From sequence record DRR723986_3397: a stretch of 40,019 bases of DNA. One strand, written 5' to 3'. The position numbers were made by a program, and so were the translations under genes. Positions within the stretch are counted from its first letter, which is position 1; every line of letters starts with the position of its first letter. Positions 1-40,019 of the stretch are shown here, one piece after another. The notes below the pieces were generated by a model. The model was not told the origin of the DNA. It did no database searches and saw nothing but the letters and a program-made list of their open reading frames with translations.

Positions 1-25
1 AAAGGGAAATACAGGTTTTCTGGCG

Positions 26-87
26 AGAGAGCGGAACCCAAGCCGAGTGGGCGATCAAGAACGACAAGAGATCGGAACCCAAGCCGA
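26..87. repeat. Two copies of a 21-bp direct repeat, AGAGA[G/T]CGGAACCCAAGCCGA (26-46, 67-87)
   Basis: 20/21 identical, period 41 bp, directly after the spoT stop; the second copy folds as ATCGG-loop-CCGAT. Confidence 0.8.
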
Positions 88-2328
88 TTAGTGTGTCGCC
101 GTGTCTGCCACGGGCAAACGCACCTTTGCAAAAGCCCGGCCCTTCACACGGGTCACACGCTCCACGTATTCAAGCCTGCGCAAGGCCATCAAAATGCGCG
201 CCAAGTGCACACGGTCAGTCACCTGAATGGTGAAATGCAGCAATTTGCGGTAGGCCGTTTCATCACTCATCGTCAGGTTGGTGATGTTGGCACCTGCGTC
301 TGACAAAGTGGCCGCGATCGTGGCCAGTGCGCCTTTCTCGTTCACCGCCTGCAAATCTACATTTACATCAAATGGGCGGGTAATTTCGGGTGACCATTGA
401 ACATCGGTCCAGCGCTCCGGTTCCTTGCGAATCTGTTTGCGGGCTGTTTCGCATTCATCGGTGTGAATGATCAAGCCTGAGCCCTTGCGCACATAGCCAA
501 TAATATTGTCACCGGGAATGGGCAGGCAGCAGGGCGCGCGTTGAACCGACATGCCTTCGCCACCGTGAATCATGATGGGTGCACGGGCCTCCCCCTGGTT
601 GCCCGAAGGCGCGTCCACTCTGGCGTCGGCTCTTCCCAAAGCAATGAGTACTCGGCGAGCCACCACCGGTGCCACACGCCGACCCGCGCCAATATCAGCC
701 AGCAACTCGTCACGGGTGCCGACTTGTGAATCCTTCAGCAAGCGGTCCCAAACCTCATTGCTCAGGTTATCCAATTTGATTTGGTCTGCCTCAAGCGCCT
801 GCTCCAACAACCGGCTTCCCAGGCGCACGGTTTCCTCAAGGTTCATCGACTTCAAATAGTGCCGAATCTCGGAGCGCGCTTTGCCTGAACGCACAAAACC
901 CAGCCAGACCGGATTGGGACGGCTGTGAGGCGCGGTAATAATTTCGACCACATCACCACTCTTCAGAATGGTACGCAATGGCTCAATCACCTGGTTCACG
1001 CGTGCAGCCACGCAATGGTTGCCCACATCGGTGTGTACTGCGTAGGCAAAGTCGACCACCGTGGCACCCCTCGGCAGGCTCATGATCTTGCCGTTCGGGG
1101 TGAATACGTATACGGCGTCCGGGAACAGGTCTACCTTGATGTGTTCCAGAAACTCGGCCGAATCGCCGGTCTGGTTTTGAATGTCAAGCAGGCTTTGCAG
1201 CAGGCGGTGGGTTTGCGTTTGAATGGTATTGAGTGCCTCACCTTCGCCTTTGTACAGCCAATGTGAGGCCACACCTTTTTCCGCCACCTGGTGCATTTCT
1301 TCAGTGCGAATTTGAAATTCGACCGGTGTACCGTATGGACCCAGCAAGGTGGTGTGCAGGCTTTGGTAGCCGTTCAGTTTTGGAATGGCGATGTAGTCCT
1401 TGAACTTGCCCGGTACCGGCTTGAACAGTTGGTGCAACATGCCCATGGCCATGTAACAACCAGGCATGTCTTTCACCACAACGCGGAAACCGTACACATC
1501 CAGCACCTGGGAAAAGCTCAGGCGTTTTTCAATCATTTTGCGGTAAATACCGTACAAGGCCTTTTCCCGGCCATACACCTGGCATTCAATGTTGGCGTCG
1601 CTCAGGCATTTCTCCACAGCTTCCAGAATTTTGCCCACCACTTCACGACGGTTGCCCCGTGCTGCCAACACCGCTTTCTTCAGCACCTCATAGCGCATGG
1701 GGTAAGCATGCTGGAAGCTGAGTTCTTGCAGTTCGCGGAAAATTTCATTCAAGCCCAGTCGATGGGCGATGGGAGCATAAATTTCGAGGGTTTCTAGAGC
1801 AATGCGGCGTTTTTTGGCGGGACTCATGATGTCGAGCGTTCGCATATTGTGCAAACGGTCTGCCAACTTCACCAGAATGACCCGCAAGTCTCGGGCCATG
1901 GCCAACAGCATTTTGCGGAAGTTTTCGGCCTGAGCTTCTTCCCGGGAGGAAAACTCCATTTTGTCGAGTTTTGAAAGCCCATCAACCAAATCAGCCACTG
2001 ATCCGCCGAAGCGCTCAATCAGGTCCTCCTTGGTGGTGCCCGAGTCCTCCATCACATCATGAAGCAGGGCGGCTTGAATGGCTTGGCTGTCCAGGCGCCA
2101 ACTGGCACAAAGCTCGGCCACCGCAATGGGATGGGTCACATAGGGTTCACCCGTTGCACGAAACTGCCCCAAGTGCGCAACGTCAGAAAACTTGTAAGCC
2201 TCGCGAACGCGCCGGATCTCAGCCTCTGGCAAATATGTCGAGGCTAGTCCAATAAGCTGTGCGATAGAGACCACATCGGGTCGGTTTGGCTCAGGTTGAA
2301 GTTCTCTGGCTTGCATTGCCCCCCGCAT
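88..2328 (-). CDS. spoT: Bifunctional (p)ppGpp synthetase/hydrolase SpoT
   Basis: Intact HD hydrolase motif (LLHDVMED), KLADRLHNMRTL, synthetase KFKDYI...NGYQSLHT, TGS (DFAYAVHTDVG), CC motif and C-terminal ACT domain. Confidence 0.97.
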   Translation of the reverse strand: MRGAMQARELQPEPNRPDVVSIAQLIGLASTYLPEAEIRRVREAYKFSDVAHLGQFRATGEPYVTHPIAVAELCASWRLDSQAIQAALLHDVMEDSGTTKEDLIERFGGSVADLVDGLSKLDKMEFSSREEAQAENFRKMLLAMARDLRVILVKLADRLHNMRTLDIMSPAKKRRIALETLEIYAPIAHRLGLNEIFRELQELSFQHAYPMRYEVLKKAVLAARGNRREVVGKILEAVEKCLSDANIECQVYGREKALYGIYRKMIEKRLSFSQVLDVYGFRVVVKDMPGCYMAMGMLHQLFKPVPGKFKDYIAIPKLNGYQSLHTTLLGPYGTPVEFQIRTEEMHQVAEKGVASHWLYKGEGEALNTIQTQTHRLLQSLLDIQNQTGDSAEFLEHIKVDLFPDAVYVFTPNGKIMSLPRGATVVDFAYAVHTDVGNHCVAARVNQVIEPLRTILKSGDVVEIITAPHSRPNPVWLGFVRSGKARSEIRHYLKSMNLEETVRLGSRLLEQALEADQIKLDNLSNEVWDRLLKDSQVGTRDELLADIGAGRRVAPVVARRVLIALGRADARVDAPSGNQGEARAPIMIHGGEGMSVQRAPCCLPIPGDNIIGYVRKGSGLIIHTDECETARKQIRKEPERWTDVQWSPEITRPFDVNVDLQAVNEKGALATIAATLSDAGANITNLTMSDETAYRKLLHFTIQVTDRVHLARILMALRRLEYVERVTRVKGRAFAKVRLPVADTATH

Positions 2329-2375
2329 TTTGTACCACTGTTACAACTAAAACTACGATCTTCTATTGTGCAGTC

Positions 2376-2630
2376 TTACTTCTGGTCCGGCAAGACGATA
2401 TTGACTTCCAACATCTCCATATTGCCTTGTTTTTGAAGGTTAAACTTCACGTCTTCTTGGTCAATCTTGACGTATTTGGCGATCACTTGCATCAATTCGT
2501 CCCGCATTTGGGGCAAAAAGTCGGGGCCGTCCTGGTCTACACGCTCGCGTGCAATGATCAAAGACAGTCGTTCTTTTGCAACATTGGCCGATTTTTTCTT
2601 TTCGCCAAACAGCATGCTCAGTAGTGACAT
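2376..2630 (-). CDS. minE: Cell division topological specificity factor MinE
   Basis: [30 protein letters not shown]...LEVNIVLP; start moved to the ATG at 2630, just after the minD stop. Confidence 0.96.
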
Positions 2631-2634
2631 GGTC

Positions 2635-3447
2635 TTAGCCTCCGAACAGGCGCTTGAGCAGACTTGGCTTTTCATAGTCTACAAAACGCAGTGGTTTGGT
2701 TTCGCCCAGGAAACGTGAGATACAGTCTTGGTAGGCCAAGGCGGCATCATTTTCTTCGGCGTGAATCACCGGCATGCCCTGGTTTGAGGCCTGCAATACA
2801 GTTTCGCTTTCAGGGATCACACCGAGCAAAGGCACGCGAAGCAGGTCGGCCACGTCGGTGTAGCTCAGCATTTCCCCATCAGCGGCGCGCTTGGCGGAGT
2901 AACGTGTAATCAGCAGGTGTTCTTTCACCGGCTCACCGCCCTCCTTGGCGCGTTTGCTCTTGGCTTGCAAAATGCCAATGATGCGGTCTGAATCCCGAAC
3001 GGAAGACACTTCCGGGTTAGTCACCACAATGGCCTCGTCGGCAAAGGTCAGGGCCATCACGGCGCCACGCTCAATGCCAGCAGGGCTATCGCACACAATG
3101 TATTCAAATCCCATTTCGATCAGGTCTTTGATCACTTTTTCCACACCTTCCTCGGTCAAGGCGTCTTTGTCGCGTGTCTGAGAGGCTGGAAGAATTGACA
3201 GCATGGGGCAGTGCTTGTCTTTGATCAAAGTTTGCTGAAGGCTTGCTTCACCGTTAATCACGTTGACCAGGTCATAGACCACCCGGCGCTCGCAACCCAT
3301 GATCAGGTCCAGGTTTCGCAAACCCACGTCAAAGTCGATTACCACTGTTTTAAAACCACGCAAGGCCAGGCCTGCGGAAAAACTTGCGCTGGTGGTAGTT
3401 TTACCAACGCCACCCTTACCGGATGTAACAACAATGACTCGACTCAC
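2635..3447 (-). CDS. minD: Septum site-determining ATPase MinD
   Basis: Deviant Walker [22 protein letters not shown]-terminal amphipathic [11 protein letters not shown] start at 3447 with AGGAGA RBS. Confidence 0.97.
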
Positions 3448-3457
3448 AAATGGTCTC

Positions 3458-4330
3458 CTAGCGGATGTTGATGGCTTTGAGTCGCAATGCTGCCGGCTCA
3501 GTGCCATGGTCAAGATGAATTAATGTAGGTTTGGAACGGTTCTCCTCGGGGAAACCGCCCTCGAATGTCAAATAGTAACCAGCCACGGCCACCAGTTCTG
3601 CTTCAAAACAGGTGGAGATGATTCTGGCTTGATTGTCGCCCGCTGCACCGGCCAAGGCGCGGCCGCGCAACACTCCGTAAACGTGCACATTGCCATCGGC
3701 GATGACTTCAGCACCAGCCGACACCTGCCCCATGACGATCAGGTCTGCCCCCTGGGCATAAATTTTTTGACCGCTGCGGACGGATTGGTCGATCACCATG
3801 GTTCGGCGGGCATTGTCAAAATTGGGCACTGCGGGGTGATTCGCCTGAATGAGCCCGGGTTCAGTGTCGGGTTTTGCCGCTGCGCTTGGGGCATCGGCTT
3901 GCACTGGCAGCGGCTCTTGTTCAGGTTCAGCCTGATTGGCCTGGCCGGTCTCGAAACGAATGCCCAATTCCTCTGCCTGGGATTCCAATGCGGTGCCGTG
4001 CCCTCGTGTCTCCACCAGCAGAACGCCTGCGGCTTGAAGCAATTCTGCGTAGGCTTTTAACTCAATGCCATGTTCAACGAGTTCGGCTTCGCTCCAGCCA
4101 GAGAAATCGAGAACTGCAGGTTCAGCGGAGTACACACCGGGTGTTGGCCCCAGGCGTTTTTTCAAGGCATCAAGGCTTTCCTGAAGCGGTGCAGGGCGCA
4201 GGGCGAATGTTACCGCCTTGATTTTGGCAAATTTGATGTCCAGCGGTGCTGAGGAGGGTTTGTTCAAGGTGATCGAGGTCCGGAAATTCTGAGTTTCAGC
4301 CAGCTTGTTTTCGGTCAATTTTACGAACAA
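3458..4330 (-). CDS. minC: Septum site-determining protein MinC (start uncertain, possibly TTG at 4267)
   Basis: C-terminal beta-helix VRSGQKIYA..DLIVMGQVSAGAEVIADGNVHVYGVLRGRALAGA; lies upstream of minDE. Confidence 0.94.
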   Translation of the reverse strand: MFVKLTENKLAETQNFRTSITLNKPSSAPLDIKFAKIKAVTFALRPAPLQESLDALKKRLGPTPGVYSAEPAVLDFSGWSEAELVEHGIELKAYAELLQAAGVLLVETRGHGTALESQAEELGIRFETGQANQAEPEQEPLPVQADAPSAAAKPDTEPGLIQANHPAVPNFDNARRTMVIDQSVRSGQKIYAQGADLIVMGQVSAGAEVIADGNVHVYGVLRGRALAGAAGDNQARIISTCFEAELVAVAGYYLTFEGGFPEENRSKPTLIHLDHGTEPAALRLKAINIR

Positions 4331-4360
4331 AGCCCGAGCCGTATGCCGGACTCGGGCTTT
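4323..4360 (-). terminator. Probable intrinsic terminator after rpoZ
   Basis: AAAGCCCGAG(4329-4338)/CTCGGGCTTT(4351-4360) stem; reads ...GGGCTTTGTT on the minus strand. Confidence 0.65.
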
Positions 4361-4382
4361 GGTGAATTCGCAATCGCCCGGA

Positions 4383-4589
4383 TTAGATGGGCACGCGTTT
4401 CAGCATTTCAGTGCCGATTTCCCCAGCGGCGATTTCACGCAGCGCGGTTACCGTGGGCTTGTCTTTGTCTGCTTTAACCTTTGGTGTGTGGCCTTGGGCC
4501 AGCATGCGGGCGCGGTAAGTGGCGCACAGGGCCATGTCGAAACGGTTAGGGATCTTTTTCAAGCAATCTTCAACGGTGATGCGGGCCAT
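4383..4589 (-). CDS. rpoZ: RNA polymerase omega subunit
   Basis: [16 protein letters not shown]...RAR.L...[11 protein letters not shown]. Confidence 0.97.
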
Positions 4590-4598
4590 CTGGTGTCC

Positions 4599-5246
4599 TT
4601 ACAGTCCAATACTTTTGAGTTGCGCCCCGTGGCGCGCCATTTGCTGGTTGAAACGGCAACGGGATGCGAAGACGATCGATTTCAGCTCCAAAAGAGCCTG
4701 TGTGAAATCATCATTAAGGATAACATAATCAAAGCGTCTCGCCTGCTCGATCTCGAGTTGTGCAGCACCCATTCTCTTCAAAATTACCTCTTCACTGTCT
4801 GTGCCGCGTCCGCGCAGTCTTTTTTCGAGTTCTTCGATGCTTGGCGGAAGAATGAAGATCGACACGACGTTTTCTACCTTGCGCACCACTTGCTCGGCGC
4901 CTTGCCAGTCAATTTCCAGAAGTACGTCGCGGTCAATTGCCATTTGCCCTTCCACCCATGAACGCGATGTGCCGTAGTAGTTGCCGTGCACATGGGCCCA
5001 TTCCAGAAAGCCGTCTTGGTCTCGGATGGCTTCGAACTCGGGCTGGGAGATGAAATGATAGTCTTTGCCATCAACCTCGCCAGGGCGCGCCTTTCGAGTG
5101 GTATTGGAGATGGAAAGACCAATGCCCTGAACCTCGGCCAAAAGCGCTTTCACCAGCGAGGATTTGCCAGCGCCTGAAGGTGCGCTGACAATAAACAGGC
5201 TGCCAGAATACTGTGGCGTGTGCTGGGGTTGGGCCAAGGCGGTCAT
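4599..5246 (-). CDS. gmk: Guanylate kinase
   Basis: SAPSGAGKSS P-loop, TTRKARPGEVDGKDYHF, GNYYGTS; ATG at 5246 chosen as start. Confidence 0.97.
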   Translation of the reverse strand: MTALAQPQHTPQYSGSLFIVSAPSGAGKSSLVKALLAEVQGIGLSISNTTRKARPGEVDGKDYHFISQPEFEAIRDQDGFLEWAHVHGNYYGTSRSWVEGQMAIDRDVLLEIDWQGAEQVVRKVENVVSIFILPPSIEELEKRLRGRGTDSEEVILKRMGAAQLEIEQARRFDYVILNDDFTQALLELKSIVFASRCRFNQQMARHGAQLKSIGL

Positions 5247-5316
5247 GAAGCGCTCGAACAAGGATCAATAAGCCGTGATTCTATGGGATTTCCTGTGGAC
5301 TCGCCATGCCGCATGT

Positions 5317-6219
5317 TTATTCAGAGTGCTTGGAATGCTCTGTCAGAACAAACCACGGTTTTGTAGAGGTTTCATCGCCGAAGCCACTGCCTTTGTTCAC
5401 TTGATAACTTGAAATGGGCGCGGCGATTAATTCCCGTTCATTGGGCAGTAGGGCATTCGACACGGACACATCTTTGGCCAGCTCAGTTTCAATCACGCAG
5501 CTGACCGTACCAAAAAGGCTCGAAACCATGGCGGCGGATGGCTCGTCGCACTTGCGCATGCTCAAGAAATAGTCGGGAACGAAAGGTTTACCCGTTTTTG
5601 CCGCGTCCAGCATCGCCAGAAACATCGGAGAGTTGCGATTCAGGTTGTGTTGGGCCTGGGCTGATTGCACAGGCAGGGCATTCAAAAAGCTGATCAATAT
5701 CAGGCTGCGCTCTCGCTGATCCGAGTGCTGCTGTGGTGCGCCCTTAAACTCCCCACGCAAAAATTCGTTCATGCGTTGCGAGTATCCATCCGTTGCAATG
5801 TAATCCCGAAGCACGCACCGTTCTGCTGCGGTAACCGGCAGGGGCTGTGGCCCCTGCTTATTGACATTGGGCATCGTTTGAGGTGCTGACAGCACTTCAA
5901 TCCTTTCCTGAAGGGACAGCTCGTTTTCGAACTTGTATCGCTCACCCACTTTGACTTTTGGAATTTCCCCCTGGCTGGAATTGCCGATTTCCAGGCGGCC
6001 GCTTTTGATCAGGTCCATATCAGCCAGTTTTTCCTGACCAACCCGGTATTGAGCGAGATCGTCGCGTTGCATCCGCAGTGTGGGGTGGCACAACAAGGCT
6101 TGTGCCGCTCGCTGCTGCCCTTTGGCGACCAAAAGCAGACCGGCAAGGCGCGGGTCTGTGGCTGCGTGGGGTAACACGTGCTTCAGTAGTTGATTGAGAA
6201 AAGAGACAGGCGTGGTCAT
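5317..6219 (-). CDS. Orphan protein with a putative C-terminal ADP-ribosyltransferase-like (C3/VIP2/ExoS-type) domain
   Basis: LRDY...GY..MNEFLRG, LNALP, FLSMR at the STS position, AKDVS....PNERELI..P..Y.V (ExE loop); the canonical YRG arginine appears absent. Confidence 0.55.
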   Translation of the reverse strand: MTTPVSFLNQLLKHVLPHAATDPRLAGLLLVAKGQQRAAQALLCHPTLRMQRDDLAQYRVGQEKLADMDLIKSGRLEIGNSSQGEIPKVKVGERYKFENELSLQERIEVLSAPQTMPNVNKQGPQPLPVTAAERCVLRDYIATDGYSQRMNEFLRGEFKGAPQQHSDQRERSLILISFLNALPVQSAQAQHNLNRNSPMFLAMLDAAKTGKPFVPDYFLSMRKCDEPSAAMVSSLFGTVSCVIETELAKDVSVSNALLPNERELIAAPISSYQVNKGSGFGDETSTKPWFVLTEHSKHSE

Positions 6220-6301
6220 TGGGCAAGGTCTCGAACAAACGAAAGTTCGATTGGGTGCCCAAGTATTCGGATTGGTTCAGTTCAATTGCAAATGCCGAAG
6301 T

Positions 6302-7231
6302 TTATTCGATGTTCTGGACCTGCTCGCGAAACTGCTCCACCAACACTTTCAAATCAATGCTGGCCTGGGTTTGCGCAATCGCGTGTGCTTTGCTGCCCAA
6401 AGTGTTGGCCTCGCGGTTCAATTCCTGGGTTACAAAATCCAGCCGTTTGCCAATCACCCCGCCTTTTTTCAGAATACGGCGAACCTCAGTGAAGTGCGTT
6501 TGGAGTCGCTCAACTTCCTCTTTCACATCAATGCGTACGCTGTGCAGGGCCACCTCGTGTTTGATGCGTTCTTCAAGGTCTTCCACGGTCAAGTGGCTTG
6601 CTTTGTCCGAAATGATTTTGTCAAAGGCCTCGGTCATGCGTTCCCGAATCTTGCCTTCATAGTGGGCCAAAAATTGGGGCAACATCGGCAGCAGGCTGTT
6701 CACAATCGCCTCCATTCCATCGATTTTTTCCAGAAGCACCGCTGCAAGGCCAGCACCCTCACGTTCGCGGCTTTGCTTTAAGGTTTCAATGGCCTGGTCG
6801 CACAAGGTTGAAATGGTTTCTTGCAACTCTTCGCCGCTCAGGCTGTTGTCTTCGACCACACCGGGCCAGTTCAGCACCTCGGTAATGCGAAAGCCGTTGG
6901 CCTTGGGCAAGGCACCTTGAATGCTGGCCTCAAGCGCAGCCAATTGTTTGACTTGTTCCAGATCAACCTTCGGAATCCGTTTTTCACCCTCTGCACGTCC
7001 CCAGGAAATCCGGCATTCCACCTTCCCACGGCTCAGCGCATTCATCAGTTTTTCGCGGATCAGTGGTTCCACCATGCGCAGGTCATCGGCCATGCGGAAG
7101 TTCAGGTCCAGAAAACGGGAATTCACGCTGCGCAACTCCATGCTCAGGGTGCCAGCACGGGTCGTGCTTTGTGTATTGGCAAAGCCTGTCATGCTGTGTA
7201 CTGCGGCGGTGTTTTTGCTGTCCTTGCTCAT
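6302..7231 (-). CDS. yicC: YicC/YloC family endoribonuclease
   Basis: SMTGFA, ELRSVNSRFLD, RGKVEC, GKRLDF..QELNREANTLGSK, EQFREQVQNIE; upstream of gmk as usual. Confidence 0.95.
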   Translation of the reverse strand: MSKDSKNTAAVHSMTGFANTQSTTRAGTLSMELRSVNSRFLDLNFRMADDLRMVEPLIREKLMNALSRGKVECRISWGRAEGEKRIPKVDLEQVKQLAALEASIQGALPKANGFRITEVLNWPGVVEDNSLSGEELQETISTLCDQAIETLKQSREREGAGLAAVLLEKIDGMEAIVNSLLPMLPQFLAHYEGKIRERMTEAFDKIISDKASHLTVEDLEERIKHEVALHSVRIDVKEEVERLQTHFTEVRRILKKGGVIGKRLDFVTQELNREANTLGSKAHAIAQTQASIDLKVLVEQFREQVQNIE

Positions 7232-7308
7232 TTGCGGCCTGTGCGTGTGTGTCGGTGGTGCATGGATTGTAAACTCTGGGCTGGTGCTTGTTTTATTCGG
7301 GGGTGTTT

Positions 7309-8511
7309 TTGTCGGGTCGAATCATTGCCCATTTGGACATGGACGCCTTCTACGCCAATGCCGAATTGGTGCGCAACCCGGCTTTGCGGGGTTTGCCCGT
7401 GGCTGTTGGGGGGCGCCGAGGCATGCAGCCGCTGCCTGGGCAGCAATTCCCGACCTTGGCACAGTACCAGGGCAGGGGTGTGTTAACCACCGCCAACTAC
7501 GAAGCCCGTGCACTGGGTTTGCATTCGGCCATGCCCACCATGAAAGCAGCAAAACTGGCGCCTCACGCGGTGTTGTTGCCCGCCGATTTCGACTGGTACA
7601 AAACCCTGTCAAGGCAGTTCAAGACCGCCGTGCGGGAATTGGCACCCAACGTGGAAGATCGCGGTATCGATGAAATCTACATTGATTTGACCGCGGAAAC
7701 CGGGGGGGATTATGAGGCAGCCATTGAACTGGCGCGCCGATTAAAGGCTGCAGTAACCCGGGCCACTGGCGGCATGACCTGTTCAGTGGGTCTGTCCGAG
7801 AACAAGTTGACCTCCAAGATCTGCTCCGACTTGCAAAAACCAAACGGTCTAAGCGTGGTGCGCCCCGACCAGTTTCAGGAAATGATCTGGCCGCTTCCGG
7901 TGGGCAAAATCAACGGTGTCGGGCCCAAGGCTCAGGAAAAGCTGAAAGCCATGGGTGTCAACAGCATTGCCGAGCTGGCTGCTCAACCCGTCGATTTGCT
8001 TCAGATGCGTTTCGGCGAAAGTTATGGGCTTTGGATGCATGAAAGCGCCCATGGTATTGACCGGCGGGAAGTCACTTTGTTTTCGGAACCGAAAAGCATC
8101 AGCCGTGAAACCACGTTCGAGAACGACATGCATGTGCGCAGGCAACGCGACAACTTGACGCAGGTACTTGAGCACCTTGCAGACAAGCTTTCTCAAGACT
8201 TGGCCCGAAAGCAGCGGCTGGCAAAAACCATTGGCGTGAAAGTGCGTTTCGCGGATTTCAAATCCCTGACCCGCGATGTCACCACTGGATTGACCGTCCG
8301 CACAGCGGATGAGGTTTTGCAAGCCGCTCGAGCTTGCCTGAAGAAAATTCCGTTTGAAGACAAAGGAGCCAGATCAACCATCCGCCTGTTGGGAATCAAA
8401 GCCAGCCATCTGATTACCCCTGCGGAGGATGCGCTTGAAAAGGCTGCAGAGGAAAGCAGGCGAACCAAAGGGCAAGCCCAGTTGTTTCTCGACCTTGAAG
8501 ATGCGCCATAA
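7309..8511 (+). CDS. dinB: Y-family DNA polymerase IV
   Basis: IAHLDMDAFYA, TTANYEAR, GIDEIYID, SDLQKPNG, PKSISRETTF; TTG start at 7309 inferred. Confidence 0.93.
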   Translation: MSGRIIAHLDMDAFYANAELVRNPALRGLPVAVGGRRGMQPLPGQQFPTLAQYQGRGVLTTANYEARALGLHSAMPTMKAAKLAPHAVLLPADFDWYKTLSRQFKTAVRELAPNVEDRGIDEIYIDLTAETGGDYEAAIELARRLKAAVTRATGGMTCSVGLSENKLTSKICSDLQKPNGLSVVRPDQFQEMIWPLPVGKINGVGPKAQEKLKAMGVNSIAELAAQPVDLLQMRFGESYGLWMHESAHGIDRREVTLFSEPKSISRETTFENDMHVRRQRDNLTQVLEHLADKLSQDLARKQRLAKTIGVKVRFADFKSLTRDVTTGLTVRTADEVLQAARACLKKIPFEDKGARSTIRLLGIKASHLITPAEDALEKAAEESRRTKGQAQLFLDLEDAP

Positions 8512-8549
8512 TGCGTGCACTACGAAAGAACACGCACTGGAGAATTTGA

Positions 8550-9281
8550 ATGAATGCCACCACAGCCCGCCCTGACGGGCGAAGCCCCCACACCTTGCGC
8601 AATATCAGCCTGGAGCGCAATTACACCAAGCATGCCGAGGGTTCAGTCATGGTGCGTTTCGGCGACACCCATGTGTTGTGCACCTGCAGTGTTGAAGACA
8701 AGGTGCCGGGCTTTTTGAAGGGTCAGAATCAGGGTTGGTTGACTGCCGAATACGGCATGTTGCCCCGTTCTACCCATTCCCGCATGGATCGTGAGGCGGC
8801 CAAGGGCAAGCAAAGTGGCCGCACGCAGGAAATTCAGCGTTTGATTGGTCGTGCCTTGCGCGCAGCTGTCGATTTAAACAAGCTGGGTGAACGCACCTTG
8901 AAAATTGATTGCGATGTGATCCAGGCCGATGGCGGTACACGCACGGCATCGATCACGGGCGCCATGGTCGCTGTGGCCGATGCAATTGGCAAACTGGTGG
9001 CCAGCGGCGCTTTGGCTGAAAACCCGATCAAGCAGTTCGTAGCGGCTGTGTCGGTGGGAGTGGTCAATGGGCAGGTGGTGCTTGACTTGAATTACGACGA
9101 AGACTCCACCTGCGAAACCGACTTGAATGTGGTGATGACCGAGAAAGGCGGCTTTGTAGAAGTGCAGGGCACCGCCGAGGGCGATGCCTTTAGCCGGGAC
9201 GAATTGAATGGCATGCTGGACTCTGCCGCAGCCGGTATTGCTGAGCTGGTTCGCCTGCAGAAAGCGGCTTTACAGGCATAA
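8550..9281 (+). CDS. rph: Ribonuclease PH
   Basis: [45 protein letters not shown]. Confidence 0.98.
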
Positions 9282-9304
9282 AAACCAAGTTGGATTACAA
9301 AGCG

Positions 9305-9934
9305 ATGGCAGCGAACAGCGAATGGGTATTGGCCAGTGGCAACAAGGGCAAACTGCGGGAATTTCAGGACCTGTTTGCCCCTTGGGGCGTGAATTGGGTT
9401 GCACAAGGTGAACTGGGTGTGCCCGATGCCGAGGAGCCCTTTCATACCTTTGTGGAGAACGCCCTGACCAAGGCGCGCCATGCCAGCCGCCTTACAGGCC
9501 GCCCCGCGCTGGCCGATGACTCGGGCCTGTGCGTGCCGGCCATTGGGGGGGCGCCGGGCGTGTTGTCGGCCCGCTATGCCACCTTGTTTGGGCAAGACAA
9601 GAGCGATGCCAACAACAACGCCTGCCTGATTGACAAGCTCAAGGGTGTTGAAGACCGACGGGCGTACTTCGTGTGTGCCATGGTTTGGGTGACCCATGCC
9701 GACGACCCCACACCCACCATTGCTCAAAAAATGTGGTGGGGCGAGGTCATTGATACACCGCAAGGTGAGCACGGTTTTGGTTACGACCCTCACTTCTGGT
9801 TGCCAGAGCATCAGTGCACGGCCGCTCAAATGCCCAAAGAATTGAAAAACCGTTTCAGTCACCGTGCCCAGGCCACTCAAGCCCTGTTGCTTGAATTGCA
9901 GCAGCGGCTGGGTTTGAAAAAGGCGGTTGCGTAA
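9305..9934 (+). CDS. rdgB: Non-canonical purine NTP pyrophosphatase (HAM1 family)
   Basis: LASGNKGKLRE, ADDSGL, GAPGVLSARY, GFGYDP, SHRAQA. Confidence 0.95.
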   Translation: MAANSEWVLASGNKGKLREFQDLFAPWGVNWVAQGELGVPDAEEPFHTFVENALTKARHASRLTGRPALADDSGLCVPAIGGAPGVLSARYATLFGQDKSDANNNACLIDKLKGVEDRRAYFVCAMVWVTHADDPTPTIAQKMWWGEVIDTPQGEHGFGYDPHFWLPEHQCTAAQMPKELKNRFSHRAQATQALLLELQQRLGLKKAVA

Positions 9935-11278
9935 GTGGAGCAGGGCGAGGACAAATCAGGCAAGCCGGGATTCATGGCTTCGACCACGGCTGGCAACCTG
10001 GTGGGCCGTGTCTTCATGCCCAGTGAACTTCGATTTGCCGCCATGCCGCCTTTGGCACTTTACATTCACCTGCCCTGGTGTGTGCGCAAATGCCCTTACT
10101 GTGATTTCAACAGCCACTTGGCGCCGGAAAGCAAGCTGCGTGAAGTGGGTGTACCGGTGGTGTCCGAGATACAGCGCGTCGACATTGATCCATCAAGCGC
10201 TGTTGAGCAGGGTTTTGCAGAGTCGCTGCCCTTGGACTTGCAACGCCGTTACCTCAATGCCCTGATTGCCGATCTTGACCAACAATTGCCAAAAATCTGG
10301 GGCCGAAAGTTGTACTCAATTTTCATTGGCGGCGGCACACCTTCCCTGTTTGCGCCTGAGTTGATTGATGAATTGTTGGGCGCAGTACGTGCACGTTTGG
10401 GCATGCCACAAAGTGGCGAAATCACCATGGAGGCCAATCCTGGTACTTTTGAACAAGGGCGATTTGAAGGTTTTCGAGAGGCAGGCATCAACCGCTTGTC
10501 GATCGGTGTGCAAAGTTTCTCCGATTCTCACTTGAAGGCCTTGGGACGGGTGCACAACAGTGGGCAGGCCCTGGCCGCAGTGCGCAGTGCCGTGGCCTTG
10601 TTCGATGAAGTGAACCTTGATCTGATGTATGCCTTGCCCCATCAAAACGTGGAGCAGGCACTGGCCGATGTGGCGCAGGCTGTGGCGCTGAACAGCACGC
10701 ACTTAAGCCTGTACCAGTTGACCCTGGAGCCCAACACGCTGTTTGCCGTAAAACCGCCGCCTCTGCCCGATGACGACACCTTGATCGACATTGAAGAGGC
10801 TGTTCACAAGGCTGCGAAGGAGGCAGGCTTTGAGCAATACGAAATTTCGGCCTTTGCAAAACCCGGACACCGCTGTCAGCACAACCTGAATTATTGGGGG
10901 TTTGGCGACTACTTGGGGCTGGGTGCCGGGGCGCACGCAAAAATAAGTTACCCCAACCGCATTGAGCGGGAAACCCGCCACCGCAACCCCATGGCCTACA
11001 TGGAGGAAATGGAGGGCGCGGCGCAACCACTGGAGGTGCGCACCCTGGCTGTGAGGGAGTTGCCATTCGAGTTCATGCTCAATGCCTTGCGCTTGATCGA
11101 CGGGGTACCCGAAAGCTGGTTCGTGGAGCGTTGTGGCAGGCCACTGAGCGATTTGCAAAAGCCTTTGAAACAGGCATTGAGTAAAGGTTTGATCGAAACC
11201 CAACCTGGCCTGTTCAAACCCACTGAATTGGGCTTTCGTTTTCTGAATGACCTTCAGGAAATGTTCTTGGCCGGTTAA
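9935..11278 (+). CDS. hemW: Radical SAM heme chaperone HemW (HemN-like); start may be the ATG at 9974
   Basis: LYIHLPWCVRKCPYCDFNS, GGGTPS, HNLNYW (HemW-type HNxxYW); rph-rdgB-hemW synteny. Confidence 0.9.
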   Translation: MEQGEDKSGKPGFMASTTAGNLVGRVFMPSELRFAAMPPLALYIHLPWCVRKCPYCDFNSHLAPESKLREVGVPVVSEIQRVDIDPSSAVEQGFAESLPLDLQRRYLNALIADLDQQLPKIWGRKLYSIFIGGGTPSLFAPELIDELLGAVRARLGMPQSGEITMEANPGTFEQGRFEGFREAGINRLSIGVQSFSDSHLKALGRVHNSGQALAAVRSAVALFDEVNLDLMYALPHQNVEQALADVAQAVALNSTHLSLYQLTLEPNTLFAVKPPPLPDDDTLIDIEEAVHKAAKEAGFEQYEISAFAKPGHRCQHNLNYWGFGDYLGLGAGAHAKISYPNRIERETRHRNPMAYMEEMEGAAQPLEVRTLAVRELPFEFMLNALRLIDGVPESWFVERCGRPLSDLQKPLKQALSKGLIETQPGLFKPTELGFRFLNDLQEMFLAG

Positions 11279-11294
11279 GCGCCTTTAGTCCGGT

Positions 11295-11819
11295 TCAGTT
11301 CAAGTGGCGCGTTTCGGGCCGTTCGATGATGCTGGGCACACTCTTGAAATGCAAACCCCAATCAGCCTGCCCACAGGTTTTGATCAACAAGTCAGCAAAG
11401 CCGTGTTGCAGCTGTTCGGCCATTCGCATCTCGAACCCTTTGCCACTGCCTGCAACCAATTTCAACACCAGATCGGTGTTGTGCGCCTCTCCACTGGGGC
11501 GCAGCTCAATCTGGGTGATCAGCAGTGGGTCCGCACCCAGTGGCGTGGTGGTGTTTTTGTCTTGAAACGGGCTTTTGAAATCAGCGGAGTACAGCGACAC
11601 TTCGCGGCTCATTTCGAGCAGCGCTTTGCGGCCCGCCTCGTTTAGCGGTCTGTCGCTGGCTAGAAGCTTCTGCATCATTTCATCCAGACTGGGTATCAAC
11701 ATGCGCACCATGCGGCGCGTCAGCCATACCCGTACCTCCTGATTTTCAGCCGAATTGATTCGCATCAGAATGCGATCATGCTCGGGCGCGTAAGCAACTT
11801 GGAGTTGTTTGATTTGCAT
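11295..11819 (-). CDS. Conserved hypothetical protein
   Basis: ORF fills the gap between hemW and clpB; MQIKQLQVAYAPEHDRILMRIN...WLTRR resembles an uncharacterised betaproteobacterial family. Confidence 0.75.
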   Translation of the reverse strand: MQIKQLQVAYAPEHDRILMRINSAENQEVRVWLTRRMVRMLIPSLDEMMQKLLASDRPLNEAGRKALLEMSREVSLYSADFKSPFQDKNTTTPLGADPLLITQIELRPSGEAHNTDLVLKLVAGSGKGFEMRMAEQLQHGFADLLIKTCGQADWGLHFKSVPSIIERPETRHLN

Positions 11820-11866
11820 GGCGGCGTACTTGGAAAAATAGTGCATGTCATTTGTGTTGGCGTTAT

Positions 11867-11895
11867 CTTGAAATCACCACGCTCGCCCACACATA
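11867..11895 (+). promoter_or_regulatory. Candidate sigma32 (RpoH) promoter of clpB
   Basis: CTTGAAA -35 match followed by CCCACACAT, an imperfect CCCCAT-type -10; clpB is a classic heat-shock gene. Confidence 0.5.
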
Positions 11896-11943
11896 CGGTT
11901 CAAGGGTATTGTGACTCAAAATTGTTAAGAAGGGTTTGCACAC

Positions 11944-14532
11944 ATGCGTTTAGATCGACTCACCACCAAGTTTCAGGAAGCTTTGGCCGACGCCCAGAGC
12001 CTGGCTGTGGGAAAAGACAACCCCACAGTTGAACCTGCACATGTGTTGTTGGCCATGCTCAAGCAGGGCGAGGGGTCTGTTCGCGGCGTCATCAGCAAGG
12101 CGGGCGGTAACCCGCAGGTGTTGGTCAAAGGCGTTGAGGCCGAGGTGAACAACCTGCCTCAAGTGGCCAACAATGCCGGTCAAATCCAGATTGGCAGCAA
12201 ATTACAAGCTGCCTTGAACCTCACTGACAAAGAGGCGCAAAAGCGAGGCGACCAGTTTATTGCCAGTGAACTGTTTTTGCTGGCTTGTTTGCAAGACAGC
12301 ACCGGGTTGGCCAAGGTCATGAAAGAGGCGGGCTTGAATGCCCAGTCGTTGAACACCGCAATTGAGCAGGTGCGCGGTGGCGCAGCTGTCGACAGCGCCG
12401 AGGGTGAAAGCCAGCGCGAAGCTTTGAAAAAATACACGATTGATTTAACCGAGCGCGCCCGGATGGGCAAGCTGGATCCCGTCATCGGTCGCGATGACGA
12501 AATTCGTCGTGCCATTCAAATTCTGCAGCGCCGAACCAAAAACAACCCTGTGCTGATTGGCGAGCCAGGCGTGGGAAAAACAGCCATTGTCGAAGGTCTG
12601 GCCCAACGCATCGTCAATGGCGAGGTACCCGATACCTTAAAGAACAAGCGTGTGCTGGTGCTGGACATTGCTTTGTTGTTGGCTGGTGCCAAATACCGTG
12701 GCGAGTTTGAAGAACGCTTGAAAGCGGTGTTGAAAGACATCGCAGCGGATGAAGGTCAAACCATTGTGTTCATTGATGAAATTCACACCATGGTGGGTGC
12801 TGGCAAAGCCGAGGGTGCAATTGATGCAGGCAACATGCTAAAACCTGCATTGGCCCGCGGTGAATTGCATTGCATTGGCGCCACCACCCTGGATGAATAC
12901 CGCAAATACATCGAAAAAGATGCCGCACTTGAGCGTCGTTTTCAGAAAGTACTGGTCGGTGAACCCAGTGTAGAAAGCACCATTGCCATTTTACGTGGCC
13001 TGCAGGAGCGCTATGAGTTGCACCACGGGGTCGACATTACCGACCCCGCCATTGTTGCGGCTGCGGAGCTCAGCCACCGCTACATCACCGATCGCTTCCT
13101 GCCTGACAAAGCCATTGATCTGATCGATGAGGCTGCAGCCCGAATCAAGATGGAAATTGACTCCAAGCCTGAGGAAATGGACAAGCTGGATCGCCGGATC
13201 ATTCAGCTGAAAATTGAACGCGAGGCTGTCAAGCGAGAGCAAGACGAAGCCTCTAAAAAGCGCCTGGCCTTGATCGAGGAAGAAATTGTTCGACTTGAGC
13301 GCGAGTACGCAGACCTCGACGAAATCTGGAAAAGTGAAAAGGCCGCAGTGCAGGGCAGTGCGGCCATCAAGGAAGAAATTGATCACATTCGCGCAGAAAT
13401 CGAGCAGTTGAAACGCAAGGGCGATTGGCAGAAAGTGTCTGAACTTCAGTACGGCAAATTGCCCGATCTGGAGAAAAAACTGAATGATGTGAAAGACAAC
13501 GAGGGTGGAGAAAAGAAGCCGAACAGGCTGTTGCGCACCCAGGTTGGCACCGAGGAAATTGCAGAGGTGGTTAGCCGCGCAACCGGCATTCCAGTGAGCA
13601 AAATGCTGCAAGGTGAACGCGACAAGTTGTTGCAAATGGAAGCTGCCTTGCACCTGCGTGTCGTCGGGCAGGACGAAGCCGTTACTTTGGTGTCTGACGC
13701 CATTCGCCGTTCGCGTGCCGGTCTCTCTGACCCCAACAAGCCCTTGGGTTCGTTCCTGTTTCTGGGCCCCACCGGTGTGGGTAAAACAGAGCTGTGCAAG
13801 GCGCTGGCTGGCTTCCTGTTTGATTCGGAAGACCATCTGATTCGCATCGACATGAGTGAGTTCATGGAGAAGCACAGTGTGAGCAGGCTGGTGGGTGCGC
13901 CTCCAGGGTATGTAGGCTACGACGAAGGCGGTTACCTGACCGAAGCCGTGCGCCGCAAACCTTACAGCGTAATTTTGCTGGATGAGGTGGAAAAGGCTCA
14001 CCCCGACGTGTTCAACGTGCTGTTGCAAGTGCTGGACGATGGGCGTTTGACCGATGGGCAGGGCCGCACTGTAGACTTTAAAAATACAGTCATTGTGATG
14101 ACATCCAACCTGGGTTCGCATGAAATTCAGCGTTTGGCAGGTCAGGATGGCGAGGTGATTAAAGCTGCGGTCATGGAAGAGGTGAAGCAGCACTTCCGTC
14201 CGGAATTCATCAACCGGGTGGATGAGCTGGTGGTGTTCCACGCTTTGGACAATGCGCACATTGCAAACATCGCCCGCATTCAGTTGCAGCGTTTGCAGCA
14301 GCGCCTGGCCAGCCGCGACATGCGCCTGGAAGTGAGTGATGCGGCATTGGCCGAAGTGGTCAAGGCAGGTTTTGATCCTTTGTATGGTGCAAGGCCTTTG
14401 AAGCGCGCCATTCAGCAAATCATCGAGAACCCGGTTTCAAAAATGATTCTGGAAGGCCGGTTTGGGCCGAACGATGTTGTGCCGGTTGATTTCAAGGAAG
14501 GGGCGTTCACCTTTGAACGGGTGGTTCACTGA
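11944..14532 (+). CDS. clpB: ATP-dependent disaggregase ClpB
   Basis: Two AAA+ modules ([16 protein letters not shown]), coiled-coil middle domain, [17 protein letters not shown]. Confidence 0.99.
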
Positions 14533-14543
14533 GTGCAGCTATT

Positions 14544-14635
14544 TGAAATCGCATAGCTGTGCTCATCGAAGTCGCGTGGCTTCTTTATTCGAAGCCGCGT
14601 AGCTTCGTTCTTCGAAGCCGCTGAACTCTGCGCCT
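14544..14635. repeat. Degenerate 23-bp tandem array, four units, core YGAARYCGC
   Basis: Units start at 14544, 14567, 14590 and 14613; units 2-3 are GAAG..CTTC mini-hairpins. Confidence 0.7.
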
Positions 14636-14835
14636 GAGAAGCCTTGCCCCAGTCACTTCTCTCGCAGCCCCGCCCAACGTGAATATTGCGGCGATGGCCG
14701 TTCTGATCCCGTTCGGAATGGATGCCGCAAACGCTAACGCGTCTTGCGGAGCCGCTTCGCGTCTAATCCATTCCAAACAGGGAACGGCGGGCGGGTCTTG
14801 AACGTCGCGAGTAAGTGACTGTGGCAAGGCTTCTC
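14636..14835 (-). repeat. Fold-back element 1 (200 nt; REPIN/MITE-like or ncRNA)
   Basis: About 30-bp terminal inverted arms (14636-14665/14807-14835), inner stems GCCGTTC/GAACGGC and GGAATGGAT/ATCCATTCC, two-hairpin cap. Confidence 0.75.
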
Positions 14836-14884
14836 CAGCGCGAATATTGGTTCTTGCGTTGACCAGTGAATTCGAGACGCTGCT

Positions 14885-14916
14885 GCGGACTTGCGGACTT
14901 GCGGACTTGCGGGCTT
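14885..14916. repeat. 8-bp tandem repeat (GCGGACTT)3 plus GCGGGCTT
   Basis: Read directly from the sequence. Confidence 0.9.
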
Positions 14917-14942
14917 CGCTGAGCGATGGTGTTCTTTATTCA

Positions 14943-15115
14943 CGGTGTAGTGTCGCGATCATCTTGCCGATTCAGGTGGGCTTCCCGCTTGATGCACGGC
15001 GAGGGGCGACTCCGCAAGGAGTCGATGCGAAGACGCGTTCGCGTTTCGCATGCCCCAAGCAAGCAATCAAGAAGGGATTAAAGCCCGCCAAGGCGGGATG
15101 ACGTGACCTGCACCG
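14943..15115 (+). ncRNA. Fold-back element 2 (about 175 nt): candidate structured ncRNA or ssDNA element
   Basis: Nested stems with five G-U-compatible pairs on the + strand, closed by a three-way junction with a GCAA-loop hairpin and a bulged-G hairpin; transcription not shown. Confidence 0.5.
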
Positions 15116-15160
15116 GGAACAATACACGAGTTCCAACGCCTTGCCCGCCAAGGCGGGATG
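15083..15160. repeat. Two identical 18-bp REP-like palindromes GCCCGCCAAGGCGGGATG
   Basis: Copies at 15083-15100 and 15143-15160; CCCGCC-AA-GGCGGG palindrome. Confidence 0.85.
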
Positions 15161-15192
15161 CAACAATGCACAAGCGTCGCAATGCCCACGTA

Positions 15193-16071
15193 TCAATGCG
15201 CTGCAGCGTACATTGCCTCGCCAGCCTCGACAGGGTTACCGGTCTTGTTGAACACCTCAAGCCACACACCATAGTTGTGGACTGTGGGGTCTTGCCAAGG
15301 GTGAAACCCAGGTTTGAAGTAGTTCAACAATTTGGGCAGCAGGCTGCTATATAGCCCTTTTGGACCCAACAGCCAGACCAGGCCTTTCGAGTACATTTTG
15401 AACCGTGTCCAGCCCTTGAAACCATCGGTGCCCAGAATAATCCAGGTGAATACCAGCGTGTGTAAGGTGAAGTTGAACATGGCGTGGGCCATGGCAAGGC
15501 TTCGCTTGAAATAACCTACTTTGGCCACTTTCTGCATGACATCAAATGCCACAGCCTTGTGTTCCATTTCTTCAATGGCATGCCACGCCAACATGGCACG
15601 AACCCGATGATCTGCGCCGGCCATCACTTCCTTGCGGGCAAAAAACATCTCGGCCATCATGGCTGTGAAATGCTCCAACGCTGCGGTCATGGCCAGGTTG
15701 TACTCTGGTGACAGAACCTGCAAACGGCGGTTCATGATCTTCGTAATCACATGCAACATTTTGTCCACTGGCACACCTTGCTCTTTCAGGCGCCTGTTGT
15801 AGTCGGTGTGAACCTTGCCATGTTGACCTTCCTGAAAGGAAAAGTCTTTCACTGCTTTCAACAACTCAGGATCGGTGATTTTGTCTTTGAAATTGCGAAC
15901 GCTCGAGATGAAATAACGCTCGCCGTCCGGAAAACTCATTTGAACACCATCAATCACGCGGGTTTTGAACGCGTCTCCATCCATCCAATAGCGGGGGATG
16001 TCCTTGTCAGTGATTCCAAAATCCAGATCTTTCCGGACTACGATGTCTTCTTTGAACGATGTTGTTGTCAT
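15193..16071 (-). CDS. Predicted metal-dependent hydrolase (ferritin-like Metal_hydrol family)
   Basis: SFPDGERYFI, QEGQHGKVH, ALEHFTA, WHAIEEMEHKAVAFD, YFKPGFHPW; ATG at 16071 with GGAGG RBS. Confidence 0.88.
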   Translation of the reverse strand: MTTTSFKEDIVVRKDLDFGITDKDIPRYWMDGDAFKTRVIDGVQMSFPDGERYFISSVRNFKDKITDPELLKAVKDFSFQEGQHGKVHTDYNRRLKEQGVPVDKMLHVITKIMNRRLQVLSPEYNLAMTAALEHFTAMMAEMFFARKEVMAGADHRVRAMLAWHAIEEMEHKAVAFDVMQKVAKVGYFKRSLAMAHAMFNFTLHTLVFTWIILGTDGFKGWTRFKMYSKGLVWLLGPKGLYSSLLPKLLNYFKPGFHPWQDPTVHNYGVWLEVFNKTGNPVEAGEAMYAAAH

Positions 16072-16195
16072 GACTGCCTCCTGCTGCATTGTGTGAATAA
16101 AGATTACCGAATCACCACAACACACGATATGATTTGAAATGACAAAAAGGGAAGAATTCGCGACAGGTTTAATCGTTCGCGTCACAGGAGGTTTG

Positions 16196-17200
16196 GTGGA
16201 AACCATCAATTTTCAAATGCTTGCAAGCCTTGCCAATGCTGCACGGCGCTGCGACATTGATTTGAACAGTGTGATGCAGGAGCTGAAACTGGAAATTGAC
16301 ATGACCGGGGACCCTCGTCGGCGCATGTCTTTGTCGTGCTTTAGTTCTTTGTTCTCCGCAGTTGAGGCACGCAAACCAAGCCAACACTTTCCGCTGGTGT
16401 TTGGTGATTCTTTCAACTTCGATGGTTTGCCCGAGTTGGCCACTTTTGTGACCAGTGCGTCTACTCCTCAAGAGGCCATGAGAGTATTGGACTGGTCCCC
16501 CAAGCTGCTTCATCCGAATTTGCATTTTACAACGCTCAATTTGGGTAGCGAAGCGGCGTTAGAGATCAGGGTGCCCGATCCGGAAGGCGTAAACGAAGAC
16601 CTGCCAGGATTTGTCGAGGCGGCCATGTCTGCTGTTTTGAAGTTTATCCATCTTCTCAGTCCTGGCTCACACCTGATCAAGCGCATCGAATTTCGCCATG
16701 CGCCATTGACCCAGGAGTCGGCCTATCTGGAGGTGCTCAAGACCACGGTGCTGTTCAAGCAGGCCCACAATCGCTTGGTGGTGGATTCGTCTGCACTGGA
16801 TTTGCCCTTGCCTGGGGGTATTCCTTCAGCACATCACAAGGCGCAGGCTGTGATTTTGAACCGCTTGTTACCGGATGTTGAAGAGCAAACCCTTGAAAAA
16901 CAAATCAAGCGTTTGTTGAGGTCGCGTTTGAGTATGTTGAGTGAGCCAATACAGGTGATAGCCGAGGTGCTGCATATTCACCCGCGTACCTTACAGCGAA
17001 GGCTGAAAAGCGAGGGCAAGTCGTATGCTGAAATTCTGGGGGCTGTTCGCCACGAACTGGCCCGCGAGATGCTGAAAGGCTCGGTACTCGACATTGAAAC
17101 GATTGCAGCGAATCTGGGTTATTCCGATCGTCGAAGCTTCACCAGTGCATTCTTGAAATGGCAGGGGGTCTCTCCGCGGGAATTCAGAAATCAGCAGTGA
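16196..17200 (+). CDS. AraC family regulator (OruR/ArgR-like N-domain)
   Basis: C-terminal HPRTLQRRLK..G and IAANLGYSDRRSFTSAFLKWQGVSPREFR; divergent from the hydrolase; start uncertain (16139 or 16196). Confidence 0.9.
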   Translation: METINFQMLASLANAARRCDIDLNSVMQELKLEIDMTGDPRRRMSLSCFSSLFSAVEARKPSQHFPLVFGDSFNFDGLPELATFVTSASTPQEAMRVLDWSPKLLHPNLHFTTLNLGSEAALEIRVPDPEGVNEDLPGFVEAAMSAVLKFIHLLSPGSHLIKRIEFRHAPLTQESAYLEVLKTTVLFKQAHNRLVVDSSALDLPLPGGIPSAHHKAQAVILNRLLPDVEEQTLEKQIKRLLRSRLSMLSEPIQVIAEVLHIHPRTLQRRLKSEGKSYAEILGAVRHELAREMLKGSVLDIETIAANLGYSDRRSFTSAFLKWQGVSPREFRNQQ

Positions 17201-17282
17201 AACCGGATGGTCATGTTCCATGCCTGAATTTCATGCTTAAATTTTGGCTTTGAATTGATTCATTAAATTTTCGGAGAGCTTT

Positions 17283-17774
17283 ATGACCCCTACCACGGAC
17301 CTATGCGATGCCAACGAAGACAAAATTGCCGCGGGCACTTTGCGTGTTGTCGAGCCGATGTTTCAAAGTTGGGGCATGAAAAGCAGTTTTATGGGGCAAG
17401 CCCACACCTTGAAAGTATTTGAAGACAATTCCTTGGTGCGCAGCGCCCTCGAAAAGGACGGACAAGGCAAGGTGCTGGTGGTTGATGGTGGTGGCAGCAT
17501 GCGTTGCGCCTTGGTGGGCGGCAACCTTGGCATGTTGGCTGAAAAAAACAACTGGGCAGGTATTGTGGTGTACGGCTGCGTGCGCGACACCCTCGAATTG
17601 GATGAATGCAATGTGGGAATTCGTGCACTGGCCGCGCATCCCATGAAAAGCCAGAAGCGAGGCACGGGTCACGAGAACATCGAAGTGGCCTTGAGTTTCA
17701 CCACTGTGCGCCCTGGCAATTGGGTGTATGCGGACGAGGATGGTGTTTTGATTTCAGAAACAGCCTTGATCTGA
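17283..17774 (+). CDS. rraA: RraA family protein (RNase E regulator / HMG aldolase-like)
   Basis: [43 protein letters not shown]. Confidence 0.92.
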
Positions 17775-17779
17775 TTGTT

Positions 17780-18229
17780 TCAGGACAGGTCGCCGGTTAA
17801 AAAATTCGGTGGCCTTGTTTCATCGGTTTGAATCAACGAAGTTCGACTCACCTTTATTGCGCCGGTGCCAGAAACGATTGATATTTCATCGTACCCTTGT
17901 TTCACGATGGGCAGCCTGCCATAAGTTTTTACCAGCGAGTCGACAATTTCATTGGTGCTTTTGTCCGCGCCAGCCGTCACGCACAAAAATTTACCAGGAT
18001 TCGGAATCAATTGATAAATTCGATCAACTGATTCTTTAATCTTGTGCAATTGATCCGGTTGTATGTGAGCCACCAAGGCCTTGCCATCGGACTCGCGCCA
18101 CAAAGCCAGGCCCACGCAAAGCGCGCACCCTGTCGTGCCAATCCGAGTGGAATCGCTTTGGTTCGAAGCCGGGGAAAGTAAACCATATTGGTTTTGACCA
18201 ATCATGTGGGTGGCTAGCAAGCGAGTCAT
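17780..18229 (-). CDS. Orphan, putative CheD/NTAN1/CNF1-fold Cys-His deamidase
   Basis: IGQNQYG...IGTTGCALCVGLALW....KALVAHI matches the T-x4-C...AH spacing of this fold. Confidence 0.5.
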   Translation of the reverse strand: MTRLLATHMIGQNQYGLLSPASNQSDSTRIGTTGCALCVGLALWRESDGKALVAHIQPDQLHKIKESVDRIYQLIPNPGKFLCVTAGADKSTNEIVDSLVKTYGRLPIVKQGYDEISIVSGTGAIKVSRTSLIQTDETRPPNFLTGDLS

Positions 18230-18410
18230 GTGAATGTCTGTTGGATATTTTTGTTGAGTGGTCCGGCAAGATCAAAATGTTCACACGAACCATTTTTAGA
18301 AGGTTGCGCCGCATGATTTAGAGTGTTCACTCTTTTTCATTTAGAGAAAAAGTATTTCATATCGTGATTAATTCGAGATAAGTATTTGATTTTAAACGAT
18401 ACGAAAAAAA

Positions 18411-18428
18411 GTCTTGTATAAGATATAA
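18411..18428. promoter_or_regulatory. Candidate SdhR-type (GntR/HutC) operator upstream of aceA
   Basis: GTCTTGTATAAGATATAA resembles the GTCTTATATAAGACATAA palindrome I recall upstream of Burkholderiales TCA/glyoxylate genes. Confidence 0.5.
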
Positions 18429-18588
18429 CTCTTGTTGCTCTGCGAAATGATCTGTAAGATACGGCTCATCACCTGATCGACACCACTTGCCCAAGTGATA
18501 CCCGCGTAGCTGCACCCGCAGGGCACCGCAAGTAGGCCATCAAGCGAACCGTTTTCTTTTTTCTCTATTGCCTTCTGAGGACATCACT

Positions 18589-19905
18589 ATGAAATCTTTT
18601 GACCAACAGGTTCAAGAACTCAACAAAGATTGGGAAACCAACCCACGCTGGAAGCTGGTAAAGCGCGGCTACAAGGCCGAAGACGTGGTACGTCTGCGTG
18701 GTTCAGTTCAGCCAGAGTACACACTGGCCAAGCGCGGCGCTGAAAAGCTGTGGGAAAAAGTGAACGGTGGCGCCAAGAAGGGCTACGTAAACGCTTTCGG
18801 CGCAATCACTGCTGGTCAGGCCATGCAGCAAGCCAAAGCTGGTTTGGAAGCTGTTTACCTGTCAGGCTGGCAAGTTGCTGCCGACGGCAACAGCTCCGAA
18901 ACAATGTACCCCGACCAGTCACTGTACGCCTATGACTCAGTGCCAAAAATGGTTCGTCGTATCAACAACACATTCCAGCGCGCTGACGAAATTCAGTGGA
19001 AGAACATTTGCGACGGCAAGATGAAGGCCGAAGACGCAATCGATTACTTCCTGCCAATCGTTGCCGACGGTGAAGCTGGTTTCGGTGGTGTTTTGAACGC
19101 CTACGAACTGATGAAGAACATGATCGCCTCTGGCGCCGCCGGTGTTCACTTCGAAGACCAATTGGCCGCCGTGAAGAAGTGTGGTCACATGGGTGGCAAG
19201 GTGCTGGTTCCAACCGCTGAAGCCATTCAAAAGTTGATCGCTGCACGTTTGGCTGCCGACGTAATGGGTGTTCCATCCATCGTTCTAGCCCGTACCGACG
19301 CTGAAGCCGCCAACCTGCTGACTTCTGATTTCGATGAGAACGACAAGCCATTCCTGACTGGTGAGCGCACTGCCGAAGGTTTCTACCGTGTAAAGAACGG
19401 TCTGGAACAAGCCATTTCCCGCGGTATCGCCTACGCACCTTATGCTGACCTGGTATGGTGTGAAACAGGTACACCTGACATCGGTTTTGCCCGTGAATTC
19501 GCGCAGGCCGTTCTGGAAAAGAATCCAGGCAAGCTGTTGAGCTACAACTGCTCACCCTCTTTCAACTGGAAGAAAAACCTGAACGACAGCCAGATCGCTT
19601 CCTTCCAGGAAGAACTGAGCGCACTGGGCTACAAGTACCAGTTCATCACTTTGGCTGGTATCCACGTCAACTGGTACAACACATTCCAGTTTGCCCACGC
19701 ATACGCTCGTGGCGAAGGCATGAAGCACTATGTGAACATGGTTCAAGAACCTGAGTTCGCAGCACGTGAAAAAGGTTATACTTTTGTATCTCACCAGCAG
19801 GAAGTGGGCGCAGGTTACTTCGACGATGTAACTACTGTGATCCAGGGTGGCGCTTCTTCAGTAACAGCCTTGACAGGTTCTACAGAAGAAGAACAGTTCC
19901 ACTGA
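18589..19905 (+). CDS. aceA: Isocitrate lyase
   Basis: Catalytic [44 protein letters not shown]; codon bias typical of high expression. Confidence 0.99.
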
Positions 19906-20069
19906 TCCGCTGGTTGAACTGAATTTGTCGGCAATCTTGGCAGTCTCCCACCCCAGGAGGGGTGGATAGATTGACCGACGGAGGGGGAGAGGAGACAAGC
20001 TCAAAAAATCAATTCAAGAGTATTTTTCCCCTTGCTGAGCCTTTACAAAAGGCTCAACAGCGAGTGCTG

Positions 20070-20103
20070 AAGCCCGGTAAGAAACTTGCCGGGCTTTTTA
20101 TTT
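20070..20103 (+). terminator. Intrinsic terminator between aceA and the convergent antiporter
   Basis: AAGCCCGGTAAG-AAA-CTTGCCGGGCTT followed by TTTATTT. Confidence 0.8.
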
Positions 20104-20111
20104 GGTGCCAC

Positions 20112-21800
20112 TCAAGCTGTCTGTCTGGCCTTGATCAGGTCATGAACAATGGCGTCGCTCAAAGCGTCTTCCCATCGGTAAACATGCACATCGGGCAGCG
20201 CGTCGAGCATTTGCTTTTCCTCCTTCGAGTACGCCTGAACAAACACCTGAATCGCTGGGTTCAGCATTTTGGCGTTCTCAATCATCTGGGTCAGCCCCGG
20301 AGTATCGCCTGTGGCGATGATCAGGCTATTGGCGTTGGTGGTGTGCGCTTGAACCAAAGTCACCGGATCTGCATATTCGCCAGACACGGCAGCCTGTCCA
20401 TTCTTTCTCAGTTTGGCCACCACTTCACGGCTGGTGTCCACAATGACCATGGGTACATTTTTTTTCTTCAGTGACTTGGCAATTTTTTTACTGAGCTCCG
20501 TGTGACCTACCAGCACAACGTGTTTGCCGAGGTATTTGCCATCGGTTTGTTGAGGGAGTTCTTCCATGGTGTGGCTGCGCGCATTCAAATTGCGTACCCA
20601 TTGAAACCGTCTCACCATTCCGTCATTCAATTTTGGGATCAAAGAGAACACCACGGGGTTCAGGGCAATCGATAAAATTGCGCCCGATACAACAAGGCTT
20701 TGTACCTGAAGATCTACAAGACCGAGATACAACCCCAGCCCAATCAAGATGAAAGAGAATTCACCGATTTGAGCAAGGCTGGCCGCAATTATCAAGGCGC
20801 TTTTCAAGGGGTACTTGAACATCAATACCAGCACCCCGGCGGCCAGCGATTTGCCCAGCACAATAATTGCCACCACGGCGAGCACGCGAAGTGGGTATTC
20901 GAGGATGACGTCAAGTTGAAACAACATGCCTACAGAAACAAAAAACAGAACGGCGAAGGCATCCCGCAAGGGCAGGGACTCCTCGGCTGCGCGGTGGCTC
21001 AGTTCTGATTCCCGCATCACCATGCCTGCGAAGAAGGCGCCAAGTGCGAAGGACACATCGAACAGCCCTGCGGCAACGAAAGCGAGACTGATTGCCATTG
21101 CAATGACTGAGAGTGTGAACAATTCACGGGAACCCGTTTTCGCAATGTGCCAAAGCATCCAGGGAATCACCCGCTTGCCCACCACCAGCATCAAGCCCAT
21201 AAAAAGCGCCACCTTCACCAGAGTGAAACCAATGTCGAAGACCAGATTGGTCTCTGGATCCAGGGTTCCGCCTTTCAACAAACCTGCCAGTGGCGGAAGC
21301 AAAACCAGAATCAGTACCATGGCCAGGTCTTCAACCACCAGCCAACCCACCGCAATTTGACCGTTTGCACTGGTCAACATGCCGCGGGCTTCCAGTGCCT
21401 TCAGCAATACCACGGTGCTGGCCACTGACAATGCAAGGCCAAACACCAGGCTCTGGCCCATGGGCCAATCCCAGAAATAGGCCACTCCCATGCCAAGTAG
21501 AGTTGCGGCTGTCATTTGAACGATGGCGCCCGGCACGGCAATCTTCTTCACGGCCAGCAAATCATTGAGCGAGAAGTGCATACCCACACCGAACATGAGC
21601 AGCATTACACCGACTTCCGCCAGTTGATTGGTCAGCGCGGGGTCGGCGACAAATCCAGGTGTGGCTGGACCAATCAGAAATCCGGCGACCAGATAGCCCA
21701 ACAAGGCTGGAGCCTTCAGTTTTTCTGCAATAAAACCGAAAATGAGCGCAAGGCCAAAGCCAAATGCCAAGGTGGCAATCAGGGAAACGTCATGGGGCAT
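20112..21800 (-). CDS. CPA2/Kef-family cation:proton antiporter, YbaL-like, with C-terminal TrkA-N (RCK) domain
   Basis: MPHDVSLIATLA, LAEVGVMLLMFGVG, GWLVVEDL, LPLRDAFAVLFFVSVG, LAQIGEFSFIL; many TM helices. Confidence 0.9.
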   Translation of the reverse strand: MPHDVSLIATLAFGFGLALIFGFIAEKLKAPALLGYLVAGFLIGPATPGFVADPALTNQLAEVGVMLLMFGVGMHFSLNDLLAVKKIAVPGAIVQMTAATLLGMGVAYFWDWPMGQSLVFGLALSVASTVVLLKALEARGMLTSANGQIAVGWLVVEDLAMVLILVLLPPLAGLLKGGTLDPETNLVFDIGFTLVKVALFMGLMLVVGKRVIPWMLWHIAKTGSRELFTLSVIAMAISLAFVAAGLFDVSFALGAFFAGMVMRESELSHRAAEESLPLRDAFAVLFFVSVGMLFQLDVILEYPLRVLAVVAIIVLGKSLAAGVLVLMFKYPLKSALIIAASLAQIGEFSFILIGLGLYLGLVDLQVQSLVVSGAILSIALNPVVFSLIPKLNDGMVRRFQWVRNLNARSHTMEELPQQTDGKYLGKHVVLVGHTELSKKIAKSLKKKNVPMVIVDTSREVVAKLRKNGQAAVSGEYADPVTLVQAHTTNANSLIIATGDTPGLTQMIENAKMLNPAIQVFVQAYSKEEKQMLDALPDVHVYRWEDALSDAIVHDLIKARQTA

Positions 21801-21905
21801 GATGGGGTATTCCAAATGGTATTGTTCTAATGATAGCAAGTGCGTATGGAACACACCTGCTTCATAGACAAGGACTTGGCCCCAAAGTTGCGTAGAGAAT
21901 GCGTC

Positions 21906-23534
21906 TTATTCTGTCTTGAATACTTTGACAGCATTCATCATCGATTGCGAAACGCTCGACAAGTGTGTCGCAACTTGTGTGTTTTGCTGGGCAGCAGCCG
22001 TATTTTCTTCGGTCATTTGAGCGACACGCTCTACGTTACGGCTGATCTCTATGCTGACATTCGATTGCTCTTTCATGGACACTGCGATGGCGGCAATTGC
22101 CTCAGATACCCGATCCGAATCAGACTTGATTTTCTGGATGGTAGTGTTTACCACATCCGCTTGATTGATTCCCTCCTGCACCAATTGCACCGAGGCATCC
22201 ATCGACTTCACCGCACCTTGCGTGATGTTCTGGATTTCAAAAACCATGCTGGAGATTCTGTCCGTTGACCCTTTGGTTTGCTCAGCCAGTTTTCGCACCT
22301 CATCAGCCACCACTGCAAAGCCACGCCCCTGTTCGCCAGCACGCGCAGCTTCAATCGCTGCATTCAGGGCAAGCAGGTTGGTACGGTCTGCAATCTCGGT
22401 GATCGTGGATACGATTTCGGAAATGTCTGCCGATTGTTTCTCCAGTGTCTGGACAGCTTGCGCACTGGTTTCTACGGCCTGCGCAATTCGCTGAATGCCC
22501 GCAACCACCTCACTCAAAGTCACCATGCCATTGTCGGCCGATTCGCGTGCCGCATTGGCGGTGGCCGTGGCATCGTTTGAATTCTCGGAAATTTGAGAAA
22601 TACTGACGGTCAGCTCTTCGACTGCTGCAGCCATGGATGACGTGGCATCGGCTTGCTCCACACCCGCATTGGCCATGGTTGATGAAGATTCTTTGACCTG
22701 TGTAGCACTGCTGCTTAATTCCAGCGCAGAGTGGCGAATGCCATCAATCAGTTTCTTCAAGTTGCCCTGCGCGGTCGCCAAAGCGGCCAGCAACTGATCC
22801 ACTTCGTCTTTGTTCTGGTGGTGAATGGGGCTGTTCAATTCTCCGTTGGCCAGGGCATTGATGTGTTTGCCTGCAGTGCCCAATTTGTTGTGCAATAACT
22901 TCACCAAACTGATGGTGGCAAAAACGCCCACCACAAAGCTTGCAATCAGGGCGGCTGCCACAGACCACAAGGCCGTTTGGTATGTCGTTTCGGCCGCCTG
23001 AGTACGAACCTTCAACAAATTCAGTTCTTCTTGTTCAATCTGCCCAATCAGCTCCCGCATTTTGTCCATGATGGGTTTGCCGGACAAGGCGATGAACCGG
23101 TTCATGAACTCGGTCTGATCGATCTCCTGATTGTTCAGTGACTGGCGTAACTCAATGGTCTTCTCGATTGAAAGATTCAGCCAGTTCGAATACATGTCCC
23201 GCAGTTGGCTCAATCTCTCGGTTTGTGTCGGGTTGTCCGAAGTGAGTTTGATCGCTGCATCGAAGTGGGTGTCAATTTCCTTTTTGCCTTCGGTGTAGGG
23301 CTCCAGATAAGTGGGGTATCCCGTCACCAAAAAGCCGCGTTGACCGGTTTCGATATTGGTCATGTTTTCCCGGATCAGACCGACCTCTCGCAACACTTCA
23401 TGGGTGTGCTCATTGGCCTGAGCTCCATCCATGATTTTCTTGGCGTTGATCAGGCCCAGTGCGCCTGTGAGCAGGCCCAAGGCAATGACGAGAGCGAAGC
23501 CAAAACCGAGTTTGGCACGTATGGTATTGAACAT
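21906..23534 (-). CDS. Methyl-accepting chemotaxis protein with CHASE3 sensor domain
   Basis: TM-CHASE3 ([18 protein letters not shown]...LEPY)-TM-HAMP, then [33 protein letters not shown]. Confidence 0.95.
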
Positions 23535-23575
23535 GGCACTTCCTTTGTGGTGGTTTACTTGTTGTAGTGCGCCAA

Positions 23576-23602
23576 GTATCGGCAATGTTCACAAAGTGAA
23601 GC
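23576..23602 (-). promoter_or_regulatory. Possible sigma28 (FliA) promoter of the MCP gene
   Basis: GCCGATAC -10-like octamer 42 nt before the ATG; the -35 match is poor. Confidence 0.35.
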
Positions 23603-23643
23603 ATCTCTAGTTTTGGGGGATTCCCCTTTTGAGTGCTTTGGAG

Positions 23644-26600
23644 TTAAAGCGATTCGGTGGATTGCTGACCCTGAATGTCAAGCAGTATTCGAATCAATGT
23701 CTCTTTCTTGAATGGTTTGATGACATGTTCACACATGCCAGCATTCAGAATGTCCATACGATCCTGTTCGCTGGCCGATGCAGTTACGGCGACAATCGGT
23801 GGAGCCGCGTTGCCCAGTTCCTCAAGAATTCTTGCAGTGGCCTCATAGCCATCCATTTCAGGCATTTGCAAGTCCATCAACACCATGTCATAACGCTCTG
23901 TAACACAGGCTTGCACAGCTTCTTTGCCATTTTCTGCAAGATGCACCTGTGCGCCCCATTTCTTGAGCATTTCCGAGGCCACCATACGGTTTAGTTTGTG
24001 GTCGTCAACGACAAGCACCCGCTTGTTCAACATGGGTGGAACGGAAGGGCCCGTTTCCGCAGGCGCTGTCTGGGTTTGCAATTTCAGGGCCTGCTGATCC
24101 TCTGCCCGGATCTGGAATTCCGGTTCTATGCAATCCACCGTGAAATGGAAGGTGGTACCCAAACCTGGTGTGCTTTCTACCCAAATTTGTCCGCCCATCA
24201 ACTCAACCAGATTTTTACAGATCGACAGGCCCAGACCAGCGCCACCATAGCGGCGTGAGGAGCTGTCATCGACCTGGCTGAAAGGCTGGAAGAGGGCTGC
24301 GCACTGTTCCTCGTTCATGCCAATGCCAGTGTCTTTCACACTGAACTGCAACTGCCTGCCGTTGGCCACGCTTTGAACCTGCAAATGAATCCGTCCCTTG
24401 TCGGTGAACTTCAAGGCATTGGACAGCAGATTGTTCAAAATTTGCGCCAGGCGCAGTCGGTCACCTTTCAGGCTGACGGGACAGTTTGCGTCTTTGGTGC
24501 AATACAGTTGAATTGCTTTTTCTTCGGCCCTGTACGCAAACAAATCGGTGGCTTTGCTCAGTACCTGATCCAACAGGAAACGGTTGTGGCTGAGTTCCAG
24601 TTTGTTGGCTTCAACCCTTGAAATATCCAGAATATCGTTCAACACGTTCAGCAATACATCGGCTGCCGAGCCGATTTTGCTGAGGTAGTCGCGTTGCTTG
24701 GCTTGCAGTTCGGTGTCTTCCAGTAATTGCAGCAAGCCTACGATTGCATTCATGGGGGTACGTATTTCATGGCTCATATTGGCCAGAAAAGCGCCTTTTG
24801 CCTTGCTCGCGGCCTCGGCCTGTTGAGTGCGCTCGGTGAGTACGTGGTTGATCCGTTCTAGCTCGCGTTGTTGGGCCTTGAAGTCGGTAATGTTCGTCGA
24901 AATCGAGAAGAAGCCCTCAACCTTGCCGTACAGTACATCCGGAATCAAATGCACCAGCATGTCGGCATAGCCACCAGAGGGCAAGGGTTTTCGTCGCTCA
25001 AAACGCTGCTTCTCTCCTTTCAGTACACCCAGCACATAGTGGTGATCATGAATGAACAGTTCTTCACCCAGCACCTTGCGCATGTGCTGGCCTCGCATTT
25101 TGTCTGCTGGAATATTCGACCATTTTTCATGGTTGCGGTTTGCAAAATGGCAACGCAAATCCGTACTCCAGTACGACACCAATCCCGGCAAACATTCAGA
25201 CAAAGTTCGCAGAAAATGCTCCCGCTCAATCAGCGTGGCCTCATTTCGTTTGCGCTCTGATATGTCTTGAATCTGGGAAATAAAGTAGATCACCCGACCT
25301 TTGTCATTGCGCACTGCCGAGACCGACAGGTGAACCCACACCACATGCCCTTCTTTGTGAATGTAGCGTTTTTCAAGTTGATAATTGTGACGACGCCCCT
25401 TGAGTACATCGCGCACCAGATGGGTGTGCTGCATGGTGTCTTGAGGGTGCGTAATCGCGTCAAAACTAAACCCCAGCAATTCCTCTTCGCTGTAACCAAG
25501 AATGTCAGAGAGTGCTTTGTTGACCTGTAAAAACTGACCCTTGAAGTCCAGCATCGCCATGCCGATTGCCGCCCATTCAAACGAGGAACGGAATCTGGCC
25601 TCGGCCTCACGCAAAGCGTCTTCAAACTGGCGCTGTACAGTCACATCCACATTCACCCCAATCATTCGGAATGGAATGCCTTTGGCGTTTCTGTGGGTTT
25701 TCGCGCGGGCCTGAATGTTGCGAATGCGCCCATCGCTCGCCCGGCGAATGTTGAAGTTGAATTGAAAGGTGTCCTGGTTTTTTGAAGCTTCGAGCAACAC
25801 AGTACCCAGCTTGTTGACATCCTCAGGGACCACATAATTCAGCCACTCTTTGTACGAAACGAGTTCCTGTTCATCTTTCACGCCGTAGATTTTGCGCATG
25901 GCACTGTCCCAGCGAATGAACTTGTCCTGGATGTTGTATTCCCAAACTCCAATACCCGCGCTCTCCGTGGCGAGTTGAAAACGCTCATCATTGAATTGCT
26001 GGTCGGCTTTGGCTTTTTCTCTCGCCAACACCTGTTGGGCCTGATAGGTCATGCTGGCTTTCACCATCAGCACCGCCAATATGCAAAAGGCAACGTAACC
26101 CAGAAACAGACTGATGGTCTGCTCCCGCCACTGCGCCTTCATGGGCGCTGCATCCGCCCAAGTGATCAGGTAGAGGGGAATGGGCGTGTTTAACTGATCC
26201 GAATTGGCCAGTGACAGGCTTGCAAAATAATGATCCTTGAACAACCCATGCTCAACTAAATTTCTTGCAGCCTGTGGTGTATCAGCCAGCGATCGAAAAG
26301 ATTCAAAGTAGGGCAATTGTTTGCCCACAATCTGGCTGAATTCCGGTTGAATCAATAAAACAGTGCCGTCTTTATAAGCCAACCCACTGCGCATGTGCTC
26401 GCTTAGCTGAAGGGATGAAATTTTGCGCTCCAGGTAGCGGGCATTGAATCGGCCTTGAATGACACCCAGCATCTCGCCCCGAGTGTCTTTGATCTGGTAG
26501 TTGACAACCAGCACCAATTGCCTGTCGTCGTTGAACCCATGGGAGAACGAGACCAGCCTCTCGTTGTGCAGCAGCCGTGCATTCGGGGTGAAGTCAGCTT

Positions 26601-27021
26601 TGGTGTTGATAAGGTGTTTGTCTACTCCGGTTTGCCCCAAAATATTGCCGACCGAGTCTCTGGCAATAATGGTTTCCATGGCGGGCAAGGCGCTTTTCAA
26701 CAACTCAAGTCGCTTGTGGATGTTGGTGCTGTTGTTGACTTCAATATTGTCTGAGAGCTGTAAGGTGGCTTCATCAAATGACCGGACAATTGCACTGAAC
26801 TCATCGTGCAGAATATCGTGAAGCAATCGTAGCTGAGTCTGCGTATTGTGTTCAGCTGAATCGTTGATGCGTCGCAAGTCTGCGGCGGCCATCGCAAGCA
26901 AAGCAAGGCCAAGCACGCAGAGCATGGCTGCGGCGAGAATCCATTGATATCGGATTTTGCTTGTAGTCAACTGATACGACCTGTGGCAAGTGGAAAAAGG
27001 GGAGCTGATTCTTCGGGGCAT
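23644..27021 (-). CDS. Membrane hybrid sensor histidine kinase (periplasmic sensor, three PAS, HisKA, HATPase, REC); start uncertain
   Basis: FLANMSHEIRTPMN, QILNNLLSNALKFT, DTGIG, GAGLGLSI, receiver LMDLQMPEMDG; two TM segments. Confidence 0.93.
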   Translation of the reverse strand: MPRRISSPFSTCHRSYQLTTSKIRYQWILAAAMLCVLGLALLAMAAADLRRINDSAEHNTQTQLRLLHDILHDEFSAIVRSFDEATLQLSDNIEVNNSTNIHKRLELLKSALPAMETIIARDSVGNILGQTGVDKHLINTKADFTPNARLLHNERLVSFSHGFNDDRQLVLVVNYQIKDTRGEMLGVIQGRFNARYLERKISSLQLSEHMRSGLAYKDGTVLLIQPEFSQIVGKQLPYFESFRSLADTPQAARNLVEHGLFKDHYFASLSLANSDQLNTPIPLYLITWADAAPMKAQWREQTISLFLGYVAFCILAVLMVKASMTYQAQQVLAREKAKADQQFNDERFQLATESAGIGVWEYNIQDKFIRWDSAMRKIYGVKDEQELVSYKEWLNYVVPEDVNKLGTVLLEASKNQDTFQFNFNIRRASDGRIRNIQARAKTHRNAKGIPFRMIGVNVDVTVQRQFEDALREAEARFRSSFEWAAIGMAMLDFKGQFLQVNKALSDILGYSEEELLGFSFDAITHPQDTMQHTHLVRDVLKGRRHNYQLEKRYIHKEGHVVWVHLSVSAVRNDKGRVIYFISQIQDISERKRNEATLIEREHFLRTLSECLPGLVSYWSTDLRCHFANRNHEKWSNIPADKMRGQHMRKVLGEELFIHDHHYVLGVLKGEKQRFERRKPLPSGGYADMLVHLIPDVLYGKVEGFFSISTNITDFKAQQRELERINHVLTERTQQAEAASKAKGAFLANMSHEIRTPMNAIVGLLQLLEDTELQAKQRDYLSKIGSAADVLLNVLNDILDISRVEANKLELSHNRFLLDQVLSKATDLFAYRAEEKAIQLYCTKDANCPVSLKGDRLRLAQILNNLLSNALKFTDKGRIHLQVQSVANGRQLQFSVKDTGIGMNEEQCAALFQPFSQVDDSSSRRYGGAGLGLSICKNLVELMGGQIWVESTPGLGTTFHFTVDCIEPEFQIRAEDQQALKLQTQTAPAETGPSVPPMLNKRVLVVDDHKLNRMVASEMLKKWGAQVHLAENGKEAVQACVTERYDMVLMDLQMPEMDGYEATARILEELGNAAPPIVAVTASASEQDRMDILNAGMCEHVIKPFKKETLIRILLDIQGQQSTESL

Positions 27022-27107
27022 ATCACCCCACAGCTATTTTGTTACACCTGCCCGCGCATCAATTCGAGGATTAAAGGGGCCTTTTCGCGGTTTATTGCCC
27101 TCAAGTT

Positions 27108-28010
27108 TCAGGTATTCCAGTAAGAGTCAACGCTGTAGCGGTGTTTCAGAAAATCGATCCACAAACGCACGCGCAAGGGGAGGTGCCTTCTTTGAGGGAA
27201 TACGGCGTAAATGGCATTCGGAGGTGCAATAAACTCGTCCAGCACCGTCACGAGACTTCCATTGCGAAGATGTGGTTGAACTTCCCATCGGCTTCGCCAC
27301 GCCAGGCCAGCATCGTTCAAAGCCCAGTCCAGAATGGATGAACCATCATTGCAAGAGAGGCTGCCGCTTACCCGGATGGACGTTGCCTCACCGTTGATGG
27401 TGAAGAGCCAACCGCCTGGTGCGCCCGAGCTCACCAGGTTCAGGCAGTTGTGATTCACCAGATCGCCCGGATGCATCGGGCAGCCGTGGCGCTGAAGGTA
27501 GGTGGGAGTGGCCACCACCAGTCTCTGGTTGTCGGCCAGTTTTACACCCACCAGGCTGGAATCGGGCAATACACCAATTCTTACAGCACAGTCCATGTTT
27601 TCGTTTAATAGATCGACTACCCGGTCTGAGAGGTCGAGTGACACAGTGACTTCCGGATGTTCTCGCACAAAATCATGCACCAAAGGGGCCACATGCTGCC
27701 TTCCAAATCCGCCTGGTGCGGACACGCGAAGGTGTCCACTGGCTTTGATTCCACCCAGACTGACGCTGGCCTCAGCATTGGCCAGGTCATTCAATATTCG
27801 CTGGCAGTCTTCAAGGAATGCCGAGCCCTCATAGGTCAGATTCAAAGTCCGGGTGGTGCGAAGCAATAGTTTGACCCCCAAGCGCTCCTCCAGTGCATCC
27901 AGTCTTCGGCTGATTACCGCGGGTGCTACGCCTTCTTCTCTGGCCGCGGCCGAAAGACTGCCCTTGGTCGCCACGGCAGCAAAGGTGGTGATTTGTTTGA
28001 AGTGGTCCAT
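27108..28010 (-). CDS. LysR family regulator (CrgA/DmlR-like)
   Basis: GSLSAAARE...LEERLGVKLLLRTTR HTH; DRVVDL..DCAVRIG substrate-binding domain. Confidence 0.95.
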   Translation of the reverse strand: MDHFKQITTFAAVATKGSLSAAAREEGVAPAVISRRLDALEERLGVKLLLRTTRTLNLTYEGSAFLEDCQRILNDLANAEASVSLGGIKASGHLRVSAPGGFGRQHVAPLVHDFVREHPEVTVSLDLSDRVVDLLNENMDCAVRIGVLPDSSLVGVKLADNQRLVVATPTYLQRHGCPMHPGDLVNHNCLNLVSSGAPGGWLFTINGEATSIRVSGSLSCNDGSSILDWALNDAGLAWRSRWEVQPHLRNGSLVTVLDEFIAPPNAIYAVFPQRRHLPLRVRLWIDFLKHRYSVDSYWNT

Positions 28011-28113
28011 GTTTTTGCTTAAAAGGTAAAAATGTATTCAATTAACCGAAAGAGTACGGTGGTTTTATTCAATAAACTAGAGATTAATCCATGTGAATGT
28101 CGAGGTACGAGCA

Positions 28114-28782
28114 ATGGCGACTCCCCAATTGGTTCTTTTTGATGCCTATGGCACCCTGTTTGATGTGTATTCCGTGTCCAGTACCGCCGAACAAATTTTT
28201 CCTGGTCATGGATCTGCGCTTTCAGTGTTGTGGCGTGACAAGCAGATTGAATACACCCGCCTGCGCGCCATGGCCGGACGTTACAAACCTTTTTGGGATA
28301 TCACCATTGATGCGTTGCGATACGCCTGCGAGGTGCTAAAACTCGATTTGACAGAAGAACGGCAACGTCGGTTGTTGAATGTGTATTCAAGTCTGGCCGC
28401 CTATCCGGAAAACCGAGCGGTTTTGCAGGCACTCAAAGACCGTGGAATCAAAACTGCAATTCTGTCCAATGGCAATACAGAGATGTTGAATGTGGCCGTA
28501 CGTGGCGCCAACTTTCAGGATTTGCTGGATGCGGTGTTGTCAGTCGATGCGCTGCAAACCTTCAAAATTCATGGTTCTGTCTATCAAATGGGCCTTGATC
28601 ACTTCGGTGTAAGGGCTGCGGATGCGCTGTTCGTCTCCAGCAATTGTTGGGACGCCTGCGGTGCTGCCTGGTTTGGTTTACCAACTCTATGGGTGAACCG
28701 CGCTGGCTTACCTTTGGAGCGGTTGGATGTCGAGCCCATGGCCACGGGTCGGAATTTGAACGATGTCTTGTCCCTCGTATGA
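28114..28782 (+). CDS. Haloacid dehalogenase type II (HAD family)
   Basis: FDAYGTLFDV, WRDKQIEYT, ILSNG, FVSSNCWD, WVNR. Confidence 0.92.
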   Translation: MATPQLVLFDAYGTLFDVYSVSSTAEQIFPGHGSALSVLWRDKQIEYTRLRAMAGRYKPFWDITIDALRYACEVLKLDLTEERQRRLLNVYSSLAAYPENRAVLQALKDRGIKTAILSNGNTEMLNVAVRGANFQDLLDAVLSVDALQTFKIHGSVYQMGLDHFGVRAADALFVSSNCWDACGAAWFGLPTLWVNRAGLPLERLDVEPMATGRNLNDVLSLV

Positions 28783-28883
28783 GGGAGTGGTGGTCCCGGT
28801 TTTTGCCAGCAACCCAGAATCATGTCACTGTGGTGAAAAAATACTGTCAATCCTTGTCTTGAATTCAAGCAAAGGAAGTTGTA

Positions 28884-30752
28884 ATGGCTGGCTCCCCACC
28901 ATTGGTCTCAACCCATACGGGCGCTGTTGCGCCAGTTCAATCAAGGTACTCTCCCGACAAAGACGATTTTTCATTGCAAAAATGCCGGGCACACACCATT
29001 CGCAAGGCGAATTACAAATCGTTGGGCAATGGGCAACTGGTTCGCACGGGCTGGCAATCCAGGCTGAGGGCATGGGTTGAGGGTAACAATGCAGACCAGC
29101 GCTATCACCGGGTGGCTTATGAAAGCAGCCAGCGGGTGTCGGCGGCACTTTTCTCAGAACAATACAAATGCGCATGCGAGGGTAAACCGGCGAATGTTTC
29201 AAGCAGCCCATTGGTCAAGGCGCGTTTTTACAGGCAAGACAACTTGCGGTTCAACCCGCAACTACGTCACCCCGGGTTTGGTCTGTCCACACAGGATCAA
29301 CGCGCAGTCAAGCTTTCCAGATGGGCCCATTACGCCAATGGCGTGACGGAGCTGGGCGCAGCACCCACCGGGTTGTTGCTCAAGATCAGCAAAATATGGT
29401 TCACGCCAAAGCAGGATGACAAGTCCTTTACAAGTCAATTGCGCGTGCTTGCGGTATTGCCTGTGGTTGCGGGAATTGTCGCGTTGTTCTCCCGCGGAGC
29501 ATTCATCGAAGGCATGCACAAGGCGCTCAACAATGTGAAACAGGCCTTGCAAACCGATATGCGCGCGCTGGCTTGTAGCTTCAGCGCCATATCCGCAGTG
29601 TCTGCTTTGGTTTCGCTGGCCCTGGGGGCAGGTAGTTGTCTCGCTGGCTCAAGGTCGAACCTGAGCAGTGCGGTCACGGATCTGATTCAGTTCAACAAGG
29701 ACAGGCACCTTCACCGTGTTTTTTTATTGCTGAACGATGTGAAAGACAAGCCTGGTGCAGCCTTGCTGCTTTCCAGGGCTTTGCGGCAAAAGATCGGGCA
29801 AAAGTATTGCACGGGTGATGGGACTCCCATTCTTTTGAATCGTTTACTGAGCAATCTACGTGGCAAGCAGAATGAGGTGGAAGTTAAACGGGCCATTGAA
29901 AGGACGATTGGATCTTACCTGACAGAATGGAGTCCTTGGGGTAGCACACCGGGCCGTTTTCTGGATCCCAAGTCTGACAAAGCTGAACTGTTGGCCCGTG
30001 AGAATCATTTTCTTGCCTTGACCAATCTGGTTGAGCATTCCGCCGTTCATGCGGATCCTCACAAGAAATTCATGGACATTCGTCACCACATTGAAAGTGG
30101 GGCAGAGAAGTTGCGAAAGCGTATTCTGGAGGGTCCTGGTAGTTTGCTCAATGTGCTTGGTTCTGCCCGGAAAGACACACAGGGTTCTGGCTCTTTGTTA
30201 GGGCACCCGGCGACAGGACTGCGTTACAGCGCAGAGAACATTTTGACTAATCCACATCAGTATGGACCGTTGACCCGTGGCTTGGCGAAGTTTTCAGAGG
30301 GTTTGAGGGTGTTTAATCACGGCGTCCTTTTGTCTCTCAACTACCAGTTGACTCGCCCAATTGCTAAGCTGGCGGGTTACATCACGGAAACTGCACTTAA
30401 ACGGCCCAACTCCCGTGTGACCAGTTTTAGCATTGGCAGGGCGATCGCCAGCTCGATCTGGGCAGCCGTCGATGCGTTTTTGATACTTTCTTTGGCAGCT
30501 GGCAATGGCGTGGCCTTGGGCGGACCTGAGGCCGCAACCAAGGTGAAGTTTCCGCTCAATATTCCGTTTGGGTCTATCAGCCTGGGAGTCTCCATTATTA
30601 GCACAGCCGCACAAATGCTGGTCGTGGCTCTACCGGCCGCTATTTTAATGGGGGCTGCAAAAGGTGCTTGTTACATTGAAGGTTGGAATGGAAATACAGC
30701 AAGACCACTGGACGTGATTGGCAGTCGACGACGGTCAGTCGCCTGGATTTGA
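28884..30752 (+). CDS. Orphan 622-aa protein with several hydrophobic segments
   Basis: Long ORF with AAGGAAG RBS and a downstream terminator; two paired hydrophobic regions; no family recognised. Confidence 0.75.
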   Translation: MAGSPPLVSTHTGAVAPVQSRYSPDKDDFSLQKCRAHTIRKANYKSLGNGQLVRTGWQSRLRAWVEGNNADQRYHRVAYESSQRVSAALFSEQYKCACEGKPANVSSSPLVKARFYRQDNLRFNPQLRHPGFGLSTQDQRAVKLSRWAHYANGVTELGAAPTGLLLKISKIWFTPKQDDKSFTSQLRVLAVLPVVAGIVALFSRGAFIEGMHKALNNVKQALQTDMRALACSFSAISAVSALVSLALGAGSCLAGSRSNLSSAVTDLIQFNKDRHLHRVFLLLNDVKDKPGAALLLSRALRQKIGQKYCTGDGTPILLNRLLSNLRGKQNEVEVKRAIERTIGSYLTEWSPWGSTPGRFLDPKSDKAELLARENHFLALTNLVEHSAVHADPHKKFMDIRHHIESGAEKLRKRILEGPGSLLNVLGSARKDTQGSGSLLGHPATGLRYSAENILTNPHQYGPLTRGLAKFSEGLRVFNHGVLLSLNYQLTRPIAKLAGYITETALKRPNSRVTSFSIGRAIASSIWAAVDAFLILSLAAGNGVALGGPEAATKVKFPLNIPFGSISLGVSIISTAAQMLVVALPAAILMGAAKGACYIEGWNGNTARPLDVIGSRRRSVAWI

Positions 30753-30765
30753 AAACGACAGACAT

Positions 30766-30793
30766 AAAAAAAGCCGCCCTCGGGCGGCTTTTT
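30766..30793. terminator. Bidirectional intrinsic terminator
   Basis: AAAAAAAGCCGCCC-TC-GGGCGGCTTTTT between convergent genes. Confidence 0.9.
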
Positions 30794-30809
30794 CACGTAG
30801 ACGCGAGTA

Positions 30810-31019
30810 TTACAGCGCAGTTACGTTTTCAGCTTGTGGGCCTTTCTGACCTTGAGTCACAGTGAAAGACACTTTCTGGCCTTCAGCCAAGGTTTTGAAG
30901 CCGTTGCCCTGAATGGCGCTGAAGTGTACGAACACGTCAGGACCGTTTTCACGGGAAATGAAGCCAAAGCCTTTGGATTCGTTGAAAAATTTAACTTGAC
31001 CGGTTACGGTATCAGACAT
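30810..31019 (-). CDS. Cold-shock protein (CspA family), 69 aa
   Basis: RNP1 KGFGFI, RNP2 [18 protein letters not shown] at 31019. Confidence 0.96.
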
Positions 31020-31197
31020 AGCAATATCCTGGATTTCTGAATTGAACAAAATAGCTAAAAAACTGGGTGAAATTCGAGAAACAGAACTATTGCTTAAGCG
31101 GTTTGCCTGAATTGAACTGACCTGAAGTAGCGCCAAATTTTTTTTGCTGAAGTCAGTTTAGGCTTTTCCTGATGCTTGTCAAGCAACATTTTCAGTT

Positions 31198-31237
31198 CAG
31201 TCACCTTTTCTTCATATTTCTTTTATAGCTCTGTCAC
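31198..31237 (+). promoter_or_regulatory. Candidate tandem Pho boxes upstream of the olsB-like gene
   Basis: Heptamers CAGTCAC, TCTTCAT, CTTTTAT and CTGTCAC at exact 11-bp spacing (31198, 31209, 31220, 31231). Confidence 0.55.
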
Positions 31238-31273
31238 ATGCAGTCCGTACATTTCGTGTCATCGAAATGACAA

Positions 31274-32074
31274 ATGGACCCTTGGATGGAAGCGATCAAG
31301 CACGATGTCACCAAGCAAGATGCCTTGAGAAATGCCCTGTATCTCAGCACGCCGGCGCGTGCACAGGCTCCTTCGCTGGAGGTTTGTCTGGCGAAAACAG
31401 CTGCTGAGGTGCTGGAAGCCCAAAAACTACGTTTCAACATTTTTTCTGAAGAATATGGTGCAGATCTGGGTAGTAACGGGATTGATCATGATGTGTTTGA
31501 TGCCTACTGTGATCACCTTCTTGTAAGAAACAGCCAAACTGGCGAAGTTGTAGGCACTTACCGAATTCTTGCCCCAGAGAACGCCGCGCGCCTGAAATGC
31601 TGGTATTCGGAAACCGAGTTTTTCATGAACCGGATTGAACGGCTTCGCAAAACAACGGTAGAGGTGGGTAGGTCTTGCGTACATCCAGACTACCGCAATG
31701 GTGCTGCCATCATGTTGTTGTGGAGTGGTATCGCCCAATACATGAAGTTGGGTGGCTACAAACACCTGATTGGATGCGCCAGTGTGAGCCTGCGCGACGG
31801 TGGACATCAGGCCGCCAGCCTGTTCAAGCAGCTTGAACCGCATCTGGCCGAAGCCAGTTGCCAGGTTTTCCCCAAAAACCGCTTGCCTGTCGAACGTTTG
31901 CGTTGCGATGTGGAAATCGAGCCACCACCCTTGGTGAAAGGATACTTGCGTCTTGGCGCCGTGGTGTGTGGTGAGCCTGCATGGGATCCGGATTTCAACA
32001 CCGCAGACTTCATGATGCTGTTGTCAATTGATCGCATGAGCCCGCGTTACGCGAGACATTTCGGCTTTATTTGA
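31274..32074 (+). CDS. olsB: GNAT acyltransferase, ornithine-lipid N-acyltransferase OlsB-like
   Basis: AQKLRFNIFSEE, DVFDAYCDHLLV, VVGTYR, EVGRSCVHPDYR, PPLVKGYLRLGA, DPDFNTAD. Confidence 0.75.
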   Translation: MDPWMEAIKHDVTKQDALRNALYLSTPARAQAPSLEVCLAKTAAEVLEAQKLRFNIFSEEYGADLGSNGIDHDVFDAYCDHLLVRNSQTGEVVGTYRILAPENAARLKCWYSETEFFMNRIERLRKTTVEVGRSCVHPDYRNGAAIMLLWSGIAQYMKLGGYKHLIGCASVSLRDGGHQAASLFKQLEPHLAEASCQVFPKNRLPVERLRCDVEIEPPPLVKGYLRLGAVVCGEPAWDPDFNTADFMMLLSIDRMSPRYARHFGFI

Positions 32075-32100
32075 TCAAGTTTGATGCAGTGGCGCCCGGC

Positions 32101-33600
32101 TTAGCGCCGGGTGAGCAACTCAAGCTGCAGTCCGATTCTCTGCCACTGTTCAACTTCGGTTTCCAGGCTGTATTGGGTTAATGGATGGGTGATCAGCCAG
32201 TTTTTGGGGACACTCATTTGAATGCCTTGTTCAAGCAATTTCACCTTGAGTTCCGGTAAAGCCTCGACTTCCCGGCGACGCAAAAACAGCGCAGCCAGGC
32301 GCAAGCACATTGGCGCCGCCCAATGAATTGCAGTGTTGGCGATGTCGCTGACTTTGCCAAGTTTCCCGTTGTGAGCCAACACCCAGGTTGACAGCAGCTG
32401 TTGCTCACGTTTGGAAAACCCGGGCATGTCCGCATTGCTGAGAATGTATGCAGCGTGTTTGTGGTGGCCGTTGTGACCGATCGACAAGCCAATTTCGTGC
32501 AACATGGCGGCCCAATGCAGCATGGGTAGTTGATCTTTCAACTCGGGCATCTGCTTCATGAGCTGTTTAAACAATAGTTCGGCAAGTACTTTGACTTTCC
32601 CGGCATGTTTACTGTCGATTTTGTATCGATGCAGAAATTGGGCTACCGTGATTTCGCGCATGTCCTCGTTGTGCTGACGGCCCAGCATGTCATAGAGCAA
32701 ACCTTGGCGCAGTGCGCCATCGGTCACATCCATGTGCTCGATTTCAAGCTCTTCAAATACTGCACTCATCACAGCCAGTCCGCCTGGCATCATCGGCAGG
32801 CGATCCACTTTCAATCCCTCCAACGTGATGTTGTCGAGATGCCCAGCTGCAGTGAGGTGTTCACGAATCAAGCGCAGACCCTCTGCGGACATGCCATGTT
32901 GTGTGAATCCGTTGGAAATACAAATTTCAGCCAAGGCTCGGGCTGTGCCCGAGGAGCCAATGGCGTGGGTCCAACCCATGTCCAGCATTTGCCTGCGCAG
33001 CACCGCGACTTCCTTGCGGGCTGCCATGACTGCGTTTTTCATCGCGCGGGGACTGATGCTGCCATCTGCAAAATACTGTTGAGCCGTGCTGACGCAGCCA
33101 ATGTACAAGCTCTCCATGGCCTCGGGTTCATAGTCTTCACCAATGATGAATTCTGTAGAGCCGCCACCAATGTCGACCACCAGGCGTTTGCCCTGACCAA
33201 TCGGCAATTGATGGGCCACTCCGCAGTACACCAAGCGAGCCTCTTCCACACCTGAAATGACATCGATCGGGAACCCGAGGGCAGCCTCTGCTTTGGCAAT
33301 AAATTCGACAGCATTTCGAGCCACACGCACGGCGTTGGTGGCCACGGCGCGTACCTCACCCGGCTTGAATGAACGCAGACGCTCACCAAAACGGCTCAGT
33401 GCACCCAAAGCGCGCTCTTGGGAGTCATCGTCCAGATATTTCTGGGCGTTCAGCCCCGCACCCAAGCGAACTGGTTCGCGCAGGGTGTCGATGATGTAAA
33501 TTTGAGATTGACCGTTGAGTTCTTCTACCCGGGCAACAATCATTCGAAAGCTGCTCGAACCCATGTCTACGGCGGCAATCAACTGGCGTTGCTTGGACAT
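32101..33600 (-). CDS. ppx: Exopolyphosphatase Ppx/GppA
   Basis: AAVDMGSSSFRM, ISGVEEARL, DIGGGSTE, GSSGT, HD-like LHEIG; divergent from ppk1. Confidence 0.95.
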   Translation of the reverse strand: MSKQRQLIAAVDMGSSSFRMIVARVEELNGQSQIYIIDTLREPVRLGAGLNAQKYLDDDSQERALGALSRFGERLRSFKPGEVRAVATNAVRVARNAVEFIAKAEAALGFPIDVISGVEEARLVYCGVAHQLPIGQGKRLVVDIGGGSTEFIIGEDYEPEAMESLYIGCVSTAQQYFADGSISPRAMKNAVMAARKEVAVLRRQMLDMGWTHAIGSSGTARALAEICISNGFTQHGMSAEGLRLIREHLTAAGHLDNITLEGLKVDRLPMMPGGLAVMSAVFEELEIEHMDVTDGALRQGLLYDMLGRQHNEDMREITVAQFLHRYKIDSKHAGKVKVLAELLFKQLMKQMPELKDQLPMLHWAAMLHEIGLSIGHNGHHKHAAYILSNADMPGFSKREQQLLSTWVLAHNGKLGKVSDIANTAIHWAAPMCLRLAALFLRRREVEALPELKVKLLEQGIQMSVPKNWLITHPLTQYSLETEVEQWQRIGLQLELLTRR

Positions 33601-33678
33601 TGTTTGTTCTGTGTTTCAGGTCAGGCGCTAGGATGCCACAAATGCAGCACACTGGCTTTGTTTGTAGCCATTTGACCA

Positions 33679-33707
33679 CTTTCAAATGTTTGTCACAATT
33701 TTGAAAT
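33679..33707 (+). promoter_or_regulatory. Possible Pho box in the ppx/ppk1 divergent promoter
   Basis: CTTTCAA, TTGTCAC and TTGAAAT at 11-bp spacing. Confidence 0.35.
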
Positions 33708-33732
33708 ACCATCAAGGGTAACGCATCCACAT

Positions 33733-35889
33733 TTGGAGTTTTGCTTGAAAGTAGCCGCTGTCTCTGACGTAGCACCCAATAAAGAATTGTTTTTGAACCG
33801 CGAGTTGGGCGTTTTGGCCTTCAACCGCAGGGTTTTGGCCATGGCAGAAGACCAAAGTGTGCCATTGCTGGAGCGTTTGAAATACCTGTGTATTGTGTCC
33901 AGCAATATGGACGAGTTTTTTGAAATTCGCGTGTCGGGATTGCAGGAACAAATCCGGCAGAACCCTGAATTCAAGGACAAAGACGGGCTGAGCGCCCTGG
34001 AAACCCTGCACAAGGTGTCTTTGGCATCGCAGGAAATTGTGGAGCAGCAATACCGTTTGCTTAATGAGTCAGTGCTGCCCGCCATGCGGGACGAGGGCAT
34101 CGCCTTGATGACTCTGGCGACCTGGAATGAAGAGCAGGCACATTGGGCGCGTCAGTATTTCAGGCATGAAGTGTTACCTGTGTTGACGCCCATTGGACTG
34201 GACCCGGCACACCCGTTTCCACGTGTGTTGAACAAGTCCCTGAACTTCGCCGTCGAGCTGACCGGTCACGACGCTTTCGGGCGCGCATCGAATGTGGCCA
34301 TTGTGCAGGCGCCGCGGGCCTTGCCAAGACTTATTCGCATGCCCTCCAATTTATCGGGTTACGAGCATGGTTTTGTCATGTTGACGTCGATTCTGCAGGC
34401 TTTTATTCCCGAGTTGTTCCCGGGTATGGAGGTGCATGGCGTGTACCAGTTTCGCGTTACCCGCAATAGCGATCTGTATGTGGATGAAGAAGAAATCACC
34501 AACTTGCGAGTTGCTTTGCAGGGTGAATTGTCGCAACGACATTTCGGGGATGCAGTTCGCCTTGAGGTAAGTGATCAGACCTCGCCTGACATGACCGCCC
34601 GCTTGTTGAAGGAGTTCGGACTGCCGGAGCAGGCCCTGTACAGGGTCAACGGTCCCGTGAATCTGGTTCGCCTGATGCAGCTACCTGATTGGGTGGATCG
34701 TCCCGATTTGAAATTTGCGCCTTTCGCACCTGGACGCCCGGACGCGTTGGTCAAGCAACCCGATATTTTCAAGGCAATTCAAAAAGGTGATGTGCTGTTG
34801 CACCACCCGTATCAAAGTTTCAGCCCAGTGCTGGAATTCATCAAAAAAGCGGCCACTGATCCTGATGTGGTGGCGATCAAGCAAACCATTTACCGCACGG
34901 GTACCGAATCGGTTCTGATGGACAGCCTGTTGGCTGCCGCGCGCAGTGGCAAGGAAGTGACCGTGGTGCTGGAGCTGATGGCCCGTTTCGATGAAGAAGC
35001 CAACATCAATTGGGCCTCAAAACTGGAGCGCGTAGGTGCCCATGTGGTGTATGGCGTGGTTGGCCAGAAAACACACGCGAAAATGTTGATGGTGGTTCGC
35101 CGTGAAAAAACTGAAACAGGCAAAGTGGTGCTGCGCCGCTATGTGCACCTGGGTACAGGCAATTACCACCCAAAAACAGCGCGTCTGTACACTGACTTTG
35201 GTTTGTTTTCCTGCGATGAATCGTTGGGCCACGACGTGCACGAGGTGTTCAATCACCTGACTGGTTTGGGCCGTGCCCGCAAGTTGAACAAAATATGGAA
35301 TTCACCATTCAATTTGCACAGCAATGTAGTGATCGCTGTGCGCAAAGAAGCCGAACTGGCCAAGGCTGGCAAAAAGAGCAGAATCATGGCGCGCATGAAT
35401 GCCTTGCTGGAGCCACACCTGATCAATGAACTGTATGCCGCATCACAGGCCGGGGTGAAAATTGATTTGATTGTGCGGGGAGTTTGTGCGCTGCGCCCGG
35501 GCGTACCAGGCTTGAGCGACAACATTACCGTGCGTTCAGTGGTTGGCCGCTTGCTGGAGCACAGCCGAGTATTTTATTTCAGCAACGACGGTGAAGAAGA
35601 GGTGTACATCTCCAGCGCCGACTGGATGGACCGCAACTTCTTCCGTCGCGTTGAGTTGGCCGTGCCAGTTACAGACAAAAAACTGAAGAAGCGGGTAATC
35701 GACGAGGGTTTGAAGGCTTTACTGGCCGATAACATCTTGGCTTGGACTATGGATTCCAACGGCAATTATGTGCGCCGAAAGCCAACAGGCGCACGCCGAA
35801 TGAATTCACAGAATTATTTGTTGAGTACGCTTGCAGCCAGTTTCACTGAGCACATCCCATCGAGCGACCCAGTGACGTCGGTCTCATAG
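33733..35889 (+). CDS. ppk1: Polyphosphate kinase 1 (start uncertain)
   Basis: FLNREL, SSNMDEFFEIRV, LLHHPYQSF, ARFDEEANI, KTHAK, GTGNY, SSADWMDRN. Confidence 0.98.
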   Translation: MEFCLKVAAVSDVAPNKELFLNRELGVLAFNRRVLAMAEDQSVPLLERLKYLCIVSSNMDEFFEIRVSGLQEQIRQNPEFKDKDGLSALETLHKVSLASQEIVEQQYRLLNESVLPAMRDEGIALMTLATWNEEQAHWARQYFRHEVLPVLTPIGLDPAHPFPRVLNKSLNFAVELTGHDAFGRASNVAIVQAPRALPRLIRMPSNLSGYEHGFVMLTSILQAFIPELFPGMEVHGVYQFRVTRNSDLYVDEEEITNLRVALQGELSQRHFGDAVRLEVSDQTSPDMTARLLKEFGLPEQALYRVNGPVNLVRLMQLPDWVDRPDLKFAPFAPGRPDALVKQPDIFKAIQKGDVLLHHPYQSFSPVLEFIKKAATDPDVVAIKQTIYRTGTESVLMDSLLAAARSGKEVTVVLELMARFDEEANINWASKLERVGAHVVYGVVGQKTHAKMLMVVRREKTETGKVVLRRYVHLGTGNYHPKTARLYTDFGLFSCDESLGHDVHEVFNHLTGLGRARKLNKIWNSPFNLHSNVVIAVRKEAELAKAGKKSRIMARMNALLEPHLINELYAASQAGVKIDLIVRGVCALRPGVPGLSDNITVRSVVGRLLEHSRVFYFSNDGEEEVYISSADWMDRNFFRRVELAVPVTDKKLKKRVIDEGLKALLADNILAWTMDSNGNYVRRKPTGARRMNSQNYLLSTLAASFTEHIPSSDPVTSVS

Positions 35890-35892
35890 GTT

Positions 35893-38187
35893 CTAACGCC
35901 GCCGCACTTCAAATACACCGTTGATTTCCAGCAGGTGAGTCAGTGCTCCGCGCAACTGCTCACCACTGCTCACCTCGGCGGTGAATTGCATTTTGGCAAT
36001 GCCGCGTTGTGTTTCAGTTTGTACGCCAATCACATTGATTTTGTCTTTTGAAAATACTTCGGTGATATCGCGCAGCAAACCCTGCCTGTCGTTCGCGGTT
36101 ACTGCAATGTCCACGGGGTAGTGCAAGCCCGAGGACTCTCCCCAGGTGGTTTCAATCAGCCGTTCGGGTTGTCGACGCATTACCTCGGCCAGGTTGGAAC
36201 AACCAAGCCGGTGAATGGACACACCTTTGCCGCGGGTAACAAAACCAATAATCGGATCGGGTGGGGCAGGTCGGCAGCATCGCGCCAGGTTGGTCATCAA
36301 TGTGCTGACACCGACGACAAGCACACCGGACTCCTTGCCCGTTGAGTTACCCAACGAGCCTGGTTTGCGTTTGTTAAGTAACTCAACCTGCTCTTCGTCT
36401 GACAATGGCCCGGCAGGTTGCAGGTCGGGGCGCAAGGCGTTTTCAATGGCGCGGGGCCGTATTTCTTCACGAGCCAACGCGACATACAAATCATCGGGTT
36501 TTTCGTAGCCCAACTTTTGGGCCAATAGCTCCAGGTTTTGTGCGGTCTGCCCGATGCGTTGCAGTTCACGTTCAGCAATCGCACGGCCGCGTTCAAGTGT
36601 TTCCTTGCGTTCTTGCTGGGCGAACCACTGCTTTACCTTTTGACGAGCGCGGTGGCTGATCAGGTACTTTTGCGTGGGGTTCAGCCAGTCGCGGGAGGGA
36701 CCGGTGGCCGCATCACCGCGAGCACTCACAATTTCAACCGTTTGACCATTGTCCAGGGGCGTGTTCAGTTGCACCATTTGCCCGTTGACCTTGGCACCGC
36801 GGCAACGATGGCCCAATTCAGTGTGCACGTGATAAGCGAAATCCAGTGGCGTACTGCCGGTGGGCAATTCAACGACCTTGGCCTGTGGCGTGAATACGTA
36901 TACCCGGTCGTTCAGCGCGCTGGTTTTCATTTCCTGCGCCCAGTCGCTGGCTTCACCCATGGTGTCGGTGACGTCTTTTTGCCAGGCCAACAGTTGGCGT
37001 AACAAGGCAATACGCTCTTCAAACTGGCCCTCGGCTCGACTTTCGCCGGTGTAGCCATCTTTGCCCGATTCTTTGTATCGCCAGTGCGCCGCCACACCAT
37101 ATTCAGCAAACTGGTGCATGGCTTCCGTGCGAATTTGCACTTCCAGCGTTTTGCCTGTCTCGTCCTGCACCACGGTGTGCAGGCTTTGATAGCCATTGGG
37201 CTTGGGCTTGCTGATGTAGTCGTCGAATTCTTCAGGGATGGGAGTCCACAAGTTGTGGACAATGCCCAATGCGGTGTAGCAGTCATCGACTGTGTCTACA
37301 ATCACACGGCATGCACGCACGTCGTACAGCTTGTCGAAGCTGATACCCTTGCCTCGCATCTTGTTCCAGATGCTGTAAATGTGTTTCGGGCGCCCACTGA
37401 TTTCACAATGAATGCCAGCCAGCAACAAATTTTCCTTGATGCTGGCCATGGCCGATTCAATGAATGCTTCACGTTCCACGCGTTTTTCATCCAGCATCTT
37501 GGCCACGTTTTTGTACGTGTTGGGTTGCAAGATGCGGAACGACAAATCTTCGAGTTCCCACTTCAACTGCCACAGCCCCAAACGGTTGGCAAGGGGGGCA
37601 TAGAGATCGAGGGTTTCCTGCGCATGCGACACCGCATATGGCCAAAGAGGGCCTTTCTCGTTTTTGATGTCCTCGTGGCTGGTAAAGTGCCTCAAGGTTT
37701 GGAGTCGGGAACACAAACGAATCATGATGACGCGAATGTCGGTGGACATGGCCAGCAACATTTTGCGCAAGGTTTCAATTTGGTCGGCCCACCGCAGGGT
37801 TTCAATAGTGGTGCGCGTGGCGCTGGGCCCTACCATGGATCGCATTTTGAAAAGTTTGCGCAGGCTGGCCAGCATGCGGCCCACTTCATCACCGAACTTT
37901 TTCTCCATCTGGCTTTCAAGGTGTTTGTCAAAAAACACCAATGGCCCCAGGGCGCCTGCGATGCGGGTGTTGGCATCGGCGCGCAACTCCGCCAACAGGT
38001 CAGCCACAGCCAACATGTGTTGAATAGCGGGTTCTTGAGTATCCAGAATATGGTCAGCTGCGTGAAGTCGTGCGTAATTCAGTGCTTCTTCAACCCGGGC
38101 CGCGTCAAATTTGTTCAACAACACCAGGGCTGGCGCAGAAGCGCCGCCGTTTTTCTCGGAGCCCAGTGTTGATGAAACTGAAACCAT
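35893..38187 (-). CDS. relA: (p)ppGpp synthetase RelA
   Basis: Degenerate hydrolase domain (no HD), GRPKHIYSIWNKM, EFDDYI..PKPNGYQSLHT, TGS and ACT domains. Confidence 0.93.
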   Translation of the reverse strand: MVSVSSTLGSEKNGGASAPALVLLNKFDAARVEEALNYARLHAADHILDTQEPAIQHMLAVADLLAELRADANTRIAGALGPLVFFDKHLESQMEKKFGDEVGRMLASLRKLFKMRSMVGPSATRTTIETLRWADQIETLRKMLLAMSTDIRVIMIRLCSRLQTLRHFTSHEDIKNEKGPLWPYAVSHAQETLDLYAPLANRLGLWQLKWELEDLSFRILQPNTYKNVAKMLDEKRVEREAFIESAMASIKENLLLAGIHCEISGRPKHIYSIWNKMRGKGISFDKLYDVRACRVIVDTVDDCYTALGIVHNLWTPIPEEFDDYISKPKPNGYQSLHTVVQDETGKTLEVQIRTEAMHQFAEYGVAAHWRYKESGKDGYTGESRAEGQFEERIALLRQLLAWQKDVTDTMGEASDWAQEMKTSALNDRVYVFTPQAKVVELPTGSTPLDFAYHVHTELGHRCRGAKVNGQMVQLNTPLDNGQTVEIVSARGDAATGPSRDWLNPTQKYLISHRARQKVKQWFAQQERKETLERGRAIAERELQRIGQTAQNLELLAQKLGYEKPDDLYVALAREEIRPRAIENALRPDLQPAGPLSDEEQVELLNKRKPGSLGNSTGKESGVLVVGVSTLMTNLARCCRPAPPDPIIGFVTRGKGVSIHRLGCSNLAEVMRRQPERLIETTWGESSGLHYPVDIAVTANDRQGLLRDITEVFSKDKINVIGVQTETQRGIAKMQFTAEVSSGEQLRGALTHLLEINGVFEVRRR

Positions 38188-38217
38188 GTGTATTTGGGTG
38201 GATTCGTTAAGACCAGT

Positions 38218-39078
38218 TTAAAACAAAAAATCGCGAACAATATTAATTTGCTCGTTCTGCATGAAAGTAGGGGCATGGCCAACGCCGTGCACCTCGATAA
38301 CGCGTGGCCTGGGGCCACGTTGACTCATTTCCGCCACGGTCTGTTTTGACAGAAGATCAGAGTGTTCTCCGCGCACCACCAATGTGTCGGCCTTGACGGC
38401 GTCAAATGCAGCCCAGAGGGCTGTTTCATGCAGCAAGGTGGTGGATTCTGACAGGTTTTGAAACGCTTGGCCGATCGCTGGGTCGTAGTGGGGTTGCCAA
38501 TGTCCGTTTTTTTCGACCAGTACCGAGTCGCACAATTCATTCCATTGCGATTCGGTGTGTGGACCGAAAGGTTGCGATATGGCGCGAATGTATTGCCTTG
38601 CCTCCCCAAGTGTTTGAAATCGAACAGGTTTACCCACATAGTCTCCAATGCGCTGCAGCGCGCCAAAGTTCAGACTTGGGCCGACATCGTTCAGTATCAG
38701 TTTTCGAATCGGATTGTTGGGCAAGCTTGCGTAAGCCATGCCGATCAGGCCGCCCATCGAGGTGCCAAACCAGTCCAGCGTACCGGCATTCAAGCGGGCG
38801 ACCAGGGCCACGCAGGCACCCACGTAGGTGGGCACGCCGTACAGGGCAGCATCGGGCAGCCAATCGGATGCTCCCCGACCGGGCATGTCGGCAGCCACCA
38901 CGCGCAGGTCTTTTCCAAGGTCCTGGGCCATTGTTTCAAAATCAGCACTGCTGCGGGTTAGGCCATGAACACACAACAACACATGTGGGTTGTCGGGATC
39001 GCCCCATTCGCGGTAGGCTAATTTGTGTAAACCATGTGGACTTAACCATTGCACAGTGTGCAAGCGCGCTGTCAGCAT
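38218..39078 (-). CDS. Alpha/beta hydrolase, probable PhaZc-like 3-hydroxybutyrate-oligomer hydrolase
   Basis: HGLTR, GTSMGG nucleophile elbow, LNDVGP, GHAP; divergent from bdhA. Confidence 0.8.
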   Translation of the reverse strand: MLTARLHTVQWLSPHGLHKLAYREWGDPDNPHVLLCVHGLTRSSADFETMAQDLGKDLRVVAADMPGRGASDWLPDAALYGVPTYVGACVALVARLNAGTLDWFGTSMGGLIGMAYASLPNNPIRKLILNDVGPSLNFGALQRIGDYVGKPVRFQTLGEARQYIRAISQPFGPHTESQWNELCDSVLVEKNGHWQPHYDPAIGQAFQNLSESTTLLHETALWAAFDAVKADTLVVRGEHSDLLSKQTVAEMSQRGPRPRVIEVHGVGHAPTFMQNEQINIVRDFLF

Positions 39079-39147
39079 TGTTCAATACCCTCCATGAAAT
39101 TGTTTTAATCAGTATTTCAGAGTTTCATTATCGAAAGAGGTTCATCC

Positions 39148-39930
39148 GTGGATTTTAAGAACATGAATGCGTTGGTCACCGGCTCAACCAGTGGTATCGG
39201 GTTGGGCATCGCCCAGCGCTTGGCGGCCAAGGGTGTGAATGTGATGCTGAATGGTTTTGGCACACCTGAGCAAATTGAGGCAGCCAAACAAAGCGTTGCA
39301 GCGTTCGGTGTGAAAGTGGGTTATCACGGAGCCGATTTAACCAAAGTGGCCGAAGTGGAAGACTTGGTCAACAGCACTGAGCAGTTGTTTGGCCAAGTGG
39401 ATGTGCTGGTGAACAACGCAGGTATTCAGCATGTCTCCCCAGTGGAAAGTTTTGATCCTGCCAAATGGGATGCGGTAATCGCCATCAATCTGAGTGCGGC
39501 CTTTCACACCACTCGCTTGGTGTTGCCGGGAATGCAGGCACGCAACTGGGGGCGAATTGTGAATATTGCGTCGGCCCATGGTTTGGTGGCCTCGGCGAAC
39601 AAGTCCGCCTACGTCGCAGCCAAGCACGGTATCGTGGGGTTGACCAAGGTAGTCGCTTTGGAAAATGCCAAAACCGGCATCACCTGTAACGCAGTGTGCC
39701 CAGGCTGGGTACTAACACCATTGGTGCAGGCACAGGTCGATGCACGTGCGGTGCGGGAAGGTGTCTCTGTCGAAGAGGCCAAAGTGGGTTTGTTGAGTGA
39801 AAAACAACCTTCGCAAGAGTTTGTGACGCCAGAGCAGTTGGGTGGTTTGGTGGTGTTTTTGTGTTCCGATGATGCTCAGGAAGTGCGGGGCGCGGCGTGG
39901 AACATGGACGGCGGGTGGGTGGCGCAGTAA
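39148..39930 (+). CDS. bdhA: D-3-hydroxybutyrate dehydrogenase (SDR)
   Basis: TGSTSGIG, NNAGIQH, SAHGLVAS..KSAYVAAKHG, CPGWVLTPLV, EKQPS. Confidence 0.95.
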   Translation: MDFKNMNALVTGSTSGIGLGIAQRLAAKGVNVMLNGFGTPEQIEAAKQSVAAFGVKVGYHGADLTKVAEVEDLVNSTEQLFGQVDVLVNNAGIQHVSPVESFDPAKWDAVIAINLSAAFHTTRLVLPGMQARNWGRIVNIASAHGLVASANKSAYVAAKHGIVGLTKVVALENAKTGITCNAVCPGWVLTPLVQAQVDARAVREGVSVEEAKVGLLSEKQPSQEFVTPEQLGGLVVFLCSDDAQEVRGAAWNMDGGWVAQ

Positions 39931-40019
39931 GCGTCGTCGCTGCGATTATTTGCTGAACTCGGCGTGGGTTACTAGTTCCGAACTGGATGGGTGACTTGGG
40001 AGCTAAACTTGAAGGGTCA

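What the first reader, a model, noticed from the sequence alone, without database searches (positions are those of the whole stretch)
14533..15192. Paired structured elements with a shared, covarying three-way-junction cap: candidate new ncRNA or ssDNA element family
Seen: the 660-bp gap between clpB and the convergent hydrolase holds two long fold-backs in opposite orientation. Their arms differ in sequence, but both end in the same cap: a closing stem, a short hairpin (loop GAA in one, GCAA in the other), then a hairpin with AA, a bulged G, ACGC-GTT[A/C]-GCGT and TT. The core AAGACGCGTT[A/C]GCGTTT is 16/17 identical (minus strand 14729-14745; plus strand 15030-15046), while the basal stem changes compensatorily (CCGC/GCGG versus ATGCG/CGCAT). 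Inference: structure conserved despite sequence change implies selection on a single-stranded fold. Candidates are an undescribed ncRNA motif or a non-autonomous element recognised in trans by an HUH/RAYT-type enzyme. No such enzyme is encoded in this window.
Basis: partly seen in the sequence, partly recalled or inferred. Interest (0 to 1): 0.85.

Follow-up and report, generated by a model that had tools for sequence, protein, structure and literature searches.

The report
Two-hairpin intergenic repeat module of Limnobacter
The gap between clpB and a hydrolase gene holds one copy of a non-coding, two-hairpin DNA module that is scattered through the genomes of one bacterial genus (Limnobacter), matches no catalogued family, and has no identified means of spreading.

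Summary
Fold-back A (14626-14845, minus) and fold-back B (14939-15119, plus) each fold about 10 sd better than shuffles. Both end in the same three-way-junction cap.

They belong to repeat families:
- B has 16 copies in the nearest genome. It occurs in 17 of 26 genomes of the genus and in 0 of 35 other genera searched.
- A has 1 to 6 or more copies per genome.
- A third hairpin family, C, pairs head to head with B in the same layout.

A-B and C-B pairs of about 500 nt are themselves repeated units. They are flanked by tandem copies of each hairpin's own 3' arm. One such unit fills a site where two convergent stop codons lie 7-8 nt apart in six other species.

Stems covary strongly and the cap is nearly invariant. 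Nothing matches in Rfam, plasmids or phages.

The RAYT/HUH idea is not supported: Y1 transposase is found in 1 of 26 genomes. IS110, TnpB, reverse transcriptase and integron integrase do not track the elements either.

RNA versus DNA remains open. The G.U excess holds for B but not for A, and an in-situ inversion shows that the arms recombine.

Best reading: a new, genus-specific, BIME/MITE-like family of structured intergenic repeats with an unknown mobilising or binding factor.

The parts
14525..14570 (+). Small imperfect hairpin overlapping the clpB stop codon. It lies outside the repeat module proper.
   Evidence: pair I3: arms of 18 nt, 78% complementary. It forms in the fold.
14566..14621 (.). 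Outward tail of fold-back A: a 23-nt tandem repeat, 2.4 copies, whose unit resembles A's outer 3' arm. Copy number varies between strains.
   Evidence: TRF, period 23, 87% matches. families D2 and D3. In one search one contig of run X1 lacks 23 nt at 14579.
14626..14845 (-). Fold-back A: a hairpin of about 220 nt with a side branch and a three-way-junction cap. It is a member of the A family.
   Evidence: z -9.66. 14 copies were aligned; 88.7% of cells paired, 19 pairs changed on both sides, slid controls 33-40%.
14708..14781 (-). Cap of A: a closing stem, a CGC-GAA-GCG mini-hairpin, and a conserved hairpin CCGC-AA-G-ACGC/GTTA/GCGT-TT-GCGG.
   Evidence: I4 closing stem; I2 core at 14729-14745.. 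Model R1, built from B copies only, matches 14697-14788 (minus) at 22.2 bits, E 3.7e-5.
14846..14938 (.). Central spacer between the two 5' ends. It contains the octamer TGCGGACT x4.1 (14884-14916), whose copy number varies between strains.
   Evidence: family D1. In one search the contig of run X2 lacks 16 nt at 14884. No sigma-70-like promoter was found.
14939..15119 (+). Fold-back B: a hairpin of about 180 nt with a three-way-junction cap, member of the B family (subfamily 1). The covariance-model match is 14954-15105.
   Evidence: z -9.98. (132.8 bits, E 1.2e-28)..
14999..15063 (+). Cap of B: closing stem GGGGC/GCCCC, a hairpin with a GCAA loop, and a conserved hairpin ATGCG-AA-G-ACGC/GTTC/GCGT-TT-CGCAT. 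It is nearly invariant across all copies.
   Evidence: invariant columns. (helices 6-8); 96.5% identity among five orthologous copies.
15083..15160 (+). Outward tail of B: the 18-nt 3' outer-arm segment occurs twice with a 60-nt period. The nearest genome has one more unit.
   Evidence: family D4 (15083-15100 and 15143-15160, 100% identical); query 144-231 matches a second time, shifted by 60 nt.

Best explanation
The 660-bp gap is one copy of a composite, non-coding, dispersed DNA module. It consists of two long hairpin elements placed head to head, with their 5' ends facing a short repeat-rich spacer. Each hairpin is followed on its outer side by tandem copies of its own 3' arm.

A and B belong to two related families of a superfamily confined, as far as searched, to the genus Limnobacter. 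A third family, C, takes A's place in most modules. The modules sit mainly between the 3' ends of convergent genes, differ in presence and copy number between species and strains, and carry no ORF.

Shown:
- repetition of the hairpins and of the whole modules;
- restriction to one genus among the genomes searched;
- presence/absence polymorphism between species and strains;
- conserved fold with many compensatory changes;
- a cap more conserved than the neighbouring genes.

Inferred mechanism: the long arms serve to extrude or fold a hairpin, in single-stranded DNA, as a cruciform, or in read-through RNA. This presents the nearly invariant three-way-junction cap to a trans-acting protein. That protein either copies or moves the module, or uses it for a host purpose at gene ends. 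The protein is not a RAYT/Y1 enzyme, and none of the other candidate enzyme families tested tracks the elements.

In kind, this is a BIME/MITE-like structured intergenic repeat.
For: Copy number and spread:
- 16 B copies in the nearest genome.
- B present in 17 of 26 genomes of the genus, with 1-29 copies, and in 0 of 35 genomes of other genera of the family and order.
- In the global pattern scan of named genomes, 24 of 117 listed stretches passed my motif test for B-type, plus one variant that fails it by one base. They lie in Limnobacter records or in unnamed MAGs. The other 92 are single, unrelated matches.
- A-type copies exist at other loci.

Fold and covariation:
- B: 88.3% of cells paired versus 78.8 +/- 0.7 in shuffles (0 of 500 as high); 26 pairs changed on both sides; slid controls 30-39%.
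- A: 88.7% paired; 19 pairs changed on both sides; slid controls 33-40%.

Composite units:
- C sits head to head with B.
- The C-B unit of about 400-500 nt is repeated at many loci. At least 16 of 20 fetched G016 loci contain both halves.
- The window's own A-B unit (window 14638-15107) recurs at three other G016 loci at 73-75% identity.

Insertion and deletion polymorphism:
- A 626-nt composite in G016 lies where 7-8 nt separate two stop codons in six species.
- There is an empty site for a B copy in G012.
- Strain variants lack B at the window locus.
- The clpB-hydrolase gap ranges from 63 to 976 nt in 18 species.

Conservation: the cap is 96.5% identical among five orthologous copies, against 88-90% for flanking genes and 70% for the spacer.

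No matches in catalogues: Rfam, tRNA, plasmids and phages.
Against: - No mobilising enzyme was found. Y1 is in 1 of 26 genomes, IS110 in 1 of 26, TnpB in 2 of 26, reverse transcriptase in 7 of 26, and integron integrase above its cut-off in 3 of 26. None tracks the 17 element-positive genomes.
- No clear target-site duplication. One empty site shows a palindromic TTTGCAAA split by the element. The G016 site shows none. The window-locus indels have ragged ends.
- Many copies are orthologous across species, so movement is rare.
- Other, unrelated gene cassettes occupy the same sites in some species. The sites may therefore simply be permissive hot spots.
- The high conservation of the cap at fixed loci fits a host function, or gene conversion, as well as it fits mobility.
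Confidence: 0.6

Rival explanations
1. Cis-acting RNA elements. The hairpins work in read-through transcripts at convergent gene ends, as barriers, processing sites or stabilisers that keep transcription from running antisense into the neighbouring gene. Their spread is secondary.
For: - 14 of 16 B copies in the nearest genome have their 3' end 39-168 nt from the stop codon of a gene that reads towards them (by my own ORF heuristic).
- Modules fill gaps between convergent stop codons.
- The first cap hairpin mostly has GNNA-type loops.
- B stems hold more G.U than A.C: 92 versus 38 once the fixed cap pair is set aside. The sense strand is the more stable one in 44 of 49 copies.
- A contig of an RNA library runs from clpB through A (run X11).
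- The cap is more conserved than the flanking genes at orthologous loci.
Against: - No U-tract follows either hairpin, and the terminator scan finds only one small site, at 14568-14583.
- There is no conserved promoter in the spacer.
- The G.U excess is absent in A: 37 versus 38.
- One orthologous copy is inverted in two species without loss.
- Contigs cannot show strand or level, and DNA may be present in the RNA library.
Confidence: 0.2
2. Stand-alone small RNA genes. A and B are transcribed divergently from the central spacer as a multi-copy sRNA family.
For: - The head-to-head layout would allow divergent transcription from the spacer.
- The fold and cap are conserved.
Against: - No sigma-70-like promoter was found in 14400-15300.
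- The spacers are short tandem repeats that differ in sequence and length between copies.
- Solo B copies have no conserved upstream sequence.
- There is no Rfam match.
Confidence: 0.06
3. REPIN/BIME or IS200/IS605-type elements, moved as single-stranded hairpins by a RAYT or other Y1 HUH enzyme.
For: - Hairpin elements in alternating orientation with variable linkers resemble BIMEs and REP doublets.
- The abstracts of PMC2817692 and PMC3116915, seen in the listing, describe that kind of element.
Against: - PF01797 is found in 1 of 26 genomes. The control genomes respond, 6 of 14.
- TnpB is found in 2 of 26 genomes.
- The elements are 150-220 nt, not about 20-40 nt (recalled size of REPs).
- Copy numbers are 1-30, not the more than 100 given in the abstract of PMC2817692.
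Confidence: 0.02
4. Recombination sites of a cassette system. The hairpins act like integron attC sites, or as portable homology, through which small gene cassettes are captured.
For: - A TacA-GNAT toxin-antitoxin pair lies between two direct A-like copies in G007. A lipoprotein plus an M23 peptidase lie between two direct A copies in G016 and G014.
- A 53%-identical lipoprotein gene lies between two inverted B copies in the nearest genome.
- The site that holds a composite in G016 holds RES-Xre in G003, and HicAB plus Tae4 next to a C hairpin in G006.
Against: - Integron integrase is above its cut-off in only 3 of 26 genomes and is absent from the nearest genome.
- The elements are dispersed singly or in pairs, not in arrays.
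- The G003 cassette has no hairpin element.
- No attC-type core sites were noticed. That was an inspection of the sequences only, not a formal test.
Confidence: 0.07
5. Functionless palindromic DNA. Its arms stay complementary through arm-to-arm conversion or template switching, so the covariation reflects mutation mechanics and not selection.
For: - The arms recombine: the whole element is inverted at one orthologous locus in 2 of 5 species.
- A shows no strand asymmetry.
- Decayed copies exist: an internal deletion in G020, a 5' truncation in G003, and a remnant in G013.
Against: - The cap sequence, including unpaired junction bases, is nearly invariant across subfamilies and is more conserved than the neighbouring genes.
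- 6-bp cap stems covary (helix 7: 97.6% of cells paired, 4 of 6 pairs changed on both sides).
- B shows a G.U excess on one strand.
Confidence: 0.05

Closest known systems
REP / BIME / REPIN elements of Enterobacteria and Pseudomonas, mobilised by RAYT. Abstracts of PMC2817692 and PMC3116915 were seen in the listing.
   Same: Non-coding extragenic palindromes. They occur in alternating orientation as mosaic units with variable linkers, and are lineage-specific.
   Different: The units here are 150-220 nt with a branched three-way-junction cap, instead of a short simple stem-loop. There are 1-30 copies per genome, not hundreds. No RAYT gene was found in 25 of 26 genomes. The conserved part is the cap, not the stem base.
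Bacterial MITEs that fold as long hairpins: Correia/NEMIS of Neisseria, ERIC, RUP, bcr1. These are recalled. The review PMC3184786 was seen as an abstract only.
   Same: Size class of 100-250 nt, intergenic, whole-length fold-back, subfamilies, and some presence/absence polymorphism.
   Different: No parent insertion sequence and no consistent target duplication were found. The ends vary while the centre is conserved, which is the reverse of a transposase-bound inverted-repeat element. The elements occur as two-hairpin composites with tandem tail repeats. Sequence relatedness to these families was not tested.
Integron attC sites
   Same: Structure is conserved more than sequence. There are bulged bases, a variable terminal structure, and an association with small cassettes such as toxin-antitoxin pairs.
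   Different: The elements are not in arrays next to intI. IntI was found in 3 of 26 genomes. In attC the conserved part is the stem base (recalled), whereas here it is the cap. These elements are also much longer.
Branched palindromic intergenic repeats noted earlier in this scan in other phyla. These are AI notes and are unchecked.
   Same: A three-way or four-way junction core that is highly conserved. Outer stems change sequence but stay paired. Positions lie just after stop codons, often on the opposite strand. There is no RAYT and no catalogue entry.
   Different: Different phyla and no sequence similarity (one search found no look-alike). The head-to-head two-hairpin composite with tandem tails is described only here.

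Membership tests
Any Rfam RNA family | A covariance-model match at or near the family's gathering score. | tested here: not met
   three matches, E 4.3-8.3, 11-16 bits against gathering scores of 44-49; no match up to E 1 on a G016 composite.
REP/REPIN-RAYT | A RAYT (Y1 transposase, PF01797) gene in genomes that carry the repeats. | tested here: not met
   1 of 26 genomes. The nearest genome (16 copies) and G016 (30 copies) have none. The control search responds in 6 of 14 known genomes.
REP/REPIN-RAYT | A short REP stem-loop of about 20-40 nt, in high copy number, with doublets in inverted orientation. | tested here: not met
   The units are 150-220 nt and there are 1-30 copies per genome. 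Only the inverted pairing is shared.
MITE (non-autonomous derivative of an insertion sequence) | Terminal inverted repeats. | tested here: met
   The whole element is an inverted repeat (pair I1). The termini differ between subfamilies and copies, however.
MITE (non-autonomous derivative of an insertion sequence) | A target-site duplication of fixed length. | tested here: inconclusive
   One empty site is compatible with a 2-4 nt duplication inside a palindromic TTTGCAAA. The G016 insertion and the window-locus variants show none.
MITE (non-autonomous derivative of an insertion sequence) | A full-length element with the same ends that encodes a transposase. | tested here: inconclusive
   - None was seen next to any copy examined.
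- There are no plasmid or phage matches.
- IS110, TnpB and Y1 are nearly absent from the genus.
- DDE transposase families were not searched.
BIME-like mosaic element | Palindromic units in alternating orientation, separated by variable linkers, forming repeated composites. | tested here: met
   For the window: A(-)/spacer/B(+).
Integron attC | An integron integrase in the genome, with sites arranged in cassette arrays. | tested here: not met
   TIGR02249 above its cut-off in 3 of 26 genomes. The copies are dispersed.
IS110-type element with bridge RNA, or IS200/605 with TnpB guide RNA | The cognate recombinase or nuclease gene in the genome. | tested here: not met
   PF01548 in 1 of 26 genomes. 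PF07282 in 2 of 26 genomes.
Intrinsic terminator | A GC-rich stem followed by a U-tract. | tested here: not met
   the only terminator-like site is a small hairpin at 14568-14583, inside A's tail. No T-run follows A or B.

The most novel reading that the evidence does not exclude
The modules are a new class of hairpin-borne genetic element. The invariant three-way-junction cap is the recognition site of a still unidentified protein that copies or places two-hairpin modules precisely between convergent gene ends. This protein would be none of the Y1/RAYT, IS110, TnpB, reverse transcriptase or integron integrase families. The same hairpins would also serve as docking sites for small gene cassettes such as toxin-antitoxin pairs and effector-immunity pairs. 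If the similar branched repeats noted in other phyla work the same way, this would be a widespread and unrecognised mode of intergenic DNA mobility.
Probability: 0.2. Interest if true: 0.85.

Novelty: new variant of a known kind. Interest (0 to 1): 0.6.

Why it matters
Structured intergenic repeats are common, but the way they spread is understood for only a few, chiefly REP/RAYT and IS-derived MITEs.

This is a clean, tractable case in cultivable bacteria. The cap is more conserved than the neighbouring genes, and the arms change while staying paired. The modules land between convergent stop codons. None of the five candidate enzyme families tested accounts for them.

Identifying the factor that reads the cap would do one of two things. 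It would reveal a new mobilisation mechanism, or a new host use of DNA or RNA hairpins at gene ends.

The finding also carries a caution. In long DNA palindromes, covariation alone does not prove an RNA.

Tried and rejected
- The window's own assembly is not held, so all genome work used the nearest genome, G001, and its relatives.
- Replication-strand bias. With dnaA at position 1, 19 of 30 R1 matches in G016 and 7 of 13 in G012 have one orientation relative to fork direction. That is no convincing bias, so a lagging-strand single-stranded-DNA argument was dropped.
- Autonomous element. The 5.7 kb between two A-B composites in G016 holds housekeeping-looking ORFs, which I named by eye as a fatty-acid/sterol desaturase-like protein and aconitase. 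They were not scanned against Pfam.
- A truncated B copy in G001 contig 37 simply runs into unrelated sequence.
- The 60-nt hairpin of G020, which corresponds to B's outer stem, is single-copy. It matches only B arms elsewhere, so it is a deletion derivative and not a REP-like target.
- The 580-bp gap in my ORF list at 8512-9091 folds no better than shuffles (z -0.31) and is unrelated.
- RNA evidence. Only Logan contigs could be laid, and they cannot show strand, ends or level. The one true RNA library (X11) covers clpB through A, but in a strain variant that lacks B. This says nothing about transcription of B.
- Literature. The search for 'Limnobacter' with 'repetitive' gave 12 papers, of which 10 were listed; none of the 10 listed is on genome repeats, judging by titles and abstracts. 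The search on intergenic repeats, compensatory changes, hairpins and MITEs gave general repeat papers only (abstracts). No description of these elements turned up in these two searches.
- DDE transposases, Xer and other tyrosine or serine recombinases were not tested for co-occurrence.
Full report

The gap 14533-15192 lies between ClpB (11944-14532, +) and a convergent PF10118 metal-dependent hydrolase (15193-16209, -).

- Fold-back A has outer arms 14630-14658 / 14813-14841 (29 nt, 90% complementary) and inner arms listed. On the minus strand it folds at -126.6 kcal/mol, z -9.66, with 0 of 200 shuffles as good.
- Fold-back B (14936-15125, plus strand) folds at -108.6 kcal/mol, z -9.98, with 0 of 200 shuffles as good.
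- The shared 17-nt core is at exactly the stated coordinates and is 94% complementary (I2).
- Both caps are three-way junctions. Each has a closing stem, a short hairpin (loop GAA in A, GCAA in B) and a hairpin AA-G-ACGC/N4/GCGT-TT. The basal stem of that hairpin is CCGC/GCGG in A and ATGCG/CGCAT in B.
- Rfam gives nothing real: 3 chance-level matches, E 4.3-8.3. ARAGORN finds no tRNA.

B IS A MEMBER OF A DISPERSED FAMILY

- BLAST against the nearest held genome, G001, found about 16 related places.
- Fifteen copies all fold into the same long hairpin with the same cap.
- On their alignment, 88.3% of cells pair, against 78.8 +/- 0.7 in shuffles (0 of 500 as high). 26 of 58 pairs have changes on both sides. 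Versions with the partner slid by 1-3 columns pair at only 30-39%.
- Three subfamilies differ throughout the arms, but the cap is nearly invariant.
- A covariance model (R1) finds 16 copies in G001.
- It finds copies in 17 of 26 genomes of the same genus (1-29 per genome) and in 0 of 35 genomes from 35 other genera of the family and order.
- Record titles in a scan of named genomes show that the genus is Limnobacter. All lie in Limnobacter records or unnamed MAGs. The other 92 were single, unrelated matches.
- The cap motif AAGACGC-N4-GCGTTT occurs 130 times in 15 of 26 genus genomes, against 4 for the reversed control.

A IS ALSO A FAMILY, AND A RELATIVE OF B

- R1, built from B copies only, matches A's cap at 14697-14788 (minus) with 22.2 bits, E 3.7e-5, in a 451-nt search with filters off. 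It does not match A with default filters over the whole window.
- Motif hits outside the B copies led to A-type elements in G016 (6 or more), G014, G015, G012, G006 and G021. They also led to two divergent copies in G007, whose basal stem is CCGG/CCGG.
- Fourteen aligned A copies pair in 88.7% of cells (shuffles 83.9 +/- 0.5, 0 of 500 as high). 19 pairs have changes on both sides, and slid controls pair at 33-40%.
It extends to a third state.

THE UNIT IS THE PAIR

- Weak R1 matches next to strong ones revealed a third hairpin family, C. It has a different three-way-junction cap. It always lies on the 5' side of B, on the opposite strand, 70-90 nt away.
- The C-spacer-B block of about 400-500 nt recurs at many loci. 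At least 16 of 20 fetched G016 loci contain both halves.
- The window's A-spacer-B block (14638-15107) recurs at three further G016 loci at 73-75% identity.
- The spacers are short tandem repeats that differ between copies. In the window it is TGCGGACT x4.1.
- On the outer side of each hairpin lie tandem copies of that hairpin's own 3' outer arm. In the window these are the 23-nt x2.4 repeat at 14566-14621 and the 18-nt segment at 15083 and 15143. In G016 copies there are up to four or more units.
- Copy numbers of these small repeats differ between near-identical strains.
- The whole 660-bp gap is thus one composite module.

WHERE THE MODULES SIT, AND HOW THEY COME AND GO

- In G001, 14 of 16 B copies have their 3' end 39-168 nt from the stop codon of a gene reading towards them (my own ORF heuristic). 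This follows naturally if head-to-head composites lie between convergent genes.
- In G016 a 626-nt composite fills the space between two convergent stop codons. These are 7-8 nt apart in six other species by coordinates, and four of those are shown base by base. No target duplication is visible.
- The same site holds other things in other species: another composite in G011, a RES-Xre pair in G003, and HicAB plus a Tae4-like gene next to a C hairpin in G006.
- A B copy of G001 is absent in G012. There the empty site reads TTTGCAAA, and the occupied site has TTTGCA...TGCAAA at the element ends.
- At the window locus the gap ranges from 63 to 976 nt in 18 species, with decayed copies: a 5'-truncated B in G003, a remnant of A in G013, and an internally deleted B in G020.
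- Contigs of two runs carry a strain variant that lacks 14871-15182.
- Many copies are nevertheless orthologous across species.

WHAT MOVES OR READS THEM IS UNKNOWN

Counts below are out of the 26 genus genomes.

| Family | Genomes with it |
|---|---|
| Y1/RAYT (PF01797) | 1 |
| IS110 (PF01548) | 1 |
| TnpB (PF07282) | 2 |
| Reverse transcriptase (PF00078) | 7 |
| Integron integrase, above cut-off | 3 |

- None of these tracks the 17 element-bearing genomes. G016, with the most copies, has intact IntI only.
- The window encodes housekeeping genes only.
- There is no match in plasmids or phages.
- DDE transposases and other recombinases were not tested.

RNA OR DNA?

For a single-stranded, strand-specific role:
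- B stems hold 131 G.U against 39 A.C pairs. That is 92 against 38 without the fixed cap pair, and 62 against 16 in the outer stem.
- The sense strand is the more stable one in 44 of 49 distinct copies.
- The first cap hairpin mostly has GNNA loops.

Against:
- A shows no asymmetry (37 against 38), with the sense strand more stable in 9 of 14 copies. C gives 7 of 10.
- Copies are related, so these counts are not independent.
- There is no promoter-like site and no U-tract.
- There is no bias relative to replication direction.

At five orthologous copies of one locus the cap is 96.5% identical. The flanking genes are 88-90% identical and the spacer 70%. In the G006 orthologue the outer stem has changed on both sides and still pairs. 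This points to constraint, or conversion, acting in place.

However, at another locus the whole element is inverted in G004 and G012 relative to G001, G023 and G009. The arms therefore do recombine. Arm-to-arm conversion or template switching could keep palindromes complementary without selection on a fold. That cannot explain the invariance of the cap sequence.

COMPARISON WITH KNOWN ELEMENTS

- In kind, these are structured intergenic repeats. They resemble BIMEs in mosaic layout, long-hairpin MITEs in size, and attC sites in keeping structure over sequence.
- They fail the defining tests of REP/RAYT, IS200/605, IS110 and integron systems. They match no Rfam family.
- No paper on them was found (listings and abstracts only).
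- Earlier notes of this scan describe similar branched, cap-conserved repeats after stop codons in other phyla. Those notes are unchecked. There is no sequence similarity.

VERDICT

This is a real, undescribed, genus-specific family of two-hairpin repeat modules: a new variant of a known kind. The RAYT idea does not. The RNA reading is not shown.

Noticed in passing
L040:1737-1895 (+), L041:1704-1862 (+), L061:1750-1905 (+), L060:1272-1427 (-), L101:49-207 (-), L097:25-186 (-): A third long-hairpin family, C, of about 160-215 nt. Its three-way-junction cap has a different sequence. It always lies head to head with a B copy. Among five orthologues it is 95% conserved, more than the flanking genes.
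   Followed up: partly
L043:1493-1651 versus L276 and L277 (same locus in G004 and G012): The whole B element is inverted in two of five species at an orthologous position, with the flanks kept. This is either a flip by recombination between the arms or a second insertion at the same site.
   Followed up: partly
L294:1823-2448 (G016); L335 (G003); L336 (G006); L337 (G011): The spot between an S1-domain gene and an AFG1-like ATPase gene has stop codons 7-8 nt apart in six species. In other species it holds a 626-nt hairpin composite, a RES-Xre pair, HicAB plus Tae4 with a putative immunity gene, or another composite. It is an insertion hot spot.
   Followed up: partly
L046:1501-2375 (G001 contig 50); L093 (G016); L090 (G007): Small genes are bracketed by hairpin elements. 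A 142-aa lipoprotein-like ORF with no Pfam match lies between two inverted B copies. A 53%-identical homologue, plus an M23 peptidase, lies between two direct A copies. A TacA-GNAT pair lies between two direct A-like copies.
   Followed up: partly
L052:1676-1760 and L061, downstream of B: The same terminator-like hairpin (an A-run, a GC-rich stem and a T-run) follows B copies at unrelated loci in two species. It may be a further small repeat module.
   Followed up: no
window 88-2328 (-) and 35893-38187 (-): Two RelA/SpoT-family genes lie in one 40-kb window, together with polyphosphate kinase and Ppx/GppA. This is an ordinary stringent-response and polyphosphate neighbourhood.
   Followed up: no
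G006 loci L288:575-1500 and L278:2217-3716: At two sites where G001 has a B copy, G006 has unrelated inserts of 926 and 1718 bp with hypothetical ORFs and no hairpin element. The ORFs were not scanned against Pfam.
   Followed up: no

Follow-up and report, generated by a model that had tools for sequence, protein, structure and literature searches.

As described in the accessible part of a review (PMC10969869), transcripts of bacterial MITEs form stable stem-loops, Correia-bearing mRNAs of Neisseria are cut by RNase III, and ERIC located at the 3´ ends of genes changes mRNA levels. The same portion of this source places QMITE2 of Coxiella in 3´ UTRs, gives it inverted ends of 23-29 bp, a core of 113-145 bp and a predicted fold near -113, and characterizes MITEs as typically AT-rich. 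The family of repeats considered here, found in the genus Limnobacter, is best grouped with such structured bacterial repeats of MITE/REP type.

Integron attC sites and the ends of IS200/IS605 elements are strand-specific hairpins of single-stranded DNA (ssDNA), one folded strand being functional. They keep extra-helical bases and wobble pairs and lie downstream of genes, as the Limnobacter repeat does. The attC sites form arrays next to an integrase; their terminal core sites are conserved and their centre is variable, which is the reverse of what is seen in the Limnobacter repeat.

The window, i.e. the whole stretch of 40,019 nucleotides from sequence record DRR723986_3397, harbors a long hairpin that we call Element 2 (Table 1). 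It is one copy of a dispersed, non-coding, palindromic repeat of about 175-200 nt that is specific to Limnobacter. Element 2 occupies a spacer of 660 nt between the convergent genes for ClpB and a PF10118 hydrolase, and the stop codon of the latter is 78 nt from its 3´ end. The nearest genome, G001, has 84% of sampled words in common with the window and carries a copy 100% identical to Element 2 (BLAST); genome-wide statements below are based on G001 and its congeners. The same spacer holds Element 1, whose inverted arms of 29 nt lie at 14630-14658 and 14813-14841 and whose core is related and contains an AAGACGC-loop-GCGTTT hairpin; the family's covariance model, R1, matches Element 1 on the minus strand at 14696-14789 (17.3 bits, E 0.012). 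The Rfam family MIR839 was rejected as an identity for Element 1, because its 25.5 bits against a cut-off of 200 are a generic artefact of long hairpins.

Table 1. Coordinates of features in and around Element 2 (positions of the window)
Feature	Position	Strand	Remarks
clpB (862 aa)	11944..14532	+	Pfam AAA_2, ClpB_D2-small, Clp_N; co-oriented, upstream
Terminator-like hairpin and T-run after clpB	14568..14593	.	one site of the terminator scan, at 14568-14583
Element 1	14626..14844	-	divergent relative, opposite orientation
Segment missing in related strain	14871..15182	.	contigs of runs X11, X13
TGCGGACT tandem repeat (8-nt), 5´ leader of Element 2	14884..14915	+	three units and one variant
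Element 2	14943..15115	+	full copy of branched-hairpin repeat, subfamily A, 173 bases
Outer stem, 5´ arm	14943..14968	+	three helices, single bulged bases between; pairs with 15092-15115
Asymmetric internal loop GATTCA	14969..14974	+	faces AA at 15090-15091
Middle helices, 5´ strands (GGTGGGCTTCCC, CTTGATGC)	14975..14995	+	partner 15063-15089
Conserved core	14999..15060	+	GC/GC mini-helix, closing helix GGGGC/GCCCC, tight three-way junction with hairpins a and b
Hairpin a (GACTCC-GCAA-GGAGTC)	15008..15023	+	stem and loop sequence vary freely, pairing kept
Hairpin b (ATGCGAA-G-ACGC / loop GTTC / GCGT-TTCGCAT)	15025..15051	+	invariant stem, variable 4-nt loop
Outer stem, 3´ arm	15092..15115	+	partner of 14943-14968
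Second copy of GCCCGCCAAGGCGGGATG	15143..15160	+	partial duplication of 15083-15100, 60 nt downstream
Predicted metal-dependent hydrolase gene (PF10118, 338 aa)	15193..16209	-	Pfam Metal_hydrol, E 1.3e-75

Architecture and distribution of the repeat

A plus-strand structure with eight stems had been predicted for Element 2 from its letters, and all eight are present in the minimum-free-energy fold of that strand (-105.7 kcal/mol, z = -11.3), none of 200 dinucleotide shuffles (average -61.3 +/- 3.9) being as stable. The minus strand, folded as the reverse complement, is weaker (-85.4 kcal/mol, z = -6.9). The four outer stems contain five non-Watson-Crick pairs (1+1+2+1), all of them G-U on the plus strand, as the original prediction had it; four of the five lie in the outer stem.

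Folded copies of the family have a common architecture: the outer stem is long and variable and leads through an asymmetric internal loop to two middle helices, bulged on the 3´ side (by the 4-nt TTAA in Element 2), and to a branched tip. The tip, near-invariant in all copies, is formed by a GGGGC/GCCCC closing helix and a three-way junction that bears two hairpins. Sequence changes fast in the outer 25-30 bp, with pairing preserved. The middle helices distinguish three subfamilies (A, B and C); they stay paired in each of them and show no variation inside subfamily B. Asymmetric loops and bulges hold their position across subfamilies, the counterpart of the GATTCA loop in all of them. The best-conserved stretch among the G001 copies corresponds to query positions 57-121, and the columns of the core are invariant in alignments A1 and A3. 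The 5´ arm of hairpin b contains one extra base in every copy, variable in its identity, and 9 of the 11 pairs of this hairpin never vary in subfamily B. Hairpin a varies in both stem and loop, and the predicted GNRA tetraloop is therefore not a feature of the family: Element 2 has GCAA, and other copies have GCTA, CTTA, GCCA, GGCA, TGAAA, GCA and others. The family is non-coding. Indel lengths between copies do not follow a triplet pattern (the loop of hairpin a, for instance, has indels of 1, 2, 4 and 5 columns), and changes in the stems are compensatory, not codon-like.

Model R1 matches Element 2 at 14932-15126 with 179.1 bits (E 2.8e-40). In total it gave 96 matches on the same strand (49-184 bits, 92 sources), at places where the opposite strand scores only 27-35 bits. 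The core, used as an exact pattern to scan a single genome for each prokaryotic species, was matched 81 times in 77 loci, which belong to named Limnobacter species, to unclassified MAGs labelled Burkholderiales or 'Gammaproteobacteria', and to one 1.2-kb contig binned as Aquiluna. About 15 dispersed relatives with 75-92% identity were detected in G001 by BLAST. Within Limnobacter the family is present in 17 of 26 genomes and absent from the other 9, with 0-28 copies per genome. None of 137 genomes from other genera of the same bacterial family (50 genera sampled) was matched, and no copies were found in viral contigs by the core-pattern scan or in plasmids and phages by BLAST.

The Rfam search suggested along with the original prediction assigned Element 2 to no family. 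At the gathering threshold, the sole match of Rfam 15 in the whole window was cspA at 30765-31158; in E-value mode, region 14400-15300 gave chance-level matches only, none above 11.5 bits on Element 2. Six other loci of the family had no Rfam match either, and no description of repetitive intergenic repeats of Limnobacter was found in the searchable literature. The family is thus previously undescribed, being absent from Rfam and from that literature.

Sister species that lack the branched repeat contain a different long-hairpin repeat of ~180 nt (25 matches in G003, at least 40 in G020, none in G001, G007 and G026). It is found in some of the spacers used by the branched repeat, among them the ones that follow lysS and clpB. 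Repeats that form long hairpins where convergent genes end thus seem to recur in the genus.

Compensatory changes and strand bias of the fold

Covariation was evaluated on 41 distinct rows of subfamily B that were aligned by sequence alone and whose RNAalifold consensus has 64 pairs. Paired cells make up 97.2%; the figure falls to 88.7% when columns are shuffled and to 28-43% with slid partners. There are 232 double-changed cells versus 65.6 +/- 8.3 in shuffles, and 28 pairs with double changes versus 18.6; none of 500 shuffles equalled the observed count of cells or pairs, although these counts overstate significance because the rows are related. Mixed subfamilies gave 105 versus 44.7. The slid-partner control and the number of pair types agree with the shuffle result. 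The outer stem, which varies and covaries more than any other part of the family, has double changes at 22 of its 25 pairs in subfamily B; hairpin a has them at 4 of 5, with 100% of cells paired. The interior of the fold is almost invariant, including the unpaired bases. Orthologous copies from different species, such as those downstream of lysS, have many differences in their stems and are still paired.

The strands of the repeat are not equivalent. In 77 of 86 distinct full-length copies the same orientation is the more stable one; the sense strand prevails in 23 of 25 copies of G026 and in 14 of 15 copies of G001. In folds of individual copies, internal G-U pairs outnumber 1x1 A-C mismatches 72:9 in G026 and 33:6 in G001. 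When consensus pairs are counted and each of 58 clusters of 92% identity contributes a single row, the ratio is 186:38, or 129:38 once four columns with majority G-U are removed; a binomial p for this bias is only indicative, since the clusters are related. The excess of G-U over A-C lies on the same strand in every subfamily.

Compensatory change preserves the fold, in which G-U is favoured on one strand. The asymmetry in Element 2 had been read as the mark of a functional RNA or a strand-specific ssDNA fold, to be sought also in homologues as G-U and compensatory bias. Both biases are present family-wide, and the fold is real, conserved and strand-biased, as would be expected if one strand, be it RNA or ssDNA, were the active form. 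We infer that it acts as a single strand. The G-U bias cannot separate RNA from DNA, as G-T wobble also stabilises ssDNA hairpins.

These observations bear on one alternative, in which the repeat would be a plain DNA palindrome lacking any strand-specific role, whose arms are kept complementary by template switching in quasi-palindromes or by gene conversion among copies, the excess of G-U being a mutational asymmetry. Rearrangement at the level of DNA does take place: G007 has the interior of Element 1 (154 nt) in flipped orientation (identity 97.4% to the reverse complement, 52.1% in the forward direction), with the arms retaining their own mismatches, and internal deletions, duplications of the 3´ arm and microsatellites at hairpin bases, the first two frequent among copies, fit this explanation as well. 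So does the presence of the unrelated ~180-nt hairpin family in some of the same spacers, as expected of permissive sites. However, self-correction of arms would erase the asymmetric loops and bulges, whose positions are conserved across subfamilies, and the near-invariant unpaired sequence of the core is not accounted for. Strand-symmetric mutation predicts equal numbers of G-T and A-C, contrary to the 129:38 observed. Replication skew cannot set the bias, since copies of the complete genome G026 are located on both chromosome strands within the same replichore. Finally, we reason that a bias caused by C-to-T deamination of the convergent neighbour's non-template strand would run the other way. 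We therefore consider a plain palindrome quite unlikely.

Turnover, gene context and transcription

The spacer between clpB and the hydrolase gene varies from 63 to 976 nt across 25 genomes, the element being present, absent, internally deleted or 5´-truncated. It is empty in G003 and G021 (63-64 nt), contains Element 1 without Element 2 in G007, and contains both in G001, G013 and G018. Copies in G025 and G002 are internally deleted, the one in G012 is 5´-truncated, and other genomes have unrelated insertions. In contigs of a related strain, 22 other letters connect 14870 with 15183; the segment these contigs lack comprises the 8-nt tandem repeat, Element 2 and its partial 3´ duplication. Both of these accessory repeats are variable. 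In G001 the tandem repeat has six units and the variant, and the GCCCGCCAAGGCGGGATG duplication has one further unit; run X4 is 16 nt shorter in the tandem repeat. Similar duplications of the 3´ arm occur downstream of other copies of the family.

Identity to the nearest neighbour is 89-94% for 22 of 25 copies in G026 and 77-88% in G001, which indicates a lineage-specific burst in the former and older copies in the latter. The amplified unit of G026 is larger, with a separate repeat module followed by a microsatellite and then by the hairpin. The copy in the purT/ABC-F spacer has different orientation in G001 and G026. Ends of copies are complementary (24-26 bp in Element 2) but differ between copies and subfamilies, and they are the least conserved part of the repeat. 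In the one resolved comparison of filled and empty sites, that of 14871-15120 with G007, GAA is found on both sides, 3 nt that are equally explicable as deletion microhomology. The corresponding comparison at the dnaB locus is not clean, as other genomes have diverged elements there. Hallmarks of MITEs are accordingly weak in this family, with the least-conserved termini and GAA as sole candidate for a target duplication.

A parent insertion sequence was sought among the Y1 and TnpB families and none was identified. Neither RAYT/Y1 transposase (PF01797, 0/4) nor TnpB (PF07282, 0/4) is present in the four Limnobacter genomes searched for each, while 6 of 14 control genomes were positive for the former and control genomes were positive also for the latter. 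Three specific candidates were rejected. Firstly, membership in the REPIN/RAYT system does not agree with the lack of RAYT in the 4 genomes, the lack of a conserved tag and a unit that is about five times longer. Secondly, a PATE derived from IS200/IS605 or a remnant of TnpB omega-RNA is not compatible with the same counts for PF07282 and PF01797. Thirdly, the gene between two inverted copies at locus L002, which seemed RAYT-like, encodes a 142-aa lipoprotein-like protein without any Pfam match.

An alternative is that the functional strand is DNA. One folded strand, exposed for example at replication forks, could be recognised and copied or moved by a structure-specific enzyme such as an HUH endonuclease or a tyrosine recombinase; the tip with its three-way junction, and not the ends, would then be the recognition module. 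This possibility is as compatible with strand bias and covariation as RNA is, and it would agree with the clear turnover, the burst of copy number in G026 and the absence of a promoter. Hairpin b, with its invariant stem, variable loop and extra base, may be likened to ssDNA hairpins that are recognised by proteins, such as integron attC sites and the ends of IS200/IS605. The sense strand is on the leading-strand template in 17 of 25 G026 copies, a weak trend that depends on an assumed origin near gidA, symmetric replichores and hence an assumed terminus. Against a substrate of this kind stand the lack of the Y1 and TnpB proteins in four genomes each with positive controls, the lack of any gene recurrently linked to copies, and the collections of phages, plasmids and viruses, in which there are no copies. 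We regard it as unlikely. Among the alternatives the ssDNA substrate nevertheless ranks first, followed by the DNA-level palindrome and then by the free-standing gene for small RNA discussed below.

An extension of this idea, which we put forward with considerable doubt, is that the repeat might represent a new class of mobile element defined by structure. Its cis signal would be the Y-shaped tip of the three-way junction on the folded strand instead of the termini, so that the arms could drift or be rebuilt as long as they pair. Spread would depend on an enzyme or a host pathway not yet linked to transposition, and copies would double as orientation-specific barriers against antisense transcription of convergent genes.

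When the count in G026 is limited to 23 copies with Pfam-supported neighbours on both sides, convergent genes enclose 18 of them, tandem genes 4 and divergent genes 1. In the four tandem cases the element is antisense to both neighbours. The pattern in G001 matches that of G026, with one tandem case in sense orientation. Neighbours are unrelated housekeeping genes, and none of those checked against Pfam in G026 and G001 is recurrently linked to copies. The 3´ end usually faces the stop codon of the convergent gene at a distance of 20-130 nt. A crude analysis of ORFs had pointed to a constant antisense orientation relative to the closest gene (76 of 89 copies). This rule was abandoned, as Pfam-checked neighbours are mostly convergent and the one tandem case of G001 is sense; for most copies, orientation relative to genes is undefined because they lie between convergent ones, and in G026 only the 4 tandem cases are informative.

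A scan of sigma-70 type found no promoter in 14300-15400, and upstream sites resembling sigma-70 promoters were present on the sense side of 4/85 copies versus 2/85 on the antisense side. Flanks on the 5´ side differ from locus to locus. By reading, no U-tract follows the hairpin on either strand in the flanks of 85 copies, and the terminator scan gave nothing at Element 2, which rules the element out as an intrinsic terminator of the canonical kind. In the 70 nt that follow the hairpin, C makes up 32.5% and G 19.7%, with C exceeding G in 75 of 85 copies; part of this flank is antisense to the adjacent gene's coding region, and the overlap alone could skew the composition of the flank.

The four sequencing runs examined are assembled contigs, from which strand, ends and level of expression are not readable. 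Contigs of other copies from these runs align exactly to 14999-15060. In RNA library X11 the coverage of 15006-15139 comes from contigs of other copies and is no evidence for transcription of Element 2 or of either strand; X11, the sole true RNA library, was made from a strain that has no copy of Element 2. Transcription of the family is putative.

The original prediction implied a single RNA species of ~175 nt. As a further alternative, the repeat would be a family of free-standing small-RNA genes: each copy would have its own promoter and yield an RNA of ~175-200 nt that acts in trans or, at the 3´ end of the convergent gene, as antisense. The repeat does resemble structured non-coding RNA in size, stability, covariation and strand bias, its 3´ end usually faces a convergent stop codon, and small RNAs from MITEs of Coxiella are reported in the accessible part of PMC10969869. 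A gene of this kind is nevertheless hard to reconcile with the few sigma-70-like sites upstream of copies on either strand and their lack around Element 2, with the missing U-tract terminator and locus-specific 5´ flanks, with the lack of any Rfam match, or with a copy number that ranges from 0 to 28 among congeners, 9 of 26 genomes having none. Element 2, with no sigma-70-like promoter in 14300-15400, is one copy of a dispersed, genus-restricted repeat and not a unique RNA gene, and we consider independent small-RNA genes very unlikely.

We tentatively favor, at a little under an even chance, the explanation that the family consists of MITE-like palindromes, that selection acts on their single-strand fold and that this fold works as read-through RNA at gene ends. 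The family behaves like a non-autonomous mobile element in that it occupies many intergenic sites, mostly between convergent genes, with copies gained, lost, truncated or flipped from species to species. The acting strand would most likely be RNA, read through from the co-oriented neighbour or from other outside promoters; read-through is presumed because the element has no promoter of its own. Its stable structure might serve as a module of the gene end, either blocking 3´ exonucleases or offering a processing site, and it might be a barrier against antisense transcription into the convergent gene. The C-rich, G-poor tract after most copies would suit loading of Rho. This model of read-through RNA has complications. 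Read-through from clpB may be weak, because a terminator-like site and then Element 1 precede Element 2. Further, at the tandem copies of G026, which are antisense to both neighbours, no known gene would transcribe the sense strand.

Comparison with known systems

Limnobacter is a common genus of marine and fresh waters, and its repeat is an unusually clean case of a fold kept by one-strand compensatory change while its ends drift. If the fold acts as RNA at convergent gene ends, it would offer a natural system for the insulation of convergent transcription units; if it acts as ssDNA, it would point to a mobilizing activity yet to be identified. The elements also account for large polymorphism of intergenic length (63-976 nt at one locus) and for breaks in assemblies, and model R1 can be used for annotation of their copies.

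Compared with systems that work as folded ssDNA, copies in Limnobacter are dispersed beside housekeeping genes, unlike attC arrays, and neither the TnpA nor the TnpB of IS200/IS605 elements was found in the four genomes searched for each.

Like REPs, BIMEs and REPINs, as these are described in the accessible parts of PMC3116915 and PMC3733652, the Limnobacter repeats are palindromes that lie outside genes, next to their ends, and often occur together with other repeat modules, and they act as a hairpin of one strand; in REPINs, an inverted doublet gives rise to a long hairpin. Unlike REPs and REPINs, they have no RAYT/Y1 transposase in the 4 genomes. In comparison with the REP unit of 20-40 nt given in these parts of the sources, their unit is about 175-200 nt and copies are counted in tens, not hundreds. 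There is also no conserved GTAG/CGTC tag in alignments A1 and A3; GTAG is present in Element 2 at 14947-14950 and absent from other copies.

The likeness to Correia, to ERIC/IRU of enterobacteria and Yersinia and to QMITE2, within what the accessible part of PMC10969869 tells of them, is that the repeat is small, non-coding and dispersed, with a copy number that varies between strains or species. Its location between genes or at their 3´ ends is similar too, and by analogy it may affect processing or stability of mRNA, as proposed for those elements. As in QMITE2, the whole of Element 2 is one very stable stem-loop, with an outer stem of 24-26 bp and -105.7 kcal/mol. Unlike MITEs, which the same source calls typically AT-rich, it is GC-rich (57%). 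No clear target-site duplication was found, nor a cognate insertion sequence among the Y1 and TnpB families. The Limnobacter repeat further differs from Correia, ERIC and QMITE2 in that its termini are the least conserved part and its centre the most, which is the opposite of the usual logic of MITEs, where the ends carry the signal for transposase, and in that it has a conserved three-way junction at its tip.

Inversion within Element 1

Element 1 shares the spacer between the convergent clpB and PF10118 hydrolase genes with Element 2, the copy of the Limnobacter hairpin repeat under study. In the genome G007, its 154-nt interior matches that of the window with 97.4% identity as reverse complement versus 52.1% in forward orientation. 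The inverted interior, between 29-nt arms that retain their own mismatches, indicates that the interior flipped in place between the inverted arms in G007. The orientation seen in the window is kept in five other genomes.

Features and their positions (window coordinates unless a locus is named)
Feature	Position	Strand	Remark
Element 1	14626-14844	-	divergent relative, same superfamily as Element 2, opposite orientation
8-nt tandem repeat TGCGGACT	14884-14915		a short way 5´ of Element 2
GCCCGCCAAGGCGGGATG	15083-15100; 15143-15160		3´ part of Element 2; second unit 60 nt downstream
cspA thermoregulator (Rfam)	30765-31158	-	full-length match, 114.7 bits
Paired copies with ORF	L002 757-1679		G001, contig C50
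FA_desaturase/ISL3 ORF	L161 689-1885; L011 1726-2922		adjoins one copy
~500-nt repeat with GAATTCAAACGGGCAGGTTTTCTTGA	L136-L152		G001, G007
~180-nt long-hairpin repeat	L193/L202; L194; L116, L123		G003; G020; clpB spacer of G020 and G022

Tandem repeats at the hairpin base

The number of TGCGGACT units differs among close strains: the window carries three units and a variant, the nearest genome G001 six and a variant, and the assembled run X4 is 16 nt shorter at this place. In other copies of the family, different 6-8-nt microsatellites flank the base of the hairpin; those 5´ of it are rich in G and T, those 3´ of it in C and A. As to GCCCGCCAAGGCGGGATG, G001 possesses one unit more than the window, and similar tandem duplications of the 3´ arm lie downstream of copies at other loci and in other species.

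Larger and unrelated hairpin repeats

A separate repeat of about 500 nt, a long imperfect palindrome that includes GAATTCAAACGGGCAGGTTTTCTTGA and has no match in Rfam, is matched 12 times in G001 and five times in G007. Many hairpins of subfamily B have its left arm fused to their 5´ side, and this arm is included in the unit amplified in G026; at L005 and L006, as in the copies of G026, the repeat likewise precedes the hairpin.

Limnobacter species devoid of the Element 2 family harbor a different long-hairpin repeat of about 180 nt. G003 has 25 matches to it and G020 at least 40, with a mutual identity of 86-95%, and G001, G007 and G026 have none. Flanking genes common to loci of the Element 2 family were found at 3 of the 15 loci examined in G003 and, likewise, 3 of 15 in G020.

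Insertions and genes near the copies

An unrelated, possibly protein-coding insertion some 920-976 nt in length lies in the clpB-hydrolase spacer of five genomes (L108, L109, L112, L122, L126). Elsewhere in the window, which is betaproteobacterial, there is a match to the Rfam cspA thermoregulator. An ORF adjoining one copy matches FA_desaturase as well as the ISL3 transposase family, the latter with its C-terminal third (E about 2e-8); the ORF may represent a fusion or an insertion remnant.

At L002, between lysS and a transglutaminase-like gene, two head-to-head copies enclose a lipoprotein-like ORF of 142 aa that has no match in Pfam. Several genomes show the same arrangement, and the equivalent site of G003 holds only a 267-nt spacer without the ORF. 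The copy pair together with its ORF resembles a composite insertion.
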